Of a DNA stretch of 23,542 bases, positions 1-23,542 are shown piece by piece. Numbering within the stretch: the first letter of the stretch is position 1; the number at the start of each line of letters is the position of its first letter. Both the position numbers and the translations under genes were made by a program. Below the pieces are notes generated by a model that made no database searches, was not told the origin of the DNA, and saw nothing but the letters and a program-made list of their open reading frames with translations. Source of the stretch: a virus. Location of the stretch: the IMG/VR virus record IMGVR_UViG_2802429615_000001, positions 1-23,542 of that record; one strand, given 5' to 3'.

Positions 1-1
1 C

Positions 2-511
2 GCCGTAGTACCCCGCACCGCCGCCCTGACCATCTTGATCTGCCGCTGTGCCTCCGTCACCCCCTGTTCCGAGCGAGCCATCTTCGCCGTCATCGCCACC
101 TCCCAACCCACCTGACGACTGGCTGCCGCCACTACCGCCCGTTCCAGAGGCAGACCCACTCGTCCCGTCCTCGCCAGTATCAGGGCCACCAGCACCGCCC
201 GTCGCAGTCCCAGTCTGAGAGCCCTCTCCACCGCCACCGCCGCCGGCGCCGACGGCGATTCGGTCGGAGAGCGTCGTCCCGCCGCGGCGGATGTCGATCG
301 CGTTACCGCCGTCCGCGTTCCCAACTCCCCCTGCCGTCTCACGGATGCGGAGTAGCGTCCCGGGCGTGAGCGAGATGGTACCCACGACACGGCCGCCGTC
401 GCCGGCGTACGATCCGCCCTGACCCTGCTCGCCTTCAAGCGTGACCGTCGCCTCGAAGACACCGTCCGGCGCGGTCCAATCGTCGCCCGCGGTTAAGGTT
501 TCAGTCGGCAT
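2..511 (-). CDS. Glycine-rich tail/adhesin-like protein (ALK/LTK-like polyglycine domain), 3'-truncated by the window edge
   Basis: Not in the ORF track (no stop in window). My translation from ATG at 511, directly after the TAG of the upstream gene: MPTETLTAGDDWTAPDGVFEATVTLEGEQGQGGSYAGDGGRVVGTISLTPG...GAGGGGGG...GGGAGYYG. The W-x-x-P-x-GV start and GGGAGYYG match the glycine-rich domain seen in phage tail proteins. Confidence 0.75.
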   Translation of the reverse strand, partial: MPTETLTAGDDWTAPDGVFEATVTLEGEQGQGGSYAGDGGRVVGTISLTPGTLLRIRETAGGVGNADGGNAIDIRRGGTTLSDRIAVGAGGGGGGEGSQTGTATGGAGGPDTGEDGTSGSASGTGGSGGSQSSGGLGGGDDGEDGSLGTGGDGGTAADQDGQGGGAGYYG

Positions 512-1705
512 CTACCGACGCACCTCCTCACGCGCCACGAGTCCCTGCTCAACGCCGGTGTCGACGACGCTCGTCGACGCGATCGGGTCGAGCAGCGCCT
601 CTAGGTCGGTGGGGATCTCCGCGGTCACCCTCTCGGGGATCCACACCTCCAGCGACTCACGCCCGCGCTCGAGCTCGACATCGACGGCGAAGACGTCGCC
701 CGCGTTCGTCCCGGCGACGGCCTCGAACTCGACCTGTGCGGCGACACGTGCCTGCCCGATGTGAGTCAGGTCGACGTCGGCCGGCTGCCAGTCCGTGTCG
801 AGGTCGCCGTCGGCGTAGGAGGGGAGCGAGACCGTGGACCAGCTGTCGGCGCCGGCGTCGTACGTCTCGGCCTCGAGGGCGGCCGTGGCGTCGGCGTTGG
901 TCGGCTCGTCGATCGTCACCCGCAACAGCCCGTTCTCGATGACGACGGCGCCGGCGAAGTCGTGGTCGCGAGCGTACACGCCCTGCCACTGCCGCACCCG
1001 TCCGTCTGAGCCCTCGATGTACTGACCGTCGCGGCCGAGGGTGTCGTACACCCGGACGTCGACCGGCGCCTCTTCGTCGTAGGCGACCCGGTAGATGTAG
1101 ATCGGGGTGTCGATCGCCTCGGCGTTTACATCGTACACATCGATAGAGCCGTGTGGTGTGTCGACCGTGTCGATCGGTGCCGTCGACGCACGCTGCGTAG
1201 GCTGCGACAGCGTGTCAACCACGCGGACTGCGGTGGCTGCCGTCGGGATACCGACCAGGGCGTCGGTGTCATTCCCGAACTCGTGTCCGGGGCTGGGCTG
1301 TGTTACCTCAGTCTCGACCGCTCGGAGGTGAGACTTTCTGGTGCCCTTTTTCGTCAGCGTAAGATCCCACTCGTACACGCGCTTGCCGACGGCGTGCGGT
1401 GGGCCGACGTCGGCGCTTTCGACCTCGTAGTAGCCACTATCGAGATCGGAGGCGCCACCGGTTCCGAACAGCGGGAGCGCACCCATCGACGCGTCGGCGA
1501 GCTCTTCAAGCTCTCCGGCGAGCAGCGGCGCCCAGTCGCCGGCGGCGTAACTCCCGGTAAGTGAGAGGTCGGCTGCCTCCGAGGAGATTGCCTCGACGAG
1601 GGCGTCGCCATCAAGAACACCCTGCTCGGAAAGTACGGTGCCGAGTTCGTCGCGGTTCTGGTCCGTCGTTGCCTCTGGAAGAGGCTGCTTGTACAGCGTA
1701 AGCAT
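512..1705 (-). CDS. Putative distal tail / tail-tip protein (397 aa)
   Basis: Acidic, beta-rich ORF downstream of the TMP-like gene, tightly packed with its neighbours. Function from position only. Confidence 0.6.
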   Translation of the reverse strand: MLTLYKQPLPEATTDQNRDELGTVLSEQGVLDGDALVEAISSEAADLSLTGSYAAGDWAPLLAGELEELADASMGALPLFGTGGASDLDSGYYEVESADVGPPHAVGKRVYEWDLTLTKKGTRKSHLRAVETEVTQPSPGHEFGNDTDALVGIPTAATAVRVVDTLSQPTQRASTAPIDTVDTPHGSIDVYDVNAEAIDTPIYIYRVAYDEEAPVDVRVYDTLGRDGQYIEGSDGRVRQWQGVYARDHDFAGAVVIENGLLRVTIDEPTNADATAALEAETYDAGADSWSTVSLPSYADGDLDTDWQPADVDLTHIGQARVAAQVEFEAVAGTNAGDVFAVDVELERGRESLEVWIPERVTAEIPTDLEALLDPIASTSVVDTGVEQGLVAREEVRR

Positions 1706-1707
1706 CG

Positions 1708-2388
1708 TCAGTAGTCGGGGACGAGGTCTCCCAGGGCGTCGATGATGTCGTCGATCGCGTCGTCGAGCTTGGGGAGCTTGCTCGTCCGGATGAGCGTGAT
1801 CGACACCTCTGCCCGGGCGGGCTCGTCACCCGCCTTCTGGAGGCGCGCGTCTTGGACGACGACAGGGACCGGTCGGCCGAACACGCCAGCTGAGTCGGCG
1901 TGAGTCCCGTCCGACCACTCGCCGCGGTAGAGGCGGGCGGGCGTCGTCGAGTCGATGCGGTTCTGCTTGAGCCATCCCCCGAGGATGTCCCGCTTCGTCA
2001 CCGTCGCACAGCCCGTCGCGTCGAGCACGCTGGCGTCAGCAGGATCGTTCGGGTCGGTCGAGCCGTCACCCCACTGCTCGTCAGGATCGTCGACGCCGGT
2101 CTTCCCGGTGATCGTCCACATGTCCTCTCCAGCGGTGCCGTCGAGGTGGTAGCCGGCGCGTCGGTCGGCGTTCTCGGAGACATCGATGACGTCGCCGAGT
2201 TCGTCGGAGAGTCCGCCGACCTGTCGGTAGAGCTCGCTCAGGTACTGGCCGCGGTTGCCCGCGATGTGTTTGTGTTCGAGCTCCTCGGTGTCTTCGAGAT
2301 CTTCGCGGAGTACGAAGACGCCAGTGGCGCCGGCGTACGGGCCGTTATTGCCGTCGATCTCAAGGACTGTGCGGTCGCTTAGGGTCAT
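1708..2388 (-). CDS. Putative distal tail (Dit-position) protein (226 aa)
   Basis: First minus-strand gene after the TMP-like gene; acidic composition. Function from synteny only. Confidence 0.55.
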   Translation of the reverse strand: MTLSDRTVLEIDGNNGPYAGATGVFVLREDLEDTEELEHKHIAGNRGQYLSELYRQVGGLSDELGDVIDVSENADRRAGYHLDGTAGEDMWTITGKTGVDDPDEQWGDGSTDPNDPADASVLDATGCATVTKRDILGGWLKQNRIDSTTPARLYRGEWSDGTHADSAGVFGRPVPVVVQDARLQKAGDEPARAEVSITLIRTSKLPKLDDAIDDIIDALGDLVPDY

Positions 2389-2395
2389 GTGTTGG

Positions 2396-2410
2396 GGGAA
2401 GCATTATGCG
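2396..2410 (+). promoter_or_regulatory. Possible BRE/TATA-like element for a leaderless rhomboid transcript
   Basis: GGGAAGCATTATG lies about 25-30 nt upstream of ATG 2433, the spacing expected for haloarchaeal leaderless mRNAs. Weak match to consensus. Confidence 0.35.
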
Positions 2411-2432
2411 GGTGTGGTCGGAAATCCGATAC

Positions 2433-3068
2433 ATGAGCGTTGACCTGGATCTTGAACAGCCTGAGAAAACGGAGGAGGCTGGGTCCGGGGCTTCGACGAT
2501 CGTTACGCGGCTGCTCGCTGGGCCAGGAGTGTCGCTCCTCCTGATGGCGATCGTCAGCCTCGCGACATGGACGGGAATTCAGGCCAACAACGCTGATCCG
2601 TTCATCCTTCAATCCCCGTTGACCGAGGACTGGTGGCAGCTGCCTCTGTCGGTATTTGCGCACAGCGGGATGCCGCACCTGTCCGCGAACGCGACGATGA
2701 TCGCGATCTTTGGATCGGTGGCTGCGATCTCGGCGAGTGTACTCCGGTATCACATCTTTTTCATCGTGTCTGGGATGCTCGCCGGAGCCGCACACGTTCT
2801 CGCAACTGCTGCGCTCGGCACCCCCAGTGGTGGCCTCGGTGCGAGTGGCACCGCGATGGCTCTCATGGCGTACGTACTCGTCTCGAACGACGTCTCCTCT
2901 TTTGTGTTCGACCGCGTCTCTCGGACCGTTACAATCGGGCTGGTGCTTGCGCTCGCAGTTGGCCTCTCGTTGACATCGGCGGGCGTCCAGGTCGGGAATG
3001 TCGCCCACCTGTCTGGTGCGCTTATCGGTGGGTTCGCCGGGTACTTCCACATCCTCCGGCCTCGATAG
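2433..3068 (+). CDS. Rhomboid-family intramembrane serine protease (about 211 aa; alternative start 2406)
   Basis: About 6 hydrophobic segments, HSGMPHLSAN (HxxxxHxxxN), GASG catalytic Ser (codon 2844-2846) and AHLSG catalytic His (codon 3006-3008). Opposite strand to the operon, with more A/T-ending codons. Confidence 0.9.
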   Translation: MSVDLDLEQPEKTEEAGSGASTIVTRLLAGPGVSLLLMAIVSLATWTGIQANNADPFILQSPLTEDWWQLPLSVFAHSGMPHLSANATMIAIFGSVAAISASVLRYHIFFIVSGMLAGAAHVLATAALGTPSGGLGASGTAMALMAYVLVSNDVSSFVFDRVSRTVTIGLVLALAVGLSLTSAGVQVGNVAHLSGALIGGFAGYFHILRPR

Positions 3069-3070
3069 CA

Positions 3071-4216
3071 TCAACGGATACCGTCTCGGAGTGATTCGAA
3101 CTCGTCGCGAAGCTTGTCGAGCTCATCTTCGAGATCGTCGATGTCCTGCTCGACGCCACGCTCGATCGCGTTGATGACATCCTTCTTGAGTCGGTCCAGT
3201 TGGCGAGGGTCGACGTCGACATCGTACGTCGACGAGAGCGTGATATCGACGTTTGGAGGTCCAGATCCCGTACCGGATGAGTTGCTCTGAGTCCCGGTCG
3301 GGTCGCCCGGATCGCGACCGAGCGTGAGGCCGTCGTCGCCCCCGGCCTGAATGCCACCAGGGCCGATAGTAATCCCGTTCTCGCCGCCGAACTGGATGCC
3401 ACCCGTGCCGCCTGAACCGCTGCCTGAGGATCCTCCACTATCGCCGCCCCGGCCACGCGTGTCGACGGTGACCGTGATCGGGCCGACGTCCTCGACTGAC
3501 AGCGGAGATGGGTCCTCGACCGACAGCGGCGACGGGTCCTCAACCGCGAGGGGTCCTACGTCCTCAACCGGAAGCGGCGACGGGTCCTCGACAGGGACCG
3601 TGTCAGGCGTGTTGAGGCTTGGAAGATCGGGCAGTGGTAGTGTCGGAAGGTCTGGAATTCGGAACTTCGGCCCGGTTAAAGGATCGAACCCTCCGTCTGG
3701 ACCTTCAACTTGTATCGGGATCCACCCGGGACGCTCAACCGAGAGCGTGTCAGGTTCAACACCGACTGTCGACCCACTGATCTCGTTCGCGATGATCGAT
3801 CCGGCGGCGTTCCCGATCGCACTTCCGGCCGCCTCTGTCGCCAGTCCCGTCGCAGCGTCGGCAGCCGTCCCCGCAGCCTCACTGGCGAGGTCACCACCGA
3901 CGCCGAAGACCTCGGCGAGCATCCCGCCGCCTCCACCCCCTCCGGTCATCTCGAGGCCGCGGATGGCTTCGAGGATGTCCTCGATGTTGCTGTTGTTCTG
4001 GCGAGCCCACCTGAACTCGCGACGTCGACGGCGCCGCTCGCGACTCGACCGCCCACCGTCCGACCGCATCTCAGGAGGACGTCCGCTGCCGGCACCAGCG
4101 CTGACGCCGACCGAAACATCGCTGAGTCTGTCCTCGACGTCGGCACGTAGCTGCCGGAGGGCACGCTCCTCGGCCACCATTTCGACGGCGGCACTTGTCG
4201 AGAAGTCCTCACTCAC
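3071..4216 (-). CDS. Tape-measure-like protein, unusually short (381 aa)
   Basis: Follows the tail chaperone pair (GTGA overlap). Ala/Gly-rich helical stretch, Pro-rich repeat region and a coiled-coil C-terminus (IDDLEDELDKLRDEFESL). Confidence 0.6.
   Translation of the reverse strand: MSEDFSTSAAVEMVAEERALRQLRADVEDRLSDVSVGVSAGAGSGRPPEMRSDGGRSSRERRRRRREFRWARQNNSNIEDILEAIRGLEMTGGGGGGGMLAEVFGVGGDLASEAAGTAADAATGLATEAAGSAIGNAAGSIIANEISGSTVGVEPDTLSVERPGWIPIQVEGPDGGFDPLTGPKFRIPDLPTLPLPDLPSLNTPDTVPVEDPSPLPVEDVGPLAVEDPSPLSVEDPSPLSVEDVGPITVTVDTRGRGGDSGGSSGSGSGGTGGIQFGGENGITIGPGGIQAGGDDGLTLGRDPGDPTGTQSNSSGTGSGPPNVDITLSSTYDVDVDPRQLDRLKKDVINAIERGVEQDIDDLEDELDKLRDEFESLRDGIR
3473..3592 (-). repeat. Five tandem 24-bp (8-aa) repeats in the TMP-like gene
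   Basis: VEDPSPLP-VEDVGPLA-VEDPSPLS-VEDPSPLS-VEDVGPIT. Confidence 0.9.
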
Positions 4217-4422
4217 AGGAGGTCACCCAGATTCGTGTCGGCGTCGTCGACGATCGCGAGTAACTCCAAGTCGCGGAGCGGGTACTCGCGTACCTCGCGC
4301 GGGTCGTGGCCAGCAGCCATCGCGACGCCGACGAGGTAGTCACGCATCACGTCTCCGTCGACGTCTCCGCTCGCTTCGCCGCGAGCGAGGTCGCGTAACT
4401 CCCGTCGCCGTTCAGGTTTCCC
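4213..4422 (-). CDS. Tail assembly chaperone C-terminal extension (gpT-like), -1 frame; alternatively a 44-aa ORF from ATG 4347
   Basis: The -1 frame is open from the GGGAAAC heptamer to TGA 4213 and encodes ...MRDYLVGVAMAAGHDPREVREYPLRDLELL..., positioned like lambda gpT. Confidence 0.7.
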   Translation of the reverse strand, partial: GKPERRRELRDLARGEASGDVDGDVMRDYLVGVAMAAGHDPREVREYPLRDLELLAIVDDADTNLGDLL

Positions 4423-4883
4423 ACGGTGCTCACCTCGTCCGTACGGTCCTGAACCCAGCGCCCCACAGCGATCGGTACCGCTGGCGAATCGACTGTTGCG
4501 ACCGTGTCTTCGACCGCGTCTATCGACACATCCGGATACGCGTGCCCGTCGTGCTCGAGGTACGGAGCCTCGACAGTGCCGATCGCGATCTGCCAGAGCC
4601 GACGTTCTGGTCCCGAACCGGCGTGCTCGTCGAGACGCGCGTCGTCGCCGAAGGAGAGTGCCCGGATGACGATCGAGTCCGTGTCCCAGTTCTCGCGAGC
4701 CCACTCAACGGCCCGCCGGTGAACGTCGAGTCGCGACGCCCGGTCGTCGAGCGTCTCGTACAGATCGGTCTCCGGATCCATCTCGGCGAGCTGGTCAGTC
4801 AGGTCACCGATCTCCGAGACGATGCGCTCGTGTTCGGTGTCGAGGTCGATGCGCTCGGAACCGGCCGGAAGGTCTTCGCCCAC
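4347..4883 (-). CDS. Tail assembly chaperone (gpG-like, about 178 aa from GTG 4883)
   Basis: Lies between tail tube and TMP genes; acidic with a short coiled-coil; slippery site near its 3' end. Confidence 0.7.
   Translation of the reverse strand: MGEDLPAGSERIDLDTEHERIVSEIGDLTDQLAEMDPETDLYETLDDRASRLDVHRRAVEWARENWDTDSIVIRALSFGDDARLDEHAGSGPERRLWQIAIGTVEAPYLEHDGHAYPDVSIDAVEDTVATVDSPAVPIAVGRWVQDRTDEVSTVGNLNGDGSYATSLAAKRAETSTET
4416..4422 (-). other. -1 programmed frameshift heptamer G GGA AAC
   Basis: X XXY YYZ pattern in the correct phase of the chaperone ORF (GTG GGA AAC = V-G-N). Confidence 0.75.
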
Positions 4884-4884
4884 G

Positions 4885-5784
4885 CTAGACCACCTCAACG
4901 TCTGCAACGTGGTAATCGATCGGCTCGGTCAGGTTGGTATCGGCGGTGATGAGATCAGCCCAGTTGTAGGTGTTCGGCTGGAGTCCCGACAGAGCGTACT
5001 CGATCGAGTCGCCTTGGCCGTTCTCGAACGAGAGCGAGCCGTCGACCGCGCCGACGATCTCGATGTTGCCGCCTGATGTACTGCCGTACGAGAGCGTGTT
5101 CTGGTCTTTCTCTGTATAGATGGCGTCAGTTGACAGAGATGGCTCAATGGCTCCAGTGACTGCGTCGTACGGTTTCCGGTCCTGACCACGGCGCAGGCTG
5201 GCGAGGTTCGACAGCGACAGCGACGCCGACTGGAGCAGCGCCTGCGCGGTCCCGTCGACGGTGAGGCCTGTCCCGTGGTAGGTGTAGATGTCGTCGACGC
5301 TCGGCTTTTGAATCGTGCCCGGCGCCGTGATGTCGTCCGGCTCGTCGCCGTACAGCATCGTCAGCTCGACACGGATGTTCTCGCCGCGGTTGTACTCGAT
5401 CGTCGCGTCGATCACGACCGTGCCGACCGGCGTCCGTGCGTCGGTCGAACCGTCCGGGAGGTCGACACCGAAGTACCACGTCGCCGACGGGACAGACATG
5501 AACGAGTTTGGCAGCGCTGTCCCGCCGTCTGCGAAGACGAGCTCATGGAAGTTGTCGTCGGTCAGGTCGAACCCGACGCCGACAGCACCCTCCCACTCGC
5601 CCTCACGAGAGCCGGCAGGCGTCGGGTCGTCTGGGTGCCGCGCCCGCTGGAGTGCCTGCTCGATCGATAGGTCTGTGAGGGAGACGTTCAGTCCTACCTG
5701 AGTCCACGCCGGATCCGCGGCCGGGCCGTCACCGTAACTGGGTTCGACCGTGTACGCGGCCGTTGCCGCGCCGGCGCCGGTCAT
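4885..5784 (-). CDS. Major tail tube protein (299 aa)
   Basis: Size, T/S/G/D-rich beta composition, strong RBS and position between tail terminator and chaperone. Confidence 0.75.
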   Translation of the reverse strand: MTGAGAATAAYTVEPSYGDGPAADPAWTQVGLNVSLTDLSIEQALQRARHPDDPTPAGSREGEWEGAVGVGFDLTDDNFHELVFADGGTALPNSFMSVPSATWYFGVDLPDGSTDARTPVGTVVIDATIEYNRGENIRVELTMLYGDEPDDITAPGTIQKPSVDDIYTYHGTGLTVDGTAQALLQSASLSLSNLASLRRGQDRKPYDAVTGAIEPSLSTDAIYTEKDQNTLSYGSTSGGNIEIVGAVDGSLSFENGQGDSIEYALSGLQPNTYNWADLITADTNLTEPIDYHVADVEVV

Positions 5785-5790
5785 AGCTGT

Positions 5791-5797
5791 TCACCTC
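5791..5797 (-). promoter_or_regulatory. RBS GAGGTGA for the tail tube gene
   Basis: Complementary to the archaeal 16S 3' end, 6 nt upstream of ATG 5784. Confidence 0.7.
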
Positions 5798-5836
5798 GGT
5801 TCTGAATATGAATGTGTGTCATGGTCTGAAGGCTGC

Positions 5837-6385
5837 TTACGGCAGTGACTCGTAGCCGCGGAAGGCGAAGTCGCCCTGCCAACGGTAGAAGTCGCTCCAC
5901 TCGTCGGACTGTGGGTCGTCGCTCGTCTGGATGAGGTCGCGATACCCCACGTTCGGGACGCCCGGATCGGGGTAGCCCCGGCCGGCCAGCACCGCCCGCC
6001 GGATCCGGCGAACGACGACGTCGAACGGTGCGCCGTCCTCACCGTCGGGGTCAACATGACCGAAGTTACCCCCACGTGTGGTCATGCCCTCGACGGTGAG
6101 ACCGACGACCGCTTCCGTCTGGTTGTGATACCCGGTCCCGACCGGATCGAACGCACGGTCCGCGAGCGTCGCGCCGACGTAGATCCCGCGCTTGAGGTCC
6201 TCCTTGCGCGAGTGTATCGGCTCGCTCATGTCGAGGTCCGCACTCCCGTCGTACGTCCCCGAGTCGTCGCGGTCGATCCGCTTGAGCACGACTGGGTCAT
6301 CGTTGCGGAGCGAGTAGTCCGCCTCGACCGACTCGACGACATCGCCGAGCTGGTTGAGAACCCACTCGACCTCAGCGTATGTCAT
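5837..6385 (-). CDS. Putative tail terminator/completion protein (182 aa)
   Basis: Immediately upstream of the tail tube gene; ATGA overlap with the gp10-like gene. Confidence 0.55.
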   Translation of the reverse strand: MTYAEVEWVLNQLGDVVESVEADYSLRNDDPVVLKRIDRDDSGTYDGSADLDMSEPIHSRKEDLKRGIYVGATLADRAFDPVGTGYHNQTEAVVGLTVEGMTTRGGNFGHVDPDGEDGAPFDVVVRRIRRAVLAGRGYPDPGVPNVGYRDLIQTSDDPQSDEWSDFYRWQGDFAFRGYESLP

Positions 6386-6846
6386 GAGAGCCTCCGCCGG
6401 AAGCTGTTCAGAGAGTCTCTAAGGAACCGACCCTCCGGAAGCCCGGTGACCTCGACCTTCGGGAGAAACACCCGCCAGCCGTCGCCCTCGCGCTCGTACT
6501 GGTCGCGAACCCATTGAGGCGGGTCGTGCCGGCGTTCCCAGATAAACGAGAGGACGTCGGCTTGGTCGGCCTCAACAACGTGGTCCGCAGTGCCAGTCTC
6601 GAAGAGATACGCCGGGTCTGGCAACTCGACGACGATCCGAACGCTCCGGGATGTCCGTTCGACACGGTAGCGCGTCGCCTGGACGATCGCACGGACGTCG
6701 TAGTCGTGCCGGTTCCCGTAGGCGGCGACACGGTCCTTGATGTCTCCAGCAAGCCGGGGGGCGACTTTGCGCTCACACCGCCGCTCGATGACATCAAGGA
6801 GGCCCTCACGGGCTGCGTCCTCGAAGCCGCTGTCGAGCGTGGTCAT
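6382..6846 (-). CDS. HK97 gp10-like tail-completion protein (154 aa from ATG 6846)
   Basis: YLFETGTADHVV and LPEGRFLRDSL resemble the gp10-family (F/Y)EYGT and PRPFLRPA motifs. ATGA overlaps at both ends; the longer 220-aa track ORF start is probably spurious. Confidence 0.6.
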   Translation of the reverse strand: MTTLDSGFEDAAREGLLDVIERRCERKVAPRLAGDIKDRVAAYGNRHDYDVRAIVQATRYRVERTSRSVRIVVELPDPAYLFETGTADHVVEADQADVLSFIWERRHDPPQWVRDQYEREGDGWRVFLPKVEVTGLPEGRFLRDSLNSFRRRLS

Positions 6847-7100
6847 TGGCCCTCGCTGGAGCCGCCGCGGAGCTCCCGGAACGCCCGGACGTTCTCGGGG
6901 CCGATGACGTACACGACCGTGCCGCCCCACGCGAGGATGAGCGCGCTGAGCAACGCGGCGCCGACGTCGACGCCGACGGTGAGCGCCCAGGCCGGGAAGC
7001 CGAGCCCGTAGACGAGCACCCAGATGGTCGACAGCCAGCGCCACCGGTAGTCGGTCTCGGTGGTGACCGCGCCGTCGTCTGGCTCAGTAGAGTCTGTCAT
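6843..7100 (-). CDS. Small two-TM membrane protein (85 aa from ATG 7100), holin-like candidate
   Basis: Two hydrophobic segments (WLSTIWVLVYGLGFPAWALTV; GAALLSALILAWGGTVVYVIG), short basic C-terminus, GGAG upstream. Confidence 0.6.
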   Translation of the reverse strand: MTDSTEPDDGAVTTETDYRWRWLSTIWVLVYGLGFPAWALTVGVDVGAALLSALILAWGGTVVYVIGPENVRAFRELRGGSSEGQ

Positions 7101-7164
7101 GTCCAAGCACTCTCTCCCCGTGCGTCTGGCCAACTCTTTTCAGAATAGCAACCATACCAACAGT

Positions 7165-7335
7165 ATGGAAAACTACGTGAAGACCGTCGGCGGGCCGATT
7201 TTTGGCGCGCTGACCGTGATCGTGGTTCTCGACAAGCTTGCTTCTTTGAGTCCCGAGACTGCCCCATTTCTCCTCTTTGTAGCTGGCATCGCGGTGCTCG
7301 CGATGGGCTACCTTCTCCCCGACCCGGAATTCTGA
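7165..7335 (+). CDS. Small two-TM membrane protein (56 aa), opposite-strand insert
   Basis: MENYVKTVGGPIFGALTVIVVLDKLASLSPETAPFLLFVAGIAVLAMGYLLPDPEF fills an otherwise empty gap in a locally AT-richer segment. Confidence 0.6.
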   Translation: MENYVKTVGGPIFGALTVIVVLDKLASLSPETAPFLLFVAGIAVLAMGYLLPDPEF

Positions 7336-7376
7336 GACGATCAGATTGACCGTGCGGTCGGGGTCTTGTTTGGTCG

Positions 7377-8129
7377 TCAGTCATCGGCGTACTTGCCTCC
7401 GTACTCAGCGAGCAGCTCGTCAGCCTTCTCGCGCATCTTCTCCGCCTTCGTCTCGATGTTGTACACCGTGGCGTTGCTCGGGATCTCGATGACAGCCTCC
7501 TCGACGAGCTCGGCGCCGGCGCGGAGTGCGACGGCGCGCCGGACGGCCTGCGGGATGCCCTCGTGGCCGTAGTCGAAGTCGACGTACACGACGTTCGCGA
7601 ACGAGTCGACGATGGGCTCGCCGTCCTCGTTGAGGAAGTTCTGCGAGTCGATGTAGAGGTGCGAGACGCCGCCGTTGTTCACTCGGAGGAAGTAGTCCTC
7701 GCCGATGGCGTCGGGCCACTGCCCGCCGGAGTACTCGTCACTGGTCACCCAGTCGGTGTACGAGCCGTCATCGCCCTGAACGAGCAGCTTGTTGATCTGC
7801 TTCGCGTAGTTCCGACCGAGTTCGATCCGCGTGTACGGCCCTTGCCACGTCTTCGGTGTGGTCGGCTCGCCGGAGAGGCTGACCCCCCCGGTCTGGATCG
7901 ACTCCTCGTCGTCACGCGTCTTCGGCTCGGTCGGGATGGTGACCTCGCTGGCTTCGTCGATACCGGTCGGTTCGTAGAAGTGGCGCTTCAGCGAGCGCTG
8001 GAGCGGCTCGGTCTCCGCCGTGATCGCGTCGACGGCGATCTGCGGGTCCTGTGGGACGTCACCCGGGAGGTCGGCTTTCCGCAGGGCCCGCCGCAGGTCA
8101 TCGAGCGTACAGTAGCCGACCTCGCTCAT
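7377..8129 (-). CDS. Head-tail adaptor/connector (HK97 gp6 / SPP1 gp15-like, 250 aa)
   Basis: N-terminal YCTLDDLRRAL and C-terminal DFDYGHEGIPQAVRRAVAL motifs; position after the MCP. Confidence 0.7.
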   Translation of the reverse strand: MSEVGYCTLDDLRRALRKADLPGDVPQDPQIAVDAITAETEPLQRSLKRHFYEPTGIDEASEVTIPTEPKTRDDEESIQTGGVSLSGEPTTPKTWQGPYTRIELGRNYAKQINKLLVQGDDGSYTDWVTSDEYSGGQWPDAIGEDYFLRVNNGGVSHLYIDSQNFLNEDGEPIVDSFANVVYVDFDYGHEGIPQAVRRAVALRAGAELVEEAVIEIPSNATVYNIETKAEKMREKADELLAEYGGKYADD

Positions 8130-8132
8130 CGG

Positions 8133-8498
8133 TTACGCCTCCAGCTCGGCGCGCCGCTCGCCGACGGCGTCCTGGACGGTCGTCGCGGACTCCGCCTCGG
8201 CGATGGCGTCCAGGTGATCGTCGTGCTCGCCGGCGCGGACCTCCTCCGCGCGCTCCTGGTAGTGGTTGTCGTCGATCCATGCGTCGACATCGAAGCCCTC
8301 GGCCTCGTCGAGCGTGTCGACCACATCTTCGCTGGCGACCTCAGCCTCTTCGAGCGTGTCGTCGTCGACGCGGGCGAAGGCGTCCTTCTCGCAGAGGTAC
8401 TCGGCCAGCCCCTCGTCGACGTCGACGATGTCGCCCTCCTCGAACTGGTGGCCACTCGTTCGGTAGCGGCCACCACCACTGTAGTGGACTCGAACCAT
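8133..8498 (-). CDS. Small acidic head-associated protein (121 aa)
   Basis: Directly after the MCP; N-terminal beta hairpins followed by an acidic helical C-terminus. Confidence 0.65.
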   Translation of the reverse strand: MVRVHYSGGGRYRTSGHQFEEGDIVDVDEGLAEYLCEKDAFARVDDDTLEEAEVASEDVVDTLDEAEGFDVDAWIDDNHYQERAEEVRAGEHDDHLDAIAEAESATTVQDAVGERRAELEA

Positions 8499-8503
8499 TC
8501 AGA

Positions 8504-9472
8504 TCACTCCGCGATGCCGGTGATGAGGACGGCTGCCTCGGGCGCCTCGACGGCGAAGTCGTCGCGAACCCGCATGAAGTAGCGGGCGAAGAGGTCGTTC
8601 TCCGCGACCTTGTCCGTGTCCGTCAGCACACGGATCTCGACGTCGTCGTAGAGTCCGTAGATGAAGTTCTGCGGGTGGGTGAACACCGCGGTGTCCTTGG
8701 GCCAGTTGGCGACGCCGACGACGTCGTAGTCGAATGGCGTAGCCTCGTCGTCGCCCATCAGCACAGCGGCCCCGAGCGGGTCGTTCCGCTGCGCGAGGTC
8801 GTTGTGGTAGTTCTGGAGCTGGTCGAGGTTCATGTAGAACCGCGGCTGGGTCCGACCGCTCCGGAGGTACTTGTTCGGCATCGCGAGGATGGCCGAGTTG
8901 AAGAGCTCCGTGCTGACTGGCTGGGCGGTGCCGCCACCGTCCGTGTGGTCGTAGGTGTTGACGTCGCCGTCGTTCTGGAGGATCTTCAGCCACCCGTCGT
9001 TCTGGTTGAGGAACGCATCGGCGTCCGCCTCGTCGCCGTTGATGCCGAGGTCCTGCGTGTCGACCGCGAACTGCCGTGCCAGCATGTCGAGGATGATCTC
9101 GTCGACGTTGTCGACAGTGTCGTCGACGGCCTCACGCGTCAGGTCGTAGGAGACGGTTGCCTTCTCGACGTCCATCAGGACCTGCGAGGTGTCGACCGAC
9201 GCGTCGCCGGCGTCGCCTTCGCCCTCGTCGGCGCCGCGCCGCTGCCGCTCGCCGACGGAGATCTTCGGGAGCGCCATCTTCTGCCGCGGGAGGTCCTCGG
9301 TGCGGGCGTCCTCCAGCATCATGGCGGTGTCCTGGACCTCCTGATAGAACTGCTCAAAAAGGTCGCGAGGGAGCACACCGCCGGCGACATCGGTCGTGTC
9401 GAACTTCGCAGCCGCGCCTTCGTTCTTCTCCCGGGTCCGGTCGATCGTACCGCTGGTGTCAGTCTGACTCAT
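8504..9472 (-). CDS. Major capsid protein, HK97 fold (322 aa)
   Basis: GGVLPRDLFEQFYQEVQDTA (N-arm/helix), E-loop LPKISVGE, spine helix IILDMLARQFAVDTQDLGINGD, terminal RVRDDFAVEAPEAAVLITG. Confidence 0.9.
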   Translation of the reverse strand: MSQTDTSGTIDRTREKNEGAAAKFDTTDVAGGVLPRDLFEQFYQEVQDTAMMLEDARTEDLPRQKMALPKISVGERQRRGADEGEGDAGDASVDTSQVLMDVEKATVSYDLTREAVDDTVDNVDEIILDMLARQFAVDTQDLGINGDEADADAFLNQNDGWLKILQNDGDVNTYDHTDGGGTAQPVSTELFNSAILAMPNKYLRSGRTQPRFYMNLDQLQNYHNDLAQRNDPLGAAVLMGDDEATPFDYDVVGVANWPKDTAVFTHPQNFIYGLYDDVEIRVLTDTDKVAENDLFARYFMRVRDDFAVEAPEAAVLITGIAE

Positions 9473-10722
9473 CAGTTACCACCCGCCTTCCGCGGGTCGA
9501 GGGTGAAGCCGCTGTTCTTGTCGTCGCCACCGCTGGCGCCCTTCTCCGTCCCGCCGAGCTGCTGGGACTCGGTCGTCCCGGTCTGCTTCGAGATCTCGTC
9601 GATGCGCTCGCCCTGCTTGTCGACGTCCTCCTTCAGCTCCTGCGCCCACTCCGGGGCGTCGGCGAAGGGGTCGTCGCCGGCGTTCTTGCCGTCGCCGTCG
9701 GACTCGATCGCCTCGTCGATCCGCTTGTTCTGTTCTTCGACCTGTTCCTGGAGTTCCTTGGCCCACTCCGGGGGCTCGTTGTCGTTGGTGTCTCCCATGT
9801 CGGAGTCGTCGGCGGACTTCGAGCCGCCGTCGTCATCGGCCGGCGTGTCGCCGCCGGCAGCGTCCTTGTCGCCCTGTTCGCCCTCGTCGACGTCGTCGCG
9901 ACCGGCCGACTTCGCATCGGGCCGGCCCGCGGTAGACGCGTCATCCCGGAGCCGGAGCACGTCGCGGACGGCCTTGCCGAGCCGGGTGAACGCCGACTGC
10001 TTCCCCGGATCGCCGGCGCCCTCGACGTCGATCGCGCGGTGGAGCACGTCCCACATCCGCTCGGCTTCGTCCTCAGTGTGGCCGCGCTCCATCGCCTCCG
10101 CGATGAAGTCGTCACGGTTGCCGAGGTGGTCGCCGAGGCGCTTCGCGGCCGCGCCCTTCGTCGCGAGGATCTGCGCGTCGGGCACTGCCGGGTAGTCCAC
10201 GCTGGAGACCTCGCGAACGAGGCCACCTTGCAGTTCCCAGACCGGCTGCTCGTCGCCGTAGTCCTCAGCGCGGTCGACGTCGTCCGGCACCTCGTCGGGG
10301 TACATCGGGTTCGACCACGTGACGTCGACAGCGCCGATCGAGTGGCCGCCGACCACGCCGTCGGAGATGAGGCTCCACAGCTCGTCGTCGTTGTACTTCC
10401 AGGCCTGAACCCACGCGCCGGCCTCGACGGTCTCGCCGCCGATCTGCTCGGCCTCATCGAGGACCTCGTTGCGTTCGAGTTCCATCCAGTCGGACGGCCA
10501 CGCGGCATGCATGATGCCGCCGTCGGCCTCGCCCGCCTCGAGGAAGTTCTCGAACTGCGTGGCCCACTCGCGAAGGAGGTCCTCGCGGATGAAGTCGCCC
10601 TGGAGGTCGACCTTGTCCGGGACCATCACGACCCCGGCCGCGATCTGCTCCTCCTCGTCCTTCGCGATGTAGTCGACTCGCTTGCGGATGGTCGACTGGT
10701 TCGCCTTGCTCAGCGGCGGCAC
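9472..10722 (-). CDS. Prohead serine protease (XkdF-like) fused to an acidic scaffold-like C-terminus (416 aa, GTG start)
   Basis: AGVVMVPDKVDLQGD, GGIMH, GGHSIG and EVSSVDYPAVPDA protease motifs; repeated EPPEWAKEL/DAPEWAQEL helices in the tail; TGATG overlap with the MCP. Confidence 0.85.
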   Translation of the reverse strand: MPPLSKANQSTIRKRVDYIAKDEEEQIAAGVVMVPDKVDLQGDFIREDLLREWATQFENFLEAGEADGGIMHAAWPSDWMELERNEVLDEAEQIGGETVEAGAWVQAWKYNDDELWSLISDGVVGGHSIGAVDVTWSNPMYPDEVPDDVDRAEDYGDEQPVWELQGGLVREVSSVDYPAVPDAQILATKGAAAKRLGDHLGNRDDFIAEAMERGHTEDEAERMWDVLHRAIDVEGAGDPGKQSAFTRLGKAVRDVLRLRDDASTAGRPDAKSAGRDDVDEGEQGDKDAAGGDTPADDDGGSKSADDSDMGDTNDNEPPEWAKELQEQVEEQNKRIDEAIESDGDGKNAGDDPFADAPEWAQELKEDVDKQGERIDEISKQTGTTESQQLGGTEKGASGGDDKNSGFTLDPRKAGGN

Positions 10723-10725
10723 GGG

Positions 10726-10845
10726 TCAGCCCTCGCTCTCGTCATCATCGGCGGCGTCAGCGTCGGCGTCCTTGTCGAGCTCCTTGGCACGACCGGTTCC
10801 GAGGACGCCGCGCTTCTCGCCGCGCTCTGTGTTCTTGTCGCTCAT
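10726..10845 (-). CDS. Hypothetical 39-aa acidic micro-protein
   Basis: MSDKNTERGEKRGVLGTGRAKELDKDADADAADDDESEG; codon use like its neighbours; stop 3 nt before the protease GTG. Below the track cutoff. Confidence 0.5.
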   Translation of the reverse strand: MSDKNTERGEKRGVLGTGRAKELDKDADADAADDDESEG

Positions 10846-10886
10846 GGTGTCGTTCTCGTAGAATCGCTCCCGGTCGTGCCTCGCTT

Positions 10887-10912
10887 GCGTGGGGAGTCGG
10901 GCGCTCCCACGC
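10887..10912. other. GC-rich hairpin between portal and micro-ORF
   Basis: GCGTGGG(G)AG / CTCCCACGC, 9 bp with one bulge and a 7-nt loop. Confidence 0.6.
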
Positions 10913-10933
10913 TAACGGTCATCGGCAGTCTGC

Positions 10934-12796
10934 TTAGATCTCGCTCGGGACGTCGTCCGGCACCTCACCGGGATCGGGCGTCGGGCCCTCCGGTAGCCGC
11001 TCGTGGTTGTTGGTTATCTCAAGGTAGCCGTACTCCAGCCGGATGTTCGCGTAGTGGTACGACCCCGCCGACGGCGCGTTGACGAGGTCGTTCCACACCG
11101 TCACCGGGACGTCGACGTACACGTACAGCGAGTTCTGCCCGTCCGGCCGCTTGAACGAGAGGTACAGCTCGCGCTCGCCGAAGTCGTAGAGCCCCTCGTC
11201 GAGGTTCGAGGAGTTGAACGTCGTCTGCTCGATCGGGTCCTTGTCGACGTCGATGTCGACGCTCGCCCGCTCGCCGATCTTGTTCTCCTGTGGCGGGGCC
11301 GCCTTCGACCGCATGGCCTCGGCCTCGTCGCCGTCAGTGGCGTTGGCGTCGAACTGCGCCTCGAACTCGGAGAGCGTCATCTCGCCTCGCTCGTCGTCGA
11401 ACGGCTCCAGCCCGAGCTCTTCGCGCGCTTCGTTGACGGTTCCGACGCCGGCGAGGCGCATCGCCCGGACGCGCTGTTCTGCCATCCGCGCATCCTCTTG
11501 GGGCTGGTCGGCGCCGTGGAGCTCGAAGTCGATCGTCCAGTCGTCGACGCCGAGCGCCTGCTGGTGGAGGATGGTGTAGAGCCGCGACTCGAACTTCGCC
11601 TGCTCCGGCGCGATGACGTCGGTCGCGAACTCCCGGACCTGCTCCTTGGAGTTGGCCCGGTTTGACGTCGATGTCACGTTGATGAGGATCGGCGGCACCT
11701 CGTGGACTTTCGCGATCTCGTGCTCGTTGCGCTCGCGGAACGCCTGGAACTCCATGTCGAGGTCCTCCCGCGAGCCGACAGGGACGAGTTCGATCTCGAC
11801 ATCGGAGTCGTCCAGTTCGTTCTTCTTGAACTCCTCCACCTCAAGCAGCGCGGTCCGATAGCGACTACCCTTGAGGTTGTCCATCAACTCGCGGAGCTCC
11901 TGCTTGGAGTCCTCGGTGAGAGTCCCGCCAGTCACCTTGATGACGTAGAACGGGACGCCGAGGTTGTCGAAGATGTCGTGGTTCCACTCCTTCGCGGCCT
12001 GATCGGCGCCCATCGTCTGCATCGCGGCGACCCAGTCAGGGACACCGTAGTAGAGCGAGAGCGGCGACGGATTCGGAATGAAGATGAGCTCGTTCGCCGG
12101 TCCGTTCGGGAGGTCGCCGGCGTCGCTCGCGACCTCACCCGTCTCCTTGTCGACGAACGTCGGGTCGTCGCCGTACCGGTCGCCGGCCTCGCCGAAGTAG
12201 CGCCGCCGACCCTGTCGCACTTGGACGTAGCCGTGCCCGCTCTCGATGATGTCGTCGGCGTCTTCGCGCTCCTCGACGACGGTCTTCCGGACGCGAACCG
12301 TGGCCGCCGGCACGTGGGCGAGCCCGACCGGCGTGCCGTCGCCCTCGACGAGGATCTCCAGCGACGTCCACCCGATGCCGTGGTAGTCCTGCCGGCCGAG
12401 CTCCAGCACCTCCTCGGGAGTCGACATCGCCGTGCCCTCCGGGCCGATCTGCCATCGCGAGTCGGAGCCGTACCAGAAGTCGCGAACGCTCTGGTACGCC
12501 TCGCCATCCTCGTTGGGCGAGTCCGCGCTCGGGTGTGGGACGATGTTGAACCCGTACCCCGCCTCGTACCGCGACTTCTTGCGGAGACACGCGTGGTGCG
12601 TCTCGTTGAGCTCTTGGAACGCCGCCAGCGTCTCGGGGTTGTACGGCGGCTGGATGCCCCGCCCGACGTCGGTGGCGATGTGGCGCTCGTCCAGCTGCGT
12701 CGTCTCCTCAGCCTTGGCCATCGACGACTGGTTCCCCAGCGTGTCGACGGTCAGGTCGATCTCATCGCCAGCGTCGTCGGTGGTGTCGTCAGTCAT
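10934..12796 (-). CDS. Portal protein with C-terminal KTSC domain (620 aa)
   Basis: Follows terL. Portal motifs GLAHVPAATVRVR, YYGVPDW, HEIAKVHEVPPILI and TVNEAREELGLEP; C-terminal SSNLDEGLYD...YVDVPVTVWNDLVNAPSAGSYHYANIR matches the KTSC pattern. Confidence 0.9.
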   Translation of the reverse strand: MTDDTTDDAGDEIDLTVDTLGNQSSMAKAEETTQLDERHIATDVGRGIQPPYNPETLAAFQELNETHHACLRKKSRYEAGYGFNIVPHPSADSPNEDGEAYQSVRDFWYGSDSRWQIGPEGTAMSTPEEVLELGRQDYHGIGWTSLEILVEGDGTPVGLAHVPAATVRVRKTVVEEREDADDIIESGHGYVQVRQGRRRYFGEAGDRYGDDPTFVDKETGEVASDAGDLPNGPANELIFIPNPSPLSLYYGVPDWVAAMQTMGADQAAKEWNHDIFDNLGVPFYVIKVTGGTLTEDSKQELRELMDNLKGSRYRTALLEVEEFKKNELDDSDVEIELVPVGSREDLDMEFQAFRERNEHEIAKVHEVPPILINVTSTSNRANSKEQVREFATDVIAPEQAKFESRLYTILHQQALGVDDWTIDFELHGADQPQEDARMAEQRVRAMRLAGVGTVNEAREELGLEPFDDERGEMTLSEFEAQFDANATDGDEAEAMRSKAAPPQENKIGERASVDIDVDKDPIEQTTFNSSNLDEGLYDFGERELYLSFKRPDGQNSLYVYVDVPVTVWNDLVNAPSAGSYHYANIRLEYGYLEITNNHERLPEGPTPDPGEVPDDVPSEI

Positions 12797-12797
12797 G

Positions 12798-14393
12798 TTA
12801 GAGGTAGCTCACTCCGTTGGCGTCGTCATCGTCGTCGCCGGCGTCGCGCTCCTTTCCGTACTCGAACCGGCGCAGCCCCTGCTCGGCCATGTACCACGCC
12901 GCGATGAGGTCGGGCGTGTGGCCCGACAGGCGACCGTCGTCGAGTTCGAGCGAGAGCGCCGCCTGGATCCAGTCCTCGGTGGCGTCGTGCCCACGATAGA
13001 ACTGGATGCCACCGTTCTCGACGAGGTTCCGCAGACGCGGGATGCCGTTCTCCCAGCTGTGCTTCTTGCCCGATGTCGAGATCCCCGTCACCTTCGCGCG
13101 GAGCTCCGGCGAGAACTCGATGGCGTCGTTGACGACGTACTGCTGCATCCCGTTGTCCTCGATGACGATGAGCGCGGGATCGTACCGGCGGTCGTACTCC
13201 TGGAGGCGCGCCTTGATCGTCGACGGCGACATGCCCTGCTCGGCGTGGGCGTCCAGAAGCACCCGCTCGCCTGAGCGCCGGAGCAGCTGGACGACGAACG
13301 CCGCGTCGTCACCCGTGGGACTCTGCGCCGGGTCGTGGCCGACGACGATGGCCTCGCCGGCGCCGGCGCGGTACATCCGCGGCGGCTCGCGCCCGCGGAT
13401 CGAACAGCCGCCCTGGTCGACGTCGGCGTCGACGTCGGCCTGCTCGATGAGGTTGCCCGAGGCGCCCTGAATCGTGAGCGTGTACTCGCGCCAGAACAGG
13501 TGGTCGGCCATCTTCGACCGCTTGTCGGCGAGCCACTCGGGCCCGCGCGCCTCTGGCCAGAGCACTCGCATCGTCTCGCCGTCGCTCCACGGATCCTCGA
13601 CCTCGGTGTAGTACTCCGGGTCGGGCCGGCGCTCCTGCCAGTCGTCCTGGCTTCGGAACGACTTGTCCCAGACGTCGAGGACCGCGGGGAACTCCCGCAG
13701 CGCGTACCCCTCGTACGTCCGGTAGTGCGACCAGATGTCGTCCGGACGCTTCCGCGTCCCAACCATCACGGTGCGCCCCTCGTCTTTGACCATCGGCTGG
13801 GCGACGCCGTCGACCCAGTTGATGATCTCCGAGGTCTCCCCGTCGCCACGCTCCTTGATGATGTCGTCGTGGATGAGGACGTGCGCCCGGGCGCCCTCGA
13901 TCGCCCCGAACAGCCAGCCGGTCGTCAGCGAGGCGTCGTGGTGGAACTCCTTGACCTTCTTCGAGTCCGTCTTCCGCGGCTTGTTCAGGTTGAGCAGCCA
14001 CGGGTTCCGCTCGATGACCTTGTTGAGCTCCCGGTCGGCTTTCTCGTACGCCTGCGGCCGGGTGTTCATACACCAGATGGCACGGAAGCCCGGCTTGTAC
14101 TCGAGGCAGGCGACCAGGTACGCCGTGACGATCGTCGTCTTCAGCCCGTCCCGGTGACACAGCAGCGCGAGGTCGCCGTCGACGTCGGCGTCGCCGGCGA
14201 GGTGCCGGAGCCACTGGCCGTGGTGCTCGGCGAGCGGCACCCAGTCGTCAGGCTCCTCCGCCATGTAGCCCTGCGTGAGCTTGTTCGCGAAGTCGAGCCA
14301 GCACCCGTGTTCGAACGGGTTGTACGCGGCGCGGATCTCCGCACGGGAGAGGTCGACCTCGGTGCGCCCGCCGGCCGATGCCGTGCTACTCAT
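12798..14393 (-). CDS. terL: Terminase large subunit (531 aa)
   Basis: ATPase motifs CHRDGLKTT (Walker A variant), HVLIHDD (Walker B) and VGTR; RNase H-like nuclease motifs VGHDPA, DDAAFVV, IEDNG and HTPDLIAA. Confidence 0.92.
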   Translation of the reverse strand: MSSTASAGGRTEVDLSRAEIRAAYNPFEHGCWLDFANKLTQGYMAEEPDDWVPLAEHHGQWLRHLAGDADVDGDLALLCHRDGLKTTIVTAYLVACLEYKPGFRAIWCMNTRPQAYEKADRELNKVIERNPWLLNLNKPRKTDSKKVKEFHHDASLTTGWLFGAIEGARAHVLIHDDIIKERGDGETSEIINWVDGVAQPMVKDEGRTVMVGTRKRPDDIWSHYRTYEGYALREFPAVLDVWDKSFRSQDDWQERRPDPEYYTEVEDPWSDGETMRVLWPEARGPEWLADKRSKMADHLFWREYTLTIQGASGNLIEQADVDADVDQGGCSIRGREPPRMYRAGAGEAIVVGHDPAQSPTGDDAAFVVQLLRRSGERVLLDAHAEQGMSPSTIKARLQEYDRRYDPALIVIEDNGMQQYVVNDAIEFSPELRAKVTGISTSGKKHSWENGIPRLRNLVENGGIQFYRGHDATEDWIQAALSLELDDGRLSGHTPDLIAAWYMAEQGLRRFEYGKERDAGDDDDDANGVSYL

Positions 14394-15123
14394 CGGTTCC
14401 CTCCTCGAGGTCGGCTTCGCGGATGGCCTCGGCCGTCGCCTCGTCGAGTGAGACGCTCGTGTCCAGATCGCCGTCGACGTTCATGTTGATGTCCGTCGAG
14501 TAGACGCCGAGGACGTCCGCCTTCTCGCGCTGGTAGCTCGCCTGCTCCTTCCGGGCCATTGCCTGTCCCTTCGGGTCGTCGACATCGCGCTCGACGCCGA
14601 CGACGGCCTGGCGGAACTGCGGGAACGTCCCGGCTCGCGCCGGCATCGCCCCGCGCCGAGCCCCGACCGGGTACTCCGCGCCGGCGTCGAGGTGGCGCTC
14701 GTCCTCGGTGAACATGAGGATGGTGTCCCGCTCGTCGGCCCACGCCGGCCGGTCCTCGTCGCCGGGTGGGACCTGCCGCCACGCCGAGACCGTGAGCGGC
14801 GCTTCTTCGGATCGGACGACCGACGTCTTCGGCACCATCGCGGTGACCTTCTCGTCCTGGGTGGCCTCTCGTTCGGCCTCGCGAGCCCGCTGGTAGAGGT
14901 CCTCGTAGCGCTCGGCCGACTGGAGGCGGACATCGGCGTGCTTGTTCTCGATCTGCTCAAGGACCTCCTCCTTCGGCTTCTCGTTGAGGTAGTCGCGGAT
15001 GGTCGACCGCGCGAACGAGCCGATGCCCTCCTCCTCGAAGCGGTCGCGCACCTCTTTGACAGAGAGGTTGTCGAGATGGTGCCACTTCAGGGCGAGCGTG
15101 ACACGTCGTTCGCGGGTAGACAT
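14386..15123 (-). CDS. Putative terminase small subunit (245 aa)
   Basis: N-terminal HTH-like segment (LSVKEVRDRF...ARSTIRDYL), central helical oligomerisation-like region, overlaps the terL start. Confidence 0.65.
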   Translation of the reverse strand: MSTRERRVTLALKWHHLDNLSVKEVRDRFEEEGIGSFARSTIRDYLNEKPKEEVLEQIENKHADVRLQSAERYEDLYQRAREAEREATQDEKVTAMVPKTSVVRSEEAPLTVSAWRQVPPGDEDRPAWADERDTILMFTEDERHLDAGAEYPVGARRGAMPARAGTFPQFRQAVVGVERDVDDPKGQAMARKEQASYQREKADVLGVYSTDINMNVDGDLDTSVSLDEATAEAIREADLEEGTDE

Positions 15124-15156
15124 GAGTGGGTTGGCGTCGCGCAGCGTCGAGGGGCG

Positions 15157-15172
15157 ATTTATACTTTAAATA
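15157..15172 (-). promoter_or_regulatory. TATA-box promoter for the packaging/structural operon
   Basis: TATTTAAAGTATAAAT, an AT island in GC-rich DNA, about 35-50 nt upstream of ATG 15123. Confidence 0.65.
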
Positions 15173-15220
15173 GGGCTGAGGAGCGAACGTGATGTCGCCG
15201 GCCAGCCGTTTCAGCGAGTG

Positions 15221-15382
15221 TCACGGCGCCCGACAAGTCAGGCAGTCAGCGTTGTCACACATCTCGCGGTGGCTCGGGATCTCGTCGGCGACGTCTTCGA
15301 TACAGTCCATACACTTGTCCCGGTAGCGTCCGCCCGGGTTCGTCTCCTGGAGCTCCTCGCCGCATCGGTCGCAGGTCGGCAT
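15221..15382 (-). CDS. Cys-rich zinc-finger micro-protein (53 aa)
   Basis: MPTCDRCGEE...KCMDC...HREMCDNADCLTCRAP; TGATG overlap with the upstream gene. Not in the track. Confidence 0.65.
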   Translation of the reverse strand: MPTCDRCGEELQETNPGGRYRDKCMDCIEDVADEIPSHREMCDNADCLTCRAP

Positions 15383-15696
15383 CAGTCCTCGTCGTTGCGT
15401 GTCTCCATCTGAACTTCGCGGGCGGCCTGAAGGAGCGAGAGGTACTCGCCGAGCTCGACGCCGTTGAACGTCGCGAGGAAGGCGAGCGCCGACGCCGCGA
15501 TCAGCGTGGCGTCGCCCCCTTGGGAGATAGCGTACGTGGAGAACGCGAGCGCGCCGACGTTGACGACGGTCGCCTTCAGGAGCTTGAGCTTCTTCAGCAT
15601 CGGGAGAGGGGTGCCGTCATCGTTGATCGTACTCTTGTACTCGTCGACGACGTCGTCGCGGCAGTACCACGGACGCGAGCGTTGTGCGGTCGTCAT
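15382..15696 (-). CDS. Small membrane protein (104 aa), holin-like candidate
   Basis: Basic patch LKKLKLLK followed by two hydrophobic segments. Confidence 0.65.
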   Translation of the reverse strand: MTTAQRSRPWYCRDDVVDEYKSTINDDGTPLPMLKKLKLLKATVVNVGALAFSTYAISQGGDATLIAASALAFLATFNGVELGEYLSLLQAAREVQMETRNDED

Positions 15697-15812
15697 GAGA
15701 CATCCATCAGAGGGTGGCAGTCACATGGTCTCGCGGAGTTGTACGGGCAGCCGCACTCCGAGCAGCGATTCGGCCGGTACGTCGACGGTCGGGGTGGATA
15801 AGAGTCGGACAT
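15693..15812 (-). CDS. Cys-rich micro-protein (39 aa)
   Basis: MSDSYPPRPSTYRPNRCSECGCPYNSARPCDCHPLMDVS; ATGA overlap with the next gene. Not in the track. Confidence 0.45.
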   Translation of the reverse strand: MSDSYPPRPSTYRPNRCSECGCPYNSARPCDCHPLMDVS

Positions 15813-15816
15813 GGTC

Positions 15817-15978
15817 CTATCTGTAGTCGCGGAGGTCAAGCGGGTCGCGCATCGAGAGCCACGCCCGGCTGCTCGACGGGTCGTAGAACGCGAGCGGGCT
15901 CGCCTCGCCCTCAGTCGTGACGACGGACACCGTGTCCGTGTCGAACTGGTGCGAGGCGGTGGGGTCTTGGTGCATCAT
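15817..15978 (-). CDS. Hypothetical protein (53 aa)
   Basis: ATGA overlap with the phosphoesterase stop; MMHQDPTASHQFDTDTVSVVTTEGEASPLAFYDPSSSRAWLSMRDPLDLRDYR. Confidence 0.55.
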   Translation of the reverse strand: MMHQDPTASHQFDTDTVSVVTTEGEASPLAFYDPSSSRAWLSMRDPLDLRDYR

Positions 15979-17429
15979 GTGGACTGGAACGCCCGGTCGT
16001 CGATCGGGTAGAAGCCGGTCATCCCGGCGTCGCTCACACCGTGACACGAGGCGACCGACTGGAACCGAGACGGGACGCCGACGCCGAGCCGTTCGACGAA
16101 CTCCCCGCTCGGCTTCGGGCTGCCCGTCGTCACGATCGGCGGGCCGTCCCAGGGGATCATCCCGGAGACGTGGTGGTGGCCGATGTACGCGAGGTCGAAC
16201 TCGTGGTCCATCAGCGTCGAGAGCCACTCCTTGAGACGCGCCGACGTCGACGCCTGCGGGTCGCGGTCCTGTCCGTGGCGCAGGTGGCCGGTGAGCTTCC
16301 CGCCGCGGAGGTCGAAGTTCCGGTAGGCACGCGCCTCGCCGATCTTCATCGCGACGTTCTCGAACTCGTCGTGCCGGCGCCGGAGGGCGGCGATCGTGTT
16401 CCGGAGGTTCTTGTACGTGATCAGGTCCGCGTTCGCCTGCTTGCTCGTCCCATCGGCGCGGATGTCGCCATGGTTGCCGATCTGGCAGACAATGACGACC
16501 TCCTCGAAGCGTTCGGCGTACGCGTCGACGAGTCGCAGGAGCGGGTCGTGGAGCAGGTCGATCTGCTCATCGAGGAACGCCTGGACGTCGCCGTTCGCGA
16601 GCTGCCCCTCGTACACGCCAGAGCCGGTGACGAGGTCACCACCGAGGAGGACGTATGCCGTGTCGTACGTGGCATCGTGGACGTCTGCGAGGTGGAGCGA
16701 CCGTCGCGTCGCGTAGTCGATGACGTCCGGGATGAGGTCAGGCTCGTAGACGACGGTGCCGTCGTCCTGCCGGACGAAGTCGCCGGCGTGGACGTCTGTC
16801 AGGTGGAGCACCCAGTCCTCGTTGTCCGGGTGCGTGTCGTACTGCGTCGTCGACGGGACATCGTCGAGGCCCTTGTACTCGCGGACGAGCTCGTTGTGTC
16901 GCTGCTCCCACCAGCGATTGGCCTTCCGGGTCCGGGTGCCGATGTGCTCCGAGCTCCGGAGCGTCGAGTCGCCCTCGATAGCGACGTGGTCCGCGGACTC
17001 GTCGACGTACACCTGCCAGCCGTGCTCCCGGAGGTCTCGGAGTCGCTGCGTGATGACGCCCGGCCGCTCGTCGAGGTCATCTGCGAGCGAGTCGATGTCG
17101 TCGACGCCCGTCTGGAGCTCGCGAGCAAGGGTGCGCTCGTCGTCGTTGAGTTCTGACGGGTCCGGGTCGACGTCAGCGACCGGCGTGTCCGAGAGGTCCG
17201 GAAACGTGGTGTCCTTGTCCTCTTCCAGGTCGCCCGAGTCGTCGGCACGCGACCAGACGTGCGTCGCCTCGTCGTAATCGAGATCGACGCCCTTCTCCTC
17301 GACGTTCTCACGGTGATCGCGAACGCCGCGCTTCGAGATCCCCATCTTCTCGGCGATCTCCTGCGAGGTCGCCGGGAGGTAGCTGAGGAACTCGCGTTGC
17401 CGGTCGGTAAACTCTGGTGTATCGTCCAT
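15975..17429 (-). CDS. Tandem winged-HTH plus calcineurin-like metallophosphoesterase (484 aa)
   Basis: HTH1 TSQEIAEKMGISKRGVRDH and HTH2 IDSLADDLDERPGVITQRLRDL; MPP motifs TDVH, GGDLVTG, GNHG, HG and GHHH. Confidence 0.85.
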   Translation of the reverse strand: MDDTPEFTDRQREFLSYLPATSQEIAEKMGISKRGVRDHRENVEEKGVDLDYDEATHVWSRADDSGDLEEDKDTTFPDLSDTPVADVDPDPSELNDDERTLARELQTGVDDIDSLADDLDERPGVITQRLRDLREHGWQVYVDESADHVAIEGDSTLRSSEHIGTRTRKANRWWEQRHNELVREYKGLDDVPSTTQYDTHPDNEDWVLHLTDVHAGDFVRQDDGTVVYEPDLIPDVIDYATRRSLHLADVHDATYDTAYVLLGGDLVTGSGVYEGQLANGDVQAFLDEQIDLLHDPLLRLVDAYAERFEEVVIVCQIGNHGDIRADGTSKQANADLITYKNLRNTIAALRRRHDEFENVAMKIGEARAYRNFDLRGGKLTGHLRHGQDRDPQASTSARLKEWLSTLMDHEFDLAYIGHHHVSGMIPWDGPPIVTTGSPKPSGEFVERLGVGVPSRFQSVASCHGVSDAGMTGFYPIDDRAFQST

Positions 17430-17468
17430 CTGGTGTGGAAACGGAGAGGTATGTCAGTGCGTCTCGAA

Positions 17469-17545
17469 GAGCTGCGCCGGGAATTGAACCCGGGACGAGG
17501 TGGCCGCGTAGCAGGCTTTGGTTTCGCCTACCCCATAGCGGCGCT
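17469..17545 (-). pseudogene. Degenerate tRNA-like element
   Basis: Perfect T arm CCGGG-TTCAATT-CCCGG, D-arm-like GGT-AGGCGAA-ACC, acceptor AGCGCCG/CGCAGCT with two mismatches, broken anticodon arm; about 77 nt. Confidence 0.45.
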
Positions 17546-17570
17546 CGTCACCCGACCACGGGCACAGCAA

Positions 17571-17725
17571 GGCGGACGGACTTGTGGTTTGGAATGTCCA
17601 CACAGCATGGTACGCAGGATCTTCGTCGAAGGTCACGGTCTCGCGACGATCTTTGCCGTCCGCTCGTGTATCTCAGCACCCCCTCCGGCGCTGACCTGAC
17701 CTCCGAGGAAAAGCGGAGATCACGC
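17571..17725 (-). ncRNA. Candidate structured ncRNA between the tRNA and the pseudo-tRNA
   Basis: Closing helix GCGGACGG/CCGUCCGC encloses hairpins GUCGCG-AGAC-CGUGAC, CUUC-GAC-GAAG and UGUGG/CCACA. A 5' domain has AUCUC/GAGAU and AGCGCC/GGUGCU. G-U pairs work only on the minus strand. Confidence 0.4.
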
Positions 17726-17735
17726 CGTCGGGAGA

Positions 17736-17807
17736 CGGATCGACTCGGATTCGAACCGAGGCACGCGACGTCTTCAGCGTCGTGCTCTCCCACTGAGCTA
17801 TCGATCC
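17736..17807 (-). tRNA. tRNA-Phe (GAA), intronless, CCA not encoded
   Basis: GGATCGA TA GCTC AGTGGGA GAGC A CGACG CTGAAGA CGTCG CGTGC CTCGG TTCGAAT CCGAG TCGATCC G: all four stems fully paired. Confidence 0.92.
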
Positions 17808-17977
17808 AGCCGCTCGGCTTCGGACTCCGCCACTCGGTACTCGAGGCCATCGACGTCGACCGTCAGGAACCCGTCAGGGCCGGAGACGTCGCCGGCGGGC
17901 TCGAAGTCGGTCGCTGTGCCCTCGAGTTTGCGGCCGGCGAAGTCGAACGTCACGCGACCGTATCCAGTGGCGCTCAT
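17798..17977 (-). CDS. Hypothetical small beta-rich protein (59 aa)
   Basis: MSATGYGRVTFDFAGRKLEGTATDFEPAGDVSGPDGFLTVDVDGLEYRVAESEAERLDR; ATGA overlap upstream. Just under the track cutoff. Confidence 0.65.
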   Translation of the reverse strand: MSATGYGRVTFDFAGRKLEGTATDFEPAGDVSGPDGFLTVDVDGLEYRVAESEAERLDR

Positions 17978-18543
17978 GCGGGGGCCTCCCGCGAGGTCTC
18001 CTGCCCGGCGTCGCCCTGGTTGATCGCGGCGACGATGGCCGCCTCGGTCGCCTCGCCGAGGCAGTCGTCGACGTGCTCACCGTCGCGGCGGCGCCGGAGT
18101 GCCTCTCGAGCGAGCGTCTTGCGGTTGAGGGTGACGCCCTTCTCCTCGAGCGTCCGGATCGTGTTCTGGACGAGCTCGCGGAACTTCGACATAGAGACCT
18201 CGCGCTCTTGGCACGGTGTTGTCGCAGGCTCATCGGCGTCGTCGAGCCAGCCGAGCGCCGTCGCGAGCTCGTGCGTGGTGGTCCGGTGGTCATCCCAGTA
18301 TCGGTCCCACGGCGACTCGGTGCCGCAGCGGTCGCAGAACGTCCCTTGCTGCCCGCCAACGGTCTTGGCCGGCCCGTAGTCGACGACCGTGTGATCGCGG
18401 TGACGTTCATGGTGGGTCTCGTACTCCCGCGTGATCCCGCCGCGTGTCGGGTCCTGCCGCTCGACGCGGATGACTCTGTGACAGGAGTTACACACGTCCG
18501 ATGCGTCGAGCAGGTGCTCGTGGTAGGCAGGTTGCTCAGGCAT
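17974..18543 (-). CDS. Zn-ribbon protein (189 aa from ATG 18543)
   Basis: CNSC and CDRCG motifs with a helical C-terminus. Confidence 0.7.
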   Translation of the reverse strand: MPEQPAYHEHLLDASDVCNSCHRVIRVERQDPTRGGITREYETHHERHRDHTVVDYGPAKTVGGQQGTFCDRCGTESPWDRYWDDHRTTTHELATALGWLDDADEPATTPCQEREVSMSKFRELVQNTIRTLEEKGVTLNRKTLAREALRRRRDGEHVDDCLGEATEAAIVAAINQGDAGQETSREAPA

Positions 18544-18629
18544 GGTGTTGTAGATGCGGCCGCCGGACGTATCGCTGGCAGTGAGCACACCACTCCGTCC
18601 GCTCACCGGCCTGATTGTGGTCGTAAAAG

Positions 18630-18788
18630 CTACCCATGTGCGGGAAAATCGCAGAAGCGTCCAGGGCGACCGTCTCTCCGGCCCTGTCGTTCCGACCCCC
18701 GCGTGCGAGGCGTGGGGTCGCCCGTCGCCGGGCTGTCGTCATCTGTGTGTTGCTTGGCCAAACGCTTATACGAACTGTACTGTGTCAT
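18630..18788 (-). CDS. Hypothetical disordered peptide (52 aa)
   Basis: ATGA overlap with the HTH gene stop, but low complexity and it overlaps hairpins and promoter-like elements. Confidence 0.3.
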   Translation of the reverse strand: MTQYSSYKRLAKQHTDDDSPATGDPTPRTRGSERQGRRDGRPGRFCDFPAHG

Positions 18789-19054
18789 TGTGACATCCCG
18801 GCTATTTTCCACTCTGAGGCTGGCGGCTCGGTGTGGCGCGGTGAGCAGGTGACTAAGTCCTCATCGTGGAGTGTCCGGAGCGCCCGGTGGACAGACTTCC
18901 GCGGCCGGGCCGTCTCGTAGGCGATCTGTCTGAGAGTGCGCGGCCCGCCCTCGTTCCGAAGGTGGAGGTAGACGACGGTTGCCGTCGGCGGAAGCTCGGC
19001 TAGGTGCTCCCGGGTCGTCCGAGGCAGGTCGGCGACGTCGACGGTCTCACTCAT
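18785..19054 (-). CDS. Winged-HTH transcription regulator (89 aa)
   Basis: LPPTATVVYLHLRNEGGPRTLRQIAYETARPRKSVHRALRTLHDEDLV is a typical wHTH pattern. Confidence 0.8.
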   Translation of the reverse strand: MSETVDVADLPRTTREHLAELPPTATVVYLHLRNEGGPRTLRQIAYETARPRKSVHRALRTLHDEDLVTCSPRHTEPPASEWKIAGMSQ

Positions 19055-19164
19055 CGGCCGACCTCCATGTCGCTCGTTGCGAGCAATCGTCGGGCTTCTG
19101 GCTCAGGGATGCGCCACTTCTTCGCGACCGCCTCGACGACCCCGTCGGGATAGTGTTCGCTCAT
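19051..19164 (-). CDS. Hypothetical micro-protein (37 aa)
   Basis: MSEHYPDGVVEAVAKKWRIPEPEARRLLATSDMEVGR; ATGA overlaps at both ends fill the gap exactly. Confidence 0.55.
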   Translation of the reverse strand: MSEHYPDGVVEAVAKKWRIPEPEARRLLATSDMEVGR

Positions 19165-19493
19165 GCGTCGGCCCTCGCAGTGTCGTCAGTGTCCGTCGCC
19201 TGGAACGCGCATGTCCCGCAGCGACCGTAGTCGTGCGCCCTCGCCTCCTCTGGTGTGAGCGTCTCGACCGTCGACGACGGCGGGATACACGTCCGCGAGG
19301 TGTGGAGGGCACTGCCGAAGTGCGTCACCACGACGTACCACGTGTCGACGGCGTCGTACGGGAGCCACTCGACGTCGGTGGCGCCAAACCGGAGTTCGCA
19401 GCCCTGGCACTCGAAGCGCCAGTCTCGTCGAGAGGTCCGAGTGACGAGGACATCCGTCTCGCAGTTCGGACAGTCCTCGATGTCGTCAGTCAC
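19161..19493 (-). CDS. Double zinc-finger protein (110 aa, GTG start)
   Basis: CPNC...CQGC, then H-x4-C...CGTC; GTGA and ATGA overlaps. Confidence 0.7.
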   Translation of the reverse strand: MTDDIEDCPNCETDVLVTRTSRRDWRFECQGCELRFGATDVEWLPYDAVDTWYVVVTHFGSALHTSRTCIPPSSTVETLTPEEARAHDYGRCGTCAFQATDTDDTARADA

Positions 19494-19918
19494 GACACGA
19501 TCACCCACGAGATGCCGACGACGCCCGCCGGGTCGATGATGTCGTTGTCGTAGCTGACGCAGCTCGGGACCATCACGAGCCCCCATCGCGACGAGCTCTC
19601 GACGGTGTGGACCTGCGTCTTCCCTGGGAGCACCTGCTCGATCCGGCGCGGGACGAGGTACACGTGCTCTCGTGGGACCAGCGGATCGTCGCGTGAGACG
19701 TGGACGTCGTCGCCGAGCCGCTCCGAGATCGTGGCGGCCGACCGCCGGTCGAGGACGACGACGGCGTCACCATTCGTGATGCTCACGTCGGCGCCGGTCG
19801 TCGCGTCGACGGCCTGGAGCGCCTCGAGAAGCGTGTCGTCCTCGCACGGGCCAGTGGTGTGGTCGCGATGCGTGCCTGACTGGTACCAGACTTCGTAGGG
19901 GTCCTCGAAGATGCTCAT
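19490..19918 (-). CDS. Hypothetical protein (142 aa from ATG 19918)
   Basis: ATGA overlap upstream and GTGA overlap downstream; no recognised motif. Confidence 0.6.
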   Translation of the reverse strand: MSIFEDPYEVWYQSGTHRDHTTGPCEDDTLLEALQAVDATTGADVSITNGDAVVVLDRRSAATISERLGDDVHVSRDDPLVPREHVYLVPRRIEQVLPGKTQVHTVESSSRWGLVMVPSCVSYDNDIIDPAGVVGISWVIVS

Positions 19919-20076
19919 CGTCGACCAGCCTCCGTGATCGCTCCGCAGTGTCCACACTCCCAGCGCGTGATGATGCCTTGGTGGGAACCGCTGTCCACAG
20001 CGTGCTGACCGTCTATTTCCCAGTCTGTGTGTTTCTCGCCGCAGTTGTGGCACCTCTCCGCTCCATCGTCACTCAT
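19915..20076 (-). CDS. CxxCG-type zinc-finger micro-protein (53 aa)
   Basis: MSDDGAERCHNCGE...WECGHCGAITEAGRR; GGAGGTGA RBS at 20081-20088; ATGA overlaps. Confidence 0.75.
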   Translation of the reverse strand: MSDDGAERCHNCGEKHTDWEIDGQHAVDSGSHQGIITRWECGHCGAITEAGRR

Positions 20077-20525
20077 CGACTCACCTCCACAGTCGCGCCC
20101 TCTTGTCTGCTCCACGAGACTTCCTCGCCGTCCGCGCCGACGAGCACCGCCACGGACTCGGCGTCGCGTTCGGCAGCCGCCCCCCGGCGCTCTGCCGGCG
20201 TCATCCCGGCCTGTGCGAGGCCCTCGCCGTTGGCTTCGAGCTCCTCGCGTCGCTCCTGGAGTGCGTCGAGGACGTCGTCGCGAGGCTCGCGGTCCTCTCG
20301 GCGAGCCAGCCACCGCTCGACGCCCTCCCAGTAGTCGACGAGTTCGCGCGTCGCGATGCCGCGGATACGGGCGACGATCAGTTCGCCGGTCGTGCCGGCG
20401 CCGGTGTCGATGTCAATCTCCTCGACGAGGAACCGCGCCGGGTTCTCCCCGAGCCGGGCGGACTCCTCGGCGTTGAGGTTCGGGACCTCAGTCGCCTGCT
20501 CGTTGTGCTGACCGGTGGCCGGCAT
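20073..20525 (-). CDS. Hypothetical helical protein (150 aa)
   Basis: ATG directly after the MCM TAG; normal codon use. Confidence 0.7.
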   Translation of the reverse strand: MPATGQHNEQATEVPNLNAEESARLGENPARFLVEEIDIDTGAGTTGELIVARIRGIATRELVDYWEGVERWLARREDREPRDDVLDALQERREELEANGEGLAQAGMTPAERRGAAAERDAESVAVLVGADGEEVSWSRQEGATVEVSR

Positions 20526-22649
20526 CTAGGAACACCTCAGCGACCCCTCGCCGCTCGGGTGGTACACCTCGCCCTTGCTATCGAGCTTGTCGATCTCGTC
20601 GGCAGCTTTCGACCGAGTCATCCCGGCCTCCTTGGCAGCGTCGAGCACCTTACGTCGGCTCGCAGCCTCCTCCGGCGTACACAGCTCGTCGATGATGTCC
20701 TTGATGCGCTCGATGCGCTCCTTCTGTGACTTCGGCGTCCCCTTACCCGTGCGTTCGGCGTCGAACTTCCCCGTCTCAGGGTCGTAGTTGAGCCCGACGA
20801 CGTTCTTGGTGACGCGGATCGCCCGCTCGACGTGGCGCGGCTCGACCGTCTCGGACAGTTCCGCCCGAGCGAATCCGACCGACAGGCGGATACCGGCCTC
20901 GAGGCGCCGTGGCGTCGCCGGCACCGGGTCGTCGGCGCCGTCGTTGAGCGAGCGGACGTCGATGTACGACTCCTTCAGCAGCTCCTTCGAGGCGGGCGTC
21001 AGCGTCGGGAAGACGTTCTCGCGAGCGTACACCAGCATCGCTCGGAACACCTCGATCGACACCGGCGGGTCGATCGCCGTCTCCTCCGGCACGTCGATCT
21101 CGACGCCGCGGTTCTCGAGCTCCTGCCGGCTCGCGTCGTCCCACGTATCGAGGACGTGGTCGGCGAGCTTCGCGTCCGTCTCCGGGTCGGGGATGTCCTG
21201 AACGGCGAGGAGGACGTCCATCCGGTCGATGAGCGCATCGTCAAGGTCGATCTGGTCGGCCATCGGTTCGTGCCGGTCGAACCGTCCGTGGACCGGGTTG
21301 CCCGACGCGAGCAGCGCCGTCCGGGTCGGCAGGTCGGCCGTGATGCCGGCCTTGTCGACCTTGACCATCTGGTCGCCCTCGAGGGCGTCGTGCATCGACT
21401 TCGTCTTCTCGTCGACGACGTCGTCAACCTCGTCGATGATACAGTGGCCGCCGTTGGCTCGTGGCAGAATCCCAGGGGAGAGCGTCCACTCGGTCGTGCC
21501 GGCGAACTCCTCCTGGACGGCCGCCGCTGTGAGGCCGATCTTCGAAAGGCCGGTGCCCGAGCGGAACTCAGACTTCGGCGCGATCTCGTTCAGCCGGCTC
21601 AGGATGGTGGACTTCCCGCGACCGGGGTCGCCGATGAGCCCGAAGTGGAGGTCGCCACGGTAGCTCCCGAGGTCGTTGTCGATGCGGTAGGCGTTGAACA
21701 GCCACGCCACCGACGCCTCGAACACCGTGTCGAGCTCGTCGTCGGCGAGGATCTGCGGCGCGATGCTGGCGGCCAGCTGGTCGACGCAGTCCTCCTGGTC
21801 GGCTAGGGTCTCGAAGTCGTCGCGATGCGCCTCGACGTCGACGTCGTCGTAGTCGTCGCTCTCGAACGCGACGGCGTGGGCGTCGATCCACGTCGTCGTC
21901 TCGGGGTCGGCGTTCCGCCCCTGGAGGTCTCCCTCGTTGACGCGGAGCTTCCCGAGGATGACCGCCTGCTCTCCACTCCGGTCGGGGAGGCCGTTCTCAC
22001 CGCCGTAGTCGCAGAGGTCGTCCTCGACGAACACCGGGATCGACTCGCCCTCGACGTCCGGGCGCTCGCCTGGGAGCTCGACCAGCTGGACCTTCCGCTG
22101 GTCGACGAACTCCGACTCGTCGACGGTCAGGCTCCACGGCCCCTGGCGCTCGCAGCCGGCGCACTCGTGCGGCTCCTGGACGCGGTTGCGGCCCTGTGGG
22201 ATGTAGGTCGGCGTCCCGCAGCGCTGGCACTCGTAGGCCGCCTCGACGAGGCGCGGCGCCGTCCCGGTGACCTTCGACACCTGCCCGCGGACCGCGACGT
22301 AGTCGCCGATGTCGTCGGCCGGGTTGAGTTCCGGGATCGAGCGCGTCTCGAGTGCGTTCTCACTATCTGTGAGTCGGACGTGCGCGTTCGCGAGCTCGAC
22401 GTCCGCCGGCAGGTCGAACAGCCGGAGCGCTTCCTCGGCGTACTGCCGCATCTGCTCCGGCTCGTCGAGCCAGTCGTCGACGAGGTCGCGGTCGTAGCGG
22501 TAGAGGTCGTCCGCCTCGATGTAGAGCGAGCGCTGCTCGCGCGGGTAGTGCTGGGCGAGCTCGCCGATCTCGTCGCGGTAGTACGTCTGGTAGAACTCGA
22601 GGAACTGGTCCGTGAGTGTCGCCGTCTCGCCCTGGACCGTGGCGCTCAT
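20526..22649 (-). CDS. mcm: MCM replicative helicase (707 aa)
   Basis: Zn finger CQRC...CAGC, Walker A GDPGRGKS, Walker B CIIDEVDD, pre-sensor KVDKAG, sensor-1 ASGNP, Arg finger DRMD, sensor-2 TPRRLE, C-terminal wHTH; RBS GGAGGTGA at 22653-22660. Confidence 0.96.
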   Translation of the reverse strand: MSATVQGETATLTDQFLEFYQTYYRDEIGELAQHYPREQRSLYIEADDLYRYDRDLVDDWLDEPEQMRQYAEEALRLFDLPADVELANAHVRLTDSENALETRSIPELNPADDIGDYVAVRGQVSKVTGTAPRLVEAAYECQRCGTPTYIPQGRNRVQEPHECAGCERQGPWSLTVDESEFVDQRKVQLVELPGERPDVEGESIPVFVEDDLCDYGGENGLPDRSGEQAVILGKLRVNEGDLQGRNADPETTTWIDAHAVAFESDDYDDVDVEAHRDDFETLADQEDCVDQLAASIAPQILADDELDTVFEASVAWLFNAYRIDNDLGSYRGDLHFGLIGDPGRGKSTILSRLNEIAPKSEFRSGTGLSKIGLTAAAVQEEFAGTTEWTLSPGILPRANGGHCIIDEVDDVVDEKTKSMHDALEGDQMVKVDKAGITADLPTRTALLASGNPVHGRFDRHEPMADQIDLDDALIDRMDVLLAVQDIPDPETDAKLADHVLDTWDDASRQELENRGVEIDVPEETAIDPPVSIEVFRAMLVYARENVFPTLTPASKELLKESYIDVRSLNDGADDPVPATPRRLEAGIRLSVGFARAELSETVEPRHVERAIRVTKNVVGLNYDPETGKFDAERTGKGTPKSQKERIERIKDIIDELCTPEEAASRRKVLDAAKEAGMTRSKAADEIDKLDSKGEVYHPSGEGSLRCS

Positions 22650-23209
22650 GCGTCACCTCCGTCGCCGCCGAACGCCTCAGCCACCGGCTGCTCGTTGCCT
22701 GCGCGTCGCTGGGTGTCGGCGTACATCTGTTGCATGAAGTTGGTGTTCAGCAGGTCGCGCTCCTGGTCGGCCGCACGCTGCTTCAGGTCGTAGAGCACCT
22801 CCTCGTTCGACCGTCCGTGCTCGCCGCGGATGTCGTCGACCCGCGGGTGTGTCGCCCACACCTGCGGGAAGTCGCCAGCCTCCATCTCATCGAGGAGCGT
22901 GTCGAGGGCGTCCTCGTAGCTGCCCTCCTCGTCGACCTTGTCCTCGCGAAGCTCGCGAATCTCGTCGAGGTCGTCCTTCAGCTGGGCGACGCGATCACGG
23001 TGCTCGCGAGCCTGCTCGAGCTCCTGCTCAAGGCGCTCCTCCTTCCGCCGGATCTTCCGGTCGATGACGGCGACGGAGTCGTTGGTGTTGACGCCGAGCT
23101 CACGCTCGAGGGCGGAGATGACGACCTGCTTGTTCGAGCGGTCGTCTTCGTCGACGAGATACTTCAGGGACGGCGGGATCTCGGCGACGAGCCGCTCCTC
23201 GTCACTCAC
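22646..23209 (-). CDS. RHH-like N-terminus plus coiled-coil protein (187 aa from GTG 23209)
   Basis: ERLVAEIP-PSLKYLVD-SNKQVVISALEREL (strand-helix-helix) followed by heptad-rich helices; GGAGGTG RBS; ATGA overlap with mcm. Confidence 0.65.
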   Translation of the reverse strand: MSDEERLVAEIPPSLKYLVDEDDRSNKQVVISALERELGVNTNDSVAVIDRKIRRKEERLEQELEQAREHRDRVAQLKDDLDEIRELREDKVDEEGSYEDALDTLLDEMEAGDFPQVWATHPRVDDIRGEHGRSNEEVLYDLKQRAADQERDLLNTNFMQQMYADTQRRAGNEQPVAEAFGGDGGDA

Positions 23210-23224
23210 GCCAACCACCTCCCG

Positions 23225-23278
23225 TGTACACCTTCTCCCTCAATGTACAATGTACATTCTAATGTATAATGTACATCT
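23225..23278. repeat. TGTACA-based repeat cluster in an AT-rich intergenic region
   Basis: AATGTACAATGTACATTCT / AATGTATAATGTACATCT (23242-23278) plus TGTACA at 23225-23230. Confidence 0.85.
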
Positions 23279-23308
23279 AAGTTGTGAGTAAAGTATGTAG
23301 TAAGACGG

Positions 23309-23542
23309 TCAGTCACGGCGGTACACCTCCGTGGAGTCGGTGGCGTCGGGAGCATCTGGGTCGTGTTCGTGGACGGCGATGCGACCACAGCGGGCGCAGT
23401 CGACGTCGATCTCGGCAGGATACTCGTCCGGACTGTACGACCAGCAGAAGTGGCTCACCGCGTGACAACAGGCGCTGACGTACGGCTGGGCGGACTCGTT
23501 GATCGCTCGGCGTTGTGACTCCGCGAGCGGCGCCTCAGACAT
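23309..23542 (-). CDS. Small Cys-containing protein (77 aa; start at the window edge, may be longer)
   Basis: SACC...CARCG motifs. Confidence 0.5.
   Translation of the reverse strand: MSEAPLAESQRRAINESAQPYVSACCHAVSHFCWSYSPDEYPAEIDVDCARCGRIAVHEHDPDAPDATDSTEVYRRD

Follow-up and report, generated by a model that had tools for sequence, protein, structure and literature searches.

A predicted rhomboid protease cassette at a variable cargo slot in the tail module of haloarchaeal viruses

Gene content of the locus

The window, by which we mean the whole 23.5-kb stretch of DNA analyzed here (IMGVR_UViG_2802429615_000001), has a GC content of ~65% and is recorded in IMG/VR as a provirus with ~57% completeness. 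Read from right to left, its minus-strand genes encode an MCM helicase, an exonuclease, the large terminase and the portal, followed by an XkdF-type protease, an HK97-fold capsid protein and connectors, and then by the tail tube and further tail proteins. The Halorubrum viruses CGphi46 and BJ1 match the window DNA at ~82% in separate blocks, and the source of the window is a Graaviviridae-like provirus of a salt-loving archaeon, kin to these two viruses. The Graaviviridae, CGphi46 and BJ1 included, were inferred to be temperate by Liu et al. (2021; PMC8651126), with an integrase in all of them and proviruses known. Across positions 1 to ~22.6 kb, a GC3-based coding filter left one convincing gene on the plus strand, which encodes a rhomboid. 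It lies antisense to the tail module with all adjoining genes on the minus strand, in agreement with an earlier sequence-only reading of this DNA. The features of the rhomboid and its surroundings are listed below.

512..1705, minus strand: second distal-tail protein, 397 aa, with a tube-fold domain at the N terminus (residues 1-122) and beta-sandwich domains behind it (AF2 model, pLDDT 83.6)
1708..2388, minus strand: distal-tail protein, 226 aa, with a tail-tube fold (AF2 model, pLDDT 74; Foldseek and VIA-align)
2393..2407, plus strand: predicted BRE/TATA-like promoter block (GGGGGAA at 2394-2400, ATTAT at 2403-2407), at -40..-26 from ATG 2433
2433..3068, plus strand: rhomboid-family intramembrane serine protease, short form, 211 aa (PF01694, phrog_16931, alignment to 2NR9, six hydrophobic segments)
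2661..2690, plus strand: TM2 motif H86-x4-H91-x3-N95, aligned to the TM2 HxxxN of GlpG
2838..2849, plus strand: GASG motif with the predicted catalytic Ser147 (AGT, 2844-2846) in TM4, aligned to GLSG of 2NR9
3003..3017, plus strand: AHLSG motif with the predicted catalytic His201 (CAC, 3006-3008) in TM6, aligned to AHISG of 2NR9
3071..4216, minus strand: Gly/Pro-rich protein of 381 aa at the tape-measure position, homologue of BJ1 gp62 (37% identity, E 7e-41; phrog_30850)
4213..4907, minus strand: probable tail assembly chaperone pair (overlapping ORFs 4347-4907 and 4213-4704; from ORFs and GC3)
4885..5784, minus strand: tail tube protein (phrog_18409 'minor tail protein', E 2e-111)

The rhomboid gene is tightly enclosed by its neighbors. 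Its stop and that of the 381-aa gene converge at a distance of 2 nt, and its start diverges from that of the 226-aa gene at a distance of 44 nt. Since no similarity was detected between the 381-aa protein and the annotated tape measure of Humcor1, 'tape measure' is used here as a positional name, taken from gene order; searches of Pfam, NCBIfam and the ESM Atlas gave no match to the protein either. By the rule of thumb of ~0.15 nm of tape measure per residue, its length of 381 aa is roughly compatible with the particle size of BJ1. The BJ1 particle measures ~127 nm overall (PMC2194725). At the tail-tube position, the corresponding protein in Natrinema plasmids carries the PGAP name 'phage tail tube protein'.

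Structural comparisons by Foldseek and VIA-align placed the product of the 226-aa gene in the distal tail. Its AF2 model matched, with Z up to 9.3, almost exclusively Dit proteins and tube initiators of baseplates, among them the Dit proteins of p2, SPP1, T5 and 80alpha, lambda gpM, and the HFTV1 tail. VIA-align also related the 397-aa model, with Z up to 10.3, to baseplate proteins of Mu and Milano and to Dit proteins; Foldseek gave no clear match to this model, the ESM Atlas yielded nothing informative on the protein, and its N-terminal tube fold is visible by VIA-align only. In Humcor1, a homologue of the 397-aa protein comes directly after the annotated tape measure. Two tube-fold distal-tail genes therefore stand in succession, and the rhomboid lies between the gene at the tape-measure position and the first of them. 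The sequence-only reading had put it between tape-measure and distal-tail genes, which is reasonable in view of the tube folds, but the tape measure is one by position and the distal-tail genes are two.

Sequence features of the rhomboid

Read from ATG 2406, the plus-strand ORF (2406-3068) would encode a membrane protein of 220 aa, in which six hydrophobic segments were found at residues 36-52, 97-113, 117-133, 143-159, 174-190, and 201-217. The protein scored 62 bits against the Pfam family Rhomboid PF01694 (MEROPS S54), with a cut-off of 22.6 and E 9.5e-17, and 63.3 bits in a second run; it also matched phrog_16931 at E 1e-59. The profile of its family aligns across the core (TM1-TM6) of Haemophilus influenzae GlpG, covering residues 11-182 of 2NR9 at E 2e-9. 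Ser147, His201, and the TM2 residues H86, H91 and N95 are invariant across 29 aligned family members, and so is G204. The active-site residues are thus intact, and an intact rhomboid with a GASG serine, an AHLSG histidine and about six TM segments had indeed been claimed before.

The scores of the window protein against NCBIfam equivalogs fall below their cut-offs, with 34 versus 84 bits for rhombosortase (TIGR03902) and 24 versus 250 bits for GlpG (TIGR04239). The WR motif of the L1 loop is absent, and the family has E-D-W-W-Q in the place of W-R in GlpG, with W77 invariant and Q78 conserved in at least 90% of the sequences. This is no bar to rhomboid membership, as the WR motif is a widespread feature and not a catalytic one.

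Pairwise dN/dS values range from 0.09 to 0.33, with dS near saturation, and by these values the gene is under purifying selection. Codon use is shifted, as had been stated, when GC3 of the rhomboid (0.73) is compared with that of most structural genes (0.81-0.93), but the shift does not set it apart from the adjoining tape-measure-position gene, with a GC3 of 0.70. A 229-aa ORF on the opposite strand (2385-3074), with a GC3 of 0.62, an Arg-rich translation and no family, was discarded as a shadow ORF.

Start codon and promoter block

Most homologues in the alignment share the start MSVDL, which corresponds to ATG 2433 in the window. Because ATG 2406 falls inside the TATA-like box, the gene most likely spans 2433-3068 (211 aa), and the true start is probably ATG 2433 (MSVDL...) rather than 2406.

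A block with the consensus T-R-GGGGAA-N3-ATT(A/T)T is conserved upstream of the rhomboid ATG. It stands at -40..-26 with an identical spacer of 25 nt in six of the seven loci (the window, L004, L005, L006, and the Natrinema plasmids L087 and L092), and 2 nt closer to the ATG in the seventh, CGphi46. The sequence between block and ATG differs from locus to locus. An A/T patch near -10 was seen in the window, as AAAT at 2422-2425 (-11..-8 of ATG 2433), and in both Natrinema loci. In relatives without the rhomboid, the block is absent upstream of the distal-tail gene, where another conserved element is found, and it is therefore considered part of the rhomboid cassette. Haloarchaeal promoters of leaderless mRNAs combine a BRE with a TATA box around -27 and an A/T element around -10. 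From this known architecture, we infer that the block is a haloarchaeal promoter of a leaderless mRNA. The promoter-like element proposed by the sequence-only reading is accordingly stronger than it had been described, owing to the fixed position of the block among loci.

Distribution and origin of the viral rhomboid

The same gene was found in the cultured and sequenced virus CGphi46. HALG_00049 of this virus, which carries the label 'hypothetical protein', is 58% identical to the window protein and lies in the same slot on the strand opposite to its neighbors, with the promoter block shared; phrog_16931 is labelled 'unknown function' in PHROGs. The arrangement of slot and antisense strand recurs in another IMG/VR locus (L003) and in three metagenome loci (L004-L006). 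Furthermore, two closed circular 57-kb Natrinema 'plasmids', both clearly genomes of tailed viruses, carry a rhomboid in the same slot, which is 53% identical in Natrinema sp. DC36 unnamed5 and 36% identical in Natrinema halophilum YPL8 unnamed2. Synteny thus extends over eight independent loci, among which are a cultured virus and closed plasmids. The close clade contains ~30 clusters at 90% identity, and one copy of it occurs in the NCBI assembly of Halorubrum sp. Ea1, on a 28-kb contig shared with a homologue of the 397-aa tail protein.

Cellular rhomboids are considerably more distant. Typical forms of ~310 aa, taken from hypersaline metagenomes, share 30-38% identity with the window protein and were separated from it with 100% support in quick trees, and none of the 77 loci with such forms carries homologues of the window structural genes. 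The nearest non-viral rhomboids, at 36-41% identity, belong to a subfamily of short forms (178-211 aa) that also includes rhomboids on haloarchaeal secondary replicons in non-viral gene contexts, namely Haloferax larsenii pHl5678-1, Halogeometricum borinquense pHBOR02, Haladaptatus megaplasmids and Hfx. gibbonsii pHG4 (35 kb). These replicon-borne copies share the 100% support for separation from the ~310-aa forms, but they are not part of the main tail-slot clade (33 rows, 97% support). The divergent copy of Natrinema halophilum has a long branch, and it groups with the tail-slot clade in one tree (87%) and with the replicon-borne copies in another (80%).

An exhaustive profile search of 1.84 billion representatives recovered the close clade as one representative at 346 bits, and ~60 short-form representatives at about 190 to 95 bits; 26 representatives reach E <= 1e-30. 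By tblastn, none of 50,697 phage records matched a typical cellular haloarchaeal rhomboid, and the query P0001 matched only CGphi46 and three weak bacterial-phage sequences at E <= 1. No match came from a single-sequence scan of IMG/VR or from the first genome-contig scan.

The comparison with host rhomboids that had been proposed for this gene therefore separates it from the cellular forms, and the near-identical host copy that would point to an assembly chimera was not found, the nearest non-viral homologues being those at 36-41% identity. A host gene brought in by chimeric assembly is ruled out by the low identity of the ~310-aa cellular forms and by the lack of window structural homologues in their loci. 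The gene had also been taken for an insertion at this junction, and a fresh one is contradicted by the common gene, strand, slot and promoter block in Halorubrum and Natrinema viruses. Judged from these sequence comparisons, the rhomboid is an old virus-associated lineage at one slot in Halorubrum and Natrinema viruses and not a recent capture.

A rhomboid that is old and fixed in its lineage, and not sporadic, would also fit a core role in the lytic cycle.

The slot as a cargo hot-spot

The junction had been described as normally contiguous, and the survey of related proviruses that had been suggested gave a different picture: the rhomboid is present in some, and other cargo occupies the slot in BJ1, L097, L093 and L096. 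In BJ1, L098, and L102 the slot holds a protein of 93-107 aa on the late strand, in which two hydrophobic helices are combined with a highly charged tail at the C terminus (BJ1 gp63-like), and no homology is shared between this gp63-type cargo and the rhomboid. L097, whose distal-tail protein is the closest seen to that of the window (82% identity), lacks the rhomboid and carries a 78-aa 3-TM ORF together with a HicA toxin (Pfam E 1.6e-12). The slot of a Halorubrum sp. Atlit-26R provirus contains a 135-aa 2-TM ORF and a small acidic ORF, and that of a Halorussus provirus an unrelated antisense ORF of 163 aa. On comparison of these loci, the junction of the tape-measure-position gene and the distal-tail gene appears as a variable cargo hot-spot in these viruses.

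The BJ1-type occupant, on the sense (late) strand and of holin-like look, hints that the slot may serve a late step or egress.

The sequence-only reading had called the rhomboid a moron-type gene, and the gene bears this out. A moron-like accessory cassette is supported by its own conserved, predicted promoter, its opposite strand, its lower GC3, and its presence or absence among close syntenic relatives. It is not a textbook moron, since no oligo-T terminator was found within 130 nt downstream of the rhomboid (3069-3200).

Comparison with known systems

The window protein can be set beside the prototype rhomboid, GlpG of H. influenzae and Escherichia coli (MEROPS S54, PDB 2NR9), with which it shares the six-TM core, the GxSG serine in TM4, the AHxxG histidine in TM6, and HxxxN in TM2. 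In contrast to GlpG, it is virus-encoded, distant in sequence and below the level of the GlpG equivalog, has no extra cytoplasmic domain, and has W-W-Q in place of W-R.

By analogy, gp15 of HK97 may be the closest functional counterpart documented so far. This moron encodes a membrane protein and sits within the tail operon, adjacent to the tape-measure gene; the prophage expresses it, and the entry of DNA is thereby blocked, a case of superinfection exclusion. Homologues of gp15 also occur in cells (PMC3594210). The window gene likewise encodes a membrane protein, has a promoter of its own (predicted here), lies in a tail operon by the gene at the tape-measure position, and has cellular homologues. 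The two are likened from their genes, and they differ in that gp15 is small, non-enzymatic and located in a bacterial inner membrane, whereas the window gene is from an archaeal virus, on the opposite strand, and encodes a putative intramembrane protease.

Another haloarchaeal rhomboid, RhoII of Haloferax volcanii (HVO_0727), had been mentioned for its effect on the S-layer glycoprotein and motility, and this was confirmed in the literature: its deletion changes adhesion, motility and an S-layer N-glycan, and the substrates named for it are putative (PMC9263693). RhoII is set beside the window protein by description, with typical ~310-aa forms being 30-38% identical to the latter over the core. 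The surface features affected by RhoII (S-layer glycan, adhesion, motility) are ones that viruses could use.

A full-text literature search found no paper describing a rhomboid in an archaeal virus or phage, and neither the main comparative study of archaeal tailed viruses (PMC8651126) nor the HRTV-DL1 paper, in which CGphi46 is drawn, mentions one. The earlier opinion that this is not a described viral function stands as far as papers are concerned, but the gene itself was already deposited, as a GenBank entry of CGphi46 and as a PHROGs family. We are dealing with a known enzyme family and a predicted promoter, borne by viruses, in an undescribed biological role.

Proposed role and alternatives

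The window gene is very probably an active viral rhomboid cassette, as its sequence conservation and genetic organization suggest. From the conserved BRE/TATA promoter, a leaderless mRNA would be transcribed in the direction opposite to the late tail operon, probably from ~2433, and it would be translated into a catalytically competent 6-TM rhomboid of the short form. The protein would then insert into the host cytoplasmic membrane and cleave a membrane protein of the host, or one of an incoming virus, within its transmembrane segment, and it would take no part in virion assembly. The changed cell envelope would benefit the resident virus, with superinfection exclusion or inactivation of a receptor or entry factor as the most likely outcome. 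Drawing on analogy, we tentatively suggest superinfection exclusion or envelope remodelling as the function. Against it speak the search with PADLOC defence models, which gave no match, the fixed presence of an old gene in its lineage, and the holin-like occupant of the slot in BJ1. A narrower proposal, by which the rhomboid would serve as a provirus or early weapon and cut a receptor or entry factor, an incoming ejection protein, or a membrane-bound defence effector, is possible but rather doubtful. If it is true, this would be the first proteolytic mechanism of superinfection exclusion or anti-defence; a viral rhomboid would for the first time have a function assigned to it, and a natural substrate of an archaeal rhomboid would come within direct reach.

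Alternative functions can be considered from the same data. A late rhomboid might aid the release of progeny by cutting an envelope anchor, such as an S-layer or surface protein, or by activating a viral holin-like protein. The holin-like topology of the 93-107-aa protein on the late strand in BJ1, L098 and L102 points in this direction; no lysis gene is annotated in CGphi46, we know of no established lysis genes for these viruses, and several small membrane proteins are encoded by the virus. Such a role in egress is nevertheless unlikely, because the gene has its own promoter and is directed against the late operon, so that late read-through would give antisense RNA to the rhomboid, and because the closest relative has HicA and the 3-TM ORF instead, which rules out an essential lysis gene; moreover, the BJ1-type and rhomboid occupants are not homologous. 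The rhomboid adjoins the tape-measure-position gene in every locus, which would also suit the maturation of a membrane-inserted viral protein for morphogenesis or genome delivery, for instance the tape-measure-position protein or a small membrane protein, and single-pass candidates exist in CGphi46 (HALG_00019 and HALG_00042). We consider such processing quite improbable. The Gly-rich 381-aa neighbor was dropped as a substrate, since the threshold applied revealed no clean hydrophobic TM segment in it, and BJ1 and L097 have homologous tail proteins without a rhomboid. Co-occurrence of the rhomboid with a small 2-TM protein (6846-7100) was likewise dropped, as this protein is also present in the rhomboid-less BJ1 and so gives no such signal.

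A cellular role of the subfamily is indicated by the sister short forms on haloarchaeal megaplasmids and plasmids, one of which lies ~2 kb from a halocin C8-like gene, and the HicA toxin in the slot of a relative is typical accessory cargo. These facts would agree with a cargo for anti-defence or host fitness, which might cleave membrane-anchored defence effectors or aid the lysogen in protein quality control, glycosylation, motility or halocin handling; however, the viral loci show no conserved partner gene and PADLOC defence models gave no match, and this explanation is improbable. Last, a GC3 below that of most neighbors and the 229-aa shadow ORF on the opposite strand might suggest a decaying or neutral passenger, or an artefact of annotation or assembly. 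This is scarcely credible in the face of catalytic residues invariant in 29 sequences, the low dN/dS, and conserved synteny in independent loci that include a cultured virus and closed plasmids; the antisense ORF, for its part, has no coding signature.

The natural substrates of prokaryotic rhomboids are mostly unknown, and the targets in Haloferax are putative only (PMC9263693). The exclusion of rivals and the exit from the cell by archaeal tailed viruses are essentially unexplored. A small viral rhomboid with a predicted promoter of its own, at one tail slot across host families, provides an experimental handle on both questions. With the gene available in the cultured CGphi46, in the Halorubrum sp. 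Ea1 assembly and in the closed Natrinema 'plasmids', a comparison of the wild type with a Ser-to-Ala mutant is feasible. The database labels 'hypothetical' (CGphi46) and 'unknown' (PHROGs) can be corrected to rhomboid.

Other occupants of the tail-module slot

The junction between the tape-measure-position gene and the first distal-tail gene, occupied by the rhomboid in the window, carries other small genes in related loci. In BJ1-type viruses, this slot encodes a protein of 93-107 aa that has two hydrophobic helices and ends in a highly charged tail at the C-terminus. The two-helix protein of BJ1 (gp63) and its counterparts in two further loci matched no family. Their predicted topology is holin-like, and they are candidates for a role in lysis or exclusion in archaeal siphoviruses. 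The distal-tail protein of locus L097 shares 82% identity with that of the window, making L097 the closest relative by this protein, and there the rhomboid is replaced by a small membrane ORF together with a HicA toxin gene.

Slot genes in the comparison loci
L084:6445-6732, late strand, BJ1 gp63, two-helix protein
L098:4634-4957, late strand, two-helix protein
L102:4680-4961, late strand, two-helix protein
L097:3854-4090, 78-aa ORF with three TM segments
L097:4473-4727, HicA toxin (PF07927, E 1.6e-12)

In BJ1-type loci and CGphi46, the distal-tail gene is directly preceded by a conserved GC-rich element that resembles an inverted repeat (type CGCGCCGGTCAGCGCG) and, after it, a TTTCACAC-like motif (L101:4940-5000; L098; L102; L093; L001:5883-5940). 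The element is absent from the window. Within the tail operon, it may serve an internal regulatory role or act as a terminator.

Other genes of the window

Window genes outside the slot
3071-4216, minus strand, tape-measure-position protein with extended Gly-rich stretches and proline repeats of the VEDPSPL type
6846-7100, minus strand, 85-aa ORF with two TM segments (GC3 0.92), among head-tail connector genes
10934-12796, minus strand, portal protein with a C-terminal KTSC domain (PF13619, E 7.6e-13, residues 528-589)

Helix-prone, coiled-coil-like sequence in the tape-measure-position protein is confined to its ends, and no similarity to the annotated tape measure of virus Humcor1 was found. 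Judged by its sequence, the protein would be an unusual, atypical tape measure. The 85-aa ORF is kept in L004 (76%) and in BJ1 as gp57 (69%).

Relatives in plasmid records

Two closed circular 57-kb Natrinema 'plasmids', L087 (NZ_CP084477.1) and L092 (NZ_CP084881.1), each possess a full tailed-virus structural module, including capsid, XkdF protease, tail tube and fibronectin-III tail proteins. Each was deposited as a plasmid but is probably an episomal provirus. Outside viruses, the viral clade has its closest relative in the short-form rhomboid of a Haloferax larsenii megaplasmid (L090). A halocin C8-like gene (L090:8501-9433) lies about 2 kb from this rhomboid.

Follow-up and report, generated by a model that had tools for sequence, protein, structure and literature searches.

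A portal gene fused in frame to a KTSC domain in a haloarchaeal provirus, with a possible genome-handling role in place of MuF-type head proteins

Portal gene and head module

The window (the whole stretch of DNA that was analysed, 23,542 nt) is a 23.5-kb provirus fragment with an estimated completeness of 57%, and the gene considered here encodes the portal of an integrated haloarchaeal tailed virus that is probably of the CGphi46/BJ1 (Graaviviridae-like) type. The head-module proteins shared 68% to 93% identity with those of CGphi46, and the gene order was identical. A single ORF of 620 aa ran from the portal core through to a KTSC domain without a stop, as judged from the ORF list and the translation; its ATG started one base past the terminase stop. 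It had the position of a portal gene, between the large terminase gene and the protease and capsid genes, all on the minus strand:

12798..14393, minus strand, large terminase subunit (Terminase_6C, E 4e-12; phrog_38, E 4e-45)
10934..12796, minus strand, whole portal-KTSC gene (P0001), 620 codons plus stop (PF04860 and PF13619; phrog_12 portal, E 2.6e-48)
10726..10845, minus strand, mini-gene of 39 codons, conserved and the counterpart of BJ1 ORF51, separating portal and protease
9472..10722, minus strand, prohead protease of the XkdF type whose C-terminal part is long and acidic (Peptidase_S78_2, E 6e-24; phrog_26743, E 5.5e-167)
8504..9472, minus strand, HK97-type major capsid protein (Phage_capsid, E 1e-9; phrog_1623, E 2e-84)

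The product of the mini-gene had a basic N-terminal half and an acidic tail, and the GAGG sequence that serves the protease gene as ribosome-binding site lay within the 3' end of the mini-gene. Stop-codon read-through joining the mini-ORF to the protease, which lies in the same frame, was ruled out, BJ1 having two stops there; the spacing, which suits a GAGG ribosome-binding site with translational coupling, also spoke against it.

The following parts were distinguished within the portal-KTSC gene:

11411..12361, minus strand, portal core, residues 146-462 (Phage_portal PF04860, Pfam)
11345..11503, minus strand, crown helices, residues 432-484, including TVNEAREELGLEP (AlphaFold helices 432-449, 454-461, 469-472 and 475-484)
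11297..11344, minus strand, variable acidic/Gly linker of about 16 residues, 485-500 (pLDDT <50 at 485-495)
11267..11296, minus strand, conserved motif PPxENKIGER, residues 501-510, present only in fused forms
11018..11233, minus strand, KTSC domain, residues 522-593 (Pfam match at residues 528-589, nt 11030-11215; Pfam and six-frame search)
10937..11017, minus strand, Pro-rich acidic tail, residues 594-620, ITNxHxRLPEGPxPDxxDxPDDxP, conserved 70% to 96% at most positions

The core matched Phage_portal, the HK97/PBSX-type portal family, with a score of 92.4 bits (E 4e-26; curated cut-off 39.1). A full-length AlphaFold model with a mean pLDDT of 68.6 (80 to 94 in the core blocks) matched the solved portals of phage 812, HFTV1, a gene transfer agent and HK97, with E values of 1e-11 to 1e-10 and target TM scores of 0.5 to 0.6. 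The sequence TVNEAREELGLEP corresponded to residues 453-465, from which an acidic stretch extended to residue 500. By analogy with the homologous solved portals, the product is predicted to be a dodecamer whose crown lies in the capsid lumen, and the crown helices would be oriented toward the capsid interior. The view that the portal C-terminus lies inside the capsid, put forward in an earlier note on this DNA, is thus favoured, as the C-terminal part follows the crown helices and the protein is homologous to the solved portals of HK97 (8CEZ) and HFTV1 (8QQN). Since the crown faces the capsid lumen in dodecameric portals, twelve KTSC domains would be tethered round the inner mouth of the DNA channel.

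KTSC domain and conservation of the fusion

Nucleotides 11024-11233 of the minus strand, which encode residues 522-591 of the portal ORF, had been described in the earlier note as a complete KTSC domain fused in frame to the portal, and the profile match, the open frame and the fold all bore this out. In the Pfam search, KTSC (PF13619) matched residues 528-589 over profile positions 1-58 of 58 with 48.4 bits against a cut-off of 25 (E 7.6e-13), and a six-frame search of the genome placed the match at nt 11030-11215 (53 bits) in an open frame of 624 codons with no internal stop. The KTSC signature motifs, namely SSN at the first strand, a central YxY, VP, SxG and I[RK]..Y.Y, were retained as S529-S530-N531, Y558-x-Y560, V563-P564, S576-x-G578, I585-R586 and Y589-x-Y591; among 98 homologues these positions were invariant or at least 87% conserved, and they aligned with those of the KTSC crystal structure 7X8C. 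Invariant residues were F527, S529, N531, L532, F548, Y558, Y560, W568, L571, A574, S576, G578, H581, Y591 and E593. The KTSC core was modelled with pLDDT above 90 (mean 82.6 in a model of the domain only), and the predicted domain superimposed on 7X8C with a target TM of 0.91 to 0.93 and an rmsd of 1.6 to 1.7 A, and on 4RGI with a TM of 0.89.

The segments surrounding the domain differed in conservation. The linker had the lowest column conservation among the 98 homologues, varied in length and showed the highest dN/dS within the gene. In PPxENKIGER, P501 was conserved in 100%, P502 in 96%, G508 in 98% and R510 in 96% of these homologues, and the motif was not found in the stand-alone viral KTSC proteins compared. 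The KTSC part together with the tail showed dN/dS of about 0.02 to 0.6 in close pairs, indicative of purifying selection; the values for the tail, which was predicted to be disordered, were 0.02 to 0.13. In a second sub-lineage of portal-KTSC proteins a different tail, TGWPQIGA, was observed.

The fusion was found in more than 120 haloarchaeal homologues, a lower bound, and both Pfam domains were present in all 120 homologues among the matches listed. It was encoded by 19 of the 401 haloarchaeal genomes sampled, in 22 genomic copies, and two cultured viruses, CGphi46 and BJ1, possessed it as well (PF04860 plus a C-terminal PF13619). Identities of the window portal were 83% with CGphi46, 54% with BJ1 and 43% with phiCh1/phiH. 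These figures bear on the possibility that a frameshift or an assembly error merged two genes, or that the domain is a functionless add-on. One related locus (L038) encoded the portal in one frame and the KTSC part in another, with the change of frame inside the linker, so that breaks can occur there. Against this, the frame was unbroken in more than 120 protein clusters and in the 22 genomic copies, the domain and tail were under purifying selection with invariant signature residues, and a second portal family possessed an independent KTSC fusion (see below). A hidden stop or frameshift is excluded because the fusion is conserved in more than 100 independent assemblies; conservation across homologues refutes the artefact, and merger or neutral accretion taken together is barely credible. 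The fusion is thus confirmed as genuine and conserved, neither an assembly error nor a one-off.

The same note knew of no characterised portal with this architecture. The literature searched contained no discussion of a portal-KTSC protein, and the genome papers of BJ1 and phiH1 mention only portal similarity and do not discuss a KTSC tail; the architecture itself is neither rare nor hidden, the portal of BJ1, a virus sequenced in 2007, carrying the UniRef label 'KTSC domain-containing protein'.

KTSC genes, MuF genes and a second portal family

The region between the portal and the protease was compared with that of related viruses. In phiCh1, DL1 and a metagenome-assembled genome locus (L022), which possessed homologous terminase, portal, protease and capsid genes without KTSC, a MuF gene was located exactly between portal and protease, and in phiH a head morphogenesis protein was also encoded there. 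No MuF gene was present between portal and protease in the window. The MuF models PF04233 and PF06152, which matched both positive controls, phiCh1 and DL1, matched nothing in the window, nor anything in the full-length CGphi46 and BJ1 genomes, and tblastn with haloarchaeal MuF queries found no MuF gene in the window, in 16 further loci (L005-L020), in CGphi46 or in BJ1, all of which are KTSC-tailed. The KTSC tail and MuF are therefore mutually exclusive in the haloarchaeal viruses compared. The exchange amounts to one phylogenetic event separating two clades, so that this complementarity could be a coincidence. The mini-gene was distributed similarly: of 29 portal-KTSC loci 27 had it, and it was missing from the MuF-type loci and the split-type loci (described next) that were compared.

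KTSC domains had been stated to be mostly small and to stand alone, which agreed with the profile search, in which most of the best 150 of 4543 hits were 62 to 150 aa long. About 34 short free KTSC genes were observed in the 401 haloarchaeal genomes. Another group of haloarchaeal viruses showed a split form at three loci (L024, L037 and L039), with a KTSC gene of 102 to 132 aa located after the large terminase gene and before the next gene, its start and stop codons overlapping or nearly abutting those of its neighbours. The gene that follows encoded a PF04860 portal in L037 and L039, and in L024 a protein that is a portal by position only, with no family match. These split-form genes were the closest relatives of the fused KTSC domain. 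A scan of viral contigs with a stand-alone KTSC protein (P0137) returned mostly the known haloarchaeal fusions and a single split locus, L024. A search of the ESM Atlas with residues 505-620 gave no usable match.

A KTSC domain was also found at the end of three proteins (P0272, P0273 and P0162) of another portal family, phrog_33693, which come from uncultured, probably bacterial, viruses; the fusion in this family arose independently. In about 100 sister portals of the same family, the crown was followed by a winged-helix domain of DNA-binding type in place of KTSC. The Cys-containing domain at the C-terminus of these winged-helix portals had no Pfam or PHROG match and was dropped as a MuF-like candidate, profile comparison with haloarchaeal MuF giving a probability of 0.2%. 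For P0162, a scan of viral contigs gave no match, and no long protein with the same KTSC part turned up in a word search.

Outside portals, KTSC was also found fused to DnaJ and TPR domains. Many phage KTSC genes were located away from portals; those of jumbo phages were beside IF3/ClpS. Streptomyces phage Muntaha has a distantly homologous portal, at 13 kb, but its KTSC gene was ruled out as a neighbour, lying at 89.7 kb. KTSC proteins were detected in purified virions of jumbo phage CBB, and a KTSC protein of PA5oct was annotated as structural.

Possible function and comparison with known systems

The earlier note had ascribed single-stranded nucleic-acid binding to KTSC, in line with a published report of a KTSC protein as a ssDNA binder (Tian et al. 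2022, Int J Biol Macromol 216:618, as cited in PMC11237433; PDB 7X8C). The fused domains were depleted of most basic residues; they averaged 3.4 K+R and 13.3 D+E residues, a net charge of -9.9, and the averages for free KTSC proteins were -1.8 in haloarchaea and -0.2 elsewhere. As the independent fusion outside haloarchaea was likewise acidic (net -3 to -9), salt adaptation does not explain the acidity. Judged from this composition, electrostatic DNA binding by the fused domains would be unlikely, and the acidity weakens a simple DNA-gripping reading.

The reading that we prefer, to which we assign a probability of about 45%, is that the KTSC tail is a portal-tethered, capsid-internal module for genome handling that takes the place of MuF/gp7. 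The ring of KTSC domains would be a built-in accessory substituting for a separate minor head protein of the MuF/SPP1-gp7 type; it may grip a single-stranded or frayed end of the DNA, or else whatever DNA lies at the mouth of the channel. In this view the contact site would be the one formed by the conserved aromatic and Arg signature residues of the KTSC fold, and the remaining surface, being very acidic, would not adhere to the packed duplex. That the domain binds at all, whether it does so in packaging, retention or ejection, and whether it persists on the mature portal are matters of conjecture. The mutual exclusion with MuF, the KTSC genes split off within the packaging operon, the independent fusion in phrog_33693 and the winged helix at the same position in sister portals argue for genome handling, as do the retained signature residues together with the ssDNA binding reported, in the work cited above, for a characterised member, and the KTSC proteins in CBB virions. 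The DnaJ-KTSC and TPR-KTSC fusions, which suggest protein partners, and the many phage KTSC genes distant from portals count against it.

Protein partners are central to a second explanation, by which the KTSC domain and acidic tail would dock on a protein during assembly and help to nucleate or size the procapsid round the portal. They might bind the protease at its scaffold-like C-terminal part, the capsid protein at its inner face, or the basic half of the 39-aa mini-protein. Strong acidification of the fused domains in two independent lineages is consistent with docking, and so are the partners hinted at by DnaJ-KTSC and TPR-KTSC, the co-occurrence of the mini-gene with the fusion and a tail that is highly constrained yet predicted to be disordered, as for a linear docking motif. 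However, that co-occurrence may reflect shared descent alone, the split-form genes were located in the terminase-portal operon and not next to scaffold or capsid genes, the sister portals of phrog_33693 have a winged helix, which is typically DNA-binding, at the same place, and the sole characterised KTSC member is, according to the same cited report, a ssDNA binder. We consider docking unlikely.

Release of the domain, which we judge to be quite unlikely, would follow if the prohead protease cut near PPxENKIGER and freed twelve KTSC polypeptides in the head, comparable to MuF-anchored or portal-anchored head cargo. These would leave the head together with the DNA and take effect in the newly infected cell, where they might, for instance, bind the entering DNA end, bind host nucleic acid or serve as an acidic decoy. 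The presence of a conserved motif just upstream of the domain in fused forms only would suit such a cut; stand-alone viral KTSC proteins imply that the domain is able to work untethered, KTSC proteins occur in CBB virions and carry a structural annotation in PA5oct, and MuF proteins are known carriers of head-packaged effectors. On the other hand, PPxENKIGER was modelled confidently (pLDDT about 86) as a beta-strand in the full-length model and may be structural.

Genome handling could extend beyond this virus group. Somewhat more speculatively, and with less confidence than for the window gene itself, nucleic-acid-binding modules appended to the crown might form an unrecognised class of built-in portal accessories that replace free MuF/gp7 and set the retention and release of DNA. 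Its members would be the KTSC tails of haloarchaeal viruses, those of a single uncultured phage lineage and the winged helices of that lineage's sisters; twelve tethered copies would hold the genome end at the inner channel mouth, their acidity being an adaptation against sticking.

The exclusivity with MuF, the split KTSC gene, the fusion in a second family and the acidity are new, whereas the fusion itself was already visible in databases. How the genome end is held at the portal is understood in few bacteriophages, and the same is true of the real role of the widespread MuF/gp7. A covalent 12-copy module in the MuF slot, exclusive with MuF and having a split form and a second origin, offers a clean comparative system, amenable to testing as CGphi46 and BJ1 are cultured, and KTSC, very common yet almost unstudied, would gain a defined structural context. 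The weight of this is limited by an architecture that is common and already labelled by automated annotation, and by a function of the tail that is inferred.

The portal architecture of the window is shared with CGphi46 (YP_008126541) and BJ1 (YP_919077, ORF50) of the Graaviviridae. All three have the order small terminase, large terminase, portal-KTSC, mini-ORF, XkdF protease and capsid protein, with no essential difference, so that the window gene is another member of this type. The KTSC proteins of Methanolobus vulcani (7X8C) and Yersinia pestis (YPO2434, 4RGI) share the fold and the signature motifs with the modelled portal domain (TM 0.89 to 0.93, rmsd 1.6 to 2.2 A over 72 to 75 columns, 24% to 26% identity), but they are free proteins of about 70 aa rich in Lys/Arg, whereas the portal domain is tethered, strongly acidic and flanked by extra conserved segments.

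The portals of phrog_33693 resemble the window portal in having a C-terminal add-on beyond the crown, but their core is only distantly related to that of the window, their nearest cultured relative is Nonlabens phage P12024S, and most members have the winged helix and the Cys-containing domain instead of KTSC. The C-terminal barrel of the P22 portal, like the KTSC tail, extends from the crown into the capsid interior, where it touches the genome. The barrel prolongs the channel as a rigid coiled-coil tube, whereas the KTSC tail is predicted to form twelve globular domains on flexible linkers.

The closest functional parallel is MuF (PF04233), represented by SPP1 gp7 and Mu gpF, which are portal-associated, capsid-internal and encoded just after the portal. 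The muf genes lie immediately 3' of portal genes (PMC5576092). SPP1 gp7 is a portal-bound DNA-binding protein sent to the procapsid interior, and only about 25% of SPP1 virions without gp7 are infectious (PMC6316719), in keeping with a gp7 that binds DNA and aids the start of infection. The KTSC tail is predicted to have the same genomic and physical slot. Unlike MuF, it has no sequence or fold kinship with that family, so that it is not a MuF member and functional analogy alone is proposed; each capsid contains one or two copies of MuF, which is a separate protein, whereas the KTSC tail is covalent and hence would be present in 12 copies.

The portal-KTSC gene and its spread

The provirus record (23.5 kb; estimated completeness, 57%; G+C content, about 65%) carried a standard head module on the minus strand of the window:

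12798-14393, minus strand: large terminase
10934-12796, minus strand: portal-KTSC ORF of 620 codons (product P0001), matching PF04860 and PF13619
9472-10722, minus strand: XkdF-type prohead protease whose long C-terminal part is acidic
8504-9472, minus strand: HK97-type major capsid protein

In Pfam, Phage_portal (PF04860) matched P0001 residues 146-462 (92.4 bits) and KTSC (PF13619) matched residues 528-589 over all 58 profile positions (48.4 bits; cut-off, 25). Translation placed the portal end TVNEAREELGLEP at residues 453-465, followed by an acidic stretch, and window positions 11024-11233 at residues 522-591, while a six-frame search of the window located the KTSC match inside an uninterrupted open frame of 624 codons. 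Since the domain matches, the coordinates, the stop-free frame and the placement of TVNEAREELGLEP all agree, the earlier note was correct as written in describing a KTSC domain in frame after the portal end and an acidic linker. In the protease, the XkdF-type part comprised residues 20-132; about 280 more residues, very acidic and of low complexity, probably act as a scaffold. Relatives differed greatly in the length of this extra part: stop-to-stop frames spanned about 420 codons in the closest ones, against about 585 in the rest.

Both Pfam domains were present in all 120 listed homologues (52% to 92% identity; 553 to 673 aa), which came from Halorubrum, Natrinema, Haloarcula, Halobacterium, Halorussus, other haloarchaea and metagenomes. 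The nearest cultured viruses by portal, Halorubrum viruses CGphi46 (83%) and BJ1 (54%), are both Graaviviridae and both possess the portal-KTSC architecture. A KTSC match was found in 54 of 401 sampled haloarchaeal genomes; as to fused versus free forms, a question raised earlier, 22 matches were portal fusions (open frames, 598 to 673 codons) in 19 genomes, a count including the centre genome, which was picked for having such a fusion, versus about 34 short free genes among the remainder, with much higher Pfam scores (80 to 97 bits). No head genes lay within 5 kb of the six free haloarchaeal KTSC genes checked. That the fusion is an artefact or a neutral add-on is essentially excluded. At one locus (L038:5840-5930, genome G208), the portal and KTSC parts of the gene were in different frames, with the shift falling inside the low-complexity linker; provirus decay, misassembly and programmed slippage are all candidate causes.

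No discussion of a portal-KTSC protein was found in the literature searched: the BJ1 and phiH1 genome papers report portal similarity only, and a 2025 preprint has a KTSC-domain label in a figure legend for maps of haloarchaeal virus genomes. The earlier note's statement that no characterised portal of this architecture was known holds to that extent, but the architecture is already visible in databases, as precomputed Pfam pairs on homologues and in the UniRef name of the BJ1 portal, "KTSC domain-containing protein". With both domains in the homologues and such labels on record, the window gene therefore joins a family that is widespread but unstudied.

Anatomy, fold and charge of the C-terminal part

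An alignment of 98 sequences and predicted monomer models divided the C-terminal part of P0001 as follows:

to about residue 484: crown helices
residues 485-500: variable acidic/Gly linker
residues 501-510: motif PPxENKIGER, nearly invariant in the alignment
residues 522-593: KTSC domain, comprising four strands, two helices and a final strand
residues 594-617: conserved Pro-rich acidic tail

The linker was disordered in the model and had the lowest conservation and highest dN/dS among the segments; the fusion is conserved and in frame, with a flexible tether. PPxENKIGER was limited to fused forms. The KTSC domain contained 15 invariant residues in the 98 sequences, among them the family signatures SSN, YxY, VP and SxG, and the tail had a dN/dS of 0.02 to 0.13 in close pairs despite its predicted disorder. 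In a second sub-lineage the tail was instead TGWPQIGA, and stand-alone viral KTSC proteins have a similar one, DWPQQGR...RRF.

Modelled on its own, the domain (mean pLDDT, 82.6; core, >90) superposed on the KTSC crystal structures from Methanolobus vulcani (7X8C) and Yersinia pestis (4RGI) with target TM of 0.89 to 0.93 and rmsd of 1.6 to 2.2 Å. The model also matched part of HerA of SIR2/HerA antiphage complexes (PDB 8WLD, 8WIV and 8WJ3; 23% to 25% identity; 75 columns and rmsd of 3.4 Å for 8WJ3), in keeping with a published comment that HerA-like defence ATPases have KTSC genes alongside them (PMC9503650). The full-length P0001 model matched solved portals, including those of archaeal virus HFTV1 and HK97; by this homology the C-terminus past the crown would face the capsid interior, as had been supposed, and from established portal structure we infer twelve KTSC copies where the channel opens into the head.

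Charge of KTSC domains and proteins
98 fused haloarchaeal KTSC domains: K+R 3.4; D+E 13.3; net -9.9 (range, -19 to -5)
10 free haloarchaeal KTSC proteins: K+R 6.8; D+E 8.6; net -1.8
75 other short free KTSC proteins: K+R 7.3; D+E 7.5; net -0.2

The basic segment HGK...RRIKDK was kept in the free haloarchaeal proteins. Fused forms conserved six basic positions (K506, R510, K519, R550, R586 and R600) and many aromatics. Generic electrostatic DNA binding by the fused domain is unlikely; a specific binding site is possible.

KTSC tail, MuF and the split form

Homologous terminase, portal, protease and capsid genes occur in phiCh1, phiH, Halorubrum tailed virus DL1 and a metagenome-assembled genome (L022). 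Their type of portal, 43% identical to that of the window, ends at about 515 aa without KTSC and is directly followed by a MuF-type head morphogenesis gene (PF04233); KTSC was absent from phiCh1 and DL1. Conversely, tblastn with haloarchaeal MuF queries detected no MuF gene in the window, CGphi46, BJ1 or 16 portal-KTSC loci (L005-L020), and the Pfam MuF models PF04233 and PF06152 had no match in the window or the complete CGphi46 and BJ1 genomes. The KTSC tail and MuF are mutually exclusive in the haloarchaeal viruses compared. Portal genes have muf genes immediately downstream (PMC5576092), and SPP1 gp7 is a portal-bound DNA-binding protein directed to the procapsid interior, without which assembly proceeds, yet only about 25% of virions are infectious (PMC6316719). 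At a probability of roughly 0.45, the KTSC tail would be a built-in genome-handling accessory taking the place of MuF/gp7, in whose stead the portal-tethered domains would handle the genome inside the capsid.

In another haloarchaeal virus group, a KTSC gene (102 to 132 aa) separated the large terminase from the gene that follows:

L037:5966-6274: stand-alone viral KTSC gene; next gene, PF04860 portal
L039:5929-6318, minus strand: stand-alone viral KTSC gene; next gene, PF04860 portal
L024:6001-6396: stand-alone viral KTSC gene; next gene without a family match, portal by position alone

Stop and start codons around these genes overlapped or almost abutted, and the capsid protein was SU10-like in L037 and L039. 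KTSC also exists as a split gene inside the packaging operon. Among the matches listed from a search of 1.84 billion representatives, split-form proteins stood closest to the fused domain.

A conserved 39-codon mini-gene (10726-10845, minus strand) lay between portal and protease in the window, basic in its N-terminal half (ERGEKRGVLGTGRA) and with DADADA as its acidic tail; GAGG within its last codons serves the protease gene as ribosome-binding site. Equivalent to BJ1 ORF51 and unannotated in CGphi46, it occurred at 27 of 29 portal-KTSC loci and at none of the MuF-type and split-type loci.

A second portal family and KTSC in other settings

C-terminal KTSC domains were also found in P0272, P0273 and fragment P0162, all of a distinct portal family, phrog_33693, related most closely among cultured phages to Nonlabens phage P12024S (29% identity). 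This is a second, independent fusion. Its KTSC domains were acidic as well (net -3 to -9); acidification therefore tracks portal context, not merely salt. About 100 sister portals of uncultured phages (P0274-P0391; e.g. P0329 residues 497-660) had, past the crown where KTSC would be, a winged-helix domain matching HTH_24, MarR and TrmB, several matches exceeding the curated cut-off; in these the winged helix substitutes for KTSC. After it came a Cys-containing domain, some 90 aa long, in which SRPFC...GGWYT...PYCRHIW was conserved and which had no Pfam or PHROG family match; comparison with haloarchaeal MuF was negative. The KTSC model also matched A0A6J5N666, a BFVD entry named PBSX-type portal.

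Many phage KTSC genes sit away from portals, and the domain is also present in tandem arrays and joined to DnaJ, TPR or ribbon-helix-helix domains. The first two of these fusion partners, together with the acidity of the fused domains, the constraint on the linear tail and the co-occurrence of the basic mini-protein, would suit a protein-docking module for assembly, to which we give appreciably less credence than to genome handling. Mass spectrometry detected gp320 of Pectobacterium jumbo phage CBB (L051:1447-1980; 177 aa; gene adjoining IF3-like and ClpS-like genes) in purified virions (4 peptides, 37% coverage); packaging of a free KTSC protein is thus established in at least this case. In phage PA5oct, a KTSC-fold protein of 70 aa carries a structural annotation. 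Virion-borne KTSC proteins, and the confinement of PPxENKIGER to fused forms, would accord with a KTSC cargo cut off at this motif and then ejected, which appears less likely still. Genome handling in place of MuF/gp7 remains the preferred reading. Biologically, the portal-KTSC protein is a portal with a C-terminal interior extension, a kind already known.
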